Below, piece by piece: positions 1-64,000 of a stretch of 64,000 bases of DNA (positions within the stretch are counted from its first letter, which is position 1; the number at the start of each line of letters is the position of its first letter). The DNA is from an uncultured Fibrobacteraceae bacterium (GTDB taxonomy: Bacteria; Krumholzibacteriota; Krumholzibacteriia; LZORAL124-64-63). The position numbers were made by a program, and so were the translations under genes. The DNA is taken from the NCBI GenBank assembly GCA_964524645.1, contig CAZGEC010000023.1:618-64617 (forward strand). The letters are read 5' to 3'. The notes beneath the pieces were generated by a model. The model ran no database searches, was not told the DNA's origin, and saw only the letters and a program-made list of their open reading frames with translations.

Positions 1-111
1 GTCGGAATCGAAGTACAAGCCGAGTCCGTCGGGATACGGATCGAGCTGGGCCGTGGCCTCGCCGCCGACGACCAGGGCGACCAGGACTGCAAGCGTGATC
101 AATCTCTTCAT
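1..111 (-). CDS. Secreted protein, 5' part only (runs off the window start); paralog of 2973..3572
   Basis: Not in the ORF track. Reads MKRLITLAVLVALVVGGEATAQLDPYPDGLGLYFDSD after RBS GAGGAGGAAAGGGC; aligns with MKKLIALAILATLAGGGQATAQVDPLPDGIGMYFDTG of 2973..3572, which has the same RBS context. Confidence 0.8.
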   Translation of the reverse strand, partial: MKRLITLAVLVALVVGGEATAQLDPYPDGLGLYFDSD

Positions 112-235
112 GCCCTTTCCTCCTCGTGCGATTCTGGATGAGAATGGGCCGGAAGCACCTGCCACTCCACGGGTGACAGAACGACATCACCATCCTTGCC
201 TGCCGTCGCCATGGCCCGGCGGCACCGCGACAAAT

Positions 236-290
236 AGGGCGAGATACGGAGCCAGAGGGCGAGATCCTGAAGTCCGTTAAGATTGTAACA
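236..290 (-). promoter_or_regulatory. Extended -10 promoter (TGTTACAAT, 282..290) followed by two ATCTCGCCC direct repeats (257..265, 237..245)
   Basis: Read directly; the same layout recurs at 3698..3750 before the paralogous gene. Confidence 0.6.
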
Positions 291-356
291 TGGCGAGAGT
301 GAGCGTGTCAGCCCCCCTGCGGCGGATATTTCTCCATCCTCCTGGCCGTCCGGCTG

Positions 357-365
357 TGCTAGAAT
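357..365 (+). promoter_or_regulatory. Candidate extended -10 promoter for the radical SAM/GNAT pair
   Basis: TGCTAGAAT matches TGnTAnnnT, 78 bp before the ATG at 444. Confidence 0.4.
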
Positions 366-443
366 GAGACTCTCGCCCGGCTGGGAGGGTGCCGAGGACG
401 CACCTGATTCGCCAGCCATTCTGATCGCCGCTCGGGGTTTCCC

Positions 444-1934
444 ATGCGCATCCTTTTCATTTATCCGGACCTGTCGGTCACGCAGACTCATTACACCGGC
501 GTCATGTCCATGGGCATCGCCGTGCTCTCGGCGGTGCTGCGCGAGGCGGGGCACACCACGACGCTGCTGCATCTGACCGAGACGCCCGTGCAGGCCGAGT
601 TCCAGGCGGCGGTGCGCGAGGCCGACTGCGACCTGGTGGCCTTCTCATGCAACAGCCACTATGCCCGGCGGCTGGCGCAGTGGGTGGAGTGGGCGACCGC
701 GGCCACCTCGGCGCCCATCGCCGTCGGCGGGGTGCACGCCACCGTCGCGCCGGAGACGGTCGCGGCGATTCCCGGGGTGCGGTTCGTCAGCGTGGGCGAG
801 GCTGACGCTGCGCTGCCCGAGCTGTGCGCGTTGCTCGAGCGGGGCGGCGATCCAGCCGCTGTCGCCGGCTTTTGGGTGCGCACCGCTGCAGGCTGGCGGC
901 GTAACCCGTCGCGGCCCTTCCTGGAAGATCTGGACGCAATGCCGGATCCCGATTACGCGCTCTTCGACTTCGCGAACCTCTACAACGTCCGCCGCGGTTA
1001 CTTTCCGTTCATCATGTCACGGGGCTGCGCCTACCGTTGCACGTACTGCTGCTGCGATACCCTGCGGCGCGCGACCGGCGCGGGTGGCCGCTTCTGGCGT
1101 TACCAGAGCCCCGAGCACGCCGTCGCGCAGCTGCGCCGGCAGCTGGATCGCCACGCGGTTCCAATCGAGACCGTCCAGTTCCTCGACGCGATCATGTTCC
1201 CGAACAAGGCGTGGCTGCGCCGCTTCGCCGCCTGCTATCGCGAGAGGATCGGACTGCCGTTCAGCGGCAACCTCCGCGCCGACATGCTGGACGCCGAGGT
1301 CGCCCAGCTGCTGGCCTCGGCGGGCTGCCGTACGCTGCGCTTCGGCGTGGAATCGGGCGATCCCTGGCTGACGCGCGACGTGCTCCACCGACAGCTGACC
1401 ATCCAGGACATTCGCGACGCCTTCGCCGTCCTCGAGGCAACGGGCATCGAGCGCTGGGCCTACAACATGGTCGGGTTGCCGCACGAGGACCTGCGGCGCG
1501 CGCTGGCGACGATCCGGCTCAACGCCGACATCGGCCCGGACCTCGTCATTCCCTTCATCTTCTACCCCTATCCGGGCACGGAGCTGTACACGCTCTGCGA
1601 GCGCAACGGCTGGCTGACCGGGATCGAGTACGACCATTACTTCCAGGGCGTGGTGCTCGCCCAGCCCACCATCAGCCGGGGCGACGTGCTGTTCCTGCAC
1701 CGGTTCTTCCGGCCGCTGGTGCGCCTGTACGGCGTGGCCCGGCACTGGCCCGAGGCCCGGCGGCAGCGGTGGTACGGCCTCGTCGATGCGGTCCTGGCCA
1801 GTCCCCTGCTGCCCCGCGGCGCGATCGCCGCGACCAGGGATCGCTACAAGAGCCTGCGTCACTTGCTGGGCGAGCGCATCCTGAAGCGCTCATCCGGCCT
1901 CTACCGCCTCCTGGGCGGCACCGATCCGGTCTGA
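444..1934 (+). CDS. Cobalamin-binding radical SAM protein (B12-binding domain + radical SAM domain)
   Basis: N-terminal B12-binding-like domain (VGGVHAT, VGEAD), SRGCAYRCTYC (CxxxCxxC), FGVESG, YPYPGT. Confidence 0.85.
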   Translation: MRILFIYPDLSVTQTHYTGVMSMGIAVLSAVLREAGHTTTLLHLTETPVQAEFQAAVREADCDLVAFSCNSHYARRLAQWVEWATAATSAPIAVGGVHATVAPETVAAIPGVRFVSVGEADAALPELCALLERGGDPAAVAGFWVRTAAGWRRNPSRPFLEDLDAMPDPDYALFDFANLYNVRRGYFPFIMSRGCAYRCTYCCCDTLRRATGAGGRFWRYQSPEHAVAQLRRQLDRHAVPIETVQFLDAIMFPNKAWLRRFAACYRERIGLPFSGNLRADMLDAEVAQLLASAGCRTLRFGVESGDPWLTRDVLHRQLTIQDIRDAFAVLEATGIERWAYNMVGLPHEDLRRALATIRLNADIGPDLVIPFIFYPYPGTELYTLCERNGWLTGIEYDHYFQGVVLAQPTISRGDVLFLHRFFRPLVRLYGVARHWPEARRQRWYGLVDAVLASPLLPRGAIAATRDRYKSLRHLLGERILKRSSGLYRLLGGTDPV

Positions 1935-1969
1935 AGGACCACGAAGGGCCCCCGGCGACGAGGAGCCGC

Positions 1970-2896
1970 ATGCGGATCCGGCGGTTCATGCTCGATGGAG
2001 AAGTTGCCCGCACGGCCGCTGCGTGGGCCGGCGACCGAACGTTTTGCCAGCCGGAGTTCGCGGAACTGTGGCGGGCCAAGGGCGGACGGCCGGTGGCCTG
2101 GGTGGCCCGGGAGGGCGACGCCCCGCTGGCCATCCTGCCGGGTGTCGAGTTCGGCCATGCACCCCTGGTTCGCTTCCAGTCCATGCCCGACGGCGGCTAC
2201 GGCGGCGTCCTGCGTTCCGCCAATGTGCCGCCGCGACCGGACGTCGATCGCGAGCTGGTCCGCGCCGTCGCCCGCGCCGGGTACCTGAAGGCGTTCATCG
2301 TCGATTTCTACGGCTCACTCGCCGCCTTTCCCGGTTTCCGGCCCAGCGCGGCCCGGACGACCCTGGTGGACCTCGACTCGCCGTCGTGGATCCCCCAGGA
2401 TCGCAAGCTCGTCTCCCAGGCCCGCAAGGCCGAGCGCGAGGGTATACGGGTCGAGACCCTCGACTGGTCGCGTCACGGCCCCGCCTTTCTCGAGCTGGTC
2501 CGGATCACCGAGCGGCGTCACGGCCGACGGCGACCGTTCTATCCCGACGGGTTCTACCGGGCGCTGGCCGAGCTGGCGGCCCGCAGCGAGCGGATCGAGT
2601 GGGTGATGTGCGAGCACGACGGGCGGCCGGCCTGCTCGCACATCTACCTGCGCGAGCGGCAGACCCTGCAGGGCTGGCAGATCCTCTACGACAAGGATTT
2701 CTCCTTTCTCAAGCCCAACCAGTACATCCGTCTGACCATGTGCCGCGCCATGGCCGCGCGCGGCTGCCGGCACCTGAATCTGGGCGGATCGCCGGCCGAC
2801 GCCCCCGGCCTGACCTACTTCAAGCGACGCTGGGGCGGCCAGCCGCGGACCTACCCGATCTACACCCGGCGCTCGCTGCTCGGGCGAATCCTCTGA
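1970..2896 (+). CDS. GNAT-fold acyltransferase, FemAB/CelD-BcsL-like
   Basis: ATG 1970 after AGGAG; R..RKAER, KPNQY and LNLGGS....GLTYFKRRWGG segments typical of FemAB-like GNATs. The upstream part of ORF 1037..2896 is an out-of-frame overlap with the radical SAM gene. Confidence 0.7.
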   Translation: MRIRRFMLDGEVARTAAAWAGDRTFCQPEFAELWRAKGGRPVAWVAREGDAPLAILPGVEFGHAPLVRFQSMPDGGYGGVLRSANVPPRPDVDRELVRAVARAGYLKAFIVDFYGSLAAFPGFRPSAARTTLVDLDSPSWIPQDRKLVSQARKAEREGIRVETLDWSRHGPAFLELVRITERRHGRRRPFYPDGFYRALAELAARSERIEWVMCEHDGRPACSHIYLRERQTLQGWQILYDKDFSFLKPNQYIRLTMCRAMAARGCRHLNLGGSPADAPGLTYFKRRWGGQPRTYPIYTRRSLLGRIL

Positions 2897-2972
2897 TCTA
2901 CAGGCTGCGGGGAGGATGGCCCTGCGACCATCCGGCGACTTCTCCGGGTTCCCCGGTGGAGAGGTGTGAGCC

Positions 2973-3572
2973 CTACCTGTACAGCGCCTTGATGGAGCCG
3001 AAGCTGGACTTCGCGCTGGGGAATGTATGGCAAGGGTCGGTCCAGCTTGGATTCAAGAAGGCCACTGGGAGTTCGGGATAGCCGAAGATCGTGTGCAGCG
3101 GAATCACGATACCCGGATCGTCGCCGACCCTGTATGCCGGAAGCCCCGGGATCGAGGGGTTGTCTGCATGGTCCAGGTAAAAGCGGACGGTTGTTACGTT
3201 GAAGACAAGGATCTGGTAAGTCGCCAGCAGCATGATCGGAGCATTCGGCATTGGCGTCGCCAGGCTGACCACGAAGTCGGGCGCCGTGCTCGCGTTCGAG
3301 GAGCCCGCGGGCAGGACCCAGCCGAGCTCGTAGTCGCCGGGTGGGACCGTGTACGTCACGTGGCATTCCCAGCCCGAGATGCCCGACGGCTGGCTGCAAT
3401 GGGTCAGGATCAGGTAGACCTCCGCCAGACCGCCCACGAAGTCCAGGCAATACTCCGTGGCGCCGGTGTCGAAGTACATGCCGATGCCGTCGGGAAGCGG
3501 GTCGACCTGGGCCGTGGCCTGGCCGCCGCCGGCCAGGGTGGCAAGGATTGCCAGCGCGATCAGCTTCTTCAT
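2973..3572 (-). CDS. Secreted protein (199 aa) with C-terminal SFGSIKALYR motif
   Basis: RBS GAGGAGG, signal peptide MKKLIALAILATLAGGGQATA, beta-rich body, motif at the extreme C-terminus. Confidence 0.8.
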   Translation of the reverse strand: MKKLIALAILATLAGGGQATAQVDPLPDGIGMYFDTGATEYCLDFVGGLAEVYLILTHCSQPSGISGWECHVTYTVPPGDYELGWVLPAGSSNASTAPDFVVSLATPMPNAPIMLLATYQILVFNVTTVRFYLDHADNPSIPGLPAYRVGDDPGIVIPLHTIFGYPELPVAFLNPSWTDPCHTFPSAKSSFGSIKALYR

Positions 3573-3697
3573 GCCATTTCCTCCTCGTATGGGCCATGCA
3601 CGAGACCCGACCGGCGGTGCGCGGCGCTCCACATGTGCCGAATGGTCTGGCCTTTCTGGCGTGCCGCTGACATAACCCGACAACGCCGCGAGGGCCC

Positions 3698-3750
3698 GGG
3701 CGAGATCGTGAGGAAACGGGCGAGATGTTGCAGCCGGCTAGAGTGTAGCA
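3698..3750 (-). promoter_or_regulatory. Extended -10 promoter (TGCTACACT, 3742..3750) followed by two ATCTCGCCC direct repeats (3718..3726, 3698..3706)
   Basis: Read directly; 20 bp repeat period, identical to the site at 237..265. Confidence 0.6.
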
Positions 3751-3903
3751 CGGATTGACCATGATTTTCAGCATTCTTCCTGCTGATCGAGCGCTCGCCG
3801 ATTGAAGATCGACGGGCGGCCGTGCTAGGATCCGCCGGCTTGCCTGGCCGACGACAGCACGGACCAGGGAGTCTGCCTGGCGCCACATCAGGGGAGGGGA
3901 TTC

Positions 3904-4371
3904 GTGAAGCGGACACTGCAGTCCGGTGAGGTCGACCAGGGGCGGCGGGCCTTCCTGGATACCCTGCTCGGCCTCGGCTTCCTCTCCACGGCGATCGCTG
4001 CCCTCTACCCGATCTGGCGCTACCTGGTCCCGCCGGCCGTCGCCGAGTCCTCGGCCGTTAGCGTGACGGCGGCCAAGGCGTCGGCCATGAACCCGAACTC
4101 CGCCGTGGTCTTCCGGTTCGGCAGCAAACCCGCCATCCTCGTGCGCACGCCGGACGGAGACTTCCGCGCCTTCACCGCCGTCTGCACCCACCTCGGCTGC
4201 ACCGTGCAGTACCGCAGCGATCACGCCGACATCTGGTGCCCGTGCCACAACGGCATCTACGACCTCGGCGGCAACGTCGTGTCGGGCCCACCGCCGCGAC
4301 CGCTCGAGCAGTTCACGGTGAACCTGCGCGGCGAGGGCGACGAGACCGAGGTGGTCGTGTCGCGGACCTGA
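3904..4371 (+). CDS. qcrA: Rieske [2Fe-2S] subunit of a Rieske/cytochrome b complex
   Basis: Tat-like GRRAFL plus TM helix; CTHLGC and CPCH boxes; GPPPRPL. Confidence 0.9.
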
Positions 4372-4384
4372 ACGGGAGGCTGGC

Positions 4385-5479
4385 ATGGTGCGCGGCCGCG
4401 TGGTCGCCTGGCTGGATGAGCGGCTGGACCTCGAGCCCATCCGGCATTTCGCCGCCGAGAAGGGCGTGCCGGTGCATGCCCACAAGGTCTGGTACTACCT
4501 CGGCGGGATGACGCTCTTCCTCGTGGGCGTGCAGGTCGCGACCGGCATCTTGCTGCTGCTCTACTACCGGCCTAGCGCGGACCACGCCTACGAAAGCGTG
4601 CAGTTCATCGTCTCCCAGGTGCAGTTCGGCTGGCTGATCCGCAACATCCACAGCTGGTCGGCCAACTTGCTGATCGCGCTCGCCTTCGCCCACATGTTCA
4701 GCGTGTTCTTCCTGAAGTCCTATCGCAAGCCGCGCGAGCTGACCTGGGTGAGCGGCGTGCTGCTGCTGTTCCTGATGCTGGCCTTCGGCTTCAGCGGCTA
4801 CCTGCTGCCGTGGAACGAGCTGGCCTTCTTCGCCACGAAGGTGGGCACGGGCATCGCCGGCTCCGTACCGTTCGTCGGCCACTTTCTCTTGCGTTTCCTG
4901 CGCGGGGGCGACGACGTGACGGGCGCGACGCTGACGCGGTTCTACGGCTTCCACGTGGCCGTGCTGCCCGCGACCATGACGCTGCTGCTGCTGCTGCACC
5001 TGCTGCTCGTGCAGCGGCAGGGCATGAGCGTGCCGATCGGCATCGAGAAGGCGCTGCGGCCGGGTGAACGGATCAAGCAGATGCCGTTCTTCCCGAACTA
5101 CGTGCTGCGCGACCTGCTGGCGTGGTACGTGGCCCTGGCGGCGCTGGCCGCGCTGGCCGCCCTCTTCCCCTGGGAGTTGGGGCTCAAGGCGGACCCGTTC
5201 GCCTCGGTGCCAGCCGGCATCCGGCCCGAGTGGTACTTCCTGGCGATGTTCCAGACGCTCAAGCTGCTGCCCGGTCACATCCTCTTCTTCGAGGGGGAGC
5301 AGCTGGGCGTCGTCGGGTTCGGGCTCGCCGGTCTCCTGCTGCTGGGCGTGCCGTTCCTGGACCGGCGGGCCAATCGGGGCGAGCCGAGCCGGCCCTTCAC
5401 ACTGGTGGGCCTGCTGGCGCTGGCCTACTTCATCGTCTTCACGATCTACGGCTATCTGGCCGCCGTGGCGCAGACCTAG
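4385..5479 (+). CDS. qcrB: Cytochrome b (b6-like N-terminus fused to a subunit-IV-like C-terminus)
   Basis: Four heme His (IHSW, AHMF, FHVA, LHLL), YLLPW, PEWY motif. Confidence 0.9.
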
Positions 5480-5496
5480 GTGGACGGGGACGAGCG

Positions 5497-6789
5497 ATGG
5501 ATATCAGACATGCAGGTGCGCGGCTCGTGGCCCTGGCGGCAGCAGGCGTCGTCCTGGCCGGTGCGATCCCCGCGGCGGCGCAGCAGATCCCGCCGGCCGT
5601 CGACAATGGCTGCGTCCAGTGCCATCGCGGCCTGGACGAGGAGACCCTCTCCGCCCCGGCGCAGCAGGAGCCAGGTGACGTCCACGGATCCCGCGGCTTC
5701 ACCTGCGTGGACTGTCACGGCGGCGATCCGACGACGGACGACCCGGACCTGGCCATGGATCCGGCGCGCGGCTTTCGCGGCGCGCCCGCCGGCGAAGCCA
5801 TCATCGCGACCTGCGCGCGCTGCCACAGCGATGCTGCCTTCATGCGGCGCTACGCGCCGCGCCAGCGCGTGGACCAGGCCGCCGAGTACCGGACGAGCAT
5901 CCACGGCCAGCGTCTGGCGAAGGGCGATCGCAAGGTCGCCACCTGCATCAGCTGTCATGGCGCCCATGGAATCCGGCGCGTGAGCGACGCCCAGTCGCCC
6001 GTTTTCGCGCTCAACGTGGCCAGCACCTGCGCCCGCTGCCATGCTGACGCCGGCTACATGCAGGGCTACAAGCTGCCCGATGGCGAGCCCCTGCCGACCG
6101 ATCAGTACGCGGAGTACATCAAGAGCGTCCACTACCAGACCCTCACCGTCGGAAACGACCTTTCGGCGCCCACCTGCAACGATTGCCACGGCAACCACGG
6201 GGCCGCGCCGCCCGGCGTGGAGTCGGTGGCCAACGTGTGCGGCACCTGCCATGCGGTCTTCGAGACCCGTTTCCTCACGAGCGCCCACAGCGAGCTCTTC
6301 ACCTGCACCCAGTGTCACAGCAACCATGACGTGCAGCCCGCGTCCGACGCCATGCTGGGCACCCAGCCCCCCGCCCTGTGCGTCGAATGCCACGAGGAGG
6401 GCGACAGCGGTTTCGCGGCCGCCCGCATCATGCGCGCCGACATCGATTCCCTGAAGTCCGCCATCGGCTCGTCCAGCGCGATGATCGCCCGCGCAACGAA
6501 TGCCGGCATGGAGCTGGGCGACCAGGCGCTCGCGCTCGACGCGGCCCGCAACCAGCTCAGCCTCGCGCGCACCATGGTGCACACCTTCAATCCGGTCCAG
6601 GTCGACACAGTGGTGCTGAAGGGGCTCGTCATCACCGAGCAGGTCGATGAGGCGGGCGTGGCGGCCCTCGGCGAGGTCCACCACCGGCGCGTCGGCCTGG
6701 TCATCTCGCTCGCGGCCATCCTCCTGGTGGTCGTGGCGCTCGCCTGGAAGATCCGCCAGCTCGACCGCACCCGCGGCGTGCAGCACTGA
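5497..6789 (+). CDS. Membrane-anchored nonaheme cytochrome c
   Basis: Signal peptide; 9 CxxCH motifs (CVQCH, CVDCH, CARCH, CISCH, CARCH, CNDCH, CGTCH, CTQCH, CVECH); helical stalk; C-terminal TM helix. Confidence 0.85.
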   Translation: MDIRHAGARLVALAAAGVVLAGAIPAAAQQIPPAVDNGCVQCHRGLDEETLSAPAQQEPGDVHGSRGFTCVDCHGGDPTTDDPDLAMDPARGFRGAPAGEAIIATCARCHSDAAFMRRYAPRQRVDQAAEYRTSIHGQRLAKGDRKVATCISCHGAHGIRRVSDAQSPVFALNVASTCARCHADAGYMQGYKLPDGEPLPTDQYAEYIKSVHYQTLTVGNDLSAPTCNDCHGNHGAAPPGVESVANVCGTCHAVFETRFLTSAHSELFTCTQCHSNHDVQPASDAMLGTQPPALCVECHEEGDSGFAAARIMRADIDSLKSAIGSSSAMIARATNAGMELGDQALALDAARNQLSLARTMVHTFNPVQVDTVVLKGLVITEQVDEAGVAALGEVHHRRVGLVISLAAILLVVVALAWKIRQLDRTRGVQH

Positions 6790-6874
6790 CGGCAGGCGCC
6801 GGCGGCTGGCCCCCGGGCGGCCTGCCGGGGAAAAACCCCATTGCTCGGACTTGCGAAACTAAATCGAGGTCACC

Positions 6875-8758
6875 TCACCTGATCAGTGTCAGGCGGTCGG
6901 TGCCAACCTCGGTGCCGGCCTGGATCCGGTAGAAGTACACACCGGAAGGGATCGGCCGTCCAATCGCGTCGAGACCGCGCCAGATCACCTCGTGCCTGCC
7001 CGCCGCGCGACGCTCCTGCAACAGCGTGACCAGGAGCCTGCCGGCGAGCGTGTACACGGTCACGGTGACGTCCGCCGCCGTCGGCAGATCGAAGGCGATG
7101 ACCGTGGCCGGATTGAAGGGATTGGGGTAGTTCCCGTGCAGGGCGAAGCAGGCGGGCGCCGCAGCCGCCACGGGAGAGAGCGTGTCGATGGTCAGGGTCG
7201 TCGTGTCCTCGTCGTTCAGCCCCTCGCTGTCGATGACGCGCAGCAGGACCGGCAAAGGGGTGTCGGTCGCCAGATTGGCCAGGAACGCCCAGGGGACCAG
7301 GGGTGTGGACCCGGTGAAGTCGAAGCTGCCATTGTCGTCCAGATCCCAGAAGAAGCTGAGGGTGTCGCCACACGGCTCGTTGATATCGGATGCCGAGCCC
7401 GTGAGCTGGAGGTCCTCGCCAGCCTCGATTTCGTAGGGGCCGCCGGCGTCGGCCACGGGTGCATCGTTGGGCATGGTCAGGACCCTGATCTGTACCGCAT
7501 TGGTATCGCTCAATAGGAGGCCATCCACGATCTGCAAGGTGGCGGTGTAATCTCCGGCCAGCAGGTAGCGATGGACCGGTGTACTGAGCGGATCGGCGGT
7601 CGTGTAATCCGGATCCGCGCTGGTATCCCACCACAGCCCGTCGCTGGCATCGAAATCCCAGTTGTAGGCGATGATGTCCGCACCACAGACCTCTGAACTG
7701 CTGCTGCCGTGATTGAAGTACACGTTGCCGAACGTCTCCCCGGCGCATCCCTCCAGCACCTCCGGAGGGGAGGCGCTGGCTACGGCGACCGGCGGTGGCG
7801 GCAGCGGCGTCTCTGGCCAGGCGCCGATGAGATCACACTCGGGATTCGGGGGGTTGGACGGATAGCAGGGAGAGGCGGCACTGATGTACAGCTCGGGCGA
7901 GAAGGGGTCGCAGAACAGCGGGTCGAGCTGGATGTTGCCGTTGATACCTAGCTGACCGGCGGCCGGGCCGACCCAGTTGCCCAGATCGTTGCCATAGAAG
8001 TCACAGCAGGTGATACCCGAGATGGTTCCGCCACCGCCAAAGTAAAGCCCGAACCCGTTCGTGGTGAACGCGATGATGGTCTGGCTCAGAGCGACGCTGG
8101 CGGACTGGACGAAGATTGCACAGGCCTCGGAGCTGGAAGCGGTGCACGAGTTGTGGGCGAAGGAGCAGCTCTCGAAGCTCGGAATGTACGGAGGGGAGGC
8201 GCCCGCGACCCGGACGATGCTCCGCTGGGACGAGACGTTGTTCCAGAACGTGCAGCGCAGGATATGGGGCCAGGCGTATTCGCACGCCATGGCGGCTCCG
8301 GTCGCGGAACCCAGCGCCGAGTTGCTCTGGAGTATGCAGTCCTGGATGGTGGGGCTGGCCCCGTTGTAGCAGTAGATCGCGCCACCCGAGCCATTGCCGA
8401 GGTAGGCGTTCTCGATGGTGACCCCGCCCAGGGTCGCCCCCGAGGTGCTCCCGCCCGTGATGATGAAGCCACGATGAGGCGAGCTGCTCGAACCCTGGCA
8501 GTCGATGATGCACTGCGGGGCTTGGCCGCTCTGCGACAGGATGACGATGGCTCGGGCCAGGCTGATGTCCCGGTTGCCAGCTCCCTGGAACACGCCATCG
8601 GCCAGCAGGATCGTATCGCCGGGGGCGACGGCGTTGACGGCGAGCTGGATGTTGGGGTAGCTACCGCTGCCGTCGGGTTCGACCACGTGGACACTGCCCA
8701 AGGCCAACGAGGCAGCGCCGATCAGGGCCATCGCGGCCAGAATCGATGCTTTGTGCAT
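6875..8758 (-). CDS. Secreted protein: parallel beta-helix repeats + PKD-like Ig domains + FlgD-Ig/T9SS-type-A-like C-terminal domain
   Basis: Signal peptide; GGAIYC-type repeats; YNWDFD and VADAGGPY PKD-like motifs; NYPNPFNP...SGVYFYRI C-terminal domain. Confidence 0.75.
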   Translation of the reverse strand: MHKASILAAMALIGAASLALGSVHVVEPDGSGSYPNIQLAVNAVAPGDTILLADGVFQGAGNRDISLARAIVILSQSGQAPQCIIDCQGSSSSPHRGFIITGGSTSGATLGGVTIENAYLGNGSGGAIYCYNGASPTIQDCILQSNSALGSATGAAMACEYAWPHILRCTFWNNVSSQRSIVRVAGASPPYIPSFESCSFAHNSCTASSSEACAIFVQSASVALSQTIIAFTTNGFGLYFGGGGTISGITCCDFYGNDLGNWVGPAAGQLGINGNIQLDPLFCDPFSPELYISAASPCYPSNPPNPECDLIGAWPETPLPPPPVAVASASPPEVLEGCAGETFGNVYFNHGSSSSEVCGADIIAYNWDFDASDGLWWDTSADPDYTTADPLSTPVHRYLLAGDYTATLQIVDGLLLSDTNAVQIRVLTMPNDAPVADAGGPYEIEAGEDLQLTGSASDINEPCGDTLSFFWDLDDNGSFDFTGSTPLVPWAFLANLATDTPLPVLLRVIDSEGLNDEDTTTLTIDTLSPVAAAAPACFALHGNYPNPFNPATVIAFDLPTAADVTVTVYTLAGRLLVTLLQERRAAGRHEVIWRGLDAIGRPIPSGVYFYRIQAGTEVGTDRLTLIR

Positions 8759-9198
8759 GAAATGCCCCCTGTTTCGTCTGAGATGGGTCCATTTCGACAG
8801 GGAGTCATGTTATCATGAATTCGGACAATATCATAATCCTGCCGTCGCCGGCACCGGGGCTCAGGGAGAAGAAGAGTCCTGGCACTCGACCTCGTCATGC
8901 CGGTCTGATCACGCATGCCGGTGCTGAAGCCGTGCTCGTCGGCGGCGACATCGATGGAGCCAAGGATCTTGAAGCCCGCTCTTGTGCGGTTACAGGCAGG
9001 TCATCGTCCTGCCCCATGTCCCGCGCTTCAAGGAGCTGGGATCGGTCGCGGGAGGCCACTGAGGACGATTGAGAGGATTCCTGCAATTTAGCCTCGTGTT
9101 CGGAGACCCCGATGCCTTACACTCCATTGAAATGCATGATCAACTCGAACGACCAGATCGCCTAGAAATGCGAATCTATGACAAGGGGGGGGCATGTC

Positions 9199-11055
9199 AT
9201 GATCCGGACCATCACCCTGGGGATCTTGCTGGCTGCGGTTTCCTTCCTGCTGTACGCATGTGGCTCTGGTTCTCCGGACGCTCCGGACGACGGAGATGAT
9301 GGTCCGACCGGGAGCCTGTATGCGATCCCTCCCTTCCACGTCCTCAGTCATTGCATGAACCTGCAGGGCGTCTGGGCGAACGAGCTGGCGACGATCACCG
9401 TCGGCGAGATGGGCATGGTCTTCATCACGACTTCCGCGGGGCGCTTTCTCTTGCCGACCGATGTCAATACCAAGCTCAACGATGTCTGGGTGTCGACCAT
9501 GAGAGGGGTTTTCGTTGTTGGTGATGCTGCACAGGCGTTCTCTGCCGGAGTTGCCATGCGCTTCGAGGGAGACAGGCGCATTGCTATGTGGGGGCTAAAT
9601 TCTGATGTCCCGGCCGTCCATGGATATGAATCCCGGGCTGGTGTGTATGTTTATGCGGCTACTAATACCTATATCCACAATTGGGGCAATAGCGGATATT
9701 TCGACCAATACGGGGATGTGGGAATACACATTTATGATGTCTGGTCGTTCCCGAACGAACACGTGTATGTCGGGGCCATGGGGGGGGTCTACCTCGGCGG
9801 TGGCCTTTCCGATTTCGGCAAGGTCTATGATGGCACAACGGGGCCTTATTACGGGGTGAGCGGGATCGCCGTCGACAGCGTGATGGCGGTCGGGGGAGCC
9901 GTCGGCAACTACGAGATCGTGTGGCTGGCCGGCACGGAAAACGATTTCGAGCGCGTCTACAGCTCGGACAAGCAACTGCTGGATATCTGCTGGGCCGACC
10001 ACGACTGGGCCGTCGCCGTCGGCAAGGACGGCGCGAACGTCCTTTATGACGGAGATCGCTGGATATCGCTCTTCATCGACCCTTCTCTGGACCTGAGAGC
10101 CGTGGCGGCCTGGAAGGTCGACAGCGAGAAGTTCGCGGTCGCCGTCGGGGACTCCGGCGCTGTCTTCCGCTACGCCAATGACGATTGGGAAGGCGGAGCC
10201 TCGCCGCGCGTCTCGTGGAACGATTTCATGGGGGTGTCTCCGTCGGTGATGTACGCGATCGGCGACGGTCGTCTCTTCAGGTACGACGGTGGCTGGAGCC
10301 GGGAGCCCCTCGCGGGGAATCTCGCCCTGACTGACCTCTACTGTCTCGCCGAGGACTCCGTCTGGGCGATCGGCCGTGTCTTAATGGACAATTTCGTGGC
10401 CAGCTACGATGGCGCGAGCTGGGTGACGCACTGGATCGCCTCCCTGGAGACCGCCAACGACATCTGGGCGGCCGACTTCGACCACGTGTTCGTCGCCTGC
10501 GATTTCGGCACGGTCTACAGCAGCGTCGGCTCGTGGGCGCCCATGTCGGTGATCCAGCCGGTCCAGCATCTGCGCGGCATCTGGGGCTCCTCGCCCACGT
10601 CCGTCTATGTGGTTGGTGAGAATGGAACCATCTGCCGCTGGAACGGCTCCATGTGGACGCCCATGGCCAGCGGAACGACCGAGCACCTTTTGGCCATTCA
10701 CGGCAGCTCCGAGCAGAACATCGTGGCCGTGGGAGCCAATGGCACCGTCCTGCGCAACGCCGGCAACGAGTGGACAGCAATGCATCCGGCGATCGACGAT
10801 TCCCTGACCCTGGTGTGGTGCGACGGCCCGGATAACATCTGGGCCGCGAGCCCCGCCGGCGCGGTGATCCATTTCGACGGCGCCGGCTGGATGCGGACGA
10901 ACACCCAGCTCAATCTGCGCGCATACGATACGCGGGGGATCACGCACAACGCCATCTGGGGCGCCGGAGAAGACCTCTATATCGCCACGGACGATGGCTT
11001 TCTGCTCCAGTACCGCCAGGCTCCCACGACGCTCGATGACTTGAGCCTGTGGTGA
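9199..11055 (+). CDS. Lipoprotein with ~40 aa beta-propeller-like repeats
   Basis: Lipobox LLYAC; recurring L-x-[DGA]-[IV]-W-[GAS] and VG..G motifs (LNDVW, ANDIWA, LRGIWG, LLAIHG, HNAIWG). Confidence 0.7.
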   Translation: MIRTITLGILLAAVSFLLYACGSGSPDAPDDGDDGPTGSLYAIPPFHVLSHCMNLQGVWANELATITVGEMGMVFITTSAGRFLLPTDVNTKLNDVWVSTMRGVFVVGDAAQAFSAGVAMRFEGDRRIAMWGLNSDVPAVHGYESRAGVYVYAATNTYIHNWGNSGYFDQYGDVGIHIYDVWSFPNEHVYVGAMGGVYLGGGLSDFGKVYDGTTGPYYGVSGIAVDSVMAVGGAVGNYEIVWLAGTENDFERVYSSDKQLLDICWADHDWAVAVGKDGANVLYDGDRWISLFIDPSLDLRAVAAWKVDSEKFAVAVGDSGAVFRYANDDWEGGASPRVSWNDFMGVSPSVMYAIGDGRLFRYDGGWSREPLAGNLALTDLYCLAEDSVWAIGRVLMDNFVASYDGASWVTHWIASLETANDIWAADFDHVFVACDFGTVYSSVGSWAPMSVIQPVQHLRGIWGSSPTSVYVVGENGTICRWNGSMWTPMASGTTEHLLAIHGSSEQNIVAVGANGTVLRNAGNEWTAMHPAIDDSLTLVWCDGPDNIWAASPAGAVIHFDGAGWMRTNTQLNLRAYDTRGITHNAIWGAGEDLYIATDDGFLLQYRQAPTTLDDLSLW

Positions 11056-11247
11056 ACAGCCCTCTGCGGTCGCACGAAGGTGGAGGCGATGGATAGCCAG
11101 GCGTAGAACTCGGTGCCATCGATTTGAAGTGTCAGCCCTCGTCTGGGCGATCGCGCGGGCAGCGGCGGCGGGTGAGAGATTGAGCAGGCCACCGGTTCTC
11201 GTTTCCTGTAATCTGGGACAGGGAACTCACCCGGCAAGGAGGCTGGC

Positions 11248-11760
11248 ATGGATTTCCAGGAGCTGATCAGGGCCCGGTACAGCTGCCGGGCGTACGAGCC
11301 GACGCTGGTGGAGCGGGAGAAGCTGGAGATGGTGCTGGACGCGGGACGGCTGGCGCCGACGGCGGACAACCGGCAGCCCTTCCGGCTCGTCGTGCTGAAG
11401 ACCGCGGGGCGCGAGGCCGAGCTGCGGCGCGTCTACGACAAGGCCTGGTTCGTGCAGGCGCCGCTGGTGATCGCCGTGGTCAGCGTGCCGGGCGAGGCCT
11501 GGGTGCGTAAGCAAGACGGCTGGAACGCCGGCGACGTGGACGCGGCCATCGTCATGGACCACCTGACCCTGGCGGCGGCGGACATCGACCTGGGCACCTG
11601 CTGGGTCTGCGCCTTCGATCCGGAGGCGACCCGGGCCGTGCTCGGCCTGCCGGCCGACGCGGTCCCGGTGGCCTTCACGCCGCTGGGCTACGCCGCCGAC
11701 CAGCCCCGGGAGAAGAAGCGCAAGGATCTGGACCAGCTGCTACGCCGCGAGCGCTGGTGA
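11248..11760 (+). CDS. Nitroreductase family protein
   Basis: RYSCRAY, LAPTADNRQP, LGTCWV, PLGY. Confidence 0.9.
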   Translation: MDFQELIRARYSCRAYEPTLVEREKLEMVLDAGRLAPTADNRQPFRLVVLKTAGREAELRRVYDKAWFVQAPLVIAVVSVPGEAWVRKQDGWNAGDVDAAIVMDHLTLAAADIDLGTCWVCAFDPEATRAVLGLPADAVPVAFTPLGYAADQPREKKRKDLDQLLRRERW

Positions 11761-11770
11761 GGCGGGTCGC

Positions 11771-12697
11771 ATGCCTGTCTACGCCACGCTGGACGTCGGT
11801 TCCAACTCGGTGAAGCTGCGGGTGGAGGAGCTGGGGAGCGACGGCGCCTGGCGGCTGCGCGACGACCGCCAGGACATCACCCGCCTGGGCGAGAAGCTGC
11901 AGTCCCGCGGCATCATCGGCGAGGCGGCGGCTGCGCGAACCCTGGCCGTGATCAGCGACTTCGCCGAGCGGGCGCGGCGCCTTGGAGCCTGCGAGATCGC
12001 GGCCGTCGGCACCATGTGTCTGCGGCGCGCGGCCAACGCGGCGGACTTCGTGCGGCGGGTGCAGCAGGTGTGCTGCGTGCACCTCGAGATCATCTCCGGT
12101 GAGGAGGAGGCACGCCTGGCCCACCTCGGCGTGATCACCGGCCTGGGCTCCCGGAGCGGTCGGCTGGCGGTCTTCGACATCGGCGGCGGCAGCACCGAGT
12201 TCGTCTTCGGCGAGGGGACGGCGATCCAAGAGCGCTTCAGCCTGGAGGCCGGGGCCATCCGCCTGACCGACGACTACTGCCGCTCCGATCCCGTGACCCC
12301 CGAGGAAAGGGACCGCCTGCTGGCGGCGGTGGACCGGGAGCTGGGACGCCTGAAGGGCATGGAGCTTCCGGACGTCCTGGTGGGCATCGGGGGCACAATC
12401 ACCAACCTCAGCGCCATCCAGCAGTCGCTGCCCGCCTACGATACCGAGCGGGTGGAGGGCTCGACCCTGGGCCGCGACCAGGTGGCGGCCCTGCTGGAGC
12501 TGCTGCGCGGCAAGACCCTCGCCGAGCGGCGGCGGGTGGTCGGCCTAGATCCCAAGCGGGCCGACGTCATCCTGGCCGGCACCGCGCTGGCCCTGCGGAT
12601 CATGGATCACCTGGCCTGCCCCGTGCTGACCGTCAGCGACCGGGGATTGCGACACGGGCTCATGCGCGACCGGTTCCCCGCCCGGCGGACCGGTTAG
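11771..12697 (+). CDS. ppx: Ppx/GppA family phosphatase (short form, no HD domain)
   Basis: LDVGSNSVK, ISGEEEA, DIGGGSTE, RADVILAG, GLRHG. Confidence 0.9.
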   Translation: MPVYATLDVGSNSVKLRVEELGSDGAWRLRDDRQDITRLGEKLQSRGIIGEAAAARTLAVISDFAERARRLGACEIAAVGTMCLRRAANAADFVRRVQQVCCVHLEIISGEEEARLAHLGVITGLGSRSGRLAVFDIGGGSTEFVFGEGTAIQERFSLEAGAIRLTDDYCRSDPVTPEERDRLLAAVDRELGRLKGMELPDVLVGIGGTITNLSAIQQSLPAYDTERVEGSTLGRDQVAALLELLRGKTLAERRRVVGLDPKRADVILAGTALALRIMDHLACPVLTVSDRGLRHGLMRDRFPARRTG

Positions 12698-12837
12698 AAA
12701 ACCGGCAGGGTGCGGCCGTCGCGGCCGCTGTTTTCTATCTTCATCCGGCGCAATTGATTACGAGCGTCATTCCGGCCTGGCGGCACGGCTCCGACCGGCA
12801 TTTTTCCTTTACTTTTTCCGGGCTTCAGCCCTATTTA

Positions 12838-12855
12838 TTGTTAGTTTTCTAACAT
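12838..12855. promoter_or_regulatory. Rex-like palindromic operator upstream of dsrT
   Basis: TTGTTAG-TTTT-CTAACAT, with perfect inner palindrome TGTTAG-N4-CTAACA; resembles TTGT[TG]AA-N4-TT[AC]ACAA; directly abuts the dsrT RBS. Confidence 0.55.
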
Positions 12856-12873
12856 GAGGGGGCCGCCGGGTCT

Positions 12874-13467
12874 ATGGCCTTGCAAAATCAGTTGTTACAG
12901 AGAAGGCCTGCGATTCTCGCCCGCTGGTTCGAGTGCATCCTCGCCACCTATGCTCCCGAGACCGCCGGTTTCCTGCGGGCCGAGGGGGAGCGCTTCCAGA
13001 ATCCCGTGGGCGAGACCATCCGGCCGGCGCTGGCCGGGGTCTTCGACGCGCTGCTGGACGGGGCCGGTGACGACGTCCTGCGCGAGCGCCTGGATCCGGT
13101 GATCCGCATCCGTGCGGTGCAGGACTTCTCCGCGGCCGGAGCGGTGGCCTTCGTCTTCGACCTCAAGCAGGTCGTCCGCGAGGAGCTGGCCGGCAACGTC
13201 CTCGACGGGGCCGAGGACACCTGGCGCGACTTCGACCTGCAGGTCGATCACGCGGGCCTGCTGGCCTTCGACGTCTACATGCGCTGCCGGGAGCAGATCT
13301 ACGACCTGAGGGCCAGGGAGTTGAAGCGGTGCACCGCCGCCATCCTCAGGCGCCACAACTACGTGATCGAGGATCCGGAACCGGAGCCCAGCGGCGGCTC
13401 GGGTCCGGACGCCGTCGGCCGAGCGCCGCGAGAAAGGCCGGCCGGGAAGGGAGGCTCGGATCGATGA
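12874..13467 (+). CDS. dsrT: DsrT (RsbRD N-terminal-domain-like protein)
   Basis: FQNPVG, LDPVIRIRAVQDF, LLAFDVYMRCREQIY; overlaps the dsrM start. Confidence 0.8.
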   Translation: MALQNQLLQRRPAILARWFECILATYAPETAGFLRAEGERFQNPVGETIRPALAGVFDALLDGAGDDVLRERLDPVIRIRAVQDFSAAGAVAFVFDLKQVVREELAGNVLDGAEDTWRDFDLQVDHAGLLAFDVYMRCREQIYDLRARELKRCTAAILRRHNYVIEDPEPEPSGGSGPDAVGRAPRERPAGKGGSDR

Positions 13468-14474
13468 ACGCCCTGGTAGCCCTCATCGGCGTGTTCCTGC
13501 TGGCCCTCATCGCCTGGGTGGGCGCCGGGATCGGCCTGCAGACCATCTTCACGCTGGTCCTGCCGGGTCTGGCCCTCGTCATCTTCGTGCTGGGGGTGAT
13601 CGCCCGAATCGTGGGCTGGGCCCGCCGCCCGGTGCCCTTCAAGATCACCACGACCTGCGGCCAGCAGAAGTCGCTCCCCTGGATCCAGCACAGCCCGCTG
13701 GACAATCCCTACACCAAGCTGCAGGCATTCTTCCGCATGGTCGGGGAGATCCTGCTGTTCCGCAGCCTGTTCCGGAACACGCGGGCGGCCCTGGCGGGCT
13801 CGGCGACGGACCGCCGGCTGGTCTACGGCAGCAGCAAGTACCTGTGGCTCGGAGCCATCGTCTTCCACTACTCCTTCCTGGTGGTCATCCTGCACCACCT
13901 GCGGTTCTTCACCGAGCCTGTCCCCGGTTTCGTGGTCTTCGTGGAGAGGCTCGACTCCTTCTTCCAGATCGGGGTGCCGACCTTCTACATCACCAGCTTC
14001 ACGCTGCTGGCGGGCCTCGGCTACCTGCTGTATCGCCGTCTGGCCGACGGCCAGGTACGCTTCATGTCCCTGCTCTCGGATTACTTCGCTCTCTTCCTGC
14101 TGCTGGGGATCGGGATCACCGGTGCCCTGCTGCGCTACACCCCCTGGCGGACCGACATCACGACCGTCAAGGAGCTGGCGCTCGGGCTCTGGAGGCTGAC
14201 ACCGGTGACCATCCACGGCGCGCATCCGATCTTCTACGTGCACCTGTTCCTGGTGAGCGTGCTGCTGGCCTACTTCCCCTTCAGCAAGCTGATGCACGCC
14301 GGCGGGATCTTCCTGAGCCCCACGCGAAACATGCCCAACGACAACCGGGCTCACCGTCACGTGAATCCCTGGGGGGACGAGCTGATCGACAACACCCACA
14401 CCTACGAGGAGTGGGAGGAGGAATTCGCCGACGTCCTGAAGGCGTCCGGCTACGAGCTCGACCACGAGAAGTAG
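13464..14474 (+). CDS. dsrM: DsrM, NarI-like b-type cytochrome membrane subunit
   Basis: ITTTCGQQKSL, FRSLFRNT, FHYSFL..LHHLR, YFPFSKLMHAGG, HVNPW. Confidence 0.92.
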   Translation: MNALVALIGVFLLALIAWVGAGIGLQTIFTLVLPGLALVIFVLGVIARIVGWARRPVPFKITTTCGQQKSLPWIQHSPLDNPYTKLQAFFRMVGEILLFRSLFRNTRAALAGSATDRRLVYGSSKYLWLGAIVFHYSFLVVILHHLRFFTEPVPGFVVFVERLDSFFQIGVPTFYITSFTLLAGLGYLLYRRLADGQVRFMSLLSDYFALFLLLGIGITGALLRYTPWRTDITTVKELALGLWRLTPVTIHGAHPIFYVHLFLVSVLLAYFPFSKLMHAGGIFLSPTRNMPNDNRAHRHVNPWGDELIDNTHTYEEWEEEFADVLKASGYELDHEK

Positions 14475-14493
14475 CGAGCGAAAGGGATTGCCG

Positions 14494-16155
14494 ATGTCTC
14501 ACGATGTCATGAAACGGGAGGAGATGACCCGGTACTCGCTCCAGCCGCGGCGGAGCAACTGGCTCGATGCTTCCAAGACGGTCCTCAAGAAGGGCTGCTG
14601 GAACTTCGCCGCCGAGCCGAAGCCGACCAAGTACCTGGGTCTGCCCAACCCCCGCGAGTGGTCTCCCGCCGACCCGGACTGGAAGCTGCCGGAGAACTGG
14701 CTGGAGATCGTCCGCGAGGGCATGAAGAAGCGGCTGGAGAAGTACCGCTCCTTCCAGCTCTTCATGGACATCTGCGTGCGCTGTGGGGCCTGCGCCGACA
14801 AGTGTCACTACTTCCTGGGCGGCGGCGACCCCAAGAACATGCCGGTCATGCGGGCCGAGCTGCTGCGCTCCATCTATCGCGGCGAGTTCACCCGCGCCGG
14901 GAAGCTCCTCGGCGGGCTGGCCGGAGCGCGCAAGCTGACCGAGGACGTCATCAAGGAGTGGTTCTACTACCTCTACCAGTGCACCGAGTGCCGCCGCTGC
15001 TCGGTCTTCTGCCCGTACGGCATCGACACCGCCGAGATCACGATGATGGGACGCGAGCTGCTGAACGAGCTGGGCGTCGGCATCAACTGGATCGTCAAGC
15101 CGATCGCCGACTGCCACCGCACGGGCAACCACCTGGGCTTCCCGCCCCACGCCTTCAAGGACAGCCTCGAGTTCGCCGCCGACGACCTGAAGGACATCAC
15201 CGGGGTCGAGATCGAGCTGCCGATCCACAAGAAGGGGGCCGAGGTGCTCTTCGTGGTGCCGTCGGCCGACTACGCGGGCGAGCCGCACTACTACACGCTG
15301 CTGGGCTACATGGCGCTCTTCCACGAGATCGGTCTCGACTACACCTGGAGCGCCTACGCCTCCGAGGGCGGCAACTTCGGGCTCTTCCACTCCGCGCAGC
15401 AGATGAAGCGGCTGAACGGCAAGATCTACAAGGAGGCCAAGCGGCTCGGCGTGAAGTGGATCCTGGGCGGTGAGTGCGGGCACATGTGGCGGGTGATGCA
15501 CCAGTACATGGACACCCTGAACGGACCGGCCGATTTCCTCGAGGTACCGGTCTCGCCCATCACGGGAACGCGCTTCACCAACGCCGCCAGCACCAAGATG
15601 GTGCACATCGCCGAGTTCACGGCGGACCTGATCAAGCACGGGAAGATCAAGCTGGACCCGAGCCGGAACGACCACTGGCGAGTGACCTTCCACGATTCCT
15701 GCAACCCGGCGCGGGCGCTGGGCATCTTCGAAGAACCCCGCGAGGTCATTCGCGCCTGCTGCAGCCACTTCTTCGAGATGCCCGAGAACACCATCCGGGA
15801 GCAGACCTTCTGCTGCGGCGGCGGCTCGGGCGTGGGGACCGACGAGAACATGGAGATGCGGCTGCGCGGAGGCATGCCGCGGGGTAGCGCCCTCAAGCAC
15901 GTCAAGGAGCAGCACGGCGTGAACGTGATGAGCTGCATGTGTGCCATCGACAAGGCCGTGCTGCCGGCCCTGGCGGATTACTGGGTCGGCGACGTGGAGA
16001 TCGCCGGGATCCACGAGTTCGTGGGCAACGCCCTGGTCATGAAGGGCGAGAAGGAACGCGATACGGATCTGCGCGGCGAGCCCCTGCTGAAGACGCGGGA
16101 GGCGGCCGCCGCCGGTGTGGCCGCGGCGAGCGAGGGAGGTGAGCAGGATGTCTGA
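14494..16155 (+). CDS. dsrK: DsrK, HdrD-like Fe-S/CCG-domain catalytic subunit
   Basis: CVRCGACADKC, CTECRRCSVFCP, SEGGNFG, GECGH, HDSCN, FCCGGG. Confidence 0.93.
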   Translation: MSHDVMKREEMTRYSLQPRRSNWLDASKTVLKKGCWNFAAEPKPTKYLGLPNPREWSPADPDWKLPENWLEIVREGMKKRLEKYRSFQLFMDICVRCGACADKCHYFLGGGDPKNMPVMRAELLRSIYRGEFTRAGKLLGGLAGARKLTEDVIKEWFYYLYQCTECRRCSVFCPYGIDTAEITMMGRELLNELGVGINWIVKPIADCHRTGNHLGFPPHAFKDSLEFAADDLKDITGVEIELPIHKKGAEVLFVVPSADYAGEPHYYTLLGYMALFHEIGLDYTWSAYASEGGNFGLFHSAQQMKRLNGKIYKEAKRLGVKWILGGECGHMWRVMHQYMDTLNGPADFLEVPVSPITGTRFTNAASTKMVHIAEFTADLIKHGKIKLDPSRNDHWRVTFHDSCNPARALGIFEEPREVIRACCSHFFEMPENTIREQTFCCGGGSGVGTDENMEMRLRGGMPRGSALKHVKEQHGVNVMSCMCAIDKAVLPALADYWVGDVEIAGIHEFVGNALVMKGEKERDTDLRGEPLLKTREAAAAGVAAASEGGEQDV

Positions 16156-16531
16156 CTCCGGCAAGGTGATCCTCGGCCTGGTCGTCTTCCTGGCCATCGC
16201 CGCCTTCCCGCTCTGGTACAACCACGCAACCGGCGAGGCCACGGCGATGCCCGAGCTGGTATACCCGACCGGGTACACGGAGTGCGTGGCCGACAGCGCC
16301 TTCATGCGATCCAGCCACATGGATCTGCTCAACCAGTGGCGCGACGAGGTGGTGCGGCACGGGCGCCGGATCTACACGGGACCGCACGGCACGCAGTACG
16401 TCATGAGCCTGCAGAACACCTGCATGGGCTGCCACAGCAACAAGGCGACGTTCTGCGACCGCTGCCACAACTACATGGCGGTCGACCCCTACTGCTGGCA
16501 GTGCCACGTCGAGCCCAAGGAGAGCCTGTGA
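16148..16531 (+). CDS. dsrJ: DsrJ triheme cytochrome c
   Basis: N-terminal TM helix; MRSSHM..L..WRD.VVR; CMGCH, CDRCH, CWQCH. Confidence 0.92.
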   Translation: MSDSGKVILGLVVFLAIAAFPLWYNHATGEATAMPELVYPTGYTECVADSAFMRSSHMDLLNQWRDEVVRHGRRIYTGPHGTQYVMSLQNTCMGCHSNKATFCDRCHNYMAVDPYCWQCHVEPKESL

Positions 16532-17304
16532 TGAGTGTCGACAGAAGGAAGTTCCTGAAGCTGGCCGGGCTTTCCACCGTGCTCGGGGTGGCCGGACAAG
16601 GAACGCTCGCGGCGTTCGGCAAACCCATCAGTCCGGCCCGTTTCGAGTCTCCGCTCACCGCCAAGCGCTGGGCCATGGTCATCGACCTGCGCAAGTGGAC
16701 CGAGGAGGACAGCGTGGCCTGCGTGGAGGCCTGCCGCCGCGCCCACAACGTGCCCGAATTCGATAATGCCAAGGACGCGGTGAAGTGGATCTGGATGGAC
16801 CAGTACGACCACGCCTTCCCGGACGAGGAGGAGCACTACCTCCCGGAGAAGCTGCACGAGGCGCAGATCCCGCTGCTCTGCAACCACTGTGACAACCCGC
16901 CATGCACGCGGGTCTGCCCCACCCAGGCCACCTGGAAGCGGGAGAGCGACGGCATCGTGATGATGGACTGGCACCGCTGCATCGGCTGCCGCTTCTGCAT
17001 GGCCGCCTGTCCCTATGGTTCGCGCAGCTTCAACTGGCGCGACCCGCGGCCGCACATCCAGGGCGAGCTCAACCACGAGTATCCCACGCGGGAGCGCGGC
17101 GTGGTCGAGAAGTGCACCTTCTGCGAGGAGCGGCTGGCCGAGGGCGAGGAACCGGCCTGCGTCGCGGCCTGCAAGTCCGGCGCCATGACGTTCGGCGACC
17201 TGGAGGATCCCGAATCCAAGGTGCGGCGCCTCCTGGCGGAGAACTTCACCATCCGCCGCAAGCCGGAGCTGGGTACGCATCCCGAGGTCTACTATATCGT
17301 GTGA
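16531..17304 (+). CDS. dsrO: DsrO, Tat-exported polyferredoxin
   Basis: DRRKFLK Tat signal; CNHCDNPPC, CIGCRFCMAACP, KCTFC; the first Cys motif is incomplete (IDLRKWTEEDSVACVEAC), so probably 3 clusters. Confidence 0.92.
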   Translation: MSVDRRKFLKLAGLSTVLGVAGQGTLAAFGKPISPARFESPLTAKRWAMVIDLRKWTEEDSVACVEACRRAHNVPEFDNAKDAVKWIWMDQYDHAFPDEEEHYLPEKLHEAQIPLLCNHCDNPPCTRVCPTQATWKRESDGIVMMDWHRCIGCRFCMAACPYGSRSFNWRDPRPHIQGELNHEYPTRERGVVEKCTFCEERLAEGEEPACVAACKSGAMTFGDLEDPESKVRRLLAENFTIRRKPELGTHPEVYYIV

Positions 17305-17313
17305 GGAGTGGCC

Positions 17314-18465
17314 ATGTTTGAGAAGGCGTTGAGCGGAAGCCGGGGCTACTGGACCTGGGTCGTGTTCCTGCTGGCGGTGATCGGCGTGGGCTTTCTCATG
17401 TACCTGCGCCAGCTCGCGGTAGGCCTGGGCATCACCGGCATGAGCCGCGACGTGACCTGGGGTCTCTACATCGCGCAGTTCACCTTCCTGGTCGGCGTGG
17501 CCGCCTCGGCGGTCATGGTGGTCCTGCCCTACTACCTGCACAACTACAAGCTGTTCGGCAAGATGACCATCCTGGGCGAGTTCCTGGCCATCGCCGCCGT
17601 CATCATGTGCCTGATGTTCGTCTTCGTGGACATGGGCCAGCCGTTCCGGGTGATGAACGTGATCCTGCACCCGTCGCCGCGCTCGGTGATGTTCTGGGAC
17701 ATGGTGGTCTGCATGGGCTACCTGATCCTGAACGTGCTGATCTCGCGCGTCTCGCTGGACTCCGAGCGCAAGGGCATCGCCCCTCCGAGGTGGATCAAGC
17801 CGTTCATCATCATCTCGATCCCCTGGGCCATCAGCATCCATACGGTGACGGCGTTCCTGTACAGCGGCCTGGCGGCCCGCCCCTTCTGGCTGACGGCCAT
17901 CATGACCCCCCGCTTCCTGGCCACGGCGTTCGCGGCCGGTCCGGCCTTCCTGCTGCTCATCTGCTTCCTGCTGCGCCGCATCAGCCGCTTCGACGTGGGC
18001 GACGAGCCGATCCGCAAGCTGGCGATCATCATCACCTACGCCATGGCGGCCAACCTGTTCTTCCTGCTGCTGGAGATCTTCACCGCCTACTACAGCGGCA
18101 TGAGCGAGCACACGGTGCACTTCAACTACCTGTTCTTCGGCCTGGGAGAGGCCCGGCGGCTGGTCCCGTGGATGTGGGTCTCGGTGACGCTGGGGGCGCT
18201 TTCTTTGCTGCTGTTGTTCGTGCCGAAGTGGCGCAACAACCTGCGGATCCTCCCCTGGACCTGCGCGCTCATCTTCGTCTCCATCTGGATCGACAAGGGC
18301 ATGGGCCTGGTGATCGCCGGCTTCGTGCCCAGCGTCCTGAACCAGGTGACCGAGTACAGCCCGACGGGGCCCGAGGTCCTCATCAGCCTCGCGGTCTGGG
18401 CCATCGGTCTGCTGATCCTGACGGTCCTCTACAAGATCGCCCTCACGGTGCGCCGGCAGGTCTAG
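17314..18465 (+). CDS. dsrP: DsrP, NrfD/PsrC-like membrane subunit
   Basis: GMSRDVTWGLYI, DMGQP.R, SIHTVTAFL, WIDKG. Confidence 0.92.
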   Translation: MFEKALSGSRGYWTWVVFLLAVIGVGFLMYLRQLAVGLGITGMSRDVTWGLYIAQFTFLVGVAASAVMVVLPYYLHNYKLFGKMTILGEFLAIAAVIMCLMFVFVDMGQPFRVMNVILHPSPRSVMFWDMVVCMGYLILNVLISRVSLDSERKGIAPPRWIKPFIIISIPWAISIHTVTAFLYSGLAARPFWLTAIMTPRFLATAFAAGPAFLLLICFLLRRISRFDVGDEPIRKLAIIITYAMAANLFFLLLEIFTAYYSGMSEHTVHFNYLFFGLGEARRLVPWMWVSVTLGALSLLLLFVPKWRNNLRILPWTCALIFVSIWIDKGMGLVIAGFVPSVLNQVTEYSPTGPEVLISLAVWAIGLLILTVLYKIALTVRRQV

Positions 18466-18555
18466 CGGGAAGCGTGGAGGCCGGCCGCCGCAGCCTGCGG
18501 CCGACCCACCCCGGATGGGAGAATGTACGGGTCGGCCACATGAGGCCGGCCCTTC

Positions 18556-18571
18556 GTTCATCCGGGTGAAC
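18556..18571. repeat. Dispersed 16 bp near-palindrome GTTCATCCGGGTGAAC (copy 1 of 5)
   Basis: Identical to 48568..48583 and the reverse complement of 56652..56667; 18544..18571 matches 48556..48583 at 26/28 positions. Confidence 0.8.
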
Positions 18572-18638
18572 GCGTGGCCGGAATCGTGACCCGAGCGGTG
18601 GGCGTTGACTGCAGGGCCTGGCTGCAGGGCCGATTTGC

Positions 18639-18677
18639 GAGGCCGATCCGTGAGGCCGATCCGTGAGGCCGATCCGC
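18639..18677. repeat. Tandem repeat, 13 bp unit GAGGCCGATCCGT x3 (last base of the third copy differs)
   Basis: Read directly between the convergent dsrP and M28 peptidase genes. Confidence 0.85.
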
Positions 18678-18678
18678 T

Positions 18679-20169
18679 TCACTTCACGTAGCTGATCTTG
18701 AGGGCCGGTGCGGCGGGATATGCCGGCAGGCGAGCGAAGTAGACTCCCGAGGCCAGCGGGGCGCCGGTGTGGTCCCGCGCGTCCCAGCTCCAGACACCGT
18801 GCCCGGCCTGCAGCGCAACCGTGCCCGAGCCGACGCGCCGGCCGCGTGCATCGCAGATCTCCAGCTGCACCGCGGACGTTCCCGGCGGCCCGTCCACCGA
18901 CAGGCTGACCCGGCCGTTGAAGGGATTGGGGCGGGCGGCGAGGCTGTAGCTCGCGACGGCCGGCGGCGCATCGCCCGCGCCGTTCAAGCCCGCGGCCGGG
19001 CGGGCCAGCGTGGCCAGGGCCGCCACCAGCACCTTCACCGAGCCCACCGCGAAGTCGGGATCGACGTGCGCCAGGACGTCCTGCGTCGAATGGTAGTAGG
19101 GATTGAAGTCGGGATCCCACCAGTCCCAGGCCTCCTCGTGGTTGATGGCGGGGTAGCCCTCCCCCCAGAACGAGGCGTGATCCCCCCACCAGGCACCGTC
19201 GTCCACGTGCAGGATGTACGGCATGTCGGTGTAGAGGTCGGCCGCGGCGGTGACGAGGTCGGCCAGCCAGACCGAAGCCTGGTTGCTCTCGATCTCCAGG
19301 TCGAACGGCACGCCGGACGTCCAGTAGCCCAGCATGTCACCGTTCAGGACGCCCGCGATGGGCATGCCGCGGCTCCGCGCATAGGCGGCGTAGGCGGCGC
19401 TCCCTTCCAGCCCCTGCTCCTCTCCCGCGAAGCAGATGTAGCGGACCGAGTACTTGAAGGGGTGCTGCGAGAGGATCTCGGCGGCCGCCAGGACCGCGGC
19501 CGTGCCGCTGGCGTTGTCGTCGGCGCCGGGGGCCGAGACGTAGGGATCGCCGGAAATCGAATCGTAGTGCCCGCAGATCACGAAGAACGAGTCCGCATGC
19601 ACGGTGCCGGTCTGCGTGGCGACCACGTTGAGCATCGCGTTGCCGTCGAGAGTGAAGGTGTGGTCGTCCGCCGTCAGGCCCAGGCCGGCGAAGAAGGCCT
19701 GCAGGCTCTCGGCGGCGGCGTCGCACTGGGGGCTGTAGCTGTAGCGCGTGCCGAAGGCCTGGAGCCAGGCGATCTTCTGCGAGAGGCCGGTCCAGCTCAC
19801 CTGGTCCACCAGGGCCTGGATCGCCGGATCGGCCGCCTTGGCCGGAACGGCCGGCATGGCCCCCCGCGAGGATCCGGCAGGCGTGGCGGGCGGCGCCGCG
19901 CCCGGGTCGATCCAGGCGATCTGGCAGCCGCGGCGGGCCAGCTCCTCCACGGCGGCCCGCGGGCCGGAGACCAGCCACCGACCCTCGCCGCCCGCGAGAA
20001 CGGTCACCCCGGGCACGGCCGGCAGCTCACCGGCGGTTCGCACGAGGCAGACCCGGGCGGGCAGCTCCGCCGCGGCGAGGCCGAACTGCACCAGAGCCGG
20101 ATGCTCCCGCGCGAGCGCGTTGGTCGTCAGGACGGCGATAAGGAGGCAGGCCGGGGCGGCGAAGCGCAT
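18679..20169 (-). CDS. M28 family aminopeptidase with FlgD-Ig/T9SS-like C-terminal domain
   Basis: Signal peptide; GHYDS, GADDNASG, GEEQGL.GS, GDMLG, DHASFW, YYHS; PNPFN...SGVYFARL C-terminal domain. Confidence 0.85.
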   Translation of the reverse strand: MRFAAPACLLIAVLTTNALAREHPALVQFGLAAAELPARVCLVRTAGELPAVPGVTVLAGGEGRWLVSGPRAAVEELARRGCQIAWIDPGAAPPATPAGSSRGAMPAVPAKAADPAIQALVDQVSWTGLSQKIAWLQAFGTRYSYSPQCDAAAESLQAFFAGLGLTADDHTFTLDGNAMLNVVATQTGTVHADSFFVICGHYDSISGDPYVSAPGADDNASGTAAVLAAAEILSQHPFKYSVRYICFAGEEQGLEGSAAYAAYARSRGMPIAGVLNGDMLGYWTSGVPFDLEIESNQASVWLADLVTAAADLYTDMPYILHVDDGAWWGDHASFWGEGYPAINHEEAWDWWDPDFNPYYHSTQDVLAHVDPDFAVGSVKVLVAALATLARPAAGLNGAGDAPPAVASYSLAARPNPFNGRVSLSVDGPPGTSAVQLEICDARGRRVGSGTVALQAGHGVWSWDARDHTGAPLASGVYFARLPAYPAAPALKISYVK

Positions 20170-20266
20170 GGTGGTCTCCCGGAGATGTACAGTCCGTGGT
20201 GTGCGACCACGCTCATGATAGCACCGGCGAGCGCGGAGGGACAGGGGCGATCGGCGCCGGCCGCGG

Positions 20267-21259
20267 TCAGCGTTTCTTGCGGGGACGCTTCGGCGGATCC
20301 GGAGCACTCGCCTCCTGCGGGGAAGGCTCCTGTTCCGCCGCTCCTGGCTCGTCCTCGTCCGTGACGGTCTGACCGTAGAGGTTCTCCGCCGGGGGGCGGC
20401 CGCGTCGTTCCAGCGAGACGAAGCACTCCCGGTAGTTCGGCCGGTTGCTGCGGTTGCAGGCGATGAGCGCCTGCACCACCTCCCAGCTCAGCTTGTCCTG
20501 GGCGGCGAGATCGGTCAGCTCCTCGAGGGCGGTGCGGTTGTCGAATGACTCGTTGCGATAGGGACGCGGGGAGAGCAGCGCGTCATAGATGTCGCTGGCC
20601 GCCACGATCTCGACCATGCGATCGAACTGACGGATCCCCTGGGGATAACCGGACCCGTCCCGCTTCTCGTGATGGTCGCGCGCCACCAGCGCGGGGAGGT
20701 TGCGGCGGTTCTGGAAATGATGGATGAGCAGCACGTACCCGGCGGCGGCGTGGTGCTGCAGGTGCAGCCGTTCCTGCGTGGTCAACGGCGAGGTCTTCTG
20801 CAGGACCTCCAGAGGAACGCAGATCTTGCCGAAGTCGTGCGTGGGGCCGGCCATCGCTTCCTGGATCATGTCCTTGTGGTCGGTCACCAGCTCCTGGGCC
20901 AGGCGCGTGGCCACGGCGAAGACCAGCAGGATGTGGCGGTAGGTGTAGAAGTCCCGCGCCCGGAAGTAGTCCAGGGAGCGCAGCACCGCCGGCGGCACCT
21001 CCACCTGCTTCATCAACGCCTGCACCGAGGAGCGTACCGTAGCGTCGGAGAAGATCTCCTGGTAGGGAGATCGCTCCATGAAGACCTCGAGATCGCCGGC
21101 TATGCTCCCGTGCCGCAGCAGCGGTCGCGCGGGGGGCGGCTCGTGCCGATGTCGCTCCAGCATCTCCTGCAGGGCGTCGTCGTCGACCGGCGTGCCGGCC
21201 ACCATGAGCGTCTTTCCGTCGAGGGTCTGCACGGGAAAGTCCAGCACGATCGGCTTCAT
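20267..21259 (-). CDS. HD-GYP domain protein (putative cyclic dinucleotide phosphodiesterase)
   Basis: HDFGK, HHEKRDGSGYP, DIYDAL..PRPYR. Confidence 0.85.
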   Translation of the reverse strand: MKPIVLDFPVQTLDGKTLMVAGTPVDDDALQEMLERHRHEPPPARPLLRHGSIAGDLEVFMERSPYQEIFSDATVRSSVQALMKQVEVPPAVLRSLDYFRARDFYTYRHILLVFAVATRLAQELVTDHKDMIQEAMAGPTHDFGKICVPLEVLQKTSPLTTQERLHLQHHAAAGYVLLIHHFQNRRNLPALVARDHHEKRDGSGYPQGIRQFDRMVEIVAASDIYDALLSPRPYRNESFDNRTALEELTDLAAQDKLSWEVVQALIACNRSNRPNYRECFVSLERRGRPPAENLYGQTVTDEDEPGAAEQEPSPQEASAPDPPKRPRKKR

Positions 21260-21650
21260 GGACGCGGCCTCCTCTGCAGACGGGCACGGTCAGCAGGACA
21301 CGAGGATGCGAGGAACGGCAGGACCTGCTGCGCCAGGGTGGAGCCATCAGGGCATAGCGATGCCAACAGGCGAACCATGTTCTCGGGCGAGATGGTTGGT
21401 ACCAGCTGGTGATCGATTATTCAGTGCCGAGTCTGGCCCTGGTCTTCACGGCTGTCAATCCCGTTTCTGCCACGTGGCGGCGGCGGCGGCCCTTTCGGTA
21501 TGGTGATGGTCCCGCGCCGCGGCCCGCGGTGGGATGCTGACAGCTGCTCTCGCGGCGTGTAGCATGGGGGCGTGCCCTAGGTCTCGGCCGCCGATGCCGA
21601 GCTGGCGGAGCGACTGCTCCATATCGTGAGCTGACCCCGGTGAATCGATC

Positions 21651-23348
21651 ATGCATCTTCAGCTGAGCCGCCGCGAACGCCGCAACCTGCTGCTGCTGGG
21701 TCTCGCGACCCTGCTCGCCCTCTATGCCGGCTGGCGGCTGTTCTGGTTCCTGACCGACGATGCCTACATCGCCTTTCGCTACGTCTCGAACAGCATGCTG
21801 GGGCACGGCTACGTCTGGAACCCCCCACCCTTCCGGCCCGTGGAGGGTTACACCAGCTTCCTCTGGATCCTGTTGCTGGACGGCGTATGGCGCCTGACCG
21901 GCCAGCCGCCTCCCGTCACGGCCAACATGCTGGCCCTGTTCCTGGCGGCCGGGACGCTGCTGCTCGGCGGGCTGATGATCCTGCGCCTGGAGCTGCCGCC
22001 CCAGCTGCGTCGCAACCGGGTCGCCCTGCTGGGTGTGGTATTGCTGGGCGTGCTGAGCAACCGGACCTTCCTGGCCTGGACCAGCTCTGGCCTGGAGACG
22101 GCGCTCTTCAACTTCTTGCTGATCCTTTGGATCTGGTGCGCCCTCTGCCTGCCGCTGCTCTCGCGCCGCTGGCTGCTGGGGATGAGCGCGGCGGCCGTCC
22201 TGCTGGACCTGACCCGACCCGATGGGCTGCTGTTCGTGGCGGCCACGCTGTTCCTGCTGCTCTGGGCCGTGCTGGCGCGCCGGCAACCGGCGGGTCTCGG
22301 CGACGAGCCGTCGCGGGCCGCGAGCCTCGCCGCCGGCGCTCCGCTGCTACTTGTGCCCGCCCATCTGCTGTGGCGCCACGGCATCTACGGCGCGTGGCTG
22401 CCCAACACCTACCATGCCAAGGCGGCCCTGCACCGCATCTGGCCGGCCAGCGGCCTGCGCTACCTGGGTTCCTTCGTGCTGGAGTACGCGCTCTGGGTCT
22501 GGCTGGCGCTGGCCGCCTGGTGGGCGTGGCGCTGGCTGCGGACCGGGGATCCGCGGCACGCCGATCCGGAGGACGCGCGGACCGCGCGCCGGCGGCGGCT
22601 GCTGGCAGTGGTGGTCGTCGGGATCCTGCTGGCCCATCTCGCCTACTACACGCTGGTGATCGGGGGCGATCACTTCGAGTACCGCGTCTACAGCCATCTG
22701 TTCCTGCTGCTCGCCGTGGCCGCGGTCTGGATGCTGGGCCGCTTGCGGGTGCATCCCCGGACCGCCCTCGCCGTGCTGATGGCCTGGTTCCTGCTCTCCT
22801 GGCCCATCCCCTGGGCTCACTGGGTGCGGACCCATCGTCTTGCGACGCGCGAGGAGACCCGCTTCCTCGCGATGCCCGTGGCCCCGGTCCTGGAGGCGCG
22901 CCTGCCCCGGCCGCTGCGCTGGGCGGCCGCTCCCTGGCGCGGCTTCGATCGCTGGCAGGGCTGGCTGATCGACCACGCCGTCTGCATGCGCCACCAGGAG
23001 CACAAGATCTTCCACGAGTTCCTGGTGCGGCATACGCCAGCCCGCGGCGCGACGCCGGTCGACAGCCTGCCGGGCTGCGTGCCGGTCCGGGCCGCCAAGG
23101 AGGTGGGCTACTTGTCCTGGGTGCTGCCGGGGGTCGACATCATCGACATGCTGGGGCTGAACGACTGGGTCATCGCCCGCAATCCCGAGCTGCACGAGCG
23201 GCACCTCATGGGTCACGAGCGGCAGGCGCCCCCCGGCTACCTGGAGTGCTTCGATCCCGCGCTGGCCACGACGCCGCGGATCGTCCAGGTGCCGGAGGAG
23301 CGGGTGCGGGAGTGCGAGCGCCGCTTCGCCGCATCGGCGGGCCAATGA
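21651..23348 (+). CDS. Polytopic membrane protein, GT-C-fold glycosyltransferase-like
   Basis: TDDAYIAFRY, VEGYTS, SGLET, TRPDG, WLPNTY.AK, GGDHF, DMLGLND; many TM helices. Confidence 0.65.
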   Translation: MHLQLSRRERRNLLLLGLATLLALYAGWRLFWFLTDDAYIAFRYVSNSMLGHGYVWNPPPFRPVEGYTSFLWILLLDGVWRLTGQPPPVTANMLALFLAAGTLLLGGLMILRLELPPQLRRNRVALLGVVLLGVLSNRTFLAWTSSGLETALFNFLLILWIWCALCLPLLSRRWLLGMSAAAVLLDLTRPDGLLFVAATLFLLLWAVLARRQPAGLGDEPSRAASLAAGAPLLLVPAHLLWRHGIYGAWLPNTYHAKAALHRIWPASGLRYLGSFVLEYALWVWLALAAWWAWRWLRTGDPRHADPEDARTARRRRLLAVVVVGILLAHLAYYTLVIGGDHFEYRVYSHLFLLLAVAAVWMLGRLRVHPRTALAVLMAWFLLSWPIPWAHWVRTHRLATREETRFLAMPVAPVLEARLPRPLRWAAAPWRGFDRWQGWLIDHAVCMRHQEHKIFHEFLVRHTPARGATPVDSLPGCVPVRAAKEVGYLSWVLPGVDIIDMLGLNDWVIARNPELHERHLMGHERQAPPGYLECFDPALATTPRIVQVPEERVRECERRFAASAGQ

Positions 23349-23396
23349 AACGGGGGGCCGGCGCGCGGGCGGCCTCCCGCGCGCCGGAAGCCGCGG

Positions 23397-25037
23397 CTAG
23401 TAGGACAGCTCGGTCTGCAGGCTGTCGGCCGGCTGGGCGGGCAGCCGGAAGCGGTCCGGGCGCAACCGCAGCACGTCGCGCAGCCAAGCCTCCGGGTAGC
23501 CCACTTCCCGGGGGCGACCTTCCTCGTCCTTGACGTAGCCGTCGTTGTACTTGGTGAGCAGGTCCTCGCCCAGCTGGCGCCAGCGGCCGACCACCGCCTC
23601 GGCGTGGTGCACCGAGTAGTCGGTCAGGTAACGCGTCATGAGGGCGGGATCGTCGTCGGCCAGCTCGGCGGCGGTCTTCTCGACCGCGGGCTGGAGAGCG
23701 AGCAGCTCGCCCTCCTGCGCCGCCTGCACCGCCCGGATGTCCTCGATCATGTAGCTGTACTTCAAACAGGCCAGGTTGGCCACGAAGTTGAAGGTCCACC
23801 AGGCCGAGTCCCAGGAGAAGCGCTGCAGGCTGCCGGTGGTGTAGGAGGGCGGCAGGGCGTCGATGCCGCAGTAGAGGGGTATGTAGCAGCAGGTGTAGGT
23901 GTCGTCCACGCCGTACCAGCTCACCCCGCCGACGGCATCCGGCAGCCAGGCGCGGGACTGGCAGATCATGGAGTAGCCGGTCTGCTGGGTGGAGATGGGG
24001 CGCTCCCACGTGTAGTCCGCCCCGTCCACGTTCCAGGTCATGGGCCGCCAGCGGTTGGGATTGGCGAAGGGACCGGCGTCCACGCCGCGGGTCATGTCCA
24101 GCTCGGTGCCCTCGTAGTGGTCGCGCATGAGGGCGAAGACCTCGCGCAGGGACAGCTGGTGATCCGGCTCGATCCAGAGCGGATAGGGCTCGGCGCCGGG
24201 CTCGCCGCGGTTGTAGTCCAGGGGCCAGTCGCGCGAGGGGGCGCAGCGGCGGAACAGGCTCCAGACCCGGGTGGCGGTGTAGCGCAGCTTCTGGGGGGTT
24301 GCGGGATGGAAGGCCTCGCGCCAGCTGAACGGCCGCCCGCCGGCCGGATCGTAGTAGCCCCGGGCCGTGGCGAACTCGATCAGGCCGGGGGAGTAGAGGC
24401 AGTTCTTGGGATCCTTGAGCGGGAAGGTCCCGATGCGGCCCAGGTTGGCGTAGGCGCAGACCGCGCCGTCGGGCACGCGCAGGGCCACCCAGTTGGCGCC
24501 CCTCCCGCCGGGGCCGGGGCCGATCATCTCCATGATCCAGGCTTCCCGCGGATCGCCGATGGCGAAGGACTCGGCGGTGCTGCGATAGCCGTACTCGGCC
24601 ACGAGCTGCCCCATGACCTCCACGGCCTCCCGCGCCGTCCGCGCCCGCTGCAGCGTCAACCGCATCAGGTGCCAGTAGTGGAGCAGGCCCTCGGGATTCT
24701 GCAGCTCCTCGCGCCCGTCGGTGGTCGTCTCGGCGATCGTCACCTGGTGCTCGTTCATCAGGTTCACCACGGCGTAGGTGTGGGCCGGCTGCTTGACGCG
24801 GCCGAGCACGTGGCCGGACCAGTCCTGGATCTCGTACCAGTCGTCCGGTCCGTGGTCGGCGGCGGGCAGGGAGCGCAGGATGGGATGGAACTCGCCGTCG
24901 CAGGTGTAGGTCACGATGACCGAGCCGTCCTCCGACGCTCCTTTCGTCACGACGAAGTTGGTGCAGGCGAGGGCGCCGGAGGCGAGGATGAGGCCGCCAC
25001 CGACGGCCGCGAGCAGGCACAGGAGGGGGCGCCGCAT
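23397..25037 (-). CDS. C69 family dipeptidase (Ntn-hydrolase)
   Basis: Signal peptide ending at ACTNFVV (N-terminal Cys nucleophile), MNEHQV.IAETT, RVW, WERPI. Confidence 0.85.
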   Translation of the reverse strand: MRRPLLCLLAAVGGGLILASGALACTNFVVTKGASEDGSVIVTYTCDGEFHPILRSLPAADHGPDDWYEIQDWSGHVLGRVKQPAHTYAVVNLMNEHQVTIAETTTDGREELQNPEGLLHYWHLMRLTLQRARTAREAVEVMGQLVAEYGYRSTAESFAIGDPREAWIMEMIGPGPGGRGANWVALRVPDGAVCAYANLGRIGTFPLKDPKNCLYSPGLIEFATARGYYDPAGGRPFSWREAFHPATPQKLRYTATRVWSLFRRCAPSRDWPLDYNRGEPGAEPYPLWIEPDHQLSLREVFALMRDHYEGTELDMTRGVDAGPFANPNRWRPMTWNVDGADYTWERPISTQQTGYSMICQSRAWLPDAVGGVSWYGVDDTYTCCYIPLYCGIDALPPSYTTGSLQRFSWDSAWWTFNFVANLACLKYSYMIEDIRAVQAAQEGELLALQPAVEKTAAELADDDPALMTRYLTDYSVHHAEAVVGRWRQLGEDLLTKYNDGYVKDEEGRPREVGYPEAWLRDVLRLRPDRFRLPAQPADSLQTELSY

Positions 25038-25139
25038 GGGAAGGTTCCTTTCGTCACGGGAGAGTTCTGGTCGCAGCAGGCCGGCCGGTCGGCTGCCGAC
25101 CGGGGAAGCGTAGCGCCGCAGATGGCGGCTGTCAAAGGG

Positions 25140-25180
25140 GGGCCGGATGCCGGTGGGCGTATCGGTGCGGCATCCGGCCC
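25140..25180 (-). terminator. 13 bp-stem hairpin downstream of the 25188 gene
   Basis: GGGCCGGATGCCG (25140..25152) / CGGCATCCGGCCC (25168..25180); only a short T run follows on the minus strand. Confidence 0.5.
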
Positions 25181-25187
25181 TCCGGCA

Positions 25188-25937
25188 TCATCGGTAGAGC
25201 TGCTTGACCTGGCCCCAGCTGTGCTCCTCGGCCAGCAGGCTCCCGCTTGTCGAGACGAGCCGGAAGGTCCGGCCCAGGGGGATCAAGGGCTGCAGCTGGA
25301 CGATCCCCACCCCCTCGCTGTACCAGCGATCCAGGGCGGGACTGCTCTGCAGGCCCAGCCGGAAGGCCGGCTCGCGGCCCGCCGGGAGATCGACCTCCTC
25401 CACGCCCCTCACCGTGAAGGCGTACCTGACCGGCAGGCCGGCTCCGCTGCCCTCCAGATCGTCGTACTGGGTGGTGGTGCCGGCCCAGCTCTTGCCGGCT
25501 GCGAGCGGGAGGTCCACGTAGAGCAGGGGCGGGTCGTAGAGCACGGTCTCACCCGTGTCCAGACGCCGGTGGCCGTGCAGCAGCAGGTCGCCTTCGTCGT
25601 CACGGGAGCAGTACATCTCGTAGCGCAGGACGTCGCGGCGGGAGGCGACCTCGTGCTCCAGCACCGTGGCGATCCGTCCTCGCAGAAGGCGGGTGCCGGC
25701 GACGGTGACCGTGAGCACGGTCCCGGCTTCGTCCTGGTAGATCCACTGGCGGCCGGTCTCCAGCGGGCAGGGATCGCCGGCCAGGCCCGGGGTTGCGAGG
25801 CCGAGGAAGCAGAGAGCCAGGGAGGTGGCCAGGAAGAGGGCCCGCAGGGGCGCAGGATTCGCGGCTGGGAGCGGGGATCGCCGCGCCCGATCGCTCGCGG
25901 CGGGGAGGAATCCGGGTCGGCGTGATGGGTAGCGCAT
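25188..25937 (-). CDS. Secreted beta-rich protein with C-terminal SWGQVKQLYR motif
   Basis: RBS GAAAGGA; hydrophobic signal LFLATSLALCFLGLATPGLA; PLETG.QW.Y, LP.G...AF, WYSEGVGIV segments. Confidence 0.75.
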   Translation of the reverse strand: MRYPSRRPGFLPAASDRARRSPLPAANPAPLRALFLATSLALCFLGLATPGLAGDPCPLETGRQWIYQDEAGTVLTVTVAGTRLLRGRIATVLEHEVASRRDVLRYEMYCSRDDEGDLLLHGHRRLDTGETVLYDPPLLYVDLPLAAGKSWAGTTTQYDDLEGSGAGLPVRYAFTVRGVEEVDLPAGREPAFRLGLQSSPALDRWYSEGVGIVQLQPLIPLGRTFRLVSTSGSLLAEEHSWGQVKQLYR

Positions 25938-26434
25938 GGCATGTCCTTTCGCACGGTCCGCGCTGCTGCCGGGCAGCGGTCAGGTCGAGCGAGCCGAGGG
26001 ATCCCGGACTAGCCATGGTGTGTCGGCGCATCCCTCCTCTCCACAGGGGCGGGCGGGTGAGCGGCGGCAAAGGCGACGGCGCCGGGGCAGGGGACGGTCA
26101 CCGTGGATGCGGGCGCGAGCCTGTGGCCCGCGCCGCAACGGCCAGCGCGCTCGACACGGAAAAGACCGGCGCCCGGCGCATCGCCGGAACCTGCCGCTCG
26201 TCGGTCCTGAAAAGCGATAACCTGGGGTGTGGGCGATCCTCCGGCGGTGCGCAGGGGGTGAGCCTGGGCCCTCATGATGAGCCCGGGTTATCTTTCCCGG
26301 GGTGAGTCTAGCAATCGCGCCGCGCGCGGTCAATGCCGCAGGTGGCGCCCTTGGTAGCGCCGCAGCGGGACGGCGGCCGATCGCCGCACCCCGCGGGGAT
26401 TGCGCTCGGCGCGCCATGGTCTATCCTGGAGGGC

Positions 26435-27415
<981 letters not shown>

Positions 27416-27462
27416 GCGATCCGACCCGGTGCGCGGGAGGGTTGTCGGTCCAGCGCTCCGGC

Positions 27463-27618
27463 TGCTATGCTCGCGGGGCGATCGTCCTTCGCCTGCGCCG
27501 ACGGTTGACGTCCCGCAGGTTCGGACTATCAATAGTAGGTGCTCACCAGCCGCGAGAATCCCGGTATCCTCGAAGCAGGAGCCGGCCGGGTGCGCTACCC
27601 GGCCGCAAGTGAGGGACG

Positions 27619-27621
<3 letters not shown>
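27463..27621 (+). ncRNA. Candidate cis-regulatory structured leader of metH, with an upstream extended -10 (TGCTATGCT, 27463..27471)
   Basis: 27481..27490 pairs over 10 bp with the SD/start region 27611..27620; internal stems 27492..27497/27514..27519 and 27584..27591/27597..27604. Confidence 0.45.
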
Positions 27622-31317
<3,696 letters not shown>

Positions 31318-31375
31318 GAATCGCCGGCGCGGCCACGGGCCACGCACCGACATCAGTCAGAGGGGTCGCGATCGC

Positions 31376-32317
31376 ATGTTCGTCACCGAGCACCTCGCCA
31401 GGGCCAAGGGTCCGCTCTACAGCTACGAGATCATCCCCCCGCCCCGGGGCAAGAGCGCGCAGGACATCATCCGCATCGTGGAGCAGGTCCTGCCCTTCGA
31501 CCCGCCCTTCATCGACGTCACCAGCCATCCGGCCGAGGCCTACTACGACGAGCTGGAGGACGGCAGCATCCTGCGGCGCGTGCGACGCAAGCGGCCGGGG
31601 ACCATCAGCATCTGCGGCATCATCCAGAACCGCTACGGCATCGACACTGTGCCCCACCTGCTCTGCCGCGGCTTCACCCGCGAGGAGACCGAGGACGCGA
31701 TGATCGAGCTGAACTTCCTCGGCATCCACAACGTGCTGGCCATCCGCGGCGACGAGCCCAACTACAAGAAGCAGATCGCCCGGCACCGCTCCGTGAACGT
31801 CTACGCCAACGAGCTGGTGGCCCAGCTGAACGATCTCAAGCGCGGCCGCTACCTCGAGGACATCGCCAACAGCGAACCCATCGACATGTGCATCGGGGTG
31901 GGAGGCTATCCCGAGAAGCACGTCGAATCTCCCAACCGCAAGCAGGACATCGGCTTCCTGAAGCAGAAGGTGAAAGCGGGAGCCGATTACATCGTCACCC
32001 AGATGTTCTTCGACAACGCGGATTTCTTCAGCTTCGTCAGGGATTGCCGCGCCGCCGGCATCGAGGTGCCCATCCTGCCCGGCCTGAAGGTGCTGAACAG
32101 CGTGCGCCAGCTCACCAGCCTGCCCAAGCACTTCCATGTCAGCATTCCGGAACCCCTGGTGGACGAGGTCATGGCCAATCCCGGCCATATCAAGGAGATC
32201 GGCGTCCGCTGGGCCGTGCAGCAGTGTGCGGAGCTGCTGAATGACGCCGCTCCCTGCCTCCACTTCTACGTCATGAACGACGCCGCGGCGGTCACCAGCG
32301 TCATCGAGAAGCTCTGA
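31376..32317 (+). CDS. metF: Methylenetetrahydrofolate reductase (Bacteroidota-like form)
   Basis: SYEIIPP, VPHLLCRG, LAIRGD, GYPEKH, TQMFFDN, LHFYVMN. Confidence 0.92.
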   Translation: MFVTEHLARAKGPLYSYEIIPPPRGKSAQDIIRIVEQVLPFDPPFIDVTSHPAEAYYDELEDGSILRRVRRKRPGTISICGIIQNRYGIDTVPHLLCRGFTREETEDAMIELNFLGIHNVLAIRGDEPNYKKQIARHRSVNVYANELVAQLNDLKRGRYLEDIANSEPIDMCIGVGGYPEKHVESPNRKQDIGFLKQKVKAGADYIVTQMFFDNADFFSFVRDCRAAGIEVPILPGLKVLNSVRQLTSLPKHFHVSIPEPLVDEVMANPGHIKEIGVRWAVQQCAELLNDAAPCLHFYVMNDAAAVTSVIEKL

Positions 32318-32407
32318 AGGGCGCCGCCTCGCCGTTCCTGCCTCCGCGCCCCCTGTCCTCGCCTCCCGTGCCTGGTGGCCCGGCATGAGCCCCCGGGGCG
32401 GTGTGTT

Positions 32408-32467
32408 TTGCCCCACCGCGCCTCATTATTTATTATAAAAAAGCTCAATTATTGCGTGATGTGGCCG
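32408..32467 (+). promoter_or_regulatory. Promoter (TTGCCC-17-TATTAT) with an overlapping AT-rich operator shared with the ric promoter
   Basis: TATAAAAAAGCTCAATTAT (32434..32452) vs TATAAAAAGGTCCAATTAT (48734..48752), 16/19 identical. Confidence 0.6.
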
Positions 32468-32584
32468 ATACTACCCATGACGCGGCAAATTCTGACCCCC
32501 CCGGCCGTTTTGACCGCGGATGCACACAGCCGGCTCCGGGCCTCGCCCGGACCGCGCGACCGGCCCGAGAAGGAGCGTTCCCCC

Positions 32585-33010
32585 ATGCCCGGCATTCAGT
32601 GGACAGACGAGTACAGCGTGGGCGAGCCCTTGATGGACAGCCAGCATCAGAAGTGGATCGGGTACGTCGACGAGCTGGAACGAGCGATCCAGGACCAGCG
32701 CAACCGTCAGGAGCAGGAGGAGATCCTGGACAACCTGGTGATCTACATGCGCTACCACTTCGCCTCCGAGGAGCGGATGATGCGGCGCCTGGGTTTTGAG
32801 GAGCTGGAGGATCACAGCCAGGTCCATGCCCGCATGGCGCGCCAGGTGCGCGAGATGCAGGCCGAAATCCTGGCGGGAACCCGCGAGCTGTCCGACGAGC
32901 TGCTCGAGACCCTGAAGTCCTGGCTCGTGGAGCACATCATGCGCGACGACCAGCAGTATGCGGCCCTGATCGCCCACTACGCCGAGCGGGAAAAGTTGTT
33001 GACCTGCTGA
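32585..33010 (+). CDS. Bacteriohemerythrin
   Basis: W...YSVG...DSQH, HFASEE, H...H, WLVEHIMRDD. Confidence 0.9.
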   Translation: MPGIQWTDEYSVGEPLMDSQHQKWIGYVDELERAIQDQRNRQEQEEILDNLVIYMRYHFASEERMMRRLGFEELEDHSQVHARMARQVREMQAEILAGTRELSDELLETLKSWLVEHIMRDDQQYAALIAHYAEREKLLTC

Positions 33011-33075
33011 CCGTCGAGATCGTCCCCTGGTGGGTGCTCCCGTCACCCGTTCACCGCCGACCAGGGGTGCTCGCC

Positions 33076-34212
33076 ATGTTCCGCCGTCGTCTTGCCTTCT
33101 TGCCGGCCGCCGGGCTCGCCCTGGCCGCTGCTCTCGCCGCCCTCACACCCGTCGCCGCACGCGCCGAGGTGACCTTGGGGGGGGATGTCCTCGACGCCGC
33201 GGTCGCGGCGCGCTTCGCGGAGCTGGCCCTGGCTTGCGTCGGGCGGGAGTACCCCAACAAGATCGCGCATGTCCTGCAGAGCGACGCCGACGTGGCCGCG
33301 CCGCGCGAGCTGACCCCGGCCTTCTGCGGGTGCTTCGACTGGCACTCGGCCGTGCACGGCCACTGGATGCTGGTGCGCCTGGCGCGCTGGTTTCCCGGGG
33401 AACCGTTCGCCGCGACGGCCCGGGCGGTCCTGAGCCGCAACCTGACGGAAGAGAAGATCGTCCGCGAGCTGGCGTACCTGCAGGGGGAGGATCGCGCCGA
33501 TTTCGAGCGGCCCTACGGCCTGGCCTGGCTGCTGCAGCTGTGCGCCGAGCTGCGGGAATGGCAGGAAGATCCGGACGCGCGGCTCTGGCTCGCGGCGCTC
33601 GCGCCCCTGGAGGCCGAGGCGGCCGCGCGTCTCGCGGACTGGCTGCCCAAGCTGCTCCATCCCATCCGCACGGGCGAGCACAGCCAGACCGCCTTCGCCC
33701 TGGGTCTGGCCCTGGACTGGGCCCGCAGGGCGGGCGACGACAGCCTGGCTGTCCTCATCGAGCAGCGGGCCATCGACTACCACATGGGCGATCGGAACGG
33801 CCCTCTCGCCTACGAGCCCTCGGGTCAGGATTTCCTCTCCCCCTGCCTGGCCGAGGCCGACCTGATGCGCCGAATCCTCGGGCCCACACGGTTCGCCATC
33901 TGGCTGCGGGGATTTCTGCCCCGGATCCCCGACAAGGACACCGGAGACTGGCTCCCGCTGGCCGAGGTCGTCGATCACACCGATGGCAAGCTGGTGCACC
34001 TGGACGGCCTGAACCTGAGCCGGGCCTGGATGCTCGAGGGGATCGCGGCCGGTCTGCCGCCGGACGACCCGCGACGTGCGACCCTGCTGGCCGCCGCGGC
34101 CCGACACCGCCGGGCGGGCCTGGCCGCCGTCACCGGCGAGCACTACGCCGGCGGCCACTGGCTCGCCAGCTTCGCGACCTATCTCGTCACCGGCCGGGGG
34201 CTTCCGCACTAG
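33076..34212 (+). CDS. DUF2891 family secreted protein
   Basis: Signal peptide; PAFCGCFDWHSAVHGHW, FERPYG.AW, HLDGLNLSRAW, YAGGHWLASF. Confidence 0.85.
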   Translation: MFRRRLAFLPAAGLALAAALAALTPVAARAEVTLGGDVLDAAVAARFAELALACVGREYPNKIAHVLQSDADVAAPRELTPAFCGCFDWHSAVHGHWMLVRLARWFPGEPFAATARAVLSRNLTEEKIVRELAYLQGEDRADFERPYGLAWLLQLCAELREWQEDPDARLWLAALAPLEAEAAARLADWLPKLLHPIRTGEHSQTAFALGLALDWARRAGDDSLAVLIEQRAIDYHMGDRNGPLAYEPSGQDFLSPCLAEADLMRRILGPTRFAIWLRGFLPRIPDKDTGDWLPLAEVVDHTDGKLVHLDGLNLSRAWMLEGIAAGLPPDDPRRATLLAAAARHRRAGLAAVTGEHYAGGHWLASFATYLVTGRGLPH

Positions 34213-34273
34213 CCCGAATTCCGTCGCGCCAGGCTCAGGTTTTCCGGAGAACAGCCGATCCTCTGACGAGGTG

Positions 34274-34297
34274 GGGGTGGTGCCGCGACACCACCCC
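34274..34297 (+). terminator. 9 bp-stem hairpin after the DUF2891 gene
   Basis: GGGGTGGTG-ccgcga-CACCACCCC; no clear U tract. Confidence 0.35.
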
Positions 34298-34334
34298 GCG
34301 CAGCTCTTTGCCGGGCCTGGAACGGTGGGACGTC

Positions 34335-36284
34335 ATGACGGATGCAGAGTCCACGAACCTGACCACGGATGCCGAGGCGACCGTCGTCGATCCGCAGGCG
34401 GTGGCCGATCTCATGCTGGCCCTCGAGAGGGTCTTCAAGATCGGCGTGTACTATCCGGCCGGACACATCCTCTGCGACCAGGCCGCCGACCACTTTCTGC
34501 GCGCTCTCACCCGGGTCGTCGGCAAGTCCCGCGTCCTGCGGTTCGAATATCTCCGCGGAGTCCTGTCCGTGCAGGGGCTCGAGCTGGAGGTCGGGCTGCG
34601 CGGCGTGCGAAACTTCCAGGATCTGCTCAACGAGCTGGGCGTGTCCGGGGTGGAGATCGACAGCGACGTCAACGCGGCCGACCTGCACACCTTCGTGAGC
34701 AAGCTGCTGGCCTACCGCAACCAGGTCAAGGGCGCCCGCAACTTCCAGCAGATCGTCGTCGAGGGCATGCCGCCGACGATCCGCGTCCAGCATCTCGAGT
34801 TCCTGACCCGCGAGACACCCGAGTCGGAGAGCGACGAGGAAGCGGATCCTTCGCGACCCACCATCGATATCCTGCTGACCGCGCTGGCGAAGCACGGGCT
34901 CAGCAAGGAACAGATCGCCCTGTGCCGGAGGCTCCTCGAGGCGATCCCGTCGCTCCTGAAGGAACGGCATCAGGCGGGAGCCGCCCTGCCCTTCGTGACC
35001 TGGTCGGACGTGGAGAAGCTGCTCCTGCAGGCCGTGCAGCCCGATTCCGGCGCCGCGCACGGCGAGCGGGCCGGGAGGCCCGGCACGCACCTGAACCTGG
35101 ATGCCCTCGCCGCCATCTTCACCGCCCTGGGCCAGGAGGCCGACGCGGACAACCCCCGGCACGCGATCGATCTGCTGGTGTCCCTGAGCCAGCGGAAGCC
35201 GGTCAGCTCGGCGGCCGAACCCCCTCCCGCGAAGGAGGCGCCGCCGCGCGCGAGCGGCGGCGACCGTCCCGAGATGCCGCTGGCAGATCTGCAGGCGGCC
35301 CTGGCGGCGAATGCCCGGCTGGCCACGGGCCCGCCCAACCTGGATGGCGACGATCGCTGCGAGGAGCTCTCGATCCTCATGCAGATGCTCACCCACGACC
35401 AGAAGCTCCCGGTGCAGGTCAGGATCCAGAACCTGATCCGCGACGTGCTGTCGTCGCCGCTCGCGGAGGCCGAGTGGCGCATCGCGGTGGAGGGTGTGCG
35501 CCAGCTGATGGAAGTGGAGGAGAGCGAGCGCCTGGCCGGCGCCGTGGTGATGATGACCGACGCCCTCCGCAGATCCGAGCACAACTCGACCCTGGTCTTC
35601 CTGCAGGATGTCTGCGAGGGCCGTTCACGCCGGCAGCTCGCGGCCATCTGGCCCTTCGTGGTCAACGAGATCCTGCTGACCGGAGGACAGAAGGAGCCCG
35701 AAGTGTTCCGGAGGCTCTGCGACCTGGCGGCGGAGCTGCCCGCGGCGGACATGCAGCAGGGTCTGTCCCAGCTCGAGCACCTGGAGGCACTGCGGGACAA
35801 GCACTTCGCCGCGGACATCTTCGCCCCGCCGCCGCCGCCCCTCTGTCCGGTCGCCGCGCTGCTGCTGAACTCGCAGCAGGCTCCGATGGTCGGGGAGCGC
35901 CTGCTGCGCGGCCTGCAGCGCAAGCCGCTCAACTGGCTCAGCGAAGCCGTCGTTCCGCTGCTGGGCGGCTACCAGCAGCGGCATCGCCGCTTCCTGAGCG
36001 AGCTGCTCAAGCAGGCCGATCGGCAGCAGTTCACGCCGGCCCTGACGACGAGCGCCGGGCGGATCCTCGCCGAGTCCCTGCCGGAACTGCCCGGCAAGGA
36101 GCGGCGTGAGCCCTGGGTGCCGGCGGCAATCCGGGCCGTGGGCAAGCTGCCGGTCTCGAACGCCGAGGCCACCCTGCGCGAGATCGCTTACGGAAGGCGT
36201 TTCCTGATCCTCTACCGCTGGCCGCCGGCGTGCCGTACCGCGGCCCGCGAGACGCTGGCCGAGCTGCGGGAGCGTGCCTCGTAG
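34335..36284 (+). CDS. Hypothetical 649 aa, largely helical protein, partner of the downstream HD-GYP gene
   Basis: Strong coding bias from ATG 34335; N-terminal Y-P-x-G-H domain; Leu-rich helical C-terminus. The upstream part of ORF 33030..36284 is an out-of-frame overlap with DUF2891. Confidence 0.75.
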   Translation: MTDAESTNLTTDAEATVVDPQAVADLMLALERVFKIGVYYPAGHILCDQAADHFLRALTRVVGKSRVLRFEYLRGVLSVQGLELEVGLRGVRNFQDLLNELGVSGVEIDSDVNAADLHTFVSKLLAYRNQVKGARNFQQIVVEGMPPTIRVQHLEFLTRETPESESDEEADPSRPTIDILLTALAKHGLSKEQIALCRRLLEAIPSLLKERHQAGAALPFVTWSDVEKLLLQAVQPDSGAAHGERAGRPGTHLNLDALAAIFTALGQEADADNPRHAIDLLVSLSQRKPVSSAAEPPPAKEAPPRASGGDRPEMPLADLQAALAANARLATGPPNLDGDDRCEELSILMQMLTHDQKLPVQVRIQNLIRDVLSSPLAEAEWRIAVEGVRQLMEVEESERLAGAVVMMTDALRRSEHNSTLVFLQDVCEGRSRRQLAAIWPFVVNEILLTGGQKEPEVFRRLCDLAAELPAADMQQGLSQLEHLEALRDKHFAADIFAPPPPPLCPVAALLLNSQQAPMVGERLLRGLQRKPLNWLSEAVVPLLGGYQQRHRRFLSELLKQADRQQFTPALTTSAGRILAESLPELPGKERREPWVPAAIRAVGKLPVSNAEATLREIAYGRRFLILYRWPPACRTAARETLAELRERAS

Positions 36285-36314
36285 GCCGCCGCCGGGCCAA
36301 GGAGCGGATGTTTC

Positions 36315-37697
36315 ATGAAGAACGACCTCGATCGCCTCGTGATCCTCCTGAGCAGCGGCATCGCCCAGCGGAAGCTCTACTTCGCCGAGCATCCCAAGGT
36401 GCGCGCGATCGGCCAGGAATTCGCCACGAAGCTCCGCAACTTTCTCAAGGAGGAGGACCAGGAGACCCTCTTCATCGGGATCGTGGACAGCAAGCTGGTC
36501 TACAACGGGCGCTACCTCGTGGGGCCCAGCATCGCAGGGGGGCAGCTGGTGGAGTTCGCCCGGATCCTGCATTGCGGGGGATTCTCCTTCAGCAAGCGCA
36601 CGACCGGCGAGGAGACCCAGGAATTGCTCGGGCTGGCTTCCGAGCAGCGGGATCCCACCAGCAGCCTGGCCGAGGCGCGCATGCTGCTGGCCTCCCGCGG
36701 CATCGTGAACATCGAGATCGCTTCTCATTACAGCAGCCCGTCCTCGCTCACCACCGACGAGGAGCAGATCGCCTGGCAGGGCAAGGACACGGGGGGCACC
36801 TACCTGCAGTCCCCCCTGCTGGTCTACCAGGCGCTCTACGACGTGGTGACGGCCGCCCATGGCAGCGCCGCGCTCAATCACGCCCTCGACATCGACGGCG
36901 CCCGCTCGGTCAGCGAGTACCTGCTCCACAGCACCCGGGCCAGCTTCACGGACATGATGCAGCTCATGCACTACCCCGATTGCGACAGCTACACCGTGGG
37001 TCACTCCGTCCGGGTGGCGACGCTCGCGGTCTTCCTCGGCGACAGCCTGGGGTTGGCGGACGAGCAGCTCCTCGAGCTGGGCGCGGCCGGCCTCCTGCAC
37101 GACGTGGGCAAGAGCAAGATCCCCGACGAGATCTTGTTCAAGCCCGGCCGGCTGGACGCCGAGGAGTTCCGGATCATCAAGTCCCATGCCCGTCTGGGTG
37201 CGGAGATCCTGCTCGAGCACCGGAACGTGTCGCCCATGGACGTCGCCGCCGCCTGGGGACATCATCTCCGCCACGACGGCGGCGGGTATCCCGAGAAGCC
37301 GCCCTGGGCGGTGCGCAACCAGGTGACGTCCCTGCTGCAGATCTGTGACGTCTTCGAGGCCCTCACGGCCATCCGGCCCTACAAGGCCCCCATGACCCCG
37401 CGGTCCGCCTACGAGATCATGCTCAACGACAAGGGGGCCTTCGAGCCCGCCCTGCTCGACGCCTTCGTGAATGCGCTGGGTCTCTACCCGCCGGGGAATC
37501 ACGTGCGCCTGACGGACGGCTCCCACGGCACCGTCATCGCCGCCCGCCCGGACATCGACAGACCGCAGGTGCGCATCACGCACGACGCGTCCGGACAGTT
37601 CCTCCCGGAGCCGCGCATCGTGGATCTCTCGCGGCGCGAGGATCCGGGTCTGGCCATCAGCGAGCTGATCCTGGATCTGGACGCCTCCCTCGCCTGA
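36315..37697 (+). CDS. HD-GYP domain protein with an N-terminal accessory domain
   Basis: GHSVRV, LLHDVGK, HHLRHDGGGYP, DVFEALT..RPYK. Confidence 0.88.
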   Translation: MKNDLDRLVILLSSGIAQRKLYFAEHPKVRAIGQEFATKLRNFLKEEDQETLFIGIVDSKLVYNGRYLVGPSIAGGQLVEFARILHCGGFSFSKRTTGEETQELLGLASEQRDPTSSLAEARMLLASRGIVNIEIASHYSSPSSLTTDEEQIAWQGKDTGGTYLQSPLLVYQALYDVVTAAHGSAALNHALDIDGARSVSEYLLHSTRASFTDMMQLMHYPDCDSYTVGHSVRVATLAVFLGDSLGLADEQLLELGAAGLLHDVGKSKIPDEILFKPGRLDAEEFRIIKSHARLGAEILLEHRNVSPMDVAAAWGHHLRHDGGGYPEKPPWAVRNQVTSLLQICDVFEALTAIRPYKAPMTPRSAYEIMLNDKGAFEPALLDAFVNALGLYPPGNHVRLTDGSHGTVIAARPDIDRPQVRITHDASGQFLPEPRIVDLSRREDPGLAISELILDLDASLA

Positions 37698-37868
37698 CAG
37701 GCCCCGGGACCCCGGCGGCTGGACTATTTCTGCACTTTCATTATCATTGCCCGGTTGCGTTCTGCCGGCGGGATGGCGGCCTCCTGAAGCGAATGCGATG
37801 GTGGGGGCGCCGAATCCTGCCTAGAATGGCTTACAGGCCCCCGATCCCTTGCAGCGAGGAGAGTTTCC

Positions 37869-39380
37869 ATGCCGTCAGCCGCCCCCGGGGGCCACCAGCG
37901 CCTGCTCCTGACGTGGCTGCTGGCCGGGACCGTGGCTGCGCTCCTGATTCTGGCGCTGCTGGGCGGCTGCACGGTGCTGGAGCGCCGGGCGGTCGCCTCC
38001 CGAACCCCCGCCGATCCCGCCACCCCCTGGCATCCCGCCGCCGGTGCCCTGCCGCCGGCCGAGACGCCGGCTGCGCCGGCGACGATCCCGCCGGAGCTGC
38101 TCGCCAGGGCCAAGGAGCTGACGCTCGAGGACATCGTGGACCTGGCCCTGCGCAACAATCCGGAGACGCGGGAGACCTGGGCCGCCGCGCTCGCCGCCGC
38201 GGCGGGCCTCGGCAGCCAGCAGGGCGCGTACTTTCCGCAGATCGACGCCGCGGCCAACTACTCCCGGAGCGAGAACTCCTTTTCCGAGCAGTTCACGGTC
38301 AAGCAGAAGACCTACACCCCTTCACTGACGCTCAACTACATCTTGTTCGACTTCGGCAAGCGCAGCGGGGACGTCGAGGAGGCCCGCCAGGCGCTCTACC
38401 AGGCCAACTGGTCGCACAACGCGATGATCCAGACGGTGATCCTGCAGGTGGAGACCACCTACTACCAGTACCTGCAGGCCAAGGCGCTGCGCGACGCGGA
38501 CGCGGAGGCCGTGAAGGAAGCCGAGGCCAACCTCGAGGCCGCGAAGGTGCGGCGGCAGGCCGGTCTGGCGACCGTCGCCGACGAGCTGCAGGCCCGCAGC
38601 AATCTCGCCCAGCAGCAGCTCGCGCTACAGACGGTCGAGGGGCAGATCCAGACGACCCGGGGATCGCTCGCCACGGCGATGGGCCTTTCTCCCACGATCG
38701 ACTACGACGTCGGCCTCCTGCCCAGCAACCTGCCGACGGGCGAGGTGTCCGCGGTCGTGGACGATCTGATCCGGAAGGCCCAGATCTACAGACCGGACCT
38801 GGCGGCCTCGCGCGCGGCCGTACTCGCGGCCCGGGCGCATGTCAAGTCGGTCAAGGCCGAGGGCTTTCCGCAGGTGTCGGTCCAGGGCAGCGTCTCGCGG
38901 CGGTACTACGACAATCCCAACAAGTACAGCGACAACTACCTGGCCGGGATCTTCCTCAGCTGGCCCCTGTTCACCGGCTTCGCTCATCCCTACGACGTGC
39001 TTCAGGCCGAGGCCCAGGTTGCTCTCGCGCAGCAGCAATACGAGATGCTGCGGAGCTCGGTCGAGCTGGATGTCTGGACCAGCTACTACGACCTGAAGAC
39101 GGCCGCCGAACGCCTGACGACGGCCCGGGAGTTCCTGGACTACGCCAGCGAATCCCACACCGTGACCCTGGAAAGCTACCAGAGCGGCGTGAACTCGATC
39201 CTCGATCTGCTGGCGGCACAGACGACCCTCGAGGAGGCCCGTTCCCAGGAAGTGCAGGCGCGCACGGACTGGTTCCTGGCCCTGGCCCAGCTGGCCCATG
39301 CGACGGGGCGACTCGGCAGCGCCGAACCGCAGCCGACAACGACGCCGCCGGCGGTGCCGGCGAAGGATGGTGGACGATGA
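37869..39380 (+). CDS. TolC-family outer membrane efflux protein
   Basis: Lipobox LGGC; LALRNNP, LFDFG, Y..G....DLL.AQ repeats. Confidence 0.9.
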   Translation: MPSAAPGGHQRLLLTWLLAGTVAALLILALLGGCTVLERRAVASRTPADPATPWHPAAGALPPAETPAAPATIPPELLARAKELTLEDIVDLALRNNPETRETWAAALAAAAGLGSQQGAYFPQIDAAANYSRSENSFSEQFTVKQKTYTPSLTLNYILFDFGKRSGDVEEARQALYQANWSHNAMIQTVILQVETTYYQYLQAKALRDADAEAVKEAEANLEAAKVRRQAGLATVADELQARSNLAQQQLALQTVEGQIQTTRGSLATAMGLSPTIDYDVGLLPSNLPTGEVSAVVDDLIRKAQIYRPDLAASRAAVLAARAHVKSVKAEGFPQVSVQGSVSRRYYDNPNKYSDNYLAGIFLSWPLFTGFAHPYDVLQAEAQVALAQQQYEMLRSSVELDVWTSYYDLKTAAERLTTAREFLDYASESHTVTLESYQSGVNSILDLLAAQTTLEEARSQEVQARTDWFLALAQLAHATGRLGSAEPQPTTTPPAVPAKDGGR

Positions 39381-40501
39381 ACTGTCGAGGCGCGAGCGGG
39401 CTCGCCCCGCTGATCTGCGCCGCTCTGCTGGCGGGGTGTGAAGGGCACAAGGGGACGCTGCAGCAGCCGCCCGTGCCTGTCGTCGTGGCCGAAGCGATCA
39501 CCAAGACCCTGCCCTTCGAGGTCAACTCGTTCGGCAACGTCGAGGCCTACCGCACCATCTCGATCCGCTCCCAGGTCGGCGGGATTCTCAGCCGGATCCA
39601 GTTCACCGAGGGCCAGCTCGTCAAGCAGGGAGATCCCCTCCTGCTCATCGATCCCGCGCCGTATCAGGCCGCCCTGGCGCAGGCCAGGGCGATCCTGGCC
39701 CGGGACCAGGCCACGGCCGCCAACATGGCCGAAAGCGTGAAGCGCTACGCGCAGCTCGCCCAGAAGGACTACATCGCGGCGCAGGATCACGCCAACATGC
39801 TGGCCCAGCTCAAGTCGAACGACGCGACGGTTCGTGCCGATGAGGCCAACGTCGAGACCGCGCAGCTGAACCTGCAGTACTGCCACATCACCGCGCCCAT
39901 CAATGGGCGGCTGGGCGCCCGCCTCGTCGACGAGGGTAACGTGATCAAGGCAAACTCGGACAATCCGCTCGCGGTCATCAACCAGATTCAACCCATCTAC
40001 GTCAGTTTCACGGTCTCGGAGCAGCACCTTCCCGAGCTGCTGCGGCAGTTCGGCAACCGGGAGCTCGCGGTGCGGGCCAACGCTCCCGAGGAAGCGCCGG
40101 GAACGCACGTGGGCCGGCTCACCTTCGTCGACAACGCGGTGGACACCTCGACGGGGACGATCCTGCTCAAGGCCGAGTTCGCGAACGAGGATGCCTCGCT
40201 GTGGCCCGGCGAGTTCGTGAAGGTGGTGCTGGTGCTCAAGGAACTGGAGAACGCCGTGGTCATCCCGTCCCAGGCGATCGAGACGGGCCAGAAGGGCGAT
40301 TACCTCTTCGCCGTCAAGCCGGACAGCACGGTCGAGGTGCGCACGGTGACGGTGATCTACCGGCTCGGCAACGAGGCCGTCATCGGGTCCGGGGTCCAGC
40401 CGGGGGACAAGATCGTGATCGACGGCCAGCTCCGCCTGCGCCCGGGATCGCAGGTCGTCGAGAAGCCGCCGGTGAGCGCGGCCGAGGCGAACGCGTCATG
40501 A
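39377..40501 (+). CDS. RND efflux periplasmic adaptor subunit (MdtA-like)
   Basis: Lipobox LAGC; EGQ.VK.GD.L, ITAPINGR.G, LWPG.FV. Confidence 0.92.
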   Translation: MNCRGASGLAPLICAALLAGCEGHKGTLQQPPVPVVVAEAITKTLPFEVNSFGNVEAYRTISIRSQVGGILSRIQFTEGQLVKQGDPLLLIDPAPYQAALAQARAILARDQATAANMAESVKRYAQLAQKDYIAAQDHANMLAQLKSNDATVRADEANVETAQLNLQYCHITAPINGRLGARLVDEGNVIKANSDNPLAVINQIQPIYVSFTVSEQHLPELLRQFGNRELAVRANAPEEAPGTHVGRLTFVDNAVDTSTGTILLKAEFANEDASLWPGEFVKVVLVLKELENAVVIPSQAIETGQKGDYLFAVKPDSTVEVRTVTVIYRLGNEAVIGSGVQPGDKIVIDGQLRLRPGSQVVEKPPVSAAEANAS

Positions 40502-43500
40502 ACCTGTCCTCGCTCTTCATCCGGCGGCCCGTCATGACGACGCTCGTCATGTCGGCGATCCTCATCTTCGGCCTGGCGGGCTACCGGCAGCTGCCCGTTT
40601 CGGACCTGCCCAACGTGGATTTCCCGACGCTCAACGTCACGGCGATCCTGCCCGGCGCCAGTCCCGAGACAATGGCCTCTGCCGTGGCGACGCCGCTGGA
40701 GAAGCAGTTCTCCACCATCGCCGGCATCTCCTCCATGACCTCCTCCAGCTCGCAGGGCGCCACGACGATCACGCTGCAGTTCGACCTCAGCCGCAACCTG
40801 GACGCCGCCGCCCAGGACGTCCAGTCGGCCATCTCGGTCGCGGAAGGGCAGCTGCCGCCGGACATGCCCAGCCCGCCGTCGTATCGCAAGGTCAATCCGG
40901 CCGATCAGCCGATCCTCTACATCGCGCTGACCTCGCCGACGCTCGCCCTCTCCGATCTCGACGAGTACGGCGAGACGCTCATGGCGCAGCGGATCTCCAT
41001 GGTGGAGGGTGTGGCGCAGGTGCTCGTCTACGGGTCGCAGAAGTACGCCGTGCGCATCCAGCTCGATCCACGCCTGCTGGCCGCCCAGGGCCTGGGCATC
41101 GACCAGATCTCGACGGCGGTCAGCAATGCGAACGTCAACCTGCCGACCGGCGCACTGGACGGCCGCTACCGGCAGTTCTCGGTGCAGGCGACCGGTCAGG
41201 TCACGCGGGCCGCGCAGTTCCGGCCGATCGTCGTCGCCTACCGATCCGGCCGGCCGGTTCGGCTCGACGATCTGGGGCACGTGCTGGACAGCGTGGAGAA
41301 CGACAAGACCGCCGCCTGGTTCGTCGACGACCGCTCGGTCGTGCTGGCCATCCAGCGGCAGCCGGGTACGAACACCGTCGCCGTCGCCCGGGCGGTACGG
41401 GCGTTGCTCCCGAGCTTCGAGGAGCAGCTGCCGCCGAGCGTCTCGCTGCACGTTCTCTTCGATCGGTCCGACTCCATCAAGGCCTCGCTGCGCGACGTCA
41501 AGATCACCCTGGCGATCACGCTCTTCCTCGTCGTCATGGTGATCTTCCTCTTCCTGCGCAACATCTCGGCGACCATCATCCCGAGCCTGGCCCTGCCGAT
41601 GTCGATCATCGGCACCTTCGCGATGATGTACCTGCTGGGCTACAGCCTGGACAATCTTTCGCTGATGGCCCTGGTGCTGTCGCTCGGGTTCGTGGTGGAC
41701 GACGCCATCGTCATGCTCGAGAACATCGTGCGCCACATGGAGCTGGGCGATCCCCCGCGGCAGGCTGCCTTCAGCGGCTCGCGCGAGATCGGCTTCACGA
41801 TCATCTCGATGACCCTGTCGCTGGCCGCCGTGTTCATCCCGGTCCTGCTGATGGGGGGCATCATCGGGCGGCTGTTCCGCGAGTTTGGCGTGACGATCGC
41901 CACGGCGATCCTGATCTCGGGCCTGGCCTCCCTGACGCTGACCCCGATGCTCTGCAGCCGCTTCCTGCGAACCGAGAGGGGGCGTGTCCACGGCCGCGTG
42001 TACAACAGCCTGGAGGCGGGATTCGCCTGGCTGCTGCGCAAGTACGAGCTGGGCCTGAGATGGTCGCTGTCGCACGGGCGGAGCGTCATGCTGTCCCTGG
42101 TGGTTGTGCTGATAGGAACGTTCTTCCTTTTCCGGGTGATCCCGAAGGGCTTCCTGCCCAGCGAGGACAACGGTCAGCTGTTCGGGCAAACCGAGGCGGC
42201 CCAGGGCATTTCCTTTGCGGACATGGTGGCGCATCAGCAGGCGGTGGCCGCCATCGTCGAGGCCGACCCGAACGTCGAATCGTTCATGTCCGCCTGCGGC
42301 TCCCGTGGTTTCGGCGCCAGCAATACGGGATTCCTGTTCCTGCGCCTGAAGCCGCGATCGCAGCGTGCGCTCTCCGCCGACGAGGTGGTCCAGGAGCTGC
42401 GTCCGAAGCTGGCTCAAGTGCCCGGTATCCTGACCTACCTGCAGAATCCGCCGCCGATCCGGATCGGGGGCCGGCTGACCAAGAGCCAGTACCAGTACAC
42501 GCTGCAGGCCTCCGACACGGACACGTTGTTCCATTACGGCCAGATCTTGCTGGACAGGATGAGCAGACTGCCCGGCTTGCAGGACGTCACCAGCGACATG
42601 CAGCTGGACAATCCGCAGGTCAACGTCGACATCGATCGCGACCAGGCCGCCGCGCTCGGGATCACGCCCCAGCAGATCGAGAGCGGCCTCTACACGGCCT
42701 ACGGCTCCCGCCAGATCTCGACGATCTACGCTCCCAACAACACCTACGACGTGATCATGGAGGTGGAGCCGGAGTTCCAGATGGATCCGGCGGCGCTGTC
42801 TCTGCTCTACATCAACTCGAGCAACAGCGATCTCGTGCCCCTGAGCGCCGTGGCCGCGATCACGCAGAACGTCGGGCCGCTGACCATCAACCACTCCGGC
42901 CAGCTACCCGCGGTCACCCTGTCGTTCAACACGGCACCGGGGGTCTCGCTCGGCGAAGCCGTTTCGAGGGTGCAGGAACTTGCGGTACGCACGCTGCCGG
43001 CCACCATCTCGACGAGCTTCCAGGGGACGGCGCAAGCCTTCCAGTCGTCGTCCGCGGGACTCGGTCTGCTGCTGCTGCTCACCGTGGTCGTGATCTACCT
43101 GGTCCTCGGCATCCTCTACGAGAGCTTCATCCACCCGCTGACGATCCTGTCGGCGCTGCCGTTCGCCGGTTTCGGGGCGCTGATCACGCTGCTGGTGTTT
43201 CACGTGGAGCTGAGCATCTACGCCTTCGTGGGCATCATCATGCTGGTGGGCCTGGTCAAGAAGAACGGCATCATCATGATCGACTTCGCGCTGCACGCCC
43301 AGCGCAACGAGGGCAAGAACGCGAGGGACGCCATCCTGGAGGCCTGCGTCATCCGCTTCCGGCCGATCATGATGACCACCATGGCGGCGCTCATGGGCAC
43401 GCTGCCCATCGCCCTGGCATCGGGTGCCGGCGCCGAATCACGACGCCCGCTCGGCATCGCCGTGGTCGGCGGGCTGTTCTTCTCGCAGTTTTTGACGCTC

Positions 43501-43602
43501 TTCGTGACACCTGTCTTCTTCACCTACATGGACCGTTTCCAGAACTGGCTGCGGCGGAGGGATGCGGCCGCCGAGCCGGTTCCGGCGGAGCAAGGCCCCT
43601 AG
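40498..43602 (+). CDS. RND efflux permease (MdtB/MdtC-like)
   Basis: FIRRPV.T, VVDDAIV..ENI, KKNGI, RFRPI.MTT. Confidence 0.95.
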   Translation: MNLSSLFIRRPVMTTLVMSAILIFGLAGYRQLPVSDLPNVDFPTLNVTAILPGASPETMASAVATPLEKQFSTIAGISSMTSSSSQGATTITLQFDLSRNLDAAAQDVQSAISVAEGQLPPDMPSPPSYRKVNPADQPILYIALTSPTLALSDLDEYGETLMAQRISMVEGVAQVLVYGSQKYAVRIQLDPRLLAAQGLGIDQISTAVSNANVNLPTGALDGRYRQFSVQATGQVTRAAQFRPIVVAYRSGRPVRLDDLGHVLDSVENDKTAAWFVDDRSVVLAIQRQPGTNTVAVARAVRALLPSFEEQLPPSVSLHVLFDRSDSIKASLRDVKITLAITLFLVVMVIFLFLRNISATIIPSLALPMSIIGTFAMMYLLGYSLDNLSLMALVLSLGFVVDDAIVMLENIVRHMELGDPPRQAAFSGSREIGFTIISMTLSLAAVFIPVLLMGGIIGRLFREFGVTIATAILISGLASLTLTPMLCSRFLRTERGRVHGRVYNSLEAGFAWLLRKYELGLRWSLSHGRSVMLSLVVVLIGTFFLFRVIPKGFLPSEDNGQLFGQTEAAQGISFADMVAHQQAVAAIVEADPNVESFMSACGSRGFGASNTGFLFLRLKPRSQRALSADEVVQELRPKLAQVPGILTYLQNPPPIRIGGRLTKSQYQYTLQASDTDTLFHYGQILLDRMSRLPGLQDVTSDMQLDNPQVNVDIDRDQAAALGITPQQIESGLYTAYGSRQISTIYAPNNTYDVIMEVEPEFQMDPAALSLLYINSSNSDLVPLSAVAAITQNVGPLTINHSGQLPAVTLSFNTAPGVSLGEAVSRVQELAVRTLPATISTSFQGTAQAFQSSSAGLGLLLLLTVVVIYLVLGILYESFIHPLTILSALPFAGFGALITLLVFHVELSIYAFVGIIMLVGLVKKNGIIMIDFALHAQRNEGKNARDAILEACVIRFRPIMMTTMAALMGTLPIALASGAGAESRRPLGIAVVGGLFFSQFLTLFVTPVFFTYMDRFQNWLRRRDAAAEPVPAEQGP

Positions 43603-43820
43603 GTCTTTCGGGCGTCCCGGATGTCCCGCAGGAGCAGGGTGATCACGAAGAGCAGCATGATACCCGAGAACTCGAACAGGCGGCCGGGCGAGTAGCGCTC
43701 GGCGATGATCGTGTAACCGGACCAGTTGGCGATCCTCTCGATCACGGCCAGAGCGAACAGGACGAGGGCCGCCAGGAAGAAGATCCGGTTCAAGAGGCTG
43801 GCGACGGTCTTCTGACTCAT
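43599..43820 (-). CDS. Small membrane protein (73 aa, 2 TM helices)
   Basis: MSQKTVASLLNRIFFLAALVLFALAVIER...LFEFSGIMLLFVITLLLRDIR; RBS GGAGG; ATGA-coupled to the upstream gene. Confidence 0.7.
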   Translation of the reverse strand: MSQKTVASLLNRIFFLAALVLFALAVIERIANWSGYTIIAERYSPGRLFEFSGIMLLFVITLLLRDIRDARKT

Positions 43821-44143
43821 CTCGCACCTCCTCCGACGGGGACCATGACGGCGGAACGGCCGATGGTCTTTACCTTGTCCGGATCGTAGCCCCATTTCCA
43901 GCGATAGACCGGCACGAAGGTGATGATGCCGGTATCCTCGTTCTCGAACCAGAGTTCGTCCCAGCGCGAATCGGAGCCGGGAGTGGAGGGCTGCAGGACC
44001 GCCACCAGATCGCCCCACTCGGCTGGAATCTGCTCCAGGGAGACCAGGTTCGTGGGTTCGACAGGCTGGCGAAGTCGGCTGCAGGAGGCCAGACAGACGA
44101 GCCCGCAACCCAGGCCAGCGAACAAGAGCCAGGACCAGCGCAT
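43817..44143 (-). CDS. Small putative lipoprotein (108 aa)
   Basis: RBS GAGGAGGG; signal with Cys (CLASC); body IPAEWGDLV...LWFENEDTG. Confidence 0.7.
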   Translation of the reverse strand: MRWSWLLFAGLGCGLVCLASCSRLRQPVEPTNLVSLEQIPAEWGDLVAVLQPSTPGSDSRWDELWFENEDTGIITFVPVYRWKWGYDPDKVKTIGRSAVMVPVGGGAR

Positions 44144-44403
44144 GGTGAATCTCCCTCCTCGCCCGGCTGGGCGACTGGTAGAGAAGGTGCCGTCCAGACA
44201 TGTCCGGGGGCTGACGGGATCCGGGAGGTGAAGGGCGACGAGGTGCGAGGCCGTGCCGGCCCACGGACGCCTGCGGGAACCACGGGAGCGGCGCGTCCCC
44301 TGGCGGGGCTGGAGCAACGCTGCACGGGACGTCGGCCGGCAGCGGGCGCTCCGCTCGCCTGGACTCCCGGCGCCACTATACTCCATTCCGCCGGAGCTTT
44401 GAA

Positions 44404-44504
44404 GATCCTGGTTCGGCGGATCCTGGTTCGGCGGCGGGCCGGCCCCCCGGGCCGGACATGCTCGGGGTGGCGGATTCGCCGGGGATGGCGGATCCGCCCG
44501 GGGA
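44404..44504. repeat. Two short tandem duplications: GATCCTGGTTCGGCG x2 (44404..44433) and imperfect TGGCGGAT[TC]CGCC(C)GGGGA x2 (44468..44504)
   Basis: Read directly in the intergenic region. Confidence 0.7.
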
Positions 44505-44532
44505 GGTGCTCGGTCGCGGGTCCTTCCCGCCG

Positions 44533-45927
44533 TCAGGGGGTGACGTAGCCGAGGGAGCGGAGCTGGGCCTTCTCCTGCTCGGTCATGGGCGGCTGGACAA
44601 ACTGGCGGGTGGCCTGCTTCCGCTCGGCGCCGAAGCGGGCGATGCGGTCGCGGCAGGCGGCCACGATGTCGGGCTCGCTCTCGCAACGGTTCCGGGCCTC
44701 GCGGGCATCCTCGACGAGGTTGAACAGCTCGTCCCGGCCGTCGGAAGACAGGATGAACTTCCAGGGCCAGTCGATCAGCGCCATGCGCACGCGCTGGAAG
44801 CGATGGCCCCAGACCGGGTTGAAGAGGTCCTTGTCGCGGGTGTAGTAGTTCTCGGCCAGCACCGGATGCTGGCCCGGCCGGTCCGGAAAGGCGAAGGCAT
44901 GGCGGGCGGCCGCCTCGCCGCCGCAAGCGGCCAGGATCATCCCCGGCAGGTCGGTGCCCGCGATCACCGTGTCGCTGATCCGACCCAGGCGCTGGCCGGG
45001 CTCACGGATGATCAAGGGCACCCAGAGCGCCTCCTGGTAGATGTCCTTGGAATGCTCCACCAGGTGATGCTCGCCGAAGTACTCCCCGTGATCGCTGGTC
45101 AGGACGACGAGCGTGCGCTCGGCGAGCCCCAGCCGCTGCAGCTCGTCCAGCAGGTCACCAATCCCCTCGTCGACGTTGGCCACGCCCGTGTCGTACTGAT
45201 CGATCACCTGCTGGACCAGATCCTGCGGGATGGGCCCCTCGCCGGGCATGACCGCTGCGTAGAGCCGGTCGAGCAGCTCGCCGTCGTCGAGCACTGCCGG
45301 CGGGTCCAGGAAACCCTCGCGCGGCGTGGCATTGTAGGGACGGTGCGTGTCCATGTAGTTGATGAACAGGAAGAACGGCTCCTGCGCGTGGCTCTCCAGC
45401 CAGGCGAAGACGCGCTGGTTCAGCTCCGGAGCCCGGAGGCGCTCGGGCTCGTAGACCTCGAACCCCTGGTCCAGCAGCCACCGCCGAGCCAGGTAGGCGA
45501 TGTTGGCCACGAAGGCCGCGGTGCGGTAGCCGCTGTCGGTGAGGACCTCCGCCAGGGTCAGCTGCTCGGGATCGAGCGGGTTGGCGTTGTTGCCCGGCGC
45601 TTCGGTGGGGAAGGTGCGGGCCCCGTGCTCGAAGGGGTACTTGCCCGTGAAGAGCGTGGCATGGGAGGGCAGGGTCCAGGGCGAAGCGGCGAAGGCCCGG
45701 CGGTAAAGCGTGGCCGTCCTGGCGAAGTCATCGATCCGCGGCGACGTGGGACGCCCGTAGCCGTAGCAGCCCAGGTGATCAGCTCGCAGGGCATCGAGGG
45801 TGACCAGGACGACGTTGACCGGCCGGCCGGCGGGCTCTTGCTCCCGGCCGGACCGGCAGCCTCCGAGGAGCAGGAGCGCCGCGAGAACCGGCACGCCGAG
45901 AGAGCAGGAACGGAGCAGGCGTTGCAT
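44533..45927 (-). CDS. Sulfatase-like hydrolase/transferase lipoprotein (alkaline phosphatase superfamily)
   Basis: Lipobox LGGC; VTLDALRADH, WTLPSHATLFTG, YMDTHRPY, TSDHGE, VPLII. Confidence 0.85.
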   Translation of the reverse strand: MQRLLRSCSLGVPVLAALLLLGGCRSGREQEPAGRPVNVVLVTLDALRADHLGCYGYGRPTSPRIDDFARTATLYRRAFAASPWTLPSHATLFTGKYPFEHGARTFPTEAPGNNANPLDPEQLTLAEVLTDSGYRTAAFVANIAYLARRWLLDQGFEVYEPERLRAPELNQRVFAWLESHAQEPFFLFINYMDTHRPYNATPREGFLDPPAVLDDGELLDRLYAAVMPGEGPIPQDLVQQVIDQYDTGVANVDEGIGDLLDELQRLGLAERTLVVLTSDHGEYFGEHHLVEHSKDIYQEALWVPLIIREPGQRLGRISDTVIAGTDLPGMILAACGGEAAARHAFAFPDRPGQHPVLAENYYTRDKDLFNPVWGHRFQRVRMALIDWPWKFILSSDGRDELFNLVEDAREARNRCESEPDIVAACRDRIARFGAERKQATRQFVQPPMTEQEKAQLRSLGYVTP

Positions 45928-46072
45928 GAGGACATCTCCCGGGGCGCGTTGCTGGCTGAGCTGTTGAACCCCCTGTCTCCATTAATGCTATCAGGATCGC
46001 CCCGGGGCAAGTCCGGGTCGCGAGGAAATCTCGGGCCGGGCAGGCAATAATGCCGCGCAATTGTCCGGATCC

Positions 46073-46081
46073 TGCTATAAT
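46073..46081 (+). promoter_or_regulatory. Extended -10 promoter TGCTATAAT
   Basis: Consensus TGnTATAAT in a GC-rich background, 233 bp before the ATG at 46315. Confidence 0.65.
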
Positions 46082-46090
46082 GTACGTTCA

Positions 46091-46310
46091 GATCGGCTCC
46101 GGGGGAGAGCCGATCGAGTTCCCGGATTCACGTGACAGCACTCGCCCCTGTCTCGCCCAGCGACCTCTGGGTCAGGTCGTGAAAGTGTCCCCCTGAAGAT
46201 GAATGGTCTCGCCGAGGGACTTCAGGCGGCCACGGGATTCCCGCTCGTGCGAGCCTGATCCGAGGCCAGGCCGCAGTGCTCTATCCGAAAGGCTCTTCAA
46301 CAGTGAGGTG
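46091..46310 (+). ncRNA. Candidate structured 5' leader or small RNA
   Basis: Stems: 46091..46099/46107..46115 (9 bp), 46137..46142/46275..46280, 46161..46166/46174..46179, 46192..46198/46220..46226, 46253..46257/46267..46271. Confidence 0.4.
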
Positions 46311-46314
46311 GATT

Positions 46315-47034
46315 ATGAAGTTCATGCGCATGTTGATCCCAAGCCTGCTACTGCTGGTGCTGGCGCTGCCGGCCATGGCCCAGTGCCCCGACCAGGTCGG
46401 CATCTTCATGACCGGCAACGGCACCCTGCTGCCAGGCCGGGTCTCGGAGGCCTGGTGCGGCGCTGGCGGCGAACCCGTCATGCCCGGCCGTCCCGGCAAC
46501 ACCGAGAATGCCATGTCCTGGGACGGCACGATCCTGGGCACCCAGTGGCGCGTCTGGGGCATGGCGATCGACGCGAGCGGGGCCGTGGAGATCGGCAACA
46601 CGGTGGACGTCAACGGCGACGGCACCATCACCTACTCCACGAATTACCTGGGCGGCGAGTTCTGGCTCTCCAAGGATTACCCCTGGAGCTTCGGGATCGT
46701 CGACCTGACGGGAGACCTCAGCTCCTACCTGGTGATCACCACGGTCACCTACGTCGCGGGCAACGCGGTGGGAGCCACGTCCAACGTCTCCTTCACGGGT
46801 GTCTTCTCGGATTGCCCGGCGGCCAACGGCTGCGTCATCGAGTTCGCGATCGCCAACGCCATGCTGGTCTGGAGCAGCGCCTACGGCGTTCCGATGCCCG
46901 TGGACTACCCCGACCTGCTGTGCGGGGCCGACATGGGCGAGCTCTTCGATGCCTGCTGCATCACGGTCAACCTGGACTGCCTCGTGTCCGCGGAGGGATC
47001 CAGCTGGGGCGGCGTAAAGAGCCTTTACAGGTAG
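46315..47034 (+). CDS. Secreted Cys-containing protein with C-terminal SWGGVKSLYR motif
   Basis: RBS GAGGTG; signal peptide MKFMRMLIPSLLLLVLALPAMA; beta-rich body. Confidence 0.8.
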   Translation: MKFMRMLIPSLLLLVLALPAMAQCPDQVGIFMTGNGTLLPGRVSEAWCGAGGEPVMPGRPGNTENAMSWDGTILGTQWRVWGMAIDASGAVEIGNTVDVNGDGTITYSTNYLGGEFWLSKDYPWSFGIVDLTGDLSSYLVITTVTYVAGNAVGATSNVSFTGVFSDCPAANGCVIEFAIANAMLVWSSAYGVPMPVDYPDLLCGADMGELFDACCITVNLDCLVSAEGSSWGGVKSLYR

Positions 47035-47202
47035 AAGGCGGTTCTTTGGCTTTGTTCCTGCTCCCCGTGCGCCCGGCGCTGCTTGTGCGGCGCCGGGCGC
47101 CGTGCTAGGCTGCCTGCCGTGCCAGACGGCCCTCCGCGCGGGTACCGCTCGGGCAGCGGGTCTGCGCGGCGATCACCTCGAACCCGCACCTCGGGAATCA
47201 CC

Positions 47203-48417
47203 ATGCCTGCCATCACACCCTTTTCCGGCGACCTCTCCCGCGCATGGCCCGCGCACTGGACCCTCGATCCCGAGGTGATCTTCCTGAATCACGGCTCCTT
47301 CGGAGCCTGCCCGCGGCCCGTGCTGGAGGAGCAGGCGCGGCTGCGCACGGAGCTGGAACGGCAGCCCGTACGCTTCCTGGGGCAGAGCTATCAGGAGCGC
47401 CTGGATGCGGCGCGTGCCGAGCTGGCCGGCTTCGCGGGGGCCGAGCCGCAGGACCTGGTCTTCGTGAACAACGCCACCACGGGAATCAATGCCGTGCTCC
47501 GCTCCCTCACGCTGCTGCCGGGCGAGGAGCTGCTGGTGACCGATCACGAGTACAACGCCACCCGCAACGCCGTCGATTTCGTGGCCCGCCGCACCGGAGC
47601 GTCGGTGGTCCTGGCCCGGGTGCCTTTCCCCCTCGCCTCGCCCGCCGAGGCGGTCGATGCGGTGATGGCGGCCGTCACGCCGCGCACGCGCCTGGCCGTG
47701 CTGGATCACGTCACCAGCCCGACCGGGCTCATCCTGCCGGTGACGGAGCTGGCGGCTGCGCTGGCGGAACGCGGCGTGGAGGTCCTGGTGGACGGGGCGC
47801 ACGGACCGGGCATGCTCCCGCTCGCGGTGCCGGCCCTCGGCGCCGCCTACTACACGGGAAACTGCCACAAGTGGCTCTGCGCACCCAAGGGGGCCGCCTT
47901 TCTCTGGGTGCGGCGCGACCGGCAGTCGCAGGTCCGGCCCTGCGTCATCAGCCACGGAGCCAACCAGCCGCTCCGGGAGCGCTCCCGCTTCCAGATGGAG
48001 TTCGACTGGACGGGCACCGACGATCCCACGGCCTGGCTCGTGGTTCCGGCGGCGATCCGCTTTCTGGGCTCGCTCCTGCCGGGTGGCTGGCCGGAGCTGA
48101 TGGCTCGCAACCATGCCCTGGCCGTGGCGGCGCGCCGGCTGCTCTGCGAGGTCCTCGCCATCGCGGAACCCTGTCCCGCGAGCATGCTCGGCAGCCTGGC
48201 CAGCGTGCCGCTGCCCGATCTGCCGGCCGGCACTCCCCTGCCGGAGCACGGTCGCGATCCGCTCAACGACGTGCTGGAGCGCGAGCACGGGATCGTGGCG
48301 CCGGTCATCCTCTGGCCCGTTCCGCCTAAGCGCCTCCTGCGCGTGTCGGCGCAGGCCTACAATACCCTCGACCAGTACCGCCACCTGGCGGAGATCCTGC
48401 CGCAGGTCATCCCCTGA
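47203..48417 (+). CDS. Aminotransferase class V PLP enzyme (isopenicillin N epimerase / cysteine desulfhydrase-like)
   Basis: FLNHGSFGACP, NATTG, DHVTSPTG, VDGAHG, GNCHKWLCAPKG, RVSAQAYN. Confidence 0.9.
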   Translation: MPAITPFSGDLSRAWPAHWTLDPEVIFLNHGSFGACPRPVLEEQARLRTELERQPVRFLGQSYQERLDAARAELAGFAGAEPQDLVFVNNATTGINAVLRSLTLLPGEELLVTDHEYNATRNAVDFVARRTGASVVLARVPFPLASPAEAVDAVMAAVTPRTRLAVLDHVTSPTGLILPVTELAAALAERGVEVLVDGAHGPGMLPLAVPALGAAYYTGNCHKWLCAPKGAAFLWVRRDRQSQVRPCVISHGANQPLRERSRFQMEFDWTGTDDPTAWLVVPAAIRFLGSLLPGGWPELMARNHALAVAARRLLCEVLAIAEPCPASMLGSLASVPLPDLPAGTPLPEHGRDPLNDVLEREHGIVAPVILWPVPPKRLLRVSAQAYNTLDQYRHLAEILPQVIP

Positions 48418-48513
48418 GGGGCCGTCTTCCGCCGAGAGGCCTTCTCCGCGCTTCCGGGCTTCGACGGCACCGAACTGGCGCACGATAATTAGTCAGAAAA
48501 AACATGAAAATAT

Positions 48514-48583
48514 GGACTTTACCCAGGTAAAGTCCGCGCCTTCACCCGGGTGAAGGGCCGGCCCCTTGTTCATCCGGGTGAAC
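48514..48583. repeat. Cluster of three related palindromes: TTTACCCAGGTAAA (48518..48531), TTCACCCGGGTGAA (48541..48554), TTCATCCGGGTGAA (48569..48582)
   Basis: Read directly; the first extends to 22 bp (GGACTTTACC-CA-GGTAAAGTCC) and the second to an 18 bp perfect palindrome. Confidence 0.85.
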
Positions 48584-48703
48584 CGCTGTGCTGTGTATAA
48601 CTCATTGTCAAGGAATGAATTAACCAATTGGACTACTTGCCGGTGCCGGAAGCTCCGCGCGCCTGGCCGCTATCAGCCGCTACCCCCGACCAAAATCTGT
48701 ACC

Positions 48704-48766
48704 TTGACATCCAATTCATCCGCTATTATATAGTATAAAAAGGTCCAATTATCTCTATTGTGGCCG
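48704..48766 (+). promoter_or_regulatory. ric promoter (TTGACA at 48704, TATATA/TATAGT -10) with an operator shared with the hemerythrin promoter
   Basis: TTGACA-17-TATATA; 48725..48766 aligns with 32425..32467. Confidence 0.65.
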
Positions 48767-48800
48767 GGTCAAGCCTGCCCGGCTTGTCCAGGAGGTCGTC

Positions 48801-49616
48801 ATGGCAGCACAGGAAATGGATCGCTCCCTGGGTGAGCTGGCGACGGAATATCCCATGCTGGCGGCCCTCTTCGACGAGCTGGGTCTGGACTACTGCTGCG
48901 GGGGCCAGCAGGCGCTCGCGGAGGCGGGTGCCGAGCGCGGACTGGACCTGTCGTTGCTGGCCCAGCGCGTTCGGGACGGGATCAGGGCCAGCGATCGCGC
49001 GGCGGGCGGTGGCGGCGGCGTCCCGGAACCTCGCCTGCAGGAGATGAATCTCGCGCAGCTCGTGGATCACATCGAGAGCACGCACCATGTCTATCTGCGA
49101 GACGAGCTGCCCCGCATGGCCCAGCTCCTGAAAAAGGTGCAGACGGTTCACGGCGAGCGCCATCCGGAGCTGAAGCAGGTCGCCTCCGTGTTCACGCAGC
49201 TGGCCGCCGAGCTGATGGAGCACATGCATAAGGAGGAACGCATCCTCTTTCCGGCCATCCGCCGCTTCGCGGGAGCCCGAGCGCCGGGGTCCGAGGCTGC
49301 AGGAGCCGGGGCTGCGGGATCCATGGCGGCCGGGCCCGGGACGGTAGGGCCCAGGACGGCGCGGCCTGGACCCCTGGGACTGGCCATGCCGATCCGGGTG
49401 ATGGAGAACGAGCACGAAGGCGCGGGCCGGGCGCTCGAAAGTCTGCGCCGCCTGACCGGTGGCTATGCCACGCCCCCGGACGGTTGCGCCAGCTGGCGAG
49501 GGCTCATGGATGCCATGGTGCGGCTCGAGCAGGATCTGCACCGTCACATCCACGCCGAGAACAACGTGCTCTTTCCGCGCACCCTGGCGCTGGAGAGCGG
49601 GGACGCCGGAACGTAG
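48801..49616 (+). CDS. ric: Iron-sulfur cluster repair di-iron protein Ric/ScdA/YtfE
   Basis: LDYCCGG, HIESTHH, HM.KEE.ILFP, MENEHE, DLHRHIHAENNVLFP. Confidence 0.93.
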   Translation: MAAQEMDRSLGELATEYPMLAALFDELGLDYCCGGQQALAEAGAERGLDLSLLAQRVRDGIRASDRAAGGGGGVPEPRLQEMNLAQLVDHIESTHHVYLRDELPRMAQLLKKVQTVHGERHPELKQVASVFTQLAAELMEHMHKEERILFPAIRRFAGARAPGSEAAGAGAAGSMAAGPGTVGPRTARPGPLGLAMPIRVMENEHEGAGRALESLRRLTGGYATPPDGCASWRGLMDAMVRLEQDLHRHIHAENNVLFPRTLALESGDAGT

Positions 49617-49727
49617 CCCGGCCGTGTGATCGCGAACTTCGCGGCACGACCGGAATATTCTGCTTGCACGGGGCGACGTTGACGTATATGCCTGGATGGT
49701 CGCGTCGGATACGATGGAGCGTCCGCC

Positions 49728-50975
49728 GTGCCGGGGAAGGATCCCGTGGCCCCTACGCGCGCACTCCGTGTTGCGATCTACATGCTGATCTGGGTGGCCG
49801 CTCTCGCGGTCAGCTTCCTGGCCTCGCATCTCGACTGGTGGCGGCAGACCGGCATCCATCCGCTGGTGCTGGTCGCCTCGATCCTGCCCGCCTTCTACCT
49901 GGCGCTCCTCGTTCACGAGCTCGGGCACCTGGGGGCCGGACTGGCGGCGGGTTTCCGGTTCCTGAGCCTGAGCTGGGGCCGGCTGGTCCTCTGCCGGGCT
50001 CCGCAGCGGCTGCGCCTGCGCTGGCTGCCCGAGGCCGAGCCGTACGGGGGGCTCTGCGCCTGCCTGCCGGTCGATGACGGCCGTCTGCGCTGGCGCTATG
50101 CGCTCTTCATCGCCGGCGGTCCCCTGGCCAGTCTCCTGCTGGCGGGAGGGGGCGCCGCGGCATTGGCGGCAGGGCTGTGCGGCAGGGGTGTCGGGGCGAC
50201 CCTGGCGCTCGTCGTGTCGTCCGCTTCCCTGGTGGTTCTCGGCAGCGCCGCGATACCGCACCGGCATAGTGGGGTGCCGACCGATGCTGCACGCCTCGGT
50301 CAGGTGCTGCACGGGGGGCCGCAGAAGGAGCGGTTCTGTGCCCTGGGTCTGCTCGCCGGCCTGCTGCGCACCAACCTGCGGCCTCGCGAGTGGAGCCGCG
50401 CGCTACTCGCGCGCGCCCTCGCCCATCCCGATGGCTCCGACGAGCATGCGACGGCCTGTCTCTACGCGCACATCTGGGCCAAGGACCGCGGCGATCCGGC
50501 GGGAGCCGGCCGCTATCTCGACCTGGCGGGCGAGGATCTGGCGACGCGGTCGCGGGCCTTCCAGGTGGCCTTCGCTCTCTGTGCCGCCCCCTTCGAGGCG
50601 ATGGTGCGCGGCAACGGGGCGGCGGCCAGGGCCTGGCTGGCCGGGATCGAGACCGGCAGCATGCCCGACCGGCACGATCTCCTGATGGCCGAGGCGGCGG
50701 TCCTGCTGGTCGAGGGGCGCCGGGTCGAGGCCCGTGCCCGGGCCGCGGCCGGCCTGGCCCAGATGCCGCGGGATTCGGCGCTGGGCTTGCACCGCATGGA
50801 CGAGGAAGGGCTGCGGGCGGTGATGGCGCTGGCGGGCGGGCGGCCTCCGCGCCGGACCGGCCGCGTCCGCCCGCTCAGTCCAGGTGGATCGGCAGGTCGA
50901 AGCGCAGGCCCCGGGGGGCCTCGTCGTCCAGCCAGAGCATCTGGAGGCTCAGGCTGCTGTCCGGCTCCACGCTGA
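49728..50975 (+). CDS. M50 (site-2 protease) family membrane metallopeptidase with a helical C-terminus
   Basis: VHELGH, AGGPLAS, PTDA; TM helices; the last ~33 codons overlap the convergent gene. Confidence 0.7.
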   Translation: MPGKDPVAPTRALRVAIYMLIWVAALAVSFLASHLDWWRQTGIHPLVLVASILPAFYLALLVHELGHLGAGLAAGFRFLSLSWGRLVLCRAPQRLRLRWLPEAEPYGGLCACLPVDDGRLRWRYALFIAGGPLASLLLAGGGAAALAAGLCGRGVGATLALVVSSASLVVLGSAAIPHRHSGVPTDAARLGQVLHGGPQKERFCALGLLAGLLRTNLRPREWSRALLARALAHPDGSDEHATACLYAHIWAKDRGDPAGAGRYLDLAGEDLATRSRAFQVAFALCAAPFEAMVRGNGAAARAWLAGIETGSMPDRHDLLMAEAAVLLVEGRRVEARARAAAGLAQMPRDSALGLHRMDEEGLRAVMALAGGRPPRRTGRVRPLSPGGSAGRSAGPGGPRRPARASGGSGCCPAPR

Positions 50976-52062
50976 AGATGCCGCTCTGATCGGCCTGCGT
51001 TCCGGTCATGGCTTCTTCCTGGACGATCCGGTACTCCGCGAGATGAGTCCACCCGTCCTTCGTCAGCTGCTCGTCTTCGTGGCCGGCGATATCCCGGGCC
51101 CGGCGAGCCCCGGCGCCGAACCACAGGAAGCTGGGACGGGGACGGCCCGACAGGTTGATGAGCCGCAGGCGGCGTCCATCGGCGAGGCGCGTCAGCAGGA
51201 AGCGCTCGTGCGTATGGGTGTCGCCGCAGAACACCAGATCCACGCCGCCGTCCAGCAGCAGGTCCACGAACCGCCGCCCTTCCCAGGTCATCTGCCACAG
51301 GCGGATCGCATCGTCTCGGTGCTTCGGAGCCGATTGCAGGAAGGGATGGTGCATCACCACTGCGGTGATGGGAACGCCATCCGTCTCTTTCAGCTGCCTC
51401 GTCAGCCAGGCGAGCTGCGCGGCGGCGCGGCTTCGCGGCACGAGTCCGCCGGCGCTCTCGCCGCGACCGTCGGGGCCGTAGACCCAGTCGTTGCTGTCCA
51501 GGAAGAGCAGGCACAGCGGGCCGATGTCCTGGCGATAATAGAGCCGGTCCACCGAGAGGTCCGGATCGAGGCTGGAAAGCAAGACCGCCGTGTTCTCGCG
51601 CGCCCGCCCCGGGAGGTTGTTGTTCACGTCGTGATTGCCGGCGGCCGCCAGGTAGGGCAGCCCGGCTACCGGCTGCAGGATGCCGTGCAGCTCGGCGAAC
51701 TGATCGCTGTACTCGCCGTTCCGCACCATGTCCCCCGTGTCGACCAGGAACAGCAGCCGGCGGTCGTGCGCGGCCCGCTCCGCCAGGCCGGCCAGGAGCC
51801 GCTGCCACTCCCCATCGGCCAGGGCACGCTGATCACCGTAGACGGCGAAGCTGAATCCCTGCTCCAGACCGGGCTGGAGGCCGGCGACCGCCGCCGCCAG
51901 CGCGGGATGGTCGAGGGGCTCCACCGGCCGCTCCGAGGTCCTGGTCCAGGGGCCGTAAACCGGCGTGCAGCTCGCGAGCGGGATCAGCGTCGCCAGGGAA
52001 ACCAGCACGAGAAGGCGGACCGGCCGGTGCAGACCGGAGCGGCTCGGGGGCCATGAATCCAT
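50875..52062 (-). CDS. Calcineurin-like metallophosphoesterase, putative lipoprotein
   Basis: YGDQR, DTGDMV, GNHD, MHHP, CGDTHTHE; lipobox-like LASC. Confidence 0.85.
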   Translation of the reverse strand: MDSWPPSRSGLHRPVRLLVLVSLATLIPLASCTPVYGPWTRTSERPVEPLDHPALAAAVAGLQPGLEQGFSFAVYGDQRALADGEWQRLLAGLAERAAHDRRLLFLVDTGDMVRNGEYSDQFAELHGILQPVAGLPYLAAAGNHDVNNNLPGRARENTAVLLSSLDPDLSVDRLYYRQDIGPLCLLFLDSNDWVYGPDGRGESAGGLVPRSRAAAQLAWLTRQLKETDGVPITAVVMHHPFLQSAPKHRDDAIRLWQMTWEGRRFVDLLLDGGVDLVFCGDTHTHERFLLTRLADGRRLRLINLSGRPRPSFLWFGAGARRARDIAGHEDEQLTKDGWTHLAEYRIVQEEAMTGTQADQSGIFSVEPDSSLSLQMLWLDDEAPRGLRFDLPIHLD

Positions 52063-52186
52063 GACGGGATGCTCCTCCAGGGAAACGTTGCGGGACGGCT
52101 CTCGGGATCAGTATAGAGGCAAATCAGCTCGCCGCATGGACCTCGGTCGGCCGGTCCGGCAGCGGCGGTGAGAGGACATATGGCCT

Positions 52187-54892
52187 TTATCGCAGCAGGA
52201 GCATCTTGCGCGTCCGGGAGCGGCCGTCCAGCTCGAGCCGGTAGAGATAGGCTCCACTCGGCAGGGCGCGGCCCCGGTCGTCGCGGCCGTCCCAGTCGAC
52301 GGCGTGGGAGCCGGGTGACTGCCGGGACTGCACCAGCGTGCGCACGCAGCGTCCCGCCAGGTCGAAAACGGCCAGCCGGACCATCCCCTCCCGCGACAGC
52401 TGGTAGGCGATGGTGGTCCGCGGGTTGAAGGGGTTGGGCTGGTTGGCGGCCAGCACGAAGGGCGGGGTCGCCGGGACGGCCTCCGGCACGGCCGTGAGCG
52501 TCGAGAGCAGCGGGCGCTCGTAGACCCCGTTGCCGTGGGTCGCGGCGCGCAGTTCGTGGCTCGCCAGCGAGATCGTCAGGTCGATGACCATCACGGCTTC
52601 CGGCAGCCCCAGGCCGTAGTCGTCCCAGGTGTCGCCGCCGTCCCGCGAGACGAAGATCCCCAGATCGTTGCCCACGTAGACGTGAGAGGTCGCGAACGGG
52701 TCCACGACCACGCTGGAGGTGGGCACGTCGGGCAGGCCCGCGCCGATGTCGTCCCAGGTGTCGCCGCCGTCCAGGGACCGGAACACGTGCGAGGTGCCGA
52801 AGCCGGAGGCGGTCAGGAAGACGATGTCGGGATCGAAGGGATGGATGCACAGCCCCACGAGGTAGCGGTCCGGCAGGGTGCCGGTGACGTTCTGCCAGGA
52901 GGCGGCCCCGTCGGTGGTGCGGAACACGCCGGCACGCGTGACCGTCGGGGCCGTCGTCACGTAGACCCGCTGGGGATCGGTCAGCGCCACGTCCAGGGAG
53001 AGCGCCGGGTTGCCGTCCAGGTCCTGGTTGGCGTTGGTCACGCTCCAGTTCACGCCCCCGTTGATGGACTTGTAGATACGGCTGCGGCCGGCGTAGATGG
53101 TGCCGGGCGCCTGCGGGCCGCTCACGGCGTAAGGCGCGATGAAGCCCGTGGTTCCCTGTTCGGGCGGCGTGATCTCGAACCAGCTCGCACCGGAGTTGGT
53201 GGACTTGAAGAGCATGAGGTACTGGGCCGTGCCGTAGAGCGTGCTGTCGGTCACGGGATCGATGGCGGCCCAGCCGCCGTCTCCCCCGATCAGGCGATAC
53301 CAGGCATCCAGGCCGACGTAGAGGCCGGTGGAGTTGTCCTGCATGCCGCCGATGGCCCAGCTGGAGTCATGCCAGGAGCTGCAGAAGCCGGGATAGAACT
53401 GCGCGGTCTGCAGGCCGCCGTTGCAGCCAGCGAAGGTCTCGCCGCCGTCCAGCGAGCGGAACACGCCCCCATCGTTGGCGAGGTAGATCACGTCGTGATC
53501 CACCGGGTGGAAGACGAGGTCGTGGTGGTCGGCGTGGGAGAAGCTGGGCGGCCCCTCGGGTTCGCCGGGCAGCACGAGGCCGAAGTAGGCGGCCTCCCAG
53601 TCCGACTTCTGCTGGAGGTTCGCGCCTCCCGCGGTGGACTTCCAGACGTCCACGCCGACGGCGATCACGATGCTCGGGTCGTCCGGGTGGATCGCCACGT
53701 CGTGGGAGAACCAGCCCTGCCAGAGGGAGTAGTCCTGGCTGGAGGGACGGGTCCAGGTGTCGCCGTTGTCCTCGCTGCGGACGAGCCAGGTGGCGTTGCC
53801 GCCCAGGCCGCCGTTGCCGATGCTGGCCATCACGACGTTGGGCTGGGACTCGCAGATCGAGAGCAGCGCCTTGCCCCGGTAGATGCTGGGCACGATGTAG
53901 AGCTGCTCCATCTTGGTCCAGCTCTGCCCGCCGTCCAGGGTGCGGTACAGCCCGTGGCCCGGGCTGTTCAGGTTGCCGCAGGCGGCGAACACGGTGTCCG
54001 TATGGGCCGGGTTGATCACGATGTCGGTGGTCATGACGACAGCGTGCACGTGTTGCCAGGTGAGGCCCGCGTCCCCGGACCTGTAGATGCCCTCGGTCGT
54101 GCCGGCCCAGACCACCTCCGGGCGCTTGGGATCGACGCGGATCACCTGCACGCCCCGCTCCTGATGGTAGGACCAGTCCAGGCTCTTCGCCCAGGTCCGC
54201 CCGCCGTCCTCGCTCTTGAGGATGCCGATGCCGTAGCTTCCCCGGGCCAGCCGCTCGGTGATGCCGCCGGTCGAGCTCTGGTAGCCGTAGACCTCGCCCG
54301 TCCCGATGTACAGCACGTTCGAGTCGCCGGGGGCGAAGGCGATGGCGCCCACGCCCGGCACCGGGTGACCCGTGGGCACGTACTCCCAGGCATCGGCGCC
54401 CACGCCGGCGGTGAAGCTGCGCCAGAGCCCGCCGCTGGCCGCGCCCGCGTAGATGGTGCGGGGATTCTGGGGATTGCAGGCGAGCGCCAGCATGCGGCCG
54501 GCGATGTTGCGGGGACCGATGGGCCGCCAGGGCCGTGCGCCGCGCCCCTTGGCCTGCGGCTCGCGGAACCTGGTCTTGACGAGGTCGAAGGCCTCGCTGT
54601 AACCCCGGGCGGGAAACGTGTCGCGGGGGTAGGCGCGCTGGCCGGCCCAGTAGACGAGGGACTGCAGGGCGCCGGAAGTGCGATGCGGCTCGCCGGCGGA
54701 TTCCTCCCGGCCCTCGTCCTCCCGGATGACCGGATTCAACCGCGCCGGCAAGGGACCAGGATGGGCCACGCCATCCCGGGATCCGGCCGTCGGCTCGGTG
54801 AGCGGTGAGGCGGGGGACAGGATCAACCAGGAGAAGACCGTCAGACCCAGCAGCGAAGCGAGGAGCACGGCCAGCTTGCCGAGGTGCTTCAT
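52187..54892 (-). CDS. Secreted BNR/Asp-box repeat (sortilin/VPS10-like) protein with FlgD-Ig/T9SS-like C-terminal domain
   Basis: Many SxDGGxTW repeats, HADHH, NDGGVFRS, ATHGNG; PNPFNP...SGAYLYRL C-terminal domain. Confidence 0.85.
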   Translation of the reverse strand: MKHLGKLAVLLASLLGLTVFSWLILSPASPLTEPTAGSRDGVAHPGPLPARLNPVIREDEGREESAGEPHRTSGALQSLVYWAGQRAYPRDTFPARGYSEAFDLVKTRFREPQAKGRGARPWRPIGPRNIAGRMLALACNPQNPRTIYAGAASGGLWRSFTAGVGADAWEYVPTGHPVPGVGAIAFAPGDSNVLYIGTGEVYGYQSSTGGITERLARGSYGIGILKSEDGGRTWAKSLDWSYHQERGVQVIRVDPKRPEVVWAGTTEGIYRSGDAGLTWQHVHAVVMTTDIVINPAHTDTVFAACGNLNSPGHGLYRTLDGGQSWTKMEQLYIVPSIYRGKALLSICESQPNVVMASIGNGGLGGNATWLVRSEDNGDTWTRPSSQDYSLWQGWFSHDVAIHPDDPSIVIAVGVDVWKSTAGGANLQQKSDWEAAYFGLVLPGEPEGPPSFSHADHHDLVFHPVDHDVIYLANDGGVFRSLDGGETFAGCNGGLQTAQFYPGFCSSWHDSSWAIGGMQDNSTGLYVGLDAWYRLIGGDGGWAAIDPVTDSTLYGTAQYLMLFKSTNSGASWFEITPPEQGTTGFIAPYAVSGPQAPGTIYAGRSRIYKSINGGVNWSVTNANQDLDGNPALSLDVALTDPQRVYVTTAPTVTRAGVFRTTDGAASWQNVTGTLPDRYLVGLCIHPFDPDIVFLTASGFGTSHVFRSLDGGDTWDDIGAGLPDVPTSSVVVDPFATSHVYVGNDLGIFVSRDGGDTWDDYGLGLPEAVMVIDLTISLASHELRAATHGNGVYERPLLSTLTAVPEAVPATPPFVLAANQPNPFNPRTTIAYQLSREGMVRLAVFDLAGRCVRTLVQSRQSPGSHAVDWDGRDDRGRALPSGAYLYRLELDGRSRTRKMLLLR

Positions 54893-55050
54893 GAATCGAG
54901 CCTCCGGATGCGAGCGGTATCTCGCGGAGCTTTGCCGGGGGCCGTTTCTGCGCTATAAGTCTACGGAGCCCGCCGGCGGGCGGCAATGACGCGGCAGCCG
55001 GGGAATCGGTTCAACCAGCGGACTCGAGGAAGTCGGAGGCTGCGGAGGAC

Positions 55051-57135
55051 GTGAAGCGGAGGGTTGGCTTCTGGGGGCTGCTTTTCGGGCTGGGACTTCA
55101 AGGTGGCCTGCCGGTCCAGGCGCTGCCGGCCCCGGCGGAGAGCGGAGCGACCTTGCCGGACGAGGCGGGGCCCTGGATCGTGACGGCGACGGGCGACACT
55201 CTCGACCTGACCCCGGAGATCCTGGTCACCGCCCCGCTGGTCCAGACCGCCGATCCCGAGCGGGTCCTGCTGAGCGAGTCCGTGATCGGGTCCCGGGGCG
55301 CCTGGACGGTCGCCGACGTGGGGCCGCTGCTGCCGGACACCCGCGTGGCCGTCAACTCGCGCGGCGAGACCCTCTTCATGATCCGTGGCGCGCCGGAGCG
55401 CCATGTCCGCCTCGAGCTGGACGGCATCCCCCTGGTCGTGCCCTGGGACGATCGTGCCGATCTAAGCACCATTCCCATCGATGCCATCGGTACCGTCCGC
55501 GCCGTGCGCGGCGTGGGCAGCGTCCTGGACGAGCCCGAGGCGCTGGCCGGCACGGTGGAGCTGCTGCCGGTGGAGCTGGATCGGGACGGTGAGCGGACCC
55601 GGCTGAGCGGGTACCTGGGGGAGATCGAGCTGCACGAGGGCCGGCTGCTGCACCAGCGGCGGTGGGGATCCTGGAGCCTCGTCGCGGCGCTGGCCCGTCG
55701 CGAGCGGCACGGCTTCCCGGTTCCCGAGGATCTGGATGCTCCCTTCAACCAGAGCGGCGGCCGCGTGCGCACCAACAGCGATCTCGAGCAGACCACGCTG
55801 CTGCTGCACGCGATGCACCGGCTGGGACGTGGCGGCCGTCTGCGCCTGATCTTCCAGGGAACGGACGGCTCGCGCGGCGTGCCGCCCGAGACGCACCTGG
55901 CCGAGGGCGCCCGCTTCTGGCGCTATCCCCTGCAACGCCGTGGCCTGCTCGGGCTCGCCCTCTCCCTGCCCCTGGACGGCGCCGCGCTCTGGAACCTGCA
56001 GGCCAGCGCGTCGGCCGATCTCTTCCAGCAGGACATCCGCTCCTTCGACGACGCCACCTACGGTGGCCCGCCCCTGGTGCCGGGCGTGGACTTCGAGCAG
56101 GACCGCGACGCCACCGCCTTCGGCCGCCTGCGGGTGACGCGCCAGCTCGGGAACGCGTCCGCCCTGGCCGTGCAGGGTCTGGTCCGCGCCACCCGTCATC
56201 GCGAGATCCTGGTGGTCGATGGGCCGCAGGAGCAGTACTCGCAGGTCCTGGTTTCCCTGACCGGCGAGCTGCGCACCCGGCTCGCGGACGCGTGGGAGCT
56301 GCAGACGGGCGCGGGATGGGAGAGCGCCGCCACGCCCCGAACGGGGGACAAGCCGGGCCGGGACGCCACCGATGCCGTCGTGCTGCAGCTGCGCCTCGCG
56401 CACCGGGTCACGCCGGGACTGCGCTTCCAGGGCAGCCTCTCGCGGCGCAGCCGCTTCCCCTCGCTGCGCGAGATGTTCTCCGGAGCCCTGGGCCGCTTCG
56501 TGCCCAATCCCGGCCTGGGACCGGAAAGGCAGGACCTGCTGGACCTGGGAGCCCTGGCGAACGGACGGCGCTGGACGCTGGCCGTGAGCGGCTTTGCCAG
56601 CTGGGTGAGCGGGGGGATCGAGAAGGTGGCGGTCTCGACCGGAACCCAGCAGTTCACCCGGATGAACGTGGACCGGCTGCGCACGCTCGGACTCGAGACG
56701 GTGGCGACCTGGCAGCCGCGGCGGGGCCTGGATCTCTCCCTGCAACATGCCGTGCTGCAGGCCCGGCGCCGCGTGGACGACGCCTACGACGGGGCCGCCG
56801 AGGATCGTCCCGGCTGGCTGACCACAGTGGCCGCCACCTGGCACGCCGCACCCGGCCCTCTGCTCCGTCTCGAGTTCGAGGGCGTGGGTCCCCGCGAGTC
56901 GGCCGATGTCACGGATGCGGAGGACGGGCTGCATCGCCTGCCGGCGCAAGTCCGCTGGAACCTGCGCATCGGCTACGAGCTTGGCCGCCCGGGGGGCCGG
57001 AGCCTGGGTGCGGAGATCTCGTGCCGGCTGGATAACGTCTTCGATCAGCGCCTGGATTCGCAGGTGGGCCTTCCCGAGCCGGGACGCACCTTCCTGGCCG
57101 GGGCGAGCCTGCAGTGGGACCGGCCCGCACGCTGA
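55051..57135 (+). CDS. TonB-dependent receptor
   Basis: TonB-box-like EILVTA; plug (IRG, LDGIP, I..V.AVRG); barrel strands; RFPSLRE; LDNVFD, PGRTF near the C-terminus. Confidence 0.88.
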   Translation: MKRRVGFWGLLFGLGLQGGLPVQALPAPAESGATLPDEAGPWIVTATGDTLDLTPEILVTAPLVQTADPERVLLSESVIGSRGAWTVADVGPLLPDTRVAVNSRGETLFMIRGAPERHVRLELDGIPLVVPWDDRADLSTIPIDAIGTVRAVRGVGSVLDEPEALAGTVELLPVELDRDGERTRLSGYLGEIELHEGRLLHQRRWGSWSLVAALARRERHGFPVPEDLDAPFNQSGGRVRTNSDLEQTTLLLHAMHRLGRGGRLRLIFQGTDGSRGVPPETHLAEGARFWRYPLQRRGLLGLALSLPLDGAALWNLQASASADLFQQDIRSFDDATYGGPPLVPGVDFEQDRDATAFGRLRVTRQLGNASALAVQGLVRATRHREILVVDGPQEQYSQVLVSLTGELRTRLADAWELQTGAGWESAATPRTGDKPGRDATDAVVLQLRLAHRVTPGLRFQGSLSRRSRFPSLREMFSGALGRFVPNPGLGPERQDLLDLGALANGRRWTLAVSGFASWVSGGIEKVAVSTGTQQFTRMNVDRLRTLGLETVATWQPRRGLDLSLQHAVLQARRRVDDAYDGAAEDRPGWLTTVAATWHAAPGPLLRLEFEGVGPRESADVTDAEDGLHRLPAQVRWNLRIGYELGRPGGRSLGAEISCRLDNVFDQRLDSQVGLPEPGRTFLAGASLQWDRPAR
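56652..56667. repeat. Intragenic copy of the 16 bp palindrome (GTTCACCCGGATGAAC)
   Basis: Exact reverse complement of 18556..18571 and 48568..48583. Confidence 0.7.
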
Positions 57136-57316
57136 TCGGGCCCGGGAGGTCACCGGCGGGGAGCGGCCCCCGCCATCTTGGATTATATTGATCGTGTATG
57201 AGCTGCCGCCCGGGAAACGCGCACCCGGGAGGCCTTGCAGGATTCGCCACGATCGCGACGCGAGGCAGGTCCCCCCCTTAACCTCCGTCTTGCGACGTCG
57301 ATCGTGGCGGTAACCG

Positions 57317-57343
57317 GGGCCCCGGTCCACAAGACCGGGGCCC
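57317..57343. terminator. 11 bp-stem hairpin between convergent genes
   Basis: GGGCCCCGGTC-cacaa-GACCGGGGCCC, 5 bp from the hydrolase stop codon. Confidence 0.55.
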
Positions 57344-57348
57344 GGCGT

Positions 57349-58161
57349 TTAGCCTTCCAGGAAATCCGCCAGCGCCGCCACGAACAGGTCCGGCTGGTCG
57401 ATGAAGGGCCAGTGTCCCGCGGGAGAGATGCCGAGCCAGTCGATGCCCGCCGCCCCGAGCAACTCCCGGGAGCGCTGACAGGCGCCGCCGGGCACGCCGG
57501 CCAGATAGCGGGTGGGCACGGGGAGGGCGGCCAGACGCCGGGCCAGGTCCTCGCGTTCGGAGGCGGTCACCAGCTCCCGGCTGTTGCGATGGTAGGCTCG
57601 CGGATCGGCCAGACACATGCTCGCGTGGTAACCCCGCTGGGCGGGATCGGTGAGGCCCTGGCGAAAGACCATCTCGCGTTGCTGCTCGAAACCCCGCCGC
57701 ACGAACATCGCGAGGGTCTGCTGGGCAACCTGGCCGCTGAACGTGCAATCGCCGAGGGACTTGTTGCCGTCCACGTCCACCAGGCCGCGCACCAGGCCGG
57801 GATGTCGTTCGCAGAAGAGCAGACCGGTCACCCCTCCCATGCTGTGACCCACCACGACGACCGGCGCCGCCTCGCGAACGGCGGGACAGGTCCGCAGCCA
57901 GTCCGCCAGCCAGTCCGCCTGCTCCCCGAGACCCAGCGGCTCGTTGCGCCAGGGGCTGCGCCCGTACCCCGGCAGGTCAGGGACGAGCAGGCGCCAGGTC
58001 CGCAGCCAGGGGTGACCGAACAGATGTTCGAAGCAGAGGCCCGATTCCCCCAGGCCATGGATCCAGAGCAGCGAGCCGCGTCGAGAGGCCACGTCGCGAT
58101 CACGGACGAACATGCCATGCTCGCAGCGATGCTCGCATGAGACGCCGTGCATCTCGGGCAT
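57349..58161 (-). CDS. Alpha/beta fold hydrolase
   Basis: IHGLGES, PDLPGYGRS, GHSMGG, AGHWPF; RBS GGGAGG. Confidence 0.9.
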   Translation of the reverse strand: MPEMHGVSCEHRCEHGMFVRDRDVASRRGSLLWIHGLGESGLCFEHLFGHPWLRTWRLLVPDLPGYGRSPWRNEPLGLGEQADWLADWLRTCPAVREAAPVVVVGHSMGGVTGLLFCERHPGLVRGLVDVDGNKSLGDCTFSGQVAQQTLAMFVRRGFEQQREMVFRQGLTDPAQRGYHASMCLADPRAYHRNSRELVTASEREDLARRLAALPVPTRYLAGVPGGACQRSRELLGAAGIDWLGISPAGHWPFIDQPDLFVAALADFLEG

Positions 58162-58327
58162 CGAGTCCGCCTCCCTTGCCGGAGCCGGCGGGGCCCATTC
58201 CACTCTCCCCGCTCATCCTTCAGTATGATACCCTGGCGGTCCGGCGGCAAATGGACACCGGTGTCCGTCCGGGCCCCAGCGGCGGCCCGGGCGCCTTACC
58301 GGTCTACCCATCATGAGGAGGTCTGAC

Positions 58328-60982
58328 GTGGTGCCCCGTCGTCGCGCCCTCCGGTTCTGGCTCGTGGTCCTGTCGCTGGCGGCCGGTCTCGTCGCGCCCC
58401 CCGACCCGATCGCGGCCGAGTCCCTCTCGGCGCTGTACAGCTACCAGTACGAGAGCGACTACCTGCCCACCACCCCCAGCGTCAGCGGCGGGGCCGTCGG
58501 CGGCTTCGCCAATCCGGCGGCCTTCGCCACGGGCGACCGCCTGGAGACGGCCTTCTGGTGGAACGACCGCGGCCTCGAACCGAACACCCTGGACAACTGG
58601 GGCTTCGCCATCGGACACCATCTCGGTTTCGCCTTCAACCACCAGACGCTGGGGACCGCCCACGACGTCACGCACGTGGACGACTACCTGCTCGCCCTGG
58701 CCCTCGGGAACCGTCGCAATCACTTCGGCCTCGGTTACCGCTGGTCCCGCGGAGGCTCGGACCGCATGCCGCGCGAGGACGCCCTCGTGCTCGGCCTGAT
58801 CGAGCGTCCCAACCGCTACTACTCCTTCGGCATCTCGGCCCTGACCTCCGTGGAATCGGACACGCTGCTGGGACTGGTGGACATGGGATTTCGCCCGCTG
58901 GGCAGTGATCTGCTGACCGTCTTCGGGGACTACATCCTGGCGGGCGGCGGCTATCCGTCCGCCGGGCGCTGGGGGGCGGGTGTGGAGATCCGGCCGCTGG
59001 CCGGCCTGCACCTGGGGGTCAAGTTCCGCGGCGTGTCGGGAACGGACGAAGACTATCGCTTCGTCTTCAACGTGGGTGTCACTTTGGGCGGCTACGGCTT
59101 CCACGTCCTGCCCAGTTACGACGGGGAGCGAGACAGGAACGAGACGACCTTCCTGTTGCGCACCGGCGCCTCCTATCCCAGCCTGCCGTTGAAGCCGGAC
59201 CTGCTGCCGCAGCCGGCGCGCTGGGTGCCGATCAACCTCGAGGGCAAGCGGATCACCTACCAGACGTACCGCTGGTTCGAGAAGAAGCGGGTGGCCTGGC
59301 TGGACCTGGCCCGTTTCCTCGATGCGCTGCGTGACGACGAGCGCGTGGCCGGGGTGGCCCTGAATCTCGCCGGCACGAGCATGCGACCTTCCATCGCCTG
59401 GGAGCTGCACGGCAAGCTCATGGACCTGAAGGACGCCGGCAAGGAGATCGTGATCCACATCGACCGGACCGGCATGCTGGGCTTCGCCGTGGCGTCGGTC
59501 GCCGACCGGTTGACCCTGGATCCCCAGGGCCAGCTCATGCTGACCGGGGTGTCGCTGAAGCGCACCTACCTGAAGGGCACGCTGGACAAGCTGGGAGTCG
59601 GCTTCCAGGCGTTCCGGTACCTCCGTTTCAAGTCGGCCATGGAGGTCTTCTCGCGCACCGACATGAGCGCGGCCGACCGCGAGCAGCGGCAGGCCGTCGT
59701 CGATGCGTTCTACGGCACCGTGCGAGACGAGGTGAGCGAGGGCCGCCCGATGCAGCCGGCCCGGTTCGACTCGGTCGTGAACGACCAGGCCATGGTGATC
59801 GCGCCGGTGGCCCTGCGTCTGGGGCTGGTGGACGCCCTGGCGCGCTGGCCGGACGTACAGGACTGGCTCGCCGAGCATCGCGGCGGTCGCTTCTGGATCC
59901 CGCCGCGCGAGGGACGCTTTCGCAGCTACCGCGAGGAGGTCTGGGGCCCGCTACCCAGGATCGTCGTCGTCTACGCCGTCGGCGAGTGCGCCATGGACAC
60001 CGGCATCAAGGGACGGGCCACCTCTGCGTACCTGCGGGAGCTGGCCCGGGACCCGGAGGTGGCGGCGGTCGTGCTGCGGGTCGATTCTCCGGGGGGCGAT
60101 CCGCTCCCCAGCGACCTCGTGGCTGCGGCCGTCCGCAGGCTGCAGAAGGCCGGCAAGCCGGTCATCGTCAGCCAGGGCGACGTGGCAGCCTCGGGGGGTT
60201 ACTGGATCAGCATGGACGGCGACGCCATCCTGACCACGCCGTTGACCATCACTGGCTCCATCGGCGTCATCGCCGGCTGGTTCTGGGACGACGGGATCGG
60301 CGCGAAGCTGGGGCTGAGCGCCGACGGCGTGGCCCGGGGGGAGCATGCCGATCTCTTCAGCGGCCTGCGCTTCCCGCTCCTGGGCCAGACCCTGCCGGAG
60401 CGGCCGCTGGATACGGAGGAGCTGGAGCTGGTTCGCGCGCTCATGCTGGAGCTGTACGACGAGTTCGTGGCCAAGGTGGCGGCCGGGCGGCATCTGGACG
60501 AGGACCGGGTGTTCGAGCTCGCCGAGGGGCGGGTCTGGATGGGGGACGCGGCGCTGGCCCGCGGCCTCGTCGATGCGGTTGGGGGACTGTCGGACGCCAT
60601 CGCCCTGGCCCGCGAAAAGGCCGGCCTCGCGGCGGACGCCGAGGTGAAGATCGTCGAGTACCCGCCGCGCCCTCTCTTCCCCTGGCCGCACTTCGGCCCG
60701 GAACTGCCGCGTCTCTTCGGCCTGCTGCGGTCCGCCGCCGCCCACCTGGACGGCGCCGGCGACGATCTCACCGCCCTGGCAACCCTGTCCGCGGCGGATG
60801 GCGGCGCGGAAGGGATCGCGCCGATGGCGTCGGCGCTCGGGGAGGTCGCGAATTCCGTGCCGGAGGACGAGGACCCCGATCCCGACCTGCTCTATTTGCG
60901 GATCCTCGCCCGCTCGGCCGGAGCGCCCGTGCTGGTGATGCCGCCGGGCCTGCGGCCGGAGGTCGAGGACGCGAGGCGCTGA
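58328..60982 (+). CDS. sppA: Signal peptide peptidase SppA (S49) with an N-terminal beta-barrel-like domain
   Basis: RBS GAGGAGG before GTG 58328; S49 motifs RFKSA, LRVDSPGG, VAASGGYW, TGSIGV, GRVW.G; the preceding ~260 aa are amphipathic beta strands with an NPA motif. Confidence 0.88.
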   Translation: MVPRRRALRFWLVVLSLAAGLVAPPDPIAAESLSALYSYQYESDYLPTTPSVSGGAVGGFANPAAFATGDRLETAFWWNDRGLEPNTLDNWGFAIGHHLGFAFNHQTLGTAHDVTHVDDYLLALALGNRRNHFGLGYRWSRGGSDRMPREDALVLGLIERPNRYYSFGISALTSVESDTLLGLVDMGFRPLGSDLLTVFGDYILAGGGYPSAGRWGAGVEIRPLAGLHLGVKFRGVSGTDEDYRFVFNVGVTLGGYGFHVLPSYDGERDRNETTFLLRTGASYPSLPLKPDLLPQPARWVPINLEGKRITYQTYRWFEKKRVAWLDLARFLDALRDDERVAGVALNLAGTSMRPSIAWELHGKLMDLKDAGKEIVIHIDRTGMLGFAVASVADRLTLDPQGQLMLTGVSLKRTYLKGTLDKLGVGFQAFRYLRFKSAMEVFSRTDMSAADREQRQAVVDAFYGTVRDEVSEGRPMQPARFDSVVNDQAMVIAPVALRLGLVDALARWPDVQDWLAEHRGGRFWIPPREGRFRSYREEVWGPLPRIVVVYAVGECAMDTGIKGRATSAYLRELARDPEVAAVVLRVDSPGGDPLPSDLVAAAVRRLQKAGKPVIVSQGDVAASGGYWISMDGDAILTTPLTITGSIGVIAGWFWDDGIGAKLGLSADGVARGEHADLFSGLRFPLLGQTLPERPLDTEELELVRALMLELYDEFVAKVAAGRHLDEDRVFELAEGRVWMGDAALARGLVDAVGGLSDAIALAREKAGLAADAEVKIVEYPPRPLFPWPHFGPELPRLFGLLRSAAAHLDGAGDDLTALATLSAADGGAEGIAPMASALGEVANSVPEDEDPDPDLLYLRILARSAGAPVLVMPPGLRPEVEDARR

Positions 60983-61052
60983 ACCGGGAGGAACGAGCCC
61001 GGTCAATCCGGCCGGAGCGTGACGATCCGTGCCCGATCCGACGCGGCCGCGG

Positions 61053-62981
61053 TCACCGCCGGGGCTTCAGGGACGGTGCGCCGCGAATCCCCCCGCAGCC
61101 GATTCCCTGGGCTCCGATCGGGCCGCAAGCCGCGCCGGACGGGTGCTGGCCGGGCGCGCAGGGGGACGCGGCCTGCAAGCCGTAGTCCCCCGACCCGGGC
61201 GCGCCGCAGAAGAGCGGGTCCTGGCTGAAATTCCCCCCCAGGTCGGTCGTTTCCAGGGGCAGGGTGTCGCCGCCGGTTCCCGTGTTGCCATAGACGTCGC
61301 AGCAGCCGATCTCGATGGTGCCGGTGGAGCCCGTCTCGCGCCCGAAGCGGATGCCCCCGCCGCCCTGCGAGAAGGCGACGATGGTGTTCTCGAGCCGGAG
61401 GCTGCGATCGCTGGCGTAGTGGTAGACGCGGATGCCGCCCGCGATGCCGCCGAGCCCCACCGAGTTCTCCACGATGCTGCACTCGACGATGGACGAGGGG
61501 TGCACGTCGCCGCAGTAGAAGCCGCCGCCTTTGTCGCGCGCATGGTTCCGGTACACCAGACAACGCTCGCAGCGGAAGGTGGCGTTGGCGGCGTAGACGG
61601 CGCCGCCGACCTCGCGGGCCGTGTTGTCGCGGAACGTGCAATCGGTGAACGTGGCGCTGGGCTCGCTGTTGAACAGACCGATGGCGCCCCCGTACTCGGC
61701 CTCGTTCTGCTCGAAGAGGCAGTTCTCGACCACCGGCTCCCCCCAGCCGGCCTGGGCGATGGCGCCGCCGAAGCGGGCGCGGTTGCCCCGGAAGATGCAG
61801 TTGCGGATGAAGGGGGAGTTCAGATGATAGGTGAGTCCGCCTCCGACGCTGTCCGTGCTGCCGACGGTCCAGCCGTTGCCGCCGGTGATGGTGAAGCCCT
61901 CGATGGTGATGCCCAGGTGGTAGTCTCCGAAGCCCTGGAGCATGAACACCCGATCCTGATCCTCGGCGTCGATGATCGTCTGCTCGGGTCCGGCCTCGCT
62001 GCAGAGCGTGAAGACACCCTGCTCGTCGTTTCGCGGGAAGAACAACATGCCCCAGCTGGGCACGCCGTCGCCCTGGTTGCTCCAGGTGTAGCGACCGGGA
62101 GCGACCAGCACCACGTCTCCGTTCCGGGCCGAGTCCACGCAGGCCGAGCGGATGGTCGGGGCATCGCCGGTCCCGTCCACGGTGACGTACCAGGTGCGAT
62201 GCGCGGGGGTGGTGATCGACGCGACGTTGGAGAGCTCGGAGCTGTTGCCGTGCTCATCCACGGCGACGAGGGCGAACCAGTATTGCGTGGCGAGGTCCAG
62301 CCCGCGGGCTCTGATCTGTTCCCGGGTCCCGGGCGATCCGGGCGGGAAGGCCGCGAAGCTCAGCGGAGCCGCCTGCGGCCAGCTCTGTGCGGTCAGGGGG
62401 GAGCCGGCCCGGCGGATGTCGTAGGAGTCGATGCTGCCGAGCGCGCCGTCGTCCCCCGGGGCGGTCCAGCTCAGCAGGATCCTGCCGTAGGCGTCGACCT
62501 GGACCTGCAGATCGGTCACGTCGGCCGGAGGTGTGGTGTCGAGCAGCGGGTCGGCCGTGGCCACGACCGCGTTGGACGGCGGCGACCAGTTGGCCGCCTC
62601 GTCGGCGGCTCGCAGGCGGAAGACGTAGACCAGACCGGCGCTCAGGCCGGCCGCCCGGATCGTGTCCGGCGCCCCGCCGGGCCGCGGCGCGGGCTCCCGC
62701 CCGATCCGGCTCCATCCGGCCCAGTCATCCGGATTGGCCGGAAAAACGGCGGAACGGAGCTCGTATTCCGCGGCCCGGCCGGTGGCGCCGTCGTCGCCCG
62801 GAGCGGTGAAGACGAGGGTCACCGTCGAATCGTCCGCGGCCACCGCGGTCAGGTCGACGACGGCGGCGGGCGGAGTGAGGTCCCGATCCGGGGAGGCCGG
62901 CCCGCCGTCACCGCCGCAGCCGGCCAGGAGAGAGAAGAGGCCGATCGACACCGCCAGGAGCCCGCAGTGACAGAAACGCAT
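61053..62981 (-). CDS. Lipoprotein with two fibronectin-III-like domains and a parallel beta-helix domain
   Basis: Lipobox LAGC; two DxTPPA.V.DL...WTAPGDDG repeats; GGAI/GGAV/GGGF beta-helix repeats; DPLFC. Confidence 0.8.
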   Translation of the reverse strand: MRFCHCGLLAVSIGLFSLLAGCGGDGGPASPDRDLTPPAAVVDLTAVAADDSTVTLVFTAPGDDGATGRAAEYELRSAVFPANPDDWAGWSRIGREPAPRPGGAPDTIRAAGLSAGLVYVFRLRAADEAANWSPPSNAVVATADPLLDTTPPADVTDLQVQVDAYGRILLSWTAPGDDGALGSIDSYDIRRAGSPLTAQSWPQAAPLSFAAFPPGSPGTREQIRARGLDLATQYWFALVAVDEHGNSSELSNVASITTPAHRTWYVTVDGTGDAPTIRSACVDSARNGDVVLVAPGRYTWSNQGDGVPSWGMLFFPRNDEQGVFTLCSEAGPEQTIIDAEDQDRVFMLQGFGDYHLGITIEGFTITGGNGWTVGSTDSVGGGLTYHLNSPFIRNCIFRGNRARFGGAIAQAGWGEPVVENCLFEQNEAEYGGAIGLFNSEPSATFTDCTFRDNTAREVGGAVYAANATFRCERCLVYRNHARDKGGGFYCGDVHPSSIVECSIVENSVGLGGIAGGIRVYHYASDRSLRLENTIVAFSQGGGGIRFGRETGSTGTIEIGCCDVYGNTGTGGDTLPLETTDLGGNFSQDPLFCGAPGSGDYGLQAASPCAPGQHPSGAACGPIGAQGIGCGGIRGAPSLKPRR

Positions 62982-63164
62982 GGACGCCTCCAGGAGATGG
63001 ACCGGAGCCAGACCTCACGCAACGTGTCGGGGAAACGGTGTGCGGGCGAGGTTCACATATGGATACCGAAACACCGCGACCCGGGCAAGAGGGCCTCGCT
63101 CCGGAGACCGGCGACTGCCGGCGGCGGCCTGGCCGCCGCTCGAGACGCTCCGCGGCGACCCGGC

Positions 63165-64000
<836 letters not shown>

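What the first reader, a model, noticed from the sequence alone, without database searches (positions are those of the whole stretch)
2973..3005. Shared C-terminal S-[WF]-G-x-[IV]-K-x-L-Y-R motif on three unrelated secreted proteins: candidate new protein-sorting signal
Seen: three signal-peptide proteins with no similarity in their bodies all end in the same decapeptide right at the stop codon: SFGSIKALYR (2973..3005, minus), SWGQVKQLYR (25188..25220, minus) and SWGGVKSLYR (47002..47034, plus). Each is preceded by a short A/E/S-rich linker. The truncated paralog at 1..111 probably carries a fourth copy. Known: short conserved C-terminal tags on unrelated exported proteins are the signature of sorting systems (LPXTG, PEP-CTERM, T9SS CTD). 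Unlike the sortase and exosortase tags, this one has no TM segment and reads as a short amphipathic helix. Inference: a second export, anchoring or surface-attachment route that coexists with the FlgD-Ig CTD; no protein here carries both tags. I recall similar WGxxK termini in uncultured FCB-group and Poribacteria proteins but know of no assigned function or machinery.
Basis: partly seen in the sequence, partly recalled or inferred. Interest (0 to 1): 0.82.

Follow-up and report, generated by a model that had tools for sequence, protein, structure and literature searches.

The report
Uncatalogued C-terminal tag on exported proteins
Three unrelated exported proteins in this window end in the same ~16-residue peptide, which proves to be a widespread tag with no Pfam or NCBIfam model, carried by very many unrelated exported proteins in five poorly cultured bacterial phyla (and some of their phages); it is most likely an address or anchoring label whose reader is still unknown.

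Summary
Three ORFs end in S-[WF]-G-x-[IV]-K-x-L-Y-R-stop (chance expectation 0.00) and their bodies are BLAST-unrelated.

**How widespread.** That gave 123 tagged proteins in 71 unrelated body clusters. An exhaustive HMM search found 135 further cluster representatives, 124 with the tag within three residues of the C-terminus.

**What the tag is.** It spans about 16 residues: [VI]-x-x-[ED]-x-x-[ST]-W-G-x-[ILV]-K-x-[LM]-[YF]-[RK]. AlphaFold models it as a short helix on a flexible linker. No Pfam, NCBIfam or PDB entry covers it, and no searched paper mentions it.

**Who carries it.** Carriers are enriched for signal peptides (86% vs 29%). Bodies include choice-of-anchor domains and families that elsewhere carry PEP-CTERM, GlyGly-CTERM or T9SS signals. 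At least three body families occur with either this tag or a T9SS domain.

**New complications.** The tag can be doubled, internal, or sit just after the signal peptide. Phages encode it, once without a signal peptide. No machinery was found.

**Verdict.** A real, modular, uncurated targeting or anchoring tag, most likely a docking peptide. The mechanism is inferred only.

The parts
2973..3572 (-). p1: 199-aa exported protein (signal peptide, uncharacterised body, tag). Member of a family of small secreted proteins whose mature N-terminus reads ..G[IV]Y[FS]D..
   Evidence: Translation. No Pfam/NCBIfam hit. Tag-bearing relatives P0197 (E=1e-8), L075 and P0236.
2976..3026 (-). Tag of p1, 17 residues: TFPSAKSSFGSIKALYR (F replaces the usual W); stop codon at 2973-2975
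25188..25937 (-). p2: 249-aa exported protein with tag; body unrelated to p1 and p3
   Evidence: Translation; blastp. Tag-bearing relatives P0243 (E=9e-15) and P0148.
25191..25241 (-). Tag of p2: SLLAEEHSWGQVKQLYR; stop codon at 25188-25190
46315..47034 (+). p3: 239-aa exported Cys-rich beta-sandwich protein with tag
   Evidence: Translation. 161 homologues, and all 120 listed keep the tag or a close variant. AF2 pLDDT 91; body ends at residue 221, 222-230 are coil, W231-L237 form a helix at pLDDT ~70. No PDB fold match.
46981..47031 (+). Tag of p3: LVSAEGSSWGGVKSLYR; stop codon at 47032-47034
1..111 (-). N-terminal 37 codons of a p1 paralog, cut by the window edge; whether it carries the tag is unknown
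   Evidence: (translation of the first 240 nt) and comparison with the p1 N-terminus
6875..8758 (-). Context: T9SS-type cargo (PKD, beta-helix, FlgD_ig C-terminal domain; 627 aa). Its body is homologous to tag-bearing proteins in other genomes.
   Evidence: Pfam. blastp to L063, L103 and L118, E=1e-18 to 1e-23.
18679..20307 (-). Context: T9SS-type cargo (peptidase M28 + FlgD_ig C-terminal domain; 542 aa)
52187..54892 (-). Context: T9SS-type cargo (Sortilin/BNR + FlgD_ig C-terminal domain; 901 aa)

Best explanation
The three termini are copies of a real, modular, ~16-residue tag: [VI]-x-x-[ED]-x-x-[ST]-W-G-x-[ILV]-K-x-[LM]-[YF]-[RK], normally the last residues of the protein. Very many unrelated Sec-exported proteins carry it, both SPase-I substrates and lipoproteins, in Eisenbacteria, Krumholzibacteriota, Latescibacterota, Fibrobacterota-like and Gemmatimonadota genomes. 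Most likely mechanism (inferred, not shown): after export, the tag hangs off the folded body on a short acidic, Pro/Val/Thr-rich linker. It folds into a 2-3-turn amphipathic helix, with W1, I4, L7 and Y8 on one face, K5 and R9 at the rim, and small G2 and A/S6 on the opposite face. That helix then docks non-covalently onto a shared cell-envelope partner. Diverse cargo would thereby be addressed to, or retained at, one envelope or surface location. This is the role that PEP-CTERM, GlyGly-CTERM or T9SS C-terminal domains play for homologous bodies elsewhere. Shown: the tag exists, is modular, is conserved, associates with exported proteins, alternates with T9SS C-terminal domains, is modelled as a tethered helix, tolerates other positions, and has no existing family model. 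Inferred: that it is read in trans by a partner, that binding is non-covalent, and where the cargo ends up.
For: Modularity: 123 tagged proteins fall into 71 blastp-unrelated body clusters. An independent profile search of 1.84 billion representatives gave 135 hits at E<=1e-3 with scores piling up at the cutoff; the 71 full-length ones form 32 body clusters. Bodies have truly different folds: beta-helix, NHL propeller, LTD, CHRD, CBM20/X25, M10 peptidase, cupredoxin, NTF2-like. Conservation: two families retrieved by body homology alone show the same 16-position pattern, with W in 118/120 in both and K in 118/120 and 120/120, while the bodies are only ~50% identical. Positions left free by the search pattern also carry information. 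Exported cargo: 89/103 tagged ORFs versus 136/470 other ORFs have signal-peptide-like N-termini under one rule (odds ratio 15.6, p=1e-27); among full-length representatives 50 are SPI-like and 15 SPII-like of 71. Address-like behaviour: bodies hit choice-of-anchor W and J, ExeM (GlyGly-CTERM), ScyF and PepA (PEP-CTERM), a myxosortase-dependent protease and a T9SS DNase model. At least three body families occur with either this tag or a T9SS C-terminal domain. Tethered helix: AF2 of p3 and of P0147; helical hydrophobic moment ~0.5. Docking rather than cleavage: there are tandem doubled or quadrupled tags 19-25 aa apart, tags between duplicated body modules, and tags just after the signal peptide. 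One to seven extra residues after the tag are tolerated. There is no TM segment. Portability: phage contigs encode tagged proteins. Not already catalogued: no Pfam or NCBIfam model matches more than 6 of 123 proteins and none matches the tag itself; no PDB chain matches the tag profile at E<=10; no paper was found.
Against: No partner, receptor or processing enzyme was identified. Nothing is conserved next to tagged genes in 118 8-kb loci or in the window apart from common T9SS-cargo, kinase and sigma-factor genes. No experiment or proteomic datum bears on whether the tag is retained or on where the cargo ends up. All carriers are MAGs. The near-invariance of W, G, K and Y fits an enzyme recognition site as well as a docking site. 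One phage metallophosphoesterase carries the tag without a signal peptide, which an envelope-only reader does not explain. Tagged ORFs show an unexplained stop-codon bias.
Confidence: 0.45

Rival explanations
1. A true secretion or sorting signal that is recognised and removed. The tag would direct periplasmic intermediates across or into the outer membrane, either through a dedicated translocon or as a minimal alternative signal for the resident T9SS. A peptidase or transpeptidase would then cleave it, possibly attaching the cargo covalently.
For: The bodies are typical extracellular or surface proteins: CBM20/X25, nuclease, M10 peptidase, adhesin-like beta-helix and PMP repeats. The organisms are diderm (TonB-dependent receptor and TolC in the window). 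Homologous bodies carry either the tag or a T9SS C-terminal domain. Carrier genomes are rich in T9SS cargo (18 of 118 loci). Near-invariant residues suit an enzyme site. The end of the tag ([IV]-K-x-L-Y-R) loosely resembles the hydrophobic-basic end of the window's T9SS domains (..KMLLLR..RLTLIR).
Against: The tag is 16 residues and helical, whereas the T9SS domain is a ~70-100-aa Ig-like beta-sandwich; FlgD_ig and Por_Secre_tail models do not hit it. Tandem, internal and N-terminal copies are not expected for a terminal cleaved signal. None of the 59 labelled loci is Bacteroidota although T9SS is universal there. No peptidase is co-located.
Confidence: 0.22
2. A generic in-plane membrane anchor. 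The amphipathic helix would insert into a membrane interface (outer leaflet of the inner membrane, or a leaflet of the outer membrane), like the C-terminal membrane-targeting helices of MinD and FtsA or the C-terminal amphipathic anchor of PBP5/6. No protein partner would be needed.
For: AF2 models a short helix. W/I/L/Y form one face flanked by K and R, with hydrophobic moment ~0.5. Trp, Tyr, Lys and Arg are classic interfacial residues (established knowledge). Tandem copies would raise avidity. The absence of any co-located machinery gene is expected under this model.
Against: Lipid-binding helices are conserved in character rather than in sequence. Here W, G, K and Y are near-invariant across five phyla and unrelated bodies, and the conserved acidic and Pro/Val upstream half has no role in lipid binding. 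Ten helical residues are marginal for stable binding of a monomer. Lipoproteins that already have a lipid anchor also carry the tag.
Confidence: 0.15
3. A nascent-chain element acting inside the ribosome. It would be a SecM-, VemP- or TnaC-like elongation-arrest or termination-pausing peptide that couples release of the chain to engagement with the export machinery.
For: It is a conserved ~16-residue stretch immediately before the stop codon, on proteins with signal peptides, as in SecM and VemP (established knowledge). A Trp sits ~9 residues from the P-site residue. No trans-acting machinery was found. Stop-codon usage is biased: TGA follows 27% of tagged ORFs versus 50-63% of other exported ORFs (p=0.002). 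One tag sits on a phage protein without a signal peptide.
Against: Known arrest peptides belong to single dedicated regulatory ORFs upstream of sec or yidC genes; they are not found on dozens of enzymes and adhesins per genome. Tags occur right after the signal peptide, between modules, and with 1-7 trailing residues. The window's tagged genes are not followed by export genes. Alternation with T9SS domains on homologous bodies points to a post-translational address.
Confidence: 0.04
4. A covalent attachment handle. The invariant Lys, or the terminal Arg/Lys, would be cross-linked to peptidoglycan or another envelope polymer, as the C-terminal ..YRK of Braun's lipoprotein is linked by L,D-transpeptidases.
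For: The Lys is invariant. The ending ..L-Y-[RK] is reminiscent of the Lpp ending ..K-Y-R-K (from memory; a lead only). The carriers are diderm.
Against: The terminal residue is Arg in most cases and can be Q, N or E. The conserved Lys is internal. Nothing else resembles Lpp. No L,D-transpeptidase association was seen.
Confidence: 0.04
5. Not a modular element at all. The carriers would be divergent members of one superfamily and the tail merely its best-conserved strand or helix.
For: Many carriers are small (median 233 aa) uncharacterised beta-rich proteins, and some of the 71 clusters may be remote homologues of one another.
Against: Carriers include demonstrably different folds. In the AF2 model of p3 the tag lies outside the fold on a coil linker. 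Homologous bodies exist without the tag, carrying a T9SS domain instead.
Confidence: 0.02

Closest known systems
T9SS type-A C-terminal domain (TIGR04183 / PF18962 Por_Secre_tail; PF13860 FlgD_ig-like CTDs of FCB bacteria)
   Same: It is a C-terminal add-on to signal-peptide proteins with unrelated bodies, it occurs in the same phyla and the same genomes, and it alternates with this tag on homologous bodies. Both end hydrophobic-hydrophobic-basic.
   Different: The T9SS domain is a folded ~70-100-aa Ig-like 3+4 beta-sandwich (abstract of PMC11285876, listed), whereas this tag is ~16 residues, helical and tethered. The Pfam CTD models do not hit it. The tag can be repeated or internal. None of the 59 labelled loci is Bacteroidota. 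In the window, T9SS cargo is large (542-901 aa) and tag cargo small (199-249 aa).
Tripartite sortase-type signals: LPXTG/sortase, PEP-CTERM/exosortase, GlyGly-CTERM/rhombosortase, MYXO-CTERM/myxosortase, PGF-CTERM/archaeosortase
   Same: Each is a short conserved C-terminal signature on many unrelated exported proteins. The same body families are involved: choice-of-anchor W and J, ExeM, ScyF, PepA, and the MXAN_2677-type protease.
   Different: Those signals consist of a motif, a hydrophobic TM helix and a basic cluster, and each has a cognate membrane protease (abstract of bioRxiv 10.1101/2023.06.07.544157 as listed for the signal-enzyme pairs; the tripartite layout is established knowledge). 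This tag has no TM segment, no cognate enzyme was found, and it tolerates internal and tandem positions.
C-terminal amphipathic membrane-targeting helices (MinD and FtsA MTS; PBP5/PBP6 anchor)
   Same: Similar size (~10 helical residues), extreme C-terminal position, amphipathic with flanking basic residues, and stronger in tandem.
   Different: Those helices are conserved in physicochemical character only and act on cytoplasmic proteins (MinD, FtsA) or single enzyme families. This tag is near-invariant at W, G, K and Y, has a conserved acidic linker, and sits on exported proteins of many families.
Dockerin-cohesin and other non-covalent display modules (SLH, LysM, GW, choline-binding repeats)
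   Same: A portable module appended to diverse secreted enzymes and binding domains. It is often repeated for avidity and would give a common surface address. This is the behaviour proposed here.
   Different: All of those are folded domains of 40-80 aa or more with known partners. This is a single short helix, and no cohesin-like partner is known.
Outer-membrane-protein beta-signal and the C-terminal YRK of Braun's lipoprotein
   Same: Both are short motifs at the extreme C-terminus of exported proteins in diderms, with aromatic and basic residues near the end.
   Different: The beta-signal ends in an aromatic residue on a beta-barrel body and is a beta-strand. The Lpp signal is a terminal Lys on one dedicated coiled-coil lipoprotein. 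Neither matches the W-G-x-I-K-x-L-Y-R pattern or its distribution.

Membership tests
T9SS type-A CTD (TIGR04183 / PF18962 / PF13860-like) | A folded ~70-100-residue Ig-like beta-sandwich domain at the C-terminus, detectable with the Pfam or TIGRFAM models | tested here: not met
   There are no FlgD_ig or Por_Secre_tail hits on p1-p3 or on the tag region of the 123 carriers, while the same models do hit three other window proteins. In the AF2 model the tag is a 7-residue helix after a coil.
T9SS type-A CTD (TIGR04183 / PF18962 / PF13860-like) | Located at the C-terminus of Sec signal-peptide proteins with unrelated functional bodies | tested here: met
T9SS type-A CTD (TIGR04183 / PF18962 / PF13860-like) | Secretion depends on the T9SS machinery (SprA/Sov, PorV, PorU and others), with removal of the CTD | not testable with these tools
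   No whole genomes or experiments were accessible. None of the 59 labelled loci is Bacteroidota, which argues against simple dependence on T9SS.
Sortase-type tripartite sorting signals (LPXTG, PEP-CTERM, GlyGly-CTERM, MYXO-CTERM, PGF-CTERM) | A signature motif followed by a hydrophobic transmembrane helix and a cluster of basic residues at the extreme C-terminus | tested here: not met
   The proteins end 9 residues after the Trp, with no hydrophobic stretch.
Sortase-type tripartite sorting signals (LPXTG, PEP-CTERM, GlyGly-CTERM, MYXO-CTERM, PGF-CTERM) | Co-occurrence with a cognate sortase, exosortase, rhombosortase or myxosortase gene | tested here: inconclusive
   No such gene lies in the window or recurs in the 118 8-kb loci. 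Whole-genome phylogenetic profiling was not possible.
Sortase-type tripartite sorting signals (LPXTG, PEP-CTERM, GlyGly-CTERM, MYXO-CTERM, PGF-CTERM) | Detected by an existing NCBIfam or TIGRFAM sorting-domain model | tested here: not met
   NCBIfam release 20 found nothing on the tails at E<=10, and no family shared by more than 3 of the 123 carriers.
Choice-of-anchor domain families (NCBIfam NF041928 choice_anch_W, NF038128 choice_anch_J) | The body domain scores above the curated cutoff, with a variable C-terminal anchor appended after it | tested here: met
   L055 has choice_anch_W at residues 24-214 of 235, scoring 179 bits against a cutoff of 45, followed only by the tag. Three carriers hit choice_anch_W and one hits choice_anch_J. 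This concerns those bodies only; the window's p1-p3 have no family hit.
Amphipathic membrane-targeting helix (MinD/FtsA MTS, PBP5 anchor) | A C-terminal helix with a segregated hydrophobic face and flanking basic residues | tested here: met
   AF2 helices W231-L237 in p3 and 232-237 in P0147; hydrophobic moment 0.46-0.51 at 100 degrees.
Amphipathic membrane-targeting helix (MinD/FtsA MTS, PBP5 anchor) | Conservation of character rather than identity; direct lipid binding | tested here: inconclusive
   Identity-level conservation of W, G, K and Y speaks against this feature. Lipid binding cannot be tested here.
OMP beta-signal | A terminal aromatic residue closing a beta-barrel body | tested here: not met
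   The terminal residue is R or K. The bodies are soluble folds: beta-sandwich, NTF2-like, beta-helix.
Translational arrest peptides (SecM, VemP, MifM, TnaC) | A single dedicated small ORF upstream of the gene it regulates, with ribosome stalling demonstrated | tested here: not met
   The tag is on many enzyme and adhesin families per genome. The genes downstream of the window's carriers are peptidase C69, a radical-SAM gene on the opposite strand, and an aminotransferase. Stalling itself is not testable here.

The most novel reading that the evidence does not exclude
The tag is the cargo half of a previously undescribed, lineage-wide protein addressing or display system of the non-Bacteroidota FCB phyla (Eisenbacteria, Krumholzibacteriota, Latescibacterota, Fibrobacterota, Gemmatimonadota). 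A 16-residue tethered helix would be read by an unidentified envelope receptor or translocon. The system would run in parallel with T9SS, handle mostly small cargo, and be exploited by these bacteria's phages, for example to place phage lipoproteins on the host envelope.
Probability: 0.45. Interest if true: 0.85.

Novelty: new variant of a known kind. Interest (0 to 1): 0.72.

Why it matters
C-terminal tags shared by unrelated exported proteins have repeatedly led to new envelope machinery: sortases, exosortases, rhombosortase, myxosortase and T9SS. This tag is as widespread as several of those. Yet it has no Pfam or NCBIfam model, no searched paper mentions it, and the carriers whose source names were returned are labelled 'hypothetical protein'.

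It also differs in kind from every described class: it has no TM segment, it is not a folded domain, it is helical, and it tolerates other positions. Its reader is therefore probably something new.

In practice, a model of the tag would re-annotate many hypothetical proteins in five poorly understood, environmentally abundant phyla as envelope-addressed or secreted. It would define a second cargo set alongside T9SS cargo, give phylogenetic profiling a clean query for finding the partner, and offer a compact 16-residue portable tag for display if the mechanism is confirmed. The phage-encoded copies suggest the partner is relevant to phage-host interaction.

Tried and rejected
1. **DNA repeat or terminator.** Rejected: synonymous sites differ and similarity ends at the stop codon.
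2. **An existing model.** Pfam and NCBIfam on full proteins, on isolated tails at E<=10, and on all 123 carriers gave nothing for the tag. A PDB sequence search with the tag profile gave 0 hits at E<=10.
3. **Tail-profile search of the word-indexed 5.8-billion-protein database.** The 40-column version collected only 8 candidates, so one search was largely wasted. The exhaustive representative search worked instead.
4. **Machinery by gene neighbourhood.** Clustering all ORFs of the 118 loci gave only T9SS-domain-linked proteins (18 loci), Ser/Thr kinases (8), ECF sigma factors (5), and amidohydrolase and sulfatase-TPR (3 each). None is credible as a reader. The window's neighbours are housekeeping genes.
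5. **The NTF2-like lipoprotein family as receptor.** This was considered because its own C-terminal tag is modelled at pLDDT ~91.
6. **Survey of homologues of a choice-of-anchor-W carrier for other anchors.** All 120 listed homologues keep the tag or a degenerate form of it, so the 'choice' could not be tabulated from that list. The alternation was shown with T9SS domains instead.
7. **Top profile hits that are look-alikes.** Set aside: P0127 (tape-measure-like, 6x WSALKALYRWSPLG) and P0162 (plant LRR). P0258 (pentapeptide-repeat protein with 3x KTWGSVKELFGQGE) is unclear.
8. **Literature.** Six searches, including literal motif strings, and one paper read found nothing on this tag.
9. **First signal-peptide comparison.** Discarded because start-codon handling differed between the two sets. 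It was redone with one rule.
Full report
**Observation.** A six-frame scan finds the motif, and even the loose core [WF]Gx[IVL]K, nowhere else in the window. The degenerate DNA pattern gives 3 matches against 0.00 expected from 100 shuffles. The DNA agrees only where the amino acids demand it and diverges after the stop, so this is protein-level conservation and not a DNA repeat. With sensible start codons the carriers are p1 (2973-3572, -, 199 aa), p2 (25188-25937, -, 249 aa) and p3 (46315-47034, +, 239 aa). All three have N-terminal signal peptides. By blastp their bodies share nothing; the only significant local alignments are the tails. The fragment at 1-111 (-) is the N-terminus of a p1 paralog, so its C-terminus lies outside the window and cannot be checked.

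**The tag travels independently of the body.** p3 has 161 homologues in the large protein database, from Krumholzibacteriia and Eisenbacteria MAGs where named. All 120 that were listed keep the tag or a close variant, although the bodies are only ~50-60% identical.

I then searched one genome per GTDB species for the back-translated tag plus stop codon. All of them are MAGs. By record title they are Eisenbacteria (32), Krumholzibacteri* (8), Latescibacter* (7), Fibrobacter(aceae) (7), Gemmatimonadota (3), Effluviviaceae (1), Limnocylindria (1) and unlabelled (59). None is labelled Bacteroidota, Proteobacteria or Firmicutes.

The 129 matches sit at the ends of ORFs of about 150-600 aa. After removing the signal peptide and the tail, 123 proteins (including the window's three) fall into 71 blastp-unrelated clusters. 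Where Pfam recognises the bodies, the folds are clearly different: beta-helix/NosD, NHL propeller, lamin-tail domain, CHRD, CBM20/X25, M10 peptidase, cupredoxin.

**The tag is longer than ten residues.** In one representative per cluster, positions that my search pattern left free still carry information: -17..-11 read P-[TV]-P-[VT]-E-x-[ST], and -4 is A/S. Two families retrieved purely by body homology (the p3 family and a choice-of-anchor-W family, 120 sequences each) give the same 16-position pattern: [VI]-x-x-[ED]-x-x-[TS]-W-G-x-[ILV]-K-x-[LM]-[YF]-[RK]. W is present in 118/120 in both, K in 118/120 and 120/120, and G in 103/120 and 109/120. The protein ends exactly at the last position in 110/120 and 93/120, and carries up to five extra residues otherwise. 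In degenerate copies the N-terminal half, [ST]-W-[GS]-x-[IVL]-K, persists longest.

**An independent census.** A 17-column profile built only from window tails and tails of returned proteins was run exhaustively against 1.84 billion cluster representatives. It returned 135 hits at E<=0.001, with scores piling up at the cutoff, so this is a floor. In 124 of the 135 the motif ends within three residues of the C-terminus. Of the 71 full-length hits, 50 have an SPase-I-like and 15 a lipoprotein-like signal peptide, and they form 32 body clusters. p1 and p2 each have tag-bearing relatives at 24-38% body identity.

**Association with export.** I applied one crude rule to all complete ORFs in the genomic loci. 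By that rule 89 of 103 tagged ORFs, versus 136 of 470 other ORFs, have a signal-peptide-like N-terminus (odds ratio 15.6, p=1e-27). An earlier comparison with unequal start-codon handling was discarded.

**Not yet catalogued.** Pfam-A and NCBIfam release 20 were run on the three proteins, on the isolated tails at E<=10, and on all 123 carriers. None gave a model for the tag: no family matches more than 6 of the 123 carriers. The carriers for which a source name was returned are called 'hypothetical protein'. A PDB sequence search with the tag profile gives nothing at E<=10. Six literature searches, including literal motif strings, and a read of the 2023 survey of C-terminal sorting signals found no mention of the tag.

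**It behaves like an address.** NCBIfam hits on the bodies are a roll-call of families that elsewhere carry other C-terminal sorting signals: choice-of-anchor W (3 carriers) and J, ExeM (GlyGly-CTERM), ScyF and PepA (PEP-CTERM), a myxosortase-dependent metalloprotease, and a T9SS-dependent DNase. One carrier, L055, is simply a signal peptide, a choice-of-anchor-W domain (residues 24-214 of 235) and the tag.

Within the collected loci, at least three body families occur with either this tag or a T9SS C-terminal domain:
- L056 and L038 versus L051 (E=1e-17 to 1e-22).
- L064's tag protein versus its neighbour (40% identity, E=6e-33).
- L063, L103 and L118 versus the window's own T9SS cargo at 6875-8758 (E=1e-18 to 1e-23).

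The window encodes three FlgD_ig-type T9SS cargo proteins of 542-901 aa and three tag proteins of 199-249 aa, and none has both. The organism is diderm, with a TonB-dependent receptor and TolC/AcrB.

**Structure.** AlphaFold2 with the family alignment models p3 at pLDDT 91. It is a beta-sandwich ending at residue 221, followed by coil at 222-230 and then a helix W231-L237 at pLDDT ~70. The body has no significant PDB match. On a helical wheel, W1, I4, L7 and Y8 form one face, K5 and R9 flank it, and G2 and A/S6 (a small-xxx-small spacing) lie opposite. The hydrophobic moment is ~0.5.

The tag is preferentially, but not obligatorily, terminal. One NTF2-like lipoprotein family shows three other arrangements; its fold assignment rests on a Foldseek match at probability 1.0.
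- Tags doubled to five-fold, 19-25 residues apart, at the C-terminus (P0126, P0128, P0130, P0133 and others).
- Tags between tandemly duplicated body modules (P0129, P0132, P0135 and others).
- Tags directly after the signal peptide as well as at the C-terminus (P0131, P0147, P0163).

In the AF2 model of P0147 the N-terminal copy is an isolated low-confidence helix. This family forms arrays of up to eight tandem paralogs (L059), yet it occurs in only 3 of 118 loci and not in the window. It is therefore just another carrier family and not an evident receptor.

**Phages.** Four of nine strict-pattern hits in IMG/VR, plus one variant-pattern hit, are real tags. L003, L004 and L007 are true phage contigs, with a DNA polymerase, a primase and a large phrog_1101 tail protein. 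L007's tagged protein is a predicted lipoprotein encoded next to the tail gene. L129's is a signal-peptide protein. L003 and L004 encode a calcineurin-like metallophosphoesterase with the tag but without any signal peptide. That last case is the one clear exception to 'exported proteins only'.

**Machinery.** None was found. Clustering all ORFs of the 118 loci yields, as recurrent neighbours, only proteins linked through the T9SS domain (18 loci), Ser/Thr kinases (8) and ECF sigma factors (5). The window's neighbours are housekeeping genes. Whole-genome profiling, which is the decisive computation, was not possible with one capped genome scan.

**Interpretation.** Shown: the tag is real, is modular, spans ~16 residues, has no Pfam or NCBIfam model, is strongly enriched on Sec-exported proteins, is lineage-restricted, alternates with T9SS domains on homologous bodies, is modelled as a tethered helix, and has been acquired by phages.

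Inferred: that it is read in trans as an address or anchor. I favour non-covalent docking onto a shared envelope partner (0.45) for four reasons. Position tolerance, tandem repetition and tolerated trailing residues are typical of binding modules and atypical of cleaved terminal signals. There is no TM segment or cognate protease. The identity-level invariance of W, G, K and Y argues for a specific protein site rather than bulk lipid. And lipoproteins, which already have a lipid anchor, carry it too.

The rivals are a cleaved outer-membrane translocation signal (0.22), a generic interfacial lipid anchor (0.15), a ribosomal arrest or termination-pausing peptide (0.04), Lpp-like covalent linkage (0.04) and shared ancestry (0.02). 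The arrest rival stays alive through one unexplained observation: TGA follows 27% of tagged ORFs versus 50-63% of other exported ORFs (p=0.002).

**Comparison and novelty.** Functionally the tag resembles the known C-terminal sorting and anchoring tags, but it fails the defining structural features of each class.
- It is not an Ig-like T9SS domain.
- It is not tripartite with a TM helix.
- It is not a beta-signal.
- It is not a folded dockerin- or SLH-type module.
- It is too sequence-specific for a generic membrane-targeting helix.

I therefore rate it a new variant of a known kind (a C-terminal address tag on exported proteins) with an unknown reader. The mechanism is inferred, and every carrier so far is uncultured, which limits immediate testing.

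Noticed in passing
L003:7893-8660(+), L004:4350-5126(-), L007:5719-6420(+), L129:9321-9962(-), L006:1-102(+): Genuine phage contigs (DNA polymerase, primase, phrog_1101 tail protein) encode proteins ending in the tag. L003 and L004 encode a metallophosphoesterase with no signal peptide. L007 encodes a predicted lipoprotein convergent with, and adjacent to, the phage tail-protein gene. L129 encodes a 214-aa secreted protein. This suggests phages exploit the host's tag reader.
   Followed up: partly
tagged ORFs in loci L010-L127 (window: TAG at 2973, TGA at 25188, TAG at 47032): Stop-codon usage after the tag is biased. TAA/TAG/TGA are 21/52/27% in tagged ORFs, against 11/39/50% in other signal-peptide ORFs and 5/32/63% in T9SS-domain ORFs of the same loci (p=0.002, crude ORF calls). 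The cause is unknown.
   Followed up: partly
L059:1646-7847(+), L029:3929-6741(-), L119:2782-3516(+); proteins P0126-P0184: An uncharacterised NTF2-like lipoprotein family has no Pfam model (Foldseek probability 1.0 to NTF2/ketosteroid-isomerase folds). It forms tandem arrays of up to eight paralogs and carries one to five copies of the tag, including internal and post-signal-peptide copies.
   Followed up: partly
window 6875-8758(-): The beta-helix body of this T9SS-type cargo (PKD + beta-helix + FlgD_ig) is homologous (E=1e-18 to 1e-23) to proteins in other genomes (L063, L103, L118) that end in the WG tag instead of a T9SS domain.
   Followed up: yes
window 46315-47034(+) and P0001-P0120: The p3 family is a conserved, Cys-rich (conserved Cys directly after the signal peptide, ..CC..C near the end) ~235-aa beta-sandwich. 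AF2 pLDDT is 91, with no significant PDB fold match and no Pfam family. In the window it sits directly downstream of a lipoprotein sulfatase gene (44533-45927, -); whether that pairing is conserved was not tested.
   Followed up: partly
window: tag proteins at 2973-3572, 25188-25937, 46315-47034; T9SS cargo at 6875-8758, 18679-20307, 52187-54892: The two cargo classes differ in size: tag carriers are 199-249 aa (median 233 aa over 123 carriers), while the window's T9SS cargo is 542-901 aa.
   Followed up: no
tag positions 2 and 6 (for example p3 residues G232 and S236): A small-xxx-small spacing (G2 ... A/S/G6) lies on the helix face opposite W1/I4/L7/Y8. This is a classic tight helix-helix packing signature and may hint at how the tag is bound.
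   Followed up: no
P0258 (535 aa) and P0127 (925 aa): These are look-alike internal repeats. P0258 is a pentapeptide-repeat protein with three KTWGSVKELFGQGE units at an 81-aa period. P0127 is a tape-measure-like protein with six WSALKALYRWSPLG units at a 39-aa period. They are probably unrelated to the tag, but this was not resolved for P0258.
   Followed up: no
window 1-111(-) and 2973-3572(-): p1 has a close paralog about 2.9 kb away, with a radical-SAM/B12 gene (444-1934, +) between them. Elsewhere, small tagged proteins commonly occur as tandem paralog arrays (L032 x4, L106 x3).
   Followed up: partly

Follow-up and report, generated by a model that had tools for sequence, protein, structure and literature searches.

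A shared AT-rich promoter element upstream of ric and a bacteriohemerythrin gene as a candidate operator of an uncharacterised Rrf2-family repressor

Two genes for di-iron, hemerythrin-fold proteins, ric and a bacteriohemerythrin gene, lie 16 kb apart on the 64,000-nucleotide stretch of DNA analyzed here (the window) and carry closely similar AT-rich sequences in their promoters. Which protein, if any, reads this element, and does it place both genes in one regulon? We propose, with a probability of roughly 0.6, that the element is a promoter-proximal (site A type) operator of an NO-stress regulon under an uncharacterised Rrf2-family repressor encoded outside the window, on contig C16, and that the regulon includes the hemerythrin gene through a weak site. 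The proposal is based on sequence similarity, conservation, co-localisation and detection by a matrix; from these we infer that the protein binds, which way it regulates, what signal it answers and where transcription starts.

An AT-rich element shared by two promoters

The features of the two promoters are as follows (window coordinates).

32408..32436, + strand: predicted hemerythrin promoter, TTGCCC-17-TATTAT (9/12 consensus positions; 0 such sites in 50 shuffles)
32432..32455, + strand: hemerythrin element, ATTATAAAAAAGCTCAATTATTGC, in the same 24-bp frame as ric site A; candidate non-canonical operator
32460..32467, + strand: TGTGGCCG tail of the hemerythrin copy, common to ric and only partly kept in orthologues
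32585..33010, + strand: bacteriohemerythrin, 141 aa (Pfam PF01814; NCBIfam NF033749, 125 bits)
48690..48713, - strand: ric site B, reading TGGATGTCAAGGTACAGATTTTGG on the reverse strand; candidate operator overlapping the -35 hexamer
48704..48709, + strand: predicted ric -35, TTGACA, inside site B and invariant in the alignment of 72-75% orthologues
48727..48734, + strand: predicted ric -10, either TATATA with a 17-bp spacer or TATAGT with 19 bp
48732..48755, + strand: ric site A, AGTATAAAAAGGTCCAATTATCTC, the element noticed first; promoter-proximal candidate operator over -10/+1
48759..48766, + strand: TGTGGCCG tail of the ric copy, by sequence and alignment with the hemerythrin copy; only partly kept in orthologues
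48801..49616, + strand: ric, iron-sulfur repair di-iron protein with ScdA_N and hemerythrin domains (Pfam; TIGR03652, 216.6 bits vs cut-off 204.7)

The initial annotation had placed both sequences correctly. The cores TATAAAAAAGCTCAATTAT (32434-32452, hemerythrin) and TATAAAAAGGTCCAATTAT (48734-48752, ric) are identical at 16/19 positions and both contain an ATAA-N10-TTAT dyad, and a global alignment of 32425-32467 with 48725-48766 has 33 identities in 43 columns with one gap. The two promoters are most alike within the operator frame, a stretch that takes in the right arm, AATTAT, on the downstream side of the predicted start. The element also overlaps the -10/+1 region of both promoters, as first described, insofar as the predicted promoters, which are consensus predictions only, place it there; the promoter scan made no -10 call for ric, where TATATA lacks the T at position 6. 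The 42-bp shared stretch thus reads as a composite of three parts: an operator of 24 bp, the -10 hexamer and a TGTGGCCG tail, the last unexplained. It accommodates overlapping dyads of both 16 and 24 bp, and the register and extent of protein contacts are ambiguous from sequence.

Intergenic promoter islands are compositionally biased and calculations with independent bases overstate significance, and two AT-rich islands in a GC-rich genome might therefore resemble each other by chance, with no shared function. We consider this highly improbable, in line with the initial annotation. The pattern TATAAAAARGNYCAATTAT with up to three mismatches has two matches in the window, both of them the cores, and 0 in 100 shuffles; genome-wide (4.5 Mb, 69% GC), no further 19-mer lies within three mismatches of either core, and TATAAAAA occurs only 7 times. 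The local alignment score of the two promoters is 23, against a null mean of 10.5 (sd 1.8, maximum 20) from 3000 random 160-bp genome pieces. Both copies are kept in orthologues, and the ric copy was found independently by a matrix built from foreign sites (see below). In a scan of metagenome contigs for ATAAAAARGYYCAATTAT, almost all of the matches listed (80 of 119) were in DNA below 55% GC, and three GC-richer ones were unrelated.

The Rrf2-family regulator and the ric promoter

In six loci from five genomes of the same family, ric is divergent from an Rrf2-family gene, with TTGACGTCCAGGTTTA-type repeats between the two. The orthologue of this regulator in the genome studied here (G000) lies outside the window, and its region and that of a quinol NO reductase (qNOR) gene contain the following features, with bit scores from the foreign-site matrix.

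G000:C16:38095-38514: Rrf2-family regulator gene, assigned as the orthologue (53% identity) of the same-family Rrf2 beside ric
C16:38536-38559 and 38589-38613: the regulator's own two predicted sites, in the intergenic region that separates the Rrf2 gene from a divergent ferredoxin-like gene
C16:38536: regulator site B, 19.8 bits
C12:12799: qNOR site 1, 29.2 bits
C12:12853: qNOR site 2, 19.3 bits

The regulator's divergent region reads, in order, TGGACCTTGACATCCAAATTAA-N30-TGGACAAAAAGGTCCAAATTATCCA, with ACCTTGACATCCAAATTAA ... AAAAAGGTCCAAATTATCC in the same two-site layout as the ric promoter. This arrangement is kept in 71-88% orthologues and in distant phyla; site A of an 88% relative is TGGATATAAGGGTCTAATTAATCCA, in which the A-run is not kept. 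Clear dyads of about 23-25 bp are found at the regulator's site A (TGGACAAAAAGGTCCAAATTATCCA) and at qNOR (TGGATCTATGGGTCCAGATGACCA). The divergent gene (G000:C16:38646-39425) encodes a ferredoxin-like protein (4Fe-4S dicluster and AF_0155 domain) that is the lineage's conserved divergent partner of the regulator and probably belongs to the regulon. In some cases a membrane polyferredoxin (Fer4_5) comes before it.

Relatives of the regulator number 536 in species-representative genomes and are distributed over the Planctomycetota (Phycisphaerae, Pirellulales), Acidobacteriota, Latescibacterota, Krumholzibacteriia, Eiseniibacteriota and others. Neighbours and sites were counted at 80 loci drawn from these 536. 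The genes beside the regulator encode qNOR (24/80 loci), Ric (21/80), NnrS+DUF1858 (16/80), hemerythrin-domain proteins (9/80) and Tll0287-like haem proteins (6/80); judged by these predicted functions, the surroundings are an NO-response neighbourhood. Some members are named 'Rrf2 family nitric oxide-sensitive transcriptional repressor' in the JGI automatic annotation, a pipeline name that we give no evidential weight.

Upstream of the regulator gene, the order is site A (a 24-bp dyad, e.g., TGGATATCTGAACCCAGATATCCA), TTGAC, a 17-bp spacer, TAnnnT and site B (TGGATGTCAAGGTCCAGATATCCA); across the 80 related loci, site B provides, on the opposite strand, the TTGACA -35 of the divergent target gene. 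The family operator, which occurs as a conserved pair, has the consensus TGGATATC-N8-GATATCCA, a dyad of about 24 bp in which the outer TGGA/TCCA blocks are the best-conserved positions. The ATAA-N10-TTAT dyad, originally noted in the 19-bp core, is present and forms only the inner part of this operator. Matches to the consensus at 11/16 or more positions, at most 300 bp upstream of the Rrf2 gene, were found in 64/80 loci vs 23/385 control pieces, and two sites 52-59 bp apart in 15/80 loci.

A symmetric matrix was constructed from the sites of other phyla only and then scored on G000. The top scores of this matrix include regulator site B and the two qNOR sites, which are 54 bp apart and lie upstream of a 742-aa qNOR; ric-A (14.6 bits) ranks 6 of 4.5 million genome positions and ric-B (12.8 bits) ranks 15 genome-wide. 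The remaining matches of 11-15 bits in G000 are inside coding DNA or before unrelated genes; scanned as a possible generic promoter element, the motif does not hit many unrelated promoters. An AT-rich near-palindrome, CCTATAAATGAGTTTATTTATCCT (G000:C11:13655-13678), scores 11.2 bits with the family matrix. It lies either inside a minus-strand ORF whose product resembles a HAD-type hydrolase at its beginning, or a little upstream of where that ORF probably starts. Short palindromes around CTCAATTAA at G000:C65:2485 and C66:1326, TTGCATTgctcaattAATGCAA and ATAGCGGactcaattaatCCGCTAT, probably belong to other factors.

The ric promoter has the order TGTACCTTGACATCCAATTCAT-N19-AGTATAAAAAGGTCCAATTATCTC, with site A starting 42 bp after the start of site B. 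The spacing of site starts at qNOR and the regulator gene is 53-54 bp, and differs from that at ric by about one helical turn. Site A of ric keeps the inner ATAA-N10-TTAT and the central GGTCCA, and has AGTA/TCTC as its outer blocks. In syntenic orthologues at 72-75% identity (metagenome contigs), hardly a base changes in the two sites or in the ATATAG of the -10, whereas upstream DNA and flanks diverge; TGGATCTTGACATCCA within site B is kept, and the family matrix re-detects ric-A at 13.0 and 17.6 bits. Since the ric promoter shares its two-site layout with the regulator's own region, the element noticed first is the promoter-proximal of two sites, the other of which, over the -35, had been missed; it is most likely one of two predicted sites for a widespread, uncharacterised Rrf2-family repressor. 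A search upstream of the second Ric paralogue (G000:C28:48766-49455, 37-41% identity) gave no recognisable operator, and the motif was not found upstream of the closest genome-level Ric (G015, 54% identity).

Farther upstream, 120-190 bp from the ric -35 (window 48514-48583), there is an array of TTCACCCGGGTGAA-type palindromes, kept in the 72-75% orthologues, with at least five copies in L258 vs three in the window. Possible interpretations are a site for a second regulator and a repeat/terminator array.

How does the C16 protein compare with known members of its family? It passes only the Rrf2 superfamily model (107 bits vs cut-off 73.3) and is far under the cut-offs for NsrR, IscR, RirA and CymR. 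The predicted structure (pLDDT 89) has the Rrf2 fold, with TM scores of 0.77 to RsrR and 0.79 to an NsrR-DNA complex. E7, C90, H97, C102 and H105 are invariant in 81 regulator orthologues and C138 is present in 94%; the Cys/His pattern C90, H97, C102, H105, C138, made up of candidate ligands, matches none of the characterised members. Our literature search for this Rrf2 clade or its operator found only papers on canonical NsrR and RsrR.

The NsrR regulon comprises genes for NO detoxification and repair, including ric/ytfE/dnrN, norB and nnrS (Rodionov et al. 2005, PMC1274295). The C16 regulator resembles NsrR in its Rrf2 fold, in having predicted sites in its own promoter, in its candidate dyad operators of about 23-25 bp over -35/-10/+1 and in its predicted NO-gene targets, qNOR, Ric and NnrS, all three by co-localisation and site prediction only. 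It differs in scoring 47.9 bits vs a cut-off of 182 on the NsrR equivalog model (NF008240), and NsrR is only its eighth-best solved relative by sequence (E 1e-5). In the NsrR of S. coelicolor, the cluster ligands are three closely spaced Cys; the C16 regulator has C90-X6-H97-X4-C102-X2-H105 and C138 instead of this three-Cys motif. The family operator, TGGATATC-N8-GATATCCA, also contrasts with the NsrR consensus gATGyAT-N5-ATrCATc (PMC1274295), and hmp is not among the gene clusters common to at least 5 of the 80 regulator loci. We therefore rejected canonical NsrR, given the score under the model cut-off, the other Cys/His set and the different operator. Rrf2 control, originally listed among the usual possibilities, is borne out to the extent that an Rrf2 gene lies beside ric in relatives and the matrix finds the ric sites; NsrR itself, listed with it, fails on both model and operator.

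The closest solved structure is RsrR, a [2Fe-2S] redox-sensing protein of Streptomyces venezuelae (PDB 6HSD; E 4e-10, 32% identity). RsrR is autoregulated, with two full dyad sites in a divergent regulator-target region, and has many weaker sites with one recognisable half (PMC5015018). The C16 regulator likewise has two candidate dyad sites in a divergent intergenic region and predicted autoregulation. Two RsrR residues are also retained, the position-7/8 Glu and a Cys that aligns with C110. However, the RsrR ligand His12 is replaced by Arg11, the first Cys is displaced in the alignment, and the neighbours of the C16 regulator's family are qNOR, Ric and NnrS. IscR belongs to the same protein family and is among the solved structural relatives, but the C16 regulator scores 42.9 bits vs a cut-off of 207 on the IscR model, isc/suf genes are not adjacent, and the type-1/type-2 motif differs. 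Outside the Rrf2 family, NO boxes of the Crp/Fnr type (DNR, NnrR, HcpR; TTGAT-N4-ATCAA or TTGAC-N4-GTCAA) were considered and rejected: neither element contains the palindrome, and the TTGAC of ric site B has no GTCAA at N4.

A more far-reaching interpretation, which we offer tentatively and think doubtful as a whole, is that the Rrf2 clade constitutes an NO sensor of a separate kind, with members in 536 or more species-representative genomes, with a cofactor on C90, H97, C102, H105, C138 and E7 of the partner subunit, unlike NsrR, IscR or RsrR, and with two grades of operator that would give a stepped response to rising NO. The first grade would be the full TGGA...TCCA dyad, at qNOR and the regulator gene, and the second an AT-rich, shape-read site without the outer GG/CC bases, at ric-A and the hemerythrin gene.

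The hemerythrin copy

The hemerythrin copy has the same position relative to the predicted -10 as in ric. It keeps only the inner dyad and the AT-rich inner parts of the operator, with ATTA/CTCA/TTGC where the family has TGGA/TCCA/TCCA, and it scores -5.1 bits with the family matrix (rank about 3184); the orthologous loci, scanned with the same matrix, gave no match above 5 bits. In 87-92% orthologues, the gene order metF-hemerythrin-DUF2891 is syntenic, and the four distinct sequences retain CATTATTTATTATAAAAAAGCTCAATTATTGC with 0-5 changes. The AT-rich element is absent from a 71% orthologue. Conservation is not operator-specific: the kept block, ~90 bp long, covers the -10 and reaches 60 nt into the leader. 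A manual count for the 87% relative gives only 13/19 matching positions between the hemerythrin and ric cores, assuming that both loci are from one organism, as suggested by a matching hemerythrin/ric pair on one 24-kb contig. Hemerythrin homologues in family-level relatives are at most 36% identical, are not syntenic and have no upstream site, a distance too great for footprinting.

Within the hemerythrin leader, a GCCGATACTACCCATGACGCGGCAAATTCTGA block (window 32464-32495) is kept in all orthologues, including the 71% one that is without the AT-rich element. An RNA element in the leader, including this block, was rejected (fold z-score 0.35, no supporting covariation), and an Rfam search of 30000-52000 returned nothing relevant.

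The low matrix score, in the window and in the orthologues, would be expected if the Rrf2 protein controlled only ric, qNOR and its own promoter. The hemerythrin copy would then be either a promoter module that shares its ancestry with the ric one or an AT-rich promoter (-10, A-rich start, leader) that arose by convergence; its contact bases would have been lost or never present, and it would not be under NO control. As shared descent predicts, the likeness to ric is not confined to the 24-bp operator and also covers ATTAT in the -10 and the TGTGGCCG tail, the entire 90-bp promoter-leader block is kept rather than the operator alone, and the 71% orthologue does without the element. Yet identity peaks in the operator frame, including the AATTAT arm past the start, where a promoter needs little; the placement against the -10 is that of ric; hemerythrin-domain genes are beside the regulator in 9/80 loci; and RsrR binds many sites with one recognisable half (PMC5015018). 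On balance, we judge an unregulated hemerythrin copy to be rather unlikely.

Could a second regulator, e.g., of the Fur/PerR family, read the AT-rich part (TATAAAAA...CAATTAT) and co-control hemerythrin and ric independently of the Rrf2 protein? The left half, TTATAAA, is similar to a Per-box half-site. A third, related element, TTGACA-17-TAATTATAAAAATCCAATATTC, is found in the promoter region (G000:C35:30640-30742) of a Fur-family gene (G000:C35:30742-31263), and the hemerythrin site contains a 7-1-7-like palindrome, GCTCAAT-T-ATTGCGT, of which the 87% orthologue changes the centre base alone. The copy at the Fur gene is, however, 2 bp shorter between the arms, and the promoters of Fur orthologues in 15 relatives have ACGATTATCGT or GAAAAC-N-GTTTTC boxes and nothing like the element. 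Per and Fur boxes fail to match the right halves, and the ric copy lacks a 7-1-7 palindrome. The same core is also found in the promoter of the Rrf2 gene itself, at the place canonical for site A. We thus regard independent control by such a regulator as improbable; the TTGACA-17-TAATTATAAAAATCCAATATTC at the C35 gene could be a further non-canonical site or a coincidence. The PerR/Fur box itself (7-1-7, TTATAAT-N-ATTATAA) was rejected, with about 8-9/14 positions matching in a comparison by eye with the Per box and a right half that fails; the loose Per-box likeness seen at the outset does not explain the element, and the boxes of the Fur-orthologue promoters are different ones.

We return to control by the C16 regulator. 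Most probably the hemerythrin copy serves the same Rrf2 protein as a site that is weak or non-canonical, and co-regulation of hemerythrin and ric is plausible, because the copy resembles ric-A and the regulator's site A, its placement against the -10 is identical, and hemerythrin-domain genes are found beside the regulator elsewhere. The half-recognisable sites of RsrR make binding at such a copy possible. The initial annotation had a shared operator before both genes, within a repressor-controlled O2/NO regulon with an undescribed operator. The sequence likeness stands, and for ric so does the regulon, by virtue of the Rrf2 regulator, its autoregulatory sites, the qNOR target and the foreign-site matrix. 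The hemerythrin copy, without the TGGA/TCCA determinants and undetected by the family matrix (-5 bits), leaves co-regulation the weaker half of that proposal. Conservation in orthologous upstream regions is similarly divided, with the motif kept at ric (72-75%) and hemerythrin (87-92%) and missing from the 71% hemerythrin orthologue.

A predicted NO-stress regulon

By analogy with NsrR and RsrR, a metal-loaded dimer of the C16 regulator would bind dyad sites of about 24 bp. At ric, one dimer would be placed over the -35 (site B, 48690-48713) and another over -10/+1 (site A, 48732-48755); with site starts 42 bp apart, about four helical turns, the pair would shut out RNA polymerase. NO would attack the Cys/His-bound cofactor and the protein would leave the DNA, derepressing ric, qNOR, the ferredoxin-like gene and the regulator itself. 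The single degenerate copy at the hemerythrin gene would bring an O2/NO-binding hemerythrin into the regulon.

Characterised NO-responsive Rrf2 repressors are mainly from Proteobacteria, Firmicutes and Actinobacteria, and our analysis points to a separate, widespread clade in poorly studied phyla. What sets this clade apart is a separate operator consensus, the conserved layout of two autoregulatory sites and a Cys/His set that is unusual; the genes associated with it encode quinol NO reductase, Ric and NnrS. The motif could be used for annotating NO regulons in Planctomycetota, Acidobacteriota and metagenome genomes of the FCB group, and the C16 Rrf2 is a concrete protein for the biochemistry of Fe-S and NO sensing. 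Within the window, the predicted sites would explain the ric promoter and narrow the membership of bacteriohemerythrin in the NO response to one question of binding.

What the first reader, a model, noticed from the sequence alone, without database searches (positions are those of the whole stretch)
58328..60982. SppA peptidase fused behind a PorV/FadL-like beta-barrel domain
Seen: after the signal peptide, ~260 aa (about 58420..59180) start with GGFANPAAF and continue as about a dozen short amphipathic strands (NWGFAIG, HFGLGYRWS, YYSFGISA, WGAGVEIRP, LHLGVKFR, YRFVFNVGVTLG). Tandem S49 domains follow, with the Lys (RFKSA) and Ser (AASGGY) dyad intact. Known: canonical SppA is anchored in the inner membrane by an N-terminal helix; an NPA motif ahead of a 14-stranded barrel is typical of the FadL family, which includes PorV, the T9SS CTD shuttle. 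Inference: an outer-membrane barrel-protease fusion. In a genome rich in CTD-tagged and WGxxK-tagged proteins it could capture and cleave C-terminal sorting signals (PorV-like and PorU-like roles in one chain). This role is speculative.
Basis: partly seen in the sequence, partly recalled or inferred. Interest (0 to 1): 0.62.

Follow-up and report, generated by a model that had tools for sequence, protein, structure and literature searches.

The report
SppA protease on an outer-membrane barrel
This gene fuses a small outer-membrane barrel of the FadL/PorV type to a complete SppA protease; the fusion is a conserved, uncatalogued family in several uncultured phyla, probably places the protease under the outer membrane, and shows no evidence of reading secretion tags.

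Summary
The ORF at 58328..60982 (+) encodes a signal peptide, a ~250-aa N-terminal domain and a tandem S49 SppA with its Lys/Ser dyad intact.

AlphaFold2 models the N-domain (pLDDT 88.5) as 14 beta-strands behind a 42-residue segment that carries an invariant NPA motif. The top 50 Foldseek PDB hits are all membrane beta-barrels, nearly all bacterial outer-membrane proteins, led by FadL and PorV. A profile-profile comparison with this genome's own PorV/PorQ paralogues gives 87-94% probability, against 0.03-0.1% for controls. No Pfam or NCBIfam model covers the domain.

The fusion is a real family:
- 198 clusters at 50% identity.
- One copy in at least 111 of 151 genomes of the phylum.
- Also found in WOR-3 and Calditrichia.
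- Its S49 halves form one clade, separate from the helix-anchored SppAs. This genome also has two of those.

The proposed role of capturing and cleaving sorting signals is not supported:
- The predicted extracellular loops are at most 10 aa, whereas PorV binds cargo with long loops.
- Conservation lies on the predicted periplasmic turns.
- The protease should face the periplasm.
- The genome has its own porU-porV pair elsewhere.
- Gene neighbours are not T9SS genes.
- The WGxVKxLYR tag does not co-occur with the fusion (13/28 genomes with it, 13/20 apparently without).

Best reading: an SppA anchored in the outer membrane and facing the periplasm.

The parts
58316..58321 (+). Shine-Dalgarno AGGAGG, 6 nt before the GTG start at 58328
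   Evidence: Read directly from the sequence. Gene callers use this start (P0002, 884 aa).
58328..58417 (+). Sec signal peptide: an Arg-rich n-region, a hydrophobic core FWLVVLSLAAGLVA, and a likely cleavage site after PIAA
   Evidence: Read from the translation. AlphaFold models a helix at residues 9-25 followed by a low-confidence stretch. The cleavage site is inferred, not predicted by a dedicated tool.
58418..58543 (+). N-terminal 'hatch' segment (residues 36-77) with an invariant NPA motif (N67-P68-A69, nt 58511-58519)
   Evidence: NPA is invariant in 15 diverse and 45 closer homologues. It lies at mature positions 32-34, about where FadL has N33 (PDB 2r4n is titled 'FadL mutant N33A'). 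It aligns with the WNPAG motif of the PorV/PorQ paralogues. Only short helices are modelled here, not strands.
58544..59164 (+). 14-stranded beta-barrel (residues 78-284) with short loops; conserved RP motifs on predicted periplasmic turns T3, T4 and T5
   Evidence: AlphaFold2 pLDDT is 88.5 and pTM 0.85 for the domain alone, and the same 14 strands appear in the full-length model. The top 50 Foldseek hits are all membrane beta-barrels, led by FadL and PorV.
59165..59215 (+). Pro-rich linker GASYPSLPLKPDLLPQP
   Evidence: Read from the translation. pLDDT dips here and family conservation is low, 0.21.
59216..59947 (+). First S49 domain of the tandem SppA; it carries the general-base Lys (K440, nt 59630-59632, RFKSA)
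   Evidence: Pfam PF01343 has two matched stretches. The own-genome scan places one at window 59426-59881. The alignment to E. coli SppA 3bez is, and K440 is invariant.
59948..60664 (+). Second S49 domain; it carries the nucleophile Ser (S627, nt 60191-60193, GDVAASGGYWIS)
   Evidence: Supported. S627 and its neighbours are invariant. Foldseek matches the full model to E. coli SppA 3bez/3bf0 at E 1e-34 and TM(target) 0.82.
60665..60982 (+). C-terminal tail (residues 785-889) plus the stop codon. Confidence is low apart from some helices. The start (EYPPRP) and the end (PP..LP..W in the consensus) are conserved.
   Evidence: pLDDT is below 50 for residues 813-854.

Best explanation
The gene encodes a Sec-exported protein of about 850 aa once mature. 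A 14-stranded outer-membrane beta-barrel of the FadL/PorV superfamily, with an NPA-bearing N-terminal plug segment and very short surface loops, takes the place of the N-terminal inner-membrane helix of canonical SppA.

The barrel has an even number of strands and its first strand starts at the periplasmic face. Its last strand therefore ends in the periplasm. From there a Pro-rich linker of about 17 aa leads to a complete tandem-S49 Ser/Lys protease.

The protease probably assembles like E. coli SppA into a tetramer, here held under the outer membrane instead of on the inner membrane. It most likely degrades hydrophobic or unfolded peptides near the outer membrane as an envelope housekeeping task, working beside the two ordinary helix-anchored SppA paralogues in the same genome. 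On this reading the barrel serves mainly as an anchor and plugged scaffold.

Shown: the domain architecture, the intact catalytic dyad, family conservation, and a separate clade for the fused form. Predicted: the barrel fold. Inferred: periplasmic orientation, oligomeric state and substrates.
For: - Architecture: two S49 domains and an intact dyad. The S49 part matches solved E. coli SppA at Foldseek E 1e-34 and TM(target) 0.82.
- Barrel: 14 strands in two AlphaFold2 runs, with pLDDT 88.5 and 83.9. The top 50 Foldseek hits are all membrane beta-barrels; FadL scores E 3.7e-6 and PorV 6h3i_F has TM(query) 0.61.
- Remote homology: hhalign against nine PorV/PorQ paralogues of the same genome gives 94.2% probability (global, E 2e-8) and 86.6% (local), with the NPA motifs aligned. 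The reversed-profile and TonB-receptor controls give 0.03-0.1%.
- Topology: predicted extracellular loops are 2-10 aa with mean conservation 0.36. Predicted periplasmic turns score 0.63 and carry invariant RP motifs.
- Family: 198 clusters at 50% identity, almost all 800-900 aa; the short ones run on into S49 sequence. There is one copy in 111 of 151 genomes of the phylum.
- Separate lineage: the fused S49 halves sit on one side of a single branch apart from the helix-anchored SppAs (support 94/89; core clade 100/100).
- Paralogues: the genome also has two canonical SppAs of 574 and 579 aa, each with an N-terminal hydrophobic helix.
- Precedents: canonical SppA is a tetramer anchored by an N-terminal transmembrane segment with its catalytic domain in the periplasm (PMC9360617). 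A FadL-family barrel serving as a structural subunit rather than a transporter is known in Bacteroidota (BamG, PMC12611786).
Against: - No coordinates were available. I could not check that the NPA segment sits inside the barrel, nor where the S49 domains lie relative to it.
- No curated FadL or PorV HMM detects the domain. Single PorV paralogues do not match it significantly.
- The invariance of NPA could mean that the barrel is a working channel and not only an anchor.
- No substrate is known.
- Gene neighbourhoods give only faint hints of an envelope-stress context: PDZ proteins, an ECF sigma factor and a DegP-like gene in some loci.
Confidence: 0.6

Rival explanations
1. Channel-coupled protease. 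The barrel is a working FadL-type channel. It passes hydrophobic peptides or lipopeptides from outside or from the outer membrane to the S49 chamber docked beneath, where they are destroyed, either as nutrients or for detoxification.
For: FadL-family proteins are the best structural matches, and NPA is invariant at the same mature position as FadL N33. The periplasmic turns are the most conserved part of the barrel and could form the interface with the protease.
Against: The surface loops of 2-10 aa leave little room for a FadL-like external binding site. FadL releases its substrates sideways into the membrane, not into the periplasm (PMC12611786). The lateral opening could not be examined. 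FadL-type barrels are also known as pure scaffolds, for example BamG.
Confidence: 0.2
2. The barrel captures C-terminal sorting signals (T9SS CTDs or the WGxVKxLYR tag) as PorV does, and the S49 domains cleave them as PorU does.
For: The barrel is remotely related to the PorV/PorQ family. Every fusion-bearing genome tested has SprA. The genome has many CTD- and tag-bearing proteins.
Against: - The loops that PorV uses to bind CTDs are missing (PMC10994853).
- The protease is predicted to face the periplasm, whereas CTD removal happens at the cell surface.
- A separate porU-porV pair exists.
- No T9SS machinery genes lie nearby in nine loci.
- The tag is absent from 15 of 28 fusion-bearing genomes and present in 13 of 20 genomes without a detected fusion.
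- Two near-complete SprA-positive genomes (G003, G025) have only a canonical SppA.
Confidence: 0.07
3. Surface display. The barrel acts like the barrel of an inverse (type Ve) autotransporter, and the C-terminal S49 protease is threaded out to the cell surface.
For: The domain order (N-terminal barrel, C-terminal passenger) matches that of intimin and invasin. Their barrels appear among the Foldseek hits at ranks 16 and 33. The Pro-rich linker could span a pore.
Against: The barrel is predicted to have 14 strands, not 12, with its own N-terminal plug segment occupying the position of the FadL hatch. TM scores to invasin and intimin (0.43 and 0.35) are lower than to PorV and FadL. There is no LysM-type periplasmic domain.
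Confidence: 0.08
4. The N-domain is a soluble periplasmic beta domain (a sandwich or propeller), not a membrane barrel.
For: No curated outer-membrane protein HMM matches it.
Against: Two confident AlphaFold2 models show 14 consecutive antiparallel strands. None of the top 50 Foldseek hits is a soluble fold. Many strands show alternating hydrophobicity. The profile matches the PorV/PorQ family.
Confidence: 0.03

Closest known systems
E. coli SppA (protease IV, 67K type; MEROPS S49; PDB 3BF0/3BEZ)
   Same: Both have tandem S49 domains. The Lys lies in the first domain and the Ser in the second, and both align residue for residue. The folds match at Foldseek E 1e-34 and TM(target) 0.82. Both are exported to the periplasmic side.
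   Different: The N-terminal inner-membrane helix is replaced by a signal peptide plus a 250-aa outer-membrane barrel. The score on the SppA_67K equivalog model is 269 bits, below the 311-bit cut-off. The fused form is a separate clade from the helix-anchored SppAs.
PorV/PorQ family of T9SS outer-membrane proteins (NCBIfam NF033709; PorV in PDB 6H3I and 8GL6)
   Same: Both are FadL-like barrels with an N-terminal NP[AG] motif. PorV 6h3i_F gives the best TM score (TM(query) 0.61). Profile-profile probability is 87-94%. Both occur in T9SS-bearing lineages.
   Different: No HMM match at all. The domain is about 70-100 aa shorter and lacks the long extracellular loops that bind cargo CTDs. It is not next to porU, and it is fused to a protease.
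FadL/TodX/TbuX hydrophobic-compound channels (Pfam PF03349)
   Same: Both have 14 strands and an N-terminal segment of about 42 residues with NPA at the same mature position. FadL entries are the top Foldseek hits.
   Different: PF03349 does not match. The domain is much smaller, about 250 aa against 420 aa, with minimal loops. The lateral opening could not be assessed.
OmpA-type architecture (N-terminal barrel plus C-terminal periplasmic domain)
   Same: Same logic: an N-terminal outer-membrane barrel anchors a C-terminal domain in the periplasm.
   Different: OmpA has 8 strands and a peptidoglycan-binding domain. This protein has 14 strands and a 590-aa protease.
BamG of the Flavobacterium johnsoniae BAM complex (PMC12611786)
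   Same: BamG is a FadL-family barrel in an FCB-group bacterium that is used as a structural subunit and not as a transporter.
   Different: BamG is a free-standing protein within BAM. No link between this fusion and BAM has been shown.

Membership tests
SppA, 67K type (S49) | Two S49 domains in one chain | tested here: met
   PF01343 matches in two stretches at E 1.1e-59. TIGR00706 SppA_dom scores 179 bits, above its 155-bit cut-off. The own-genome scan finds both domains.
SppA, 67K type (S49) | Ser nucleophile in the C-terminal domain and Lys general base in the N-terminal domain | tested here: met
   K440 and S627 align to the E. coli SppA motifs in 3bez. Both are invariant in 45 homologues.
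SppA, 67K type (S49) | Score above the curated equivalog cut-off (TIGR00705, 311.45 bits) | tested here: not met
   The score is 268.8 bits. The fused clade is separate from canonical SppA.
SppA, 67K type (S49) | N-terminal transmembrane helix anchoring the enzyme in the inner membrane | tested here: not met
   It is replaced by a cleavable-looking signal peptide plus a beta-barrel. The two paralogues in the same genome do have the helix.
FadL family (PF03349) | Match to the family HMM | tested here: not met
   No hit at E <= 10 for any of 15 diverse N-domains. PF03349 finds a different gene in this genome, on contig C3.
FadL family (PF03349) | 14-stranded outer-membrane barrel | tested here: met
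   Met by prediction only: 14 DSSP strands in two AlphaFold2 models, with FadL as the top Foldseek hit.
FadL family (PF03349) | N-terminal hatch with a conserved NPA motif | tested here: met
   NPA is invariant at mature positions 32-34. That the segment lies inside the barrel could not be verified.
FadL family (PF03349) | Lateral opening or kink in the barrel wall | not testable with these tools
PorV/PorQ family (NF033709) | Match to the family HMM | tested here: not met
   The NF033710 genome scan does not hit this gene. No NCBIfam hit for any of 15 N-domains.
PorV/PorQ family (NF033709) | Detectable remote homology | tested here: inconclusive
   hhalign probability is 94.2% (global) and 86.6% (local), against 0.03-0.1% for controls. 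Single sequences are not significant.
PorV/PorQ family (NF033709) | Long extracellular loops that bind cargo CTDs (PMC10994853) | tested here: not met
   All seven predicted extracellular loops are 2-10 aa. The PorV-family insertions fall at loops L3, L4 and L5.
PorV/PorQ family (NF033709) | Genomic or phyletic coupling to T9SS | tested here: inconclusive
   SprA is present in all 48 genomes tested, whether or not the fusion was detected. No T9SS machinery genes lie nearby.
Inverse autotransporters (type Ve) | 12-stranded N-terminal barrel with the linker threaded through it, plus a periplasmic LysM domain | tested here: not met
   14 strands are predicted, there is no LysM domain, and TM scores to invasin and intimin are lower. 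Threading itself is not testable here.

The most novel reading that the evidence does not exclude
Four FadL-like barrels surround the mouth of a tetrameric S49 dome under the outer membrane. Together they form a single machine that takes hydrophobic peptides (outer-membrane protein fragments, lipoprotein stubs or exogenous lipopeptides) out of the membrane or from outside, through the barrels, and degrades them in a closed chamber. This would be an outer-membrane counterpart of signal-peptide clearance at the inner membrane.
Probability: 0.2. Interest if true: 0.75.

Novelty: new variant of a known kind. Interest (0 to 1): 0.5.

Why it matters
SppA is known only as an inner-membrane-anchored peptidase that clears signal peptides. 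A conserved, single-copy version tethered to the outer membrane by a FadL/PorV-type barrel is present in most genomes of at least one uncultured phylum and in several others. That implies a proteolytic task at the inner face of the outer membrane that has not been described.

It also adds a second example, after BamG, of FCB-group bacteria re-using FadL-type barrels as scaffolds. And it defines an N-terminal domain family that neither Pfam nor NCBIfam models.

The finding removes one candidate for the unknown reader of the WGxVKxLYR tag.

Tried and rejected
- **Sequence searches with the N-domain.** Pfam, NCBIfam and PDB sequence searches found nothing meaningful. The only hits were DUF7359 at E 0.03 and a ribosomal protein at E 0.04.
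- **First genome-contig scan.** The scan with the diverse alignment A2 failed because no stretch was conserved enough. I repeated it with a closer alignment, A3.
- **Apparent stand-alone N-domains of 300-460 aa.** I rejected most as truncated fragments because their C-termini run on into S49 sequence. P0072 and P0135 end differently and remain unresolved.
- **T9SS co-occurrence.** The test is uninformative because SprA is universal in the sampled genomes.
- **Tag co-occurrence.** There is no association. The 'fusion-negative' set contains false negatives: G036 has a divergent fusion that the HMM missed. The robust half of the result is that 15 of 28 fusion-bearing genomes have no tag.
- **Conserved operon partner.** None was found across nine contexts.
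- **Literature.** Searches for an outer-membrane or barrel-fused SppA found nothing.
- **Model coordinates.** They were not available in the Python box, so I could not inspect the plug position, lateral opening or domain packing.
Full report

An ORF runs from 58313 to 60982 on the + strand, 889 aa from the first ATG. The GTG at 58328 is preceded by AGGAGG with a 6-nt spacer. It is also the start used for the identical 884-aa database protein P0002. Residue numbers below count from the ATG at 58313.

The translation begins with an Arg-rich stretch and a hydrophobic core, then PIAA|ES. This looks like a Sec signal peptide. I inferred the cleavage site and did not compute it.

Pfam finds two Peptidase_S49 stretches at E 1.1e-59. 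NCBIfam finds SppA_dom above its cut-off (179 against 155 bits) and SppA_67K at 269 bits, below its 311-bit cut-off. The motifs RFKSA (K440) and GDVAASGGYWIS (S627) align with YKSAVEPF and GGMAASGGYWIS of the solved E. coli SppA, PDB 3bez. Both residues are invariant in 45 homologues.

Residues 36-310 match nothing in Pfam, NCBIfam or PDB sequences.

**2. What is the N-terminal domain?**

Searching with residues 36-310 found 49 clusters at 90% identity, nearly all 817-889 aa and all carrying S49. An exhaustive phmmer search of 1.84 billion representatives found 198 proteins at E <= 0.001, again mostly 790-900 aa. The shorter hits I read are mostly fragments whose C-termini continue into the start of the S49 region. 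The domain is therefore essentially always fused to SppA.

AlphaFold2 on the full protein, with a 45-sequence alignment, gave pLDDT 83.9 and pTM 0.83. It shows 14 consecutive beta-strands at residues 78-284, most with pLDDT near 90. An independent run on the domain alone, with 15 diverse sequences, gave pLDDT 88.5, pTM 0.85 and the same 14 strands. These are preceded by a 42-residue segment containing only short helices.

Foldseek of the domain model against the PDB returned only membrane beta-barrels in its top 50, nearly all bacterial outer-membrane proteins:
- E. coli FadL (3pgr, E 3.7e-6, TM(query) 0.58) and FadL 2r89 rank first.
- PorV from the T9SS translocon follows (8gl6_F; 6h3i_F with TM(query) 0.61 and TM(target) 0.50).
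- Further FadL entries, TbuX, CymD, OmpG, and the invasin and intimin barrels come after.

The full-length model matches E. coli SppA at E 1e-34 and TM(target) 0.82.

**3. Is it related to FadL or PorV, or does it only resemble them?**

In an alignment of 15 diverse N-domains (23-50% identity to the window's own), N-P-A at mature positions 32-34 is invariant or nearly so. PDB 2r4n, titled 'FadL mutant N33A', marks the same position in FadL. That this Asn belongs to FadL's NPA hatch motif is from my own knowledge (van den Berg 2004; Hearn 2009).

The same genome holds at least nine PorV/PorQ-family barrels with the motif ...GMGGA...WNP[AG]GL. Four that I scanned pass NF033709. A profile of these nine, compared with the N-domain profile by hhalign, gave these results:
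- 94.2% probability in global mode (E 2e-8).
- 86.6% probability in local mode (E 4.5e-6).
- The NPA motifs aligned with each other.
- 0.03-0.1% for the same profile reversed, and 0.1% for the neighbouring TonB-dependent receptor.
- No single paralogue was significant on its own.

I read this as remote membership of the FadL/PorV superfamily but not of any curated family.

**4. Topology and where the conservation lies**

FadL-type barrels have an N-terminal tail inside the pore (PMC12611786). By my inference, strand 1 then starts at the periplasmic face. With 14 strands the chain ends in the periplasm.

Under that assignment the seven extracellular loops are 10, 2, 10, 5, 8, 7 and 5 residues long, with mean conservation 0.36. 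The periplasmic turns have mean conservation 0.63 and carry invariant or near-invariant RP motifs: RPNRY, RPLG and RPLAG. The insertions that PorV-family proteins have relative to this domain fall in the hatch and in loops L3, L4 and L5.

PorV binds cargo CTDs with long extracellular loops that reach into the SprA pore (PMC10994853). This barrel lacks that apparatus.

A Pro-rich linker (GASYPSLPLKPDLLPQP) joins the last strand to the first S49 domain. The protease should therefore hang in the periplasm from the outer membrane.

**5. How widespread and how old is the fusion?**

Source names attached to homologues include Candidatus Eisenbacteria, Krumholzibacteriota, Latescibacterota, Gemmatimonadetes (MAG labels), WOR-3 and Calditrichia.

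An HMM of the N-domain hits 111 of 151 genomes of the window's phylum. Nearly all have a single copy in open frames of about 830-960 aa. This is a lower bound: one 'negative' genome, G036, has an 827-aa SppA with a divergent N-domain that scores only 29 bits.

A maximum-likelihood tree of the S49 regions places all 27 fused proteins on one side of a single branch (support 94/89). Twenty-six of them form a 100/100 clade, apart from 11 helix-anchored SppAs taken from the same genomes. A single old fusion event is the simplest reading.

The window's genome also encodes two canonical SppAs of 574 and 579 aa, each with an N-terminal hydrophobic helix. The fused form is therefore an extra, specialised paralogue.

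**6. Testing the proposed sorting-signal role**

- The genome has a real porU (429 bits, above the cut-off) directly followed by a PorV-family gene on contig C6.
- SprA is present in all 41 sampled genomes of the phylum, 21 with and 20 without a detected fusion. It is also present in all 7 more distant fusion-bearing genomes, including the WOR-3 one. The fusion has not been found outside T9SS lineages. But T9SS is universal in this sample, and PorV-type barrels are themselves confined to such lineages. The test cannot discriminate.
- At least two near-complete SprA-positive genomes (G003, G025) have only a canonical SppA.
A degenerate DNA pattern for the tag plus a stop codon finds 19 copies in this genome and none with the reversed control pattern. 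Only 13 of 28 fusion-bearing genomes have any copy, against 13 of 20 genomes without a detected fusion. The fusion is not the dedicated reader of that tag.
- Neighbourhoods in nine loci differ and contain no T9SS machinery genes. Faint recurring items are a YceI gene with an unannotated ~392-aa gene (two loci), PDZ proteins and an ECF sigma cluster (two or three loci), and a DegP-like gene (one locus).

**7. Most likely mechanism**

The protein is an SppA-type Ser/Lys protease anchored in the outer membrane and facing the periplasm. A plugged, loop-poor FadL/PorV-type barrel does the job that the N-terminal helix does in canonical SppA.

Canonical SppA is a tetramer held on the inner membrane, with its catalytic domain in the periplasm (PMC9360617). 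By analogy the fused form would assemble under the outer membrane and degrade hydrophobic or unfolded peptides there. The architecture and the intact dyad are shown. The fold is predicted. Orientation, oligomeric state and substrates are inferred.

The main rival is that the barrel is a working channel that feeds the protease. The invariant NPA motif and the conserved periplasmic turns fit both readings.

**8. Novelty**

No Pfam or NCBIfam model covers the N-domain. Sources label the proteins 'protease-4', 'S49 family peptidase', 'signal peptide peptidase SppA' or hypothetical. Full-text searches found no description of an outer-membrane or barrel-fused SppA.

It is a new architectural variant of a known enzyme, with moderate interest. 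It is not a new kind of system, and the more exciting T9SS-linked reading is not supported.

**Limits**

- No multimer prediction was available.

Noticed in passing
own genome, contigs C4, C5, C6, C7, C8, C13, C17, C34, C39 (loci L007-L011, L013, L043-L045): The genome carries at least nine PorV/PorQ-family barrel paralogues with the motif GMGGA...WNP[AG]GL. Only one of them sits next to porU. This is a large expansion of unknown purpose.
   Followed up: partly
L007:2491-3642 (own genome, contig C6, just downstream of porU-porV): The gene after porV encodes a large protein with an HEFGHALGL zinc-metalloprotease motif. It may be a further component or a cargo of the T9SS cluster.
   Followed up: no
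L067 (genome G036, C4:176076-177482): A divergent member of the fusion family, 827 aa. Its N-domain scores only 29 bits on the family HMM and has NPAG in place of NPAA. Its S49 half is a long branch lying between the fused and canonical clades. Family f4 of the phylum seems to carry this divergent form.
   Followed up: partly
genomes G046, G017, G031, G013, G045, G123: In genera g2, g4 and g9 the stop-to-stop open frame around the fusion gene is 1,200-1,470 aa instead of about 870 aa. This could be an extra fused domain, or just long open frames in GC-rich DNA.
   Followed up: no
P0123 (615 aa): One database protein joins PAS sensor domains to a partial copy of the N-domain (residues 356-549). 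It is probably a gene-calling or assembly chimera.
   Followed up: no
L038:10602-12428 and L041:10396-12218: In two distant homologue loci the fusion gene lies next to an unannotated ~392-aa gene and a YceI (lipid/polyisoprenoid-binding) gene. The strand arrangement differs between the two loci.
   Followed up: no
L071 and L072 (about 7.6-10.6 kb), L070-L072 upstream, L046:9095-10525: Envelope-stress-type genes recur near homologues: an ECF sigma factor followed by an unannotated ~205-aa gene and a DUF4097 gene, a ~300-aa PDZ protein, and in the WOR-3 locus a DegP-like Trypsin_2-PDZ protease.
   Followed up: no
window 60665-60979: The C-terminal ~105 aa of the protein are modelled with low confidence. 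Family-conserved motifs occur at the start (EYPPRP) and the end (PP..LP..W in the consensus). B. subtilis SppA binds its own C-terminus in the active site (PDB 4kwb title), so this tail might be self-processed.
   Followed up: no
window 55051-57135 (+) and 57349-58203 (-): Upstream neighbours are a TonB-dependent receptor (Plug plus barrel) and a divergently transcribed alpha/beta hydrolase. A similar hydrolase lies about 1.2 kb upstream of the homologue in L070, with one gene in between.
   Followed up: partly
window 52187-54892 (-): A 901-aa sortilin/BNR-repeat protein ends in a FlgD_ig-type CTD (Pfam E 1.4e-9). This agrees with earlier notes that the window holds T9SS-type cargo.
   Followed up: partly
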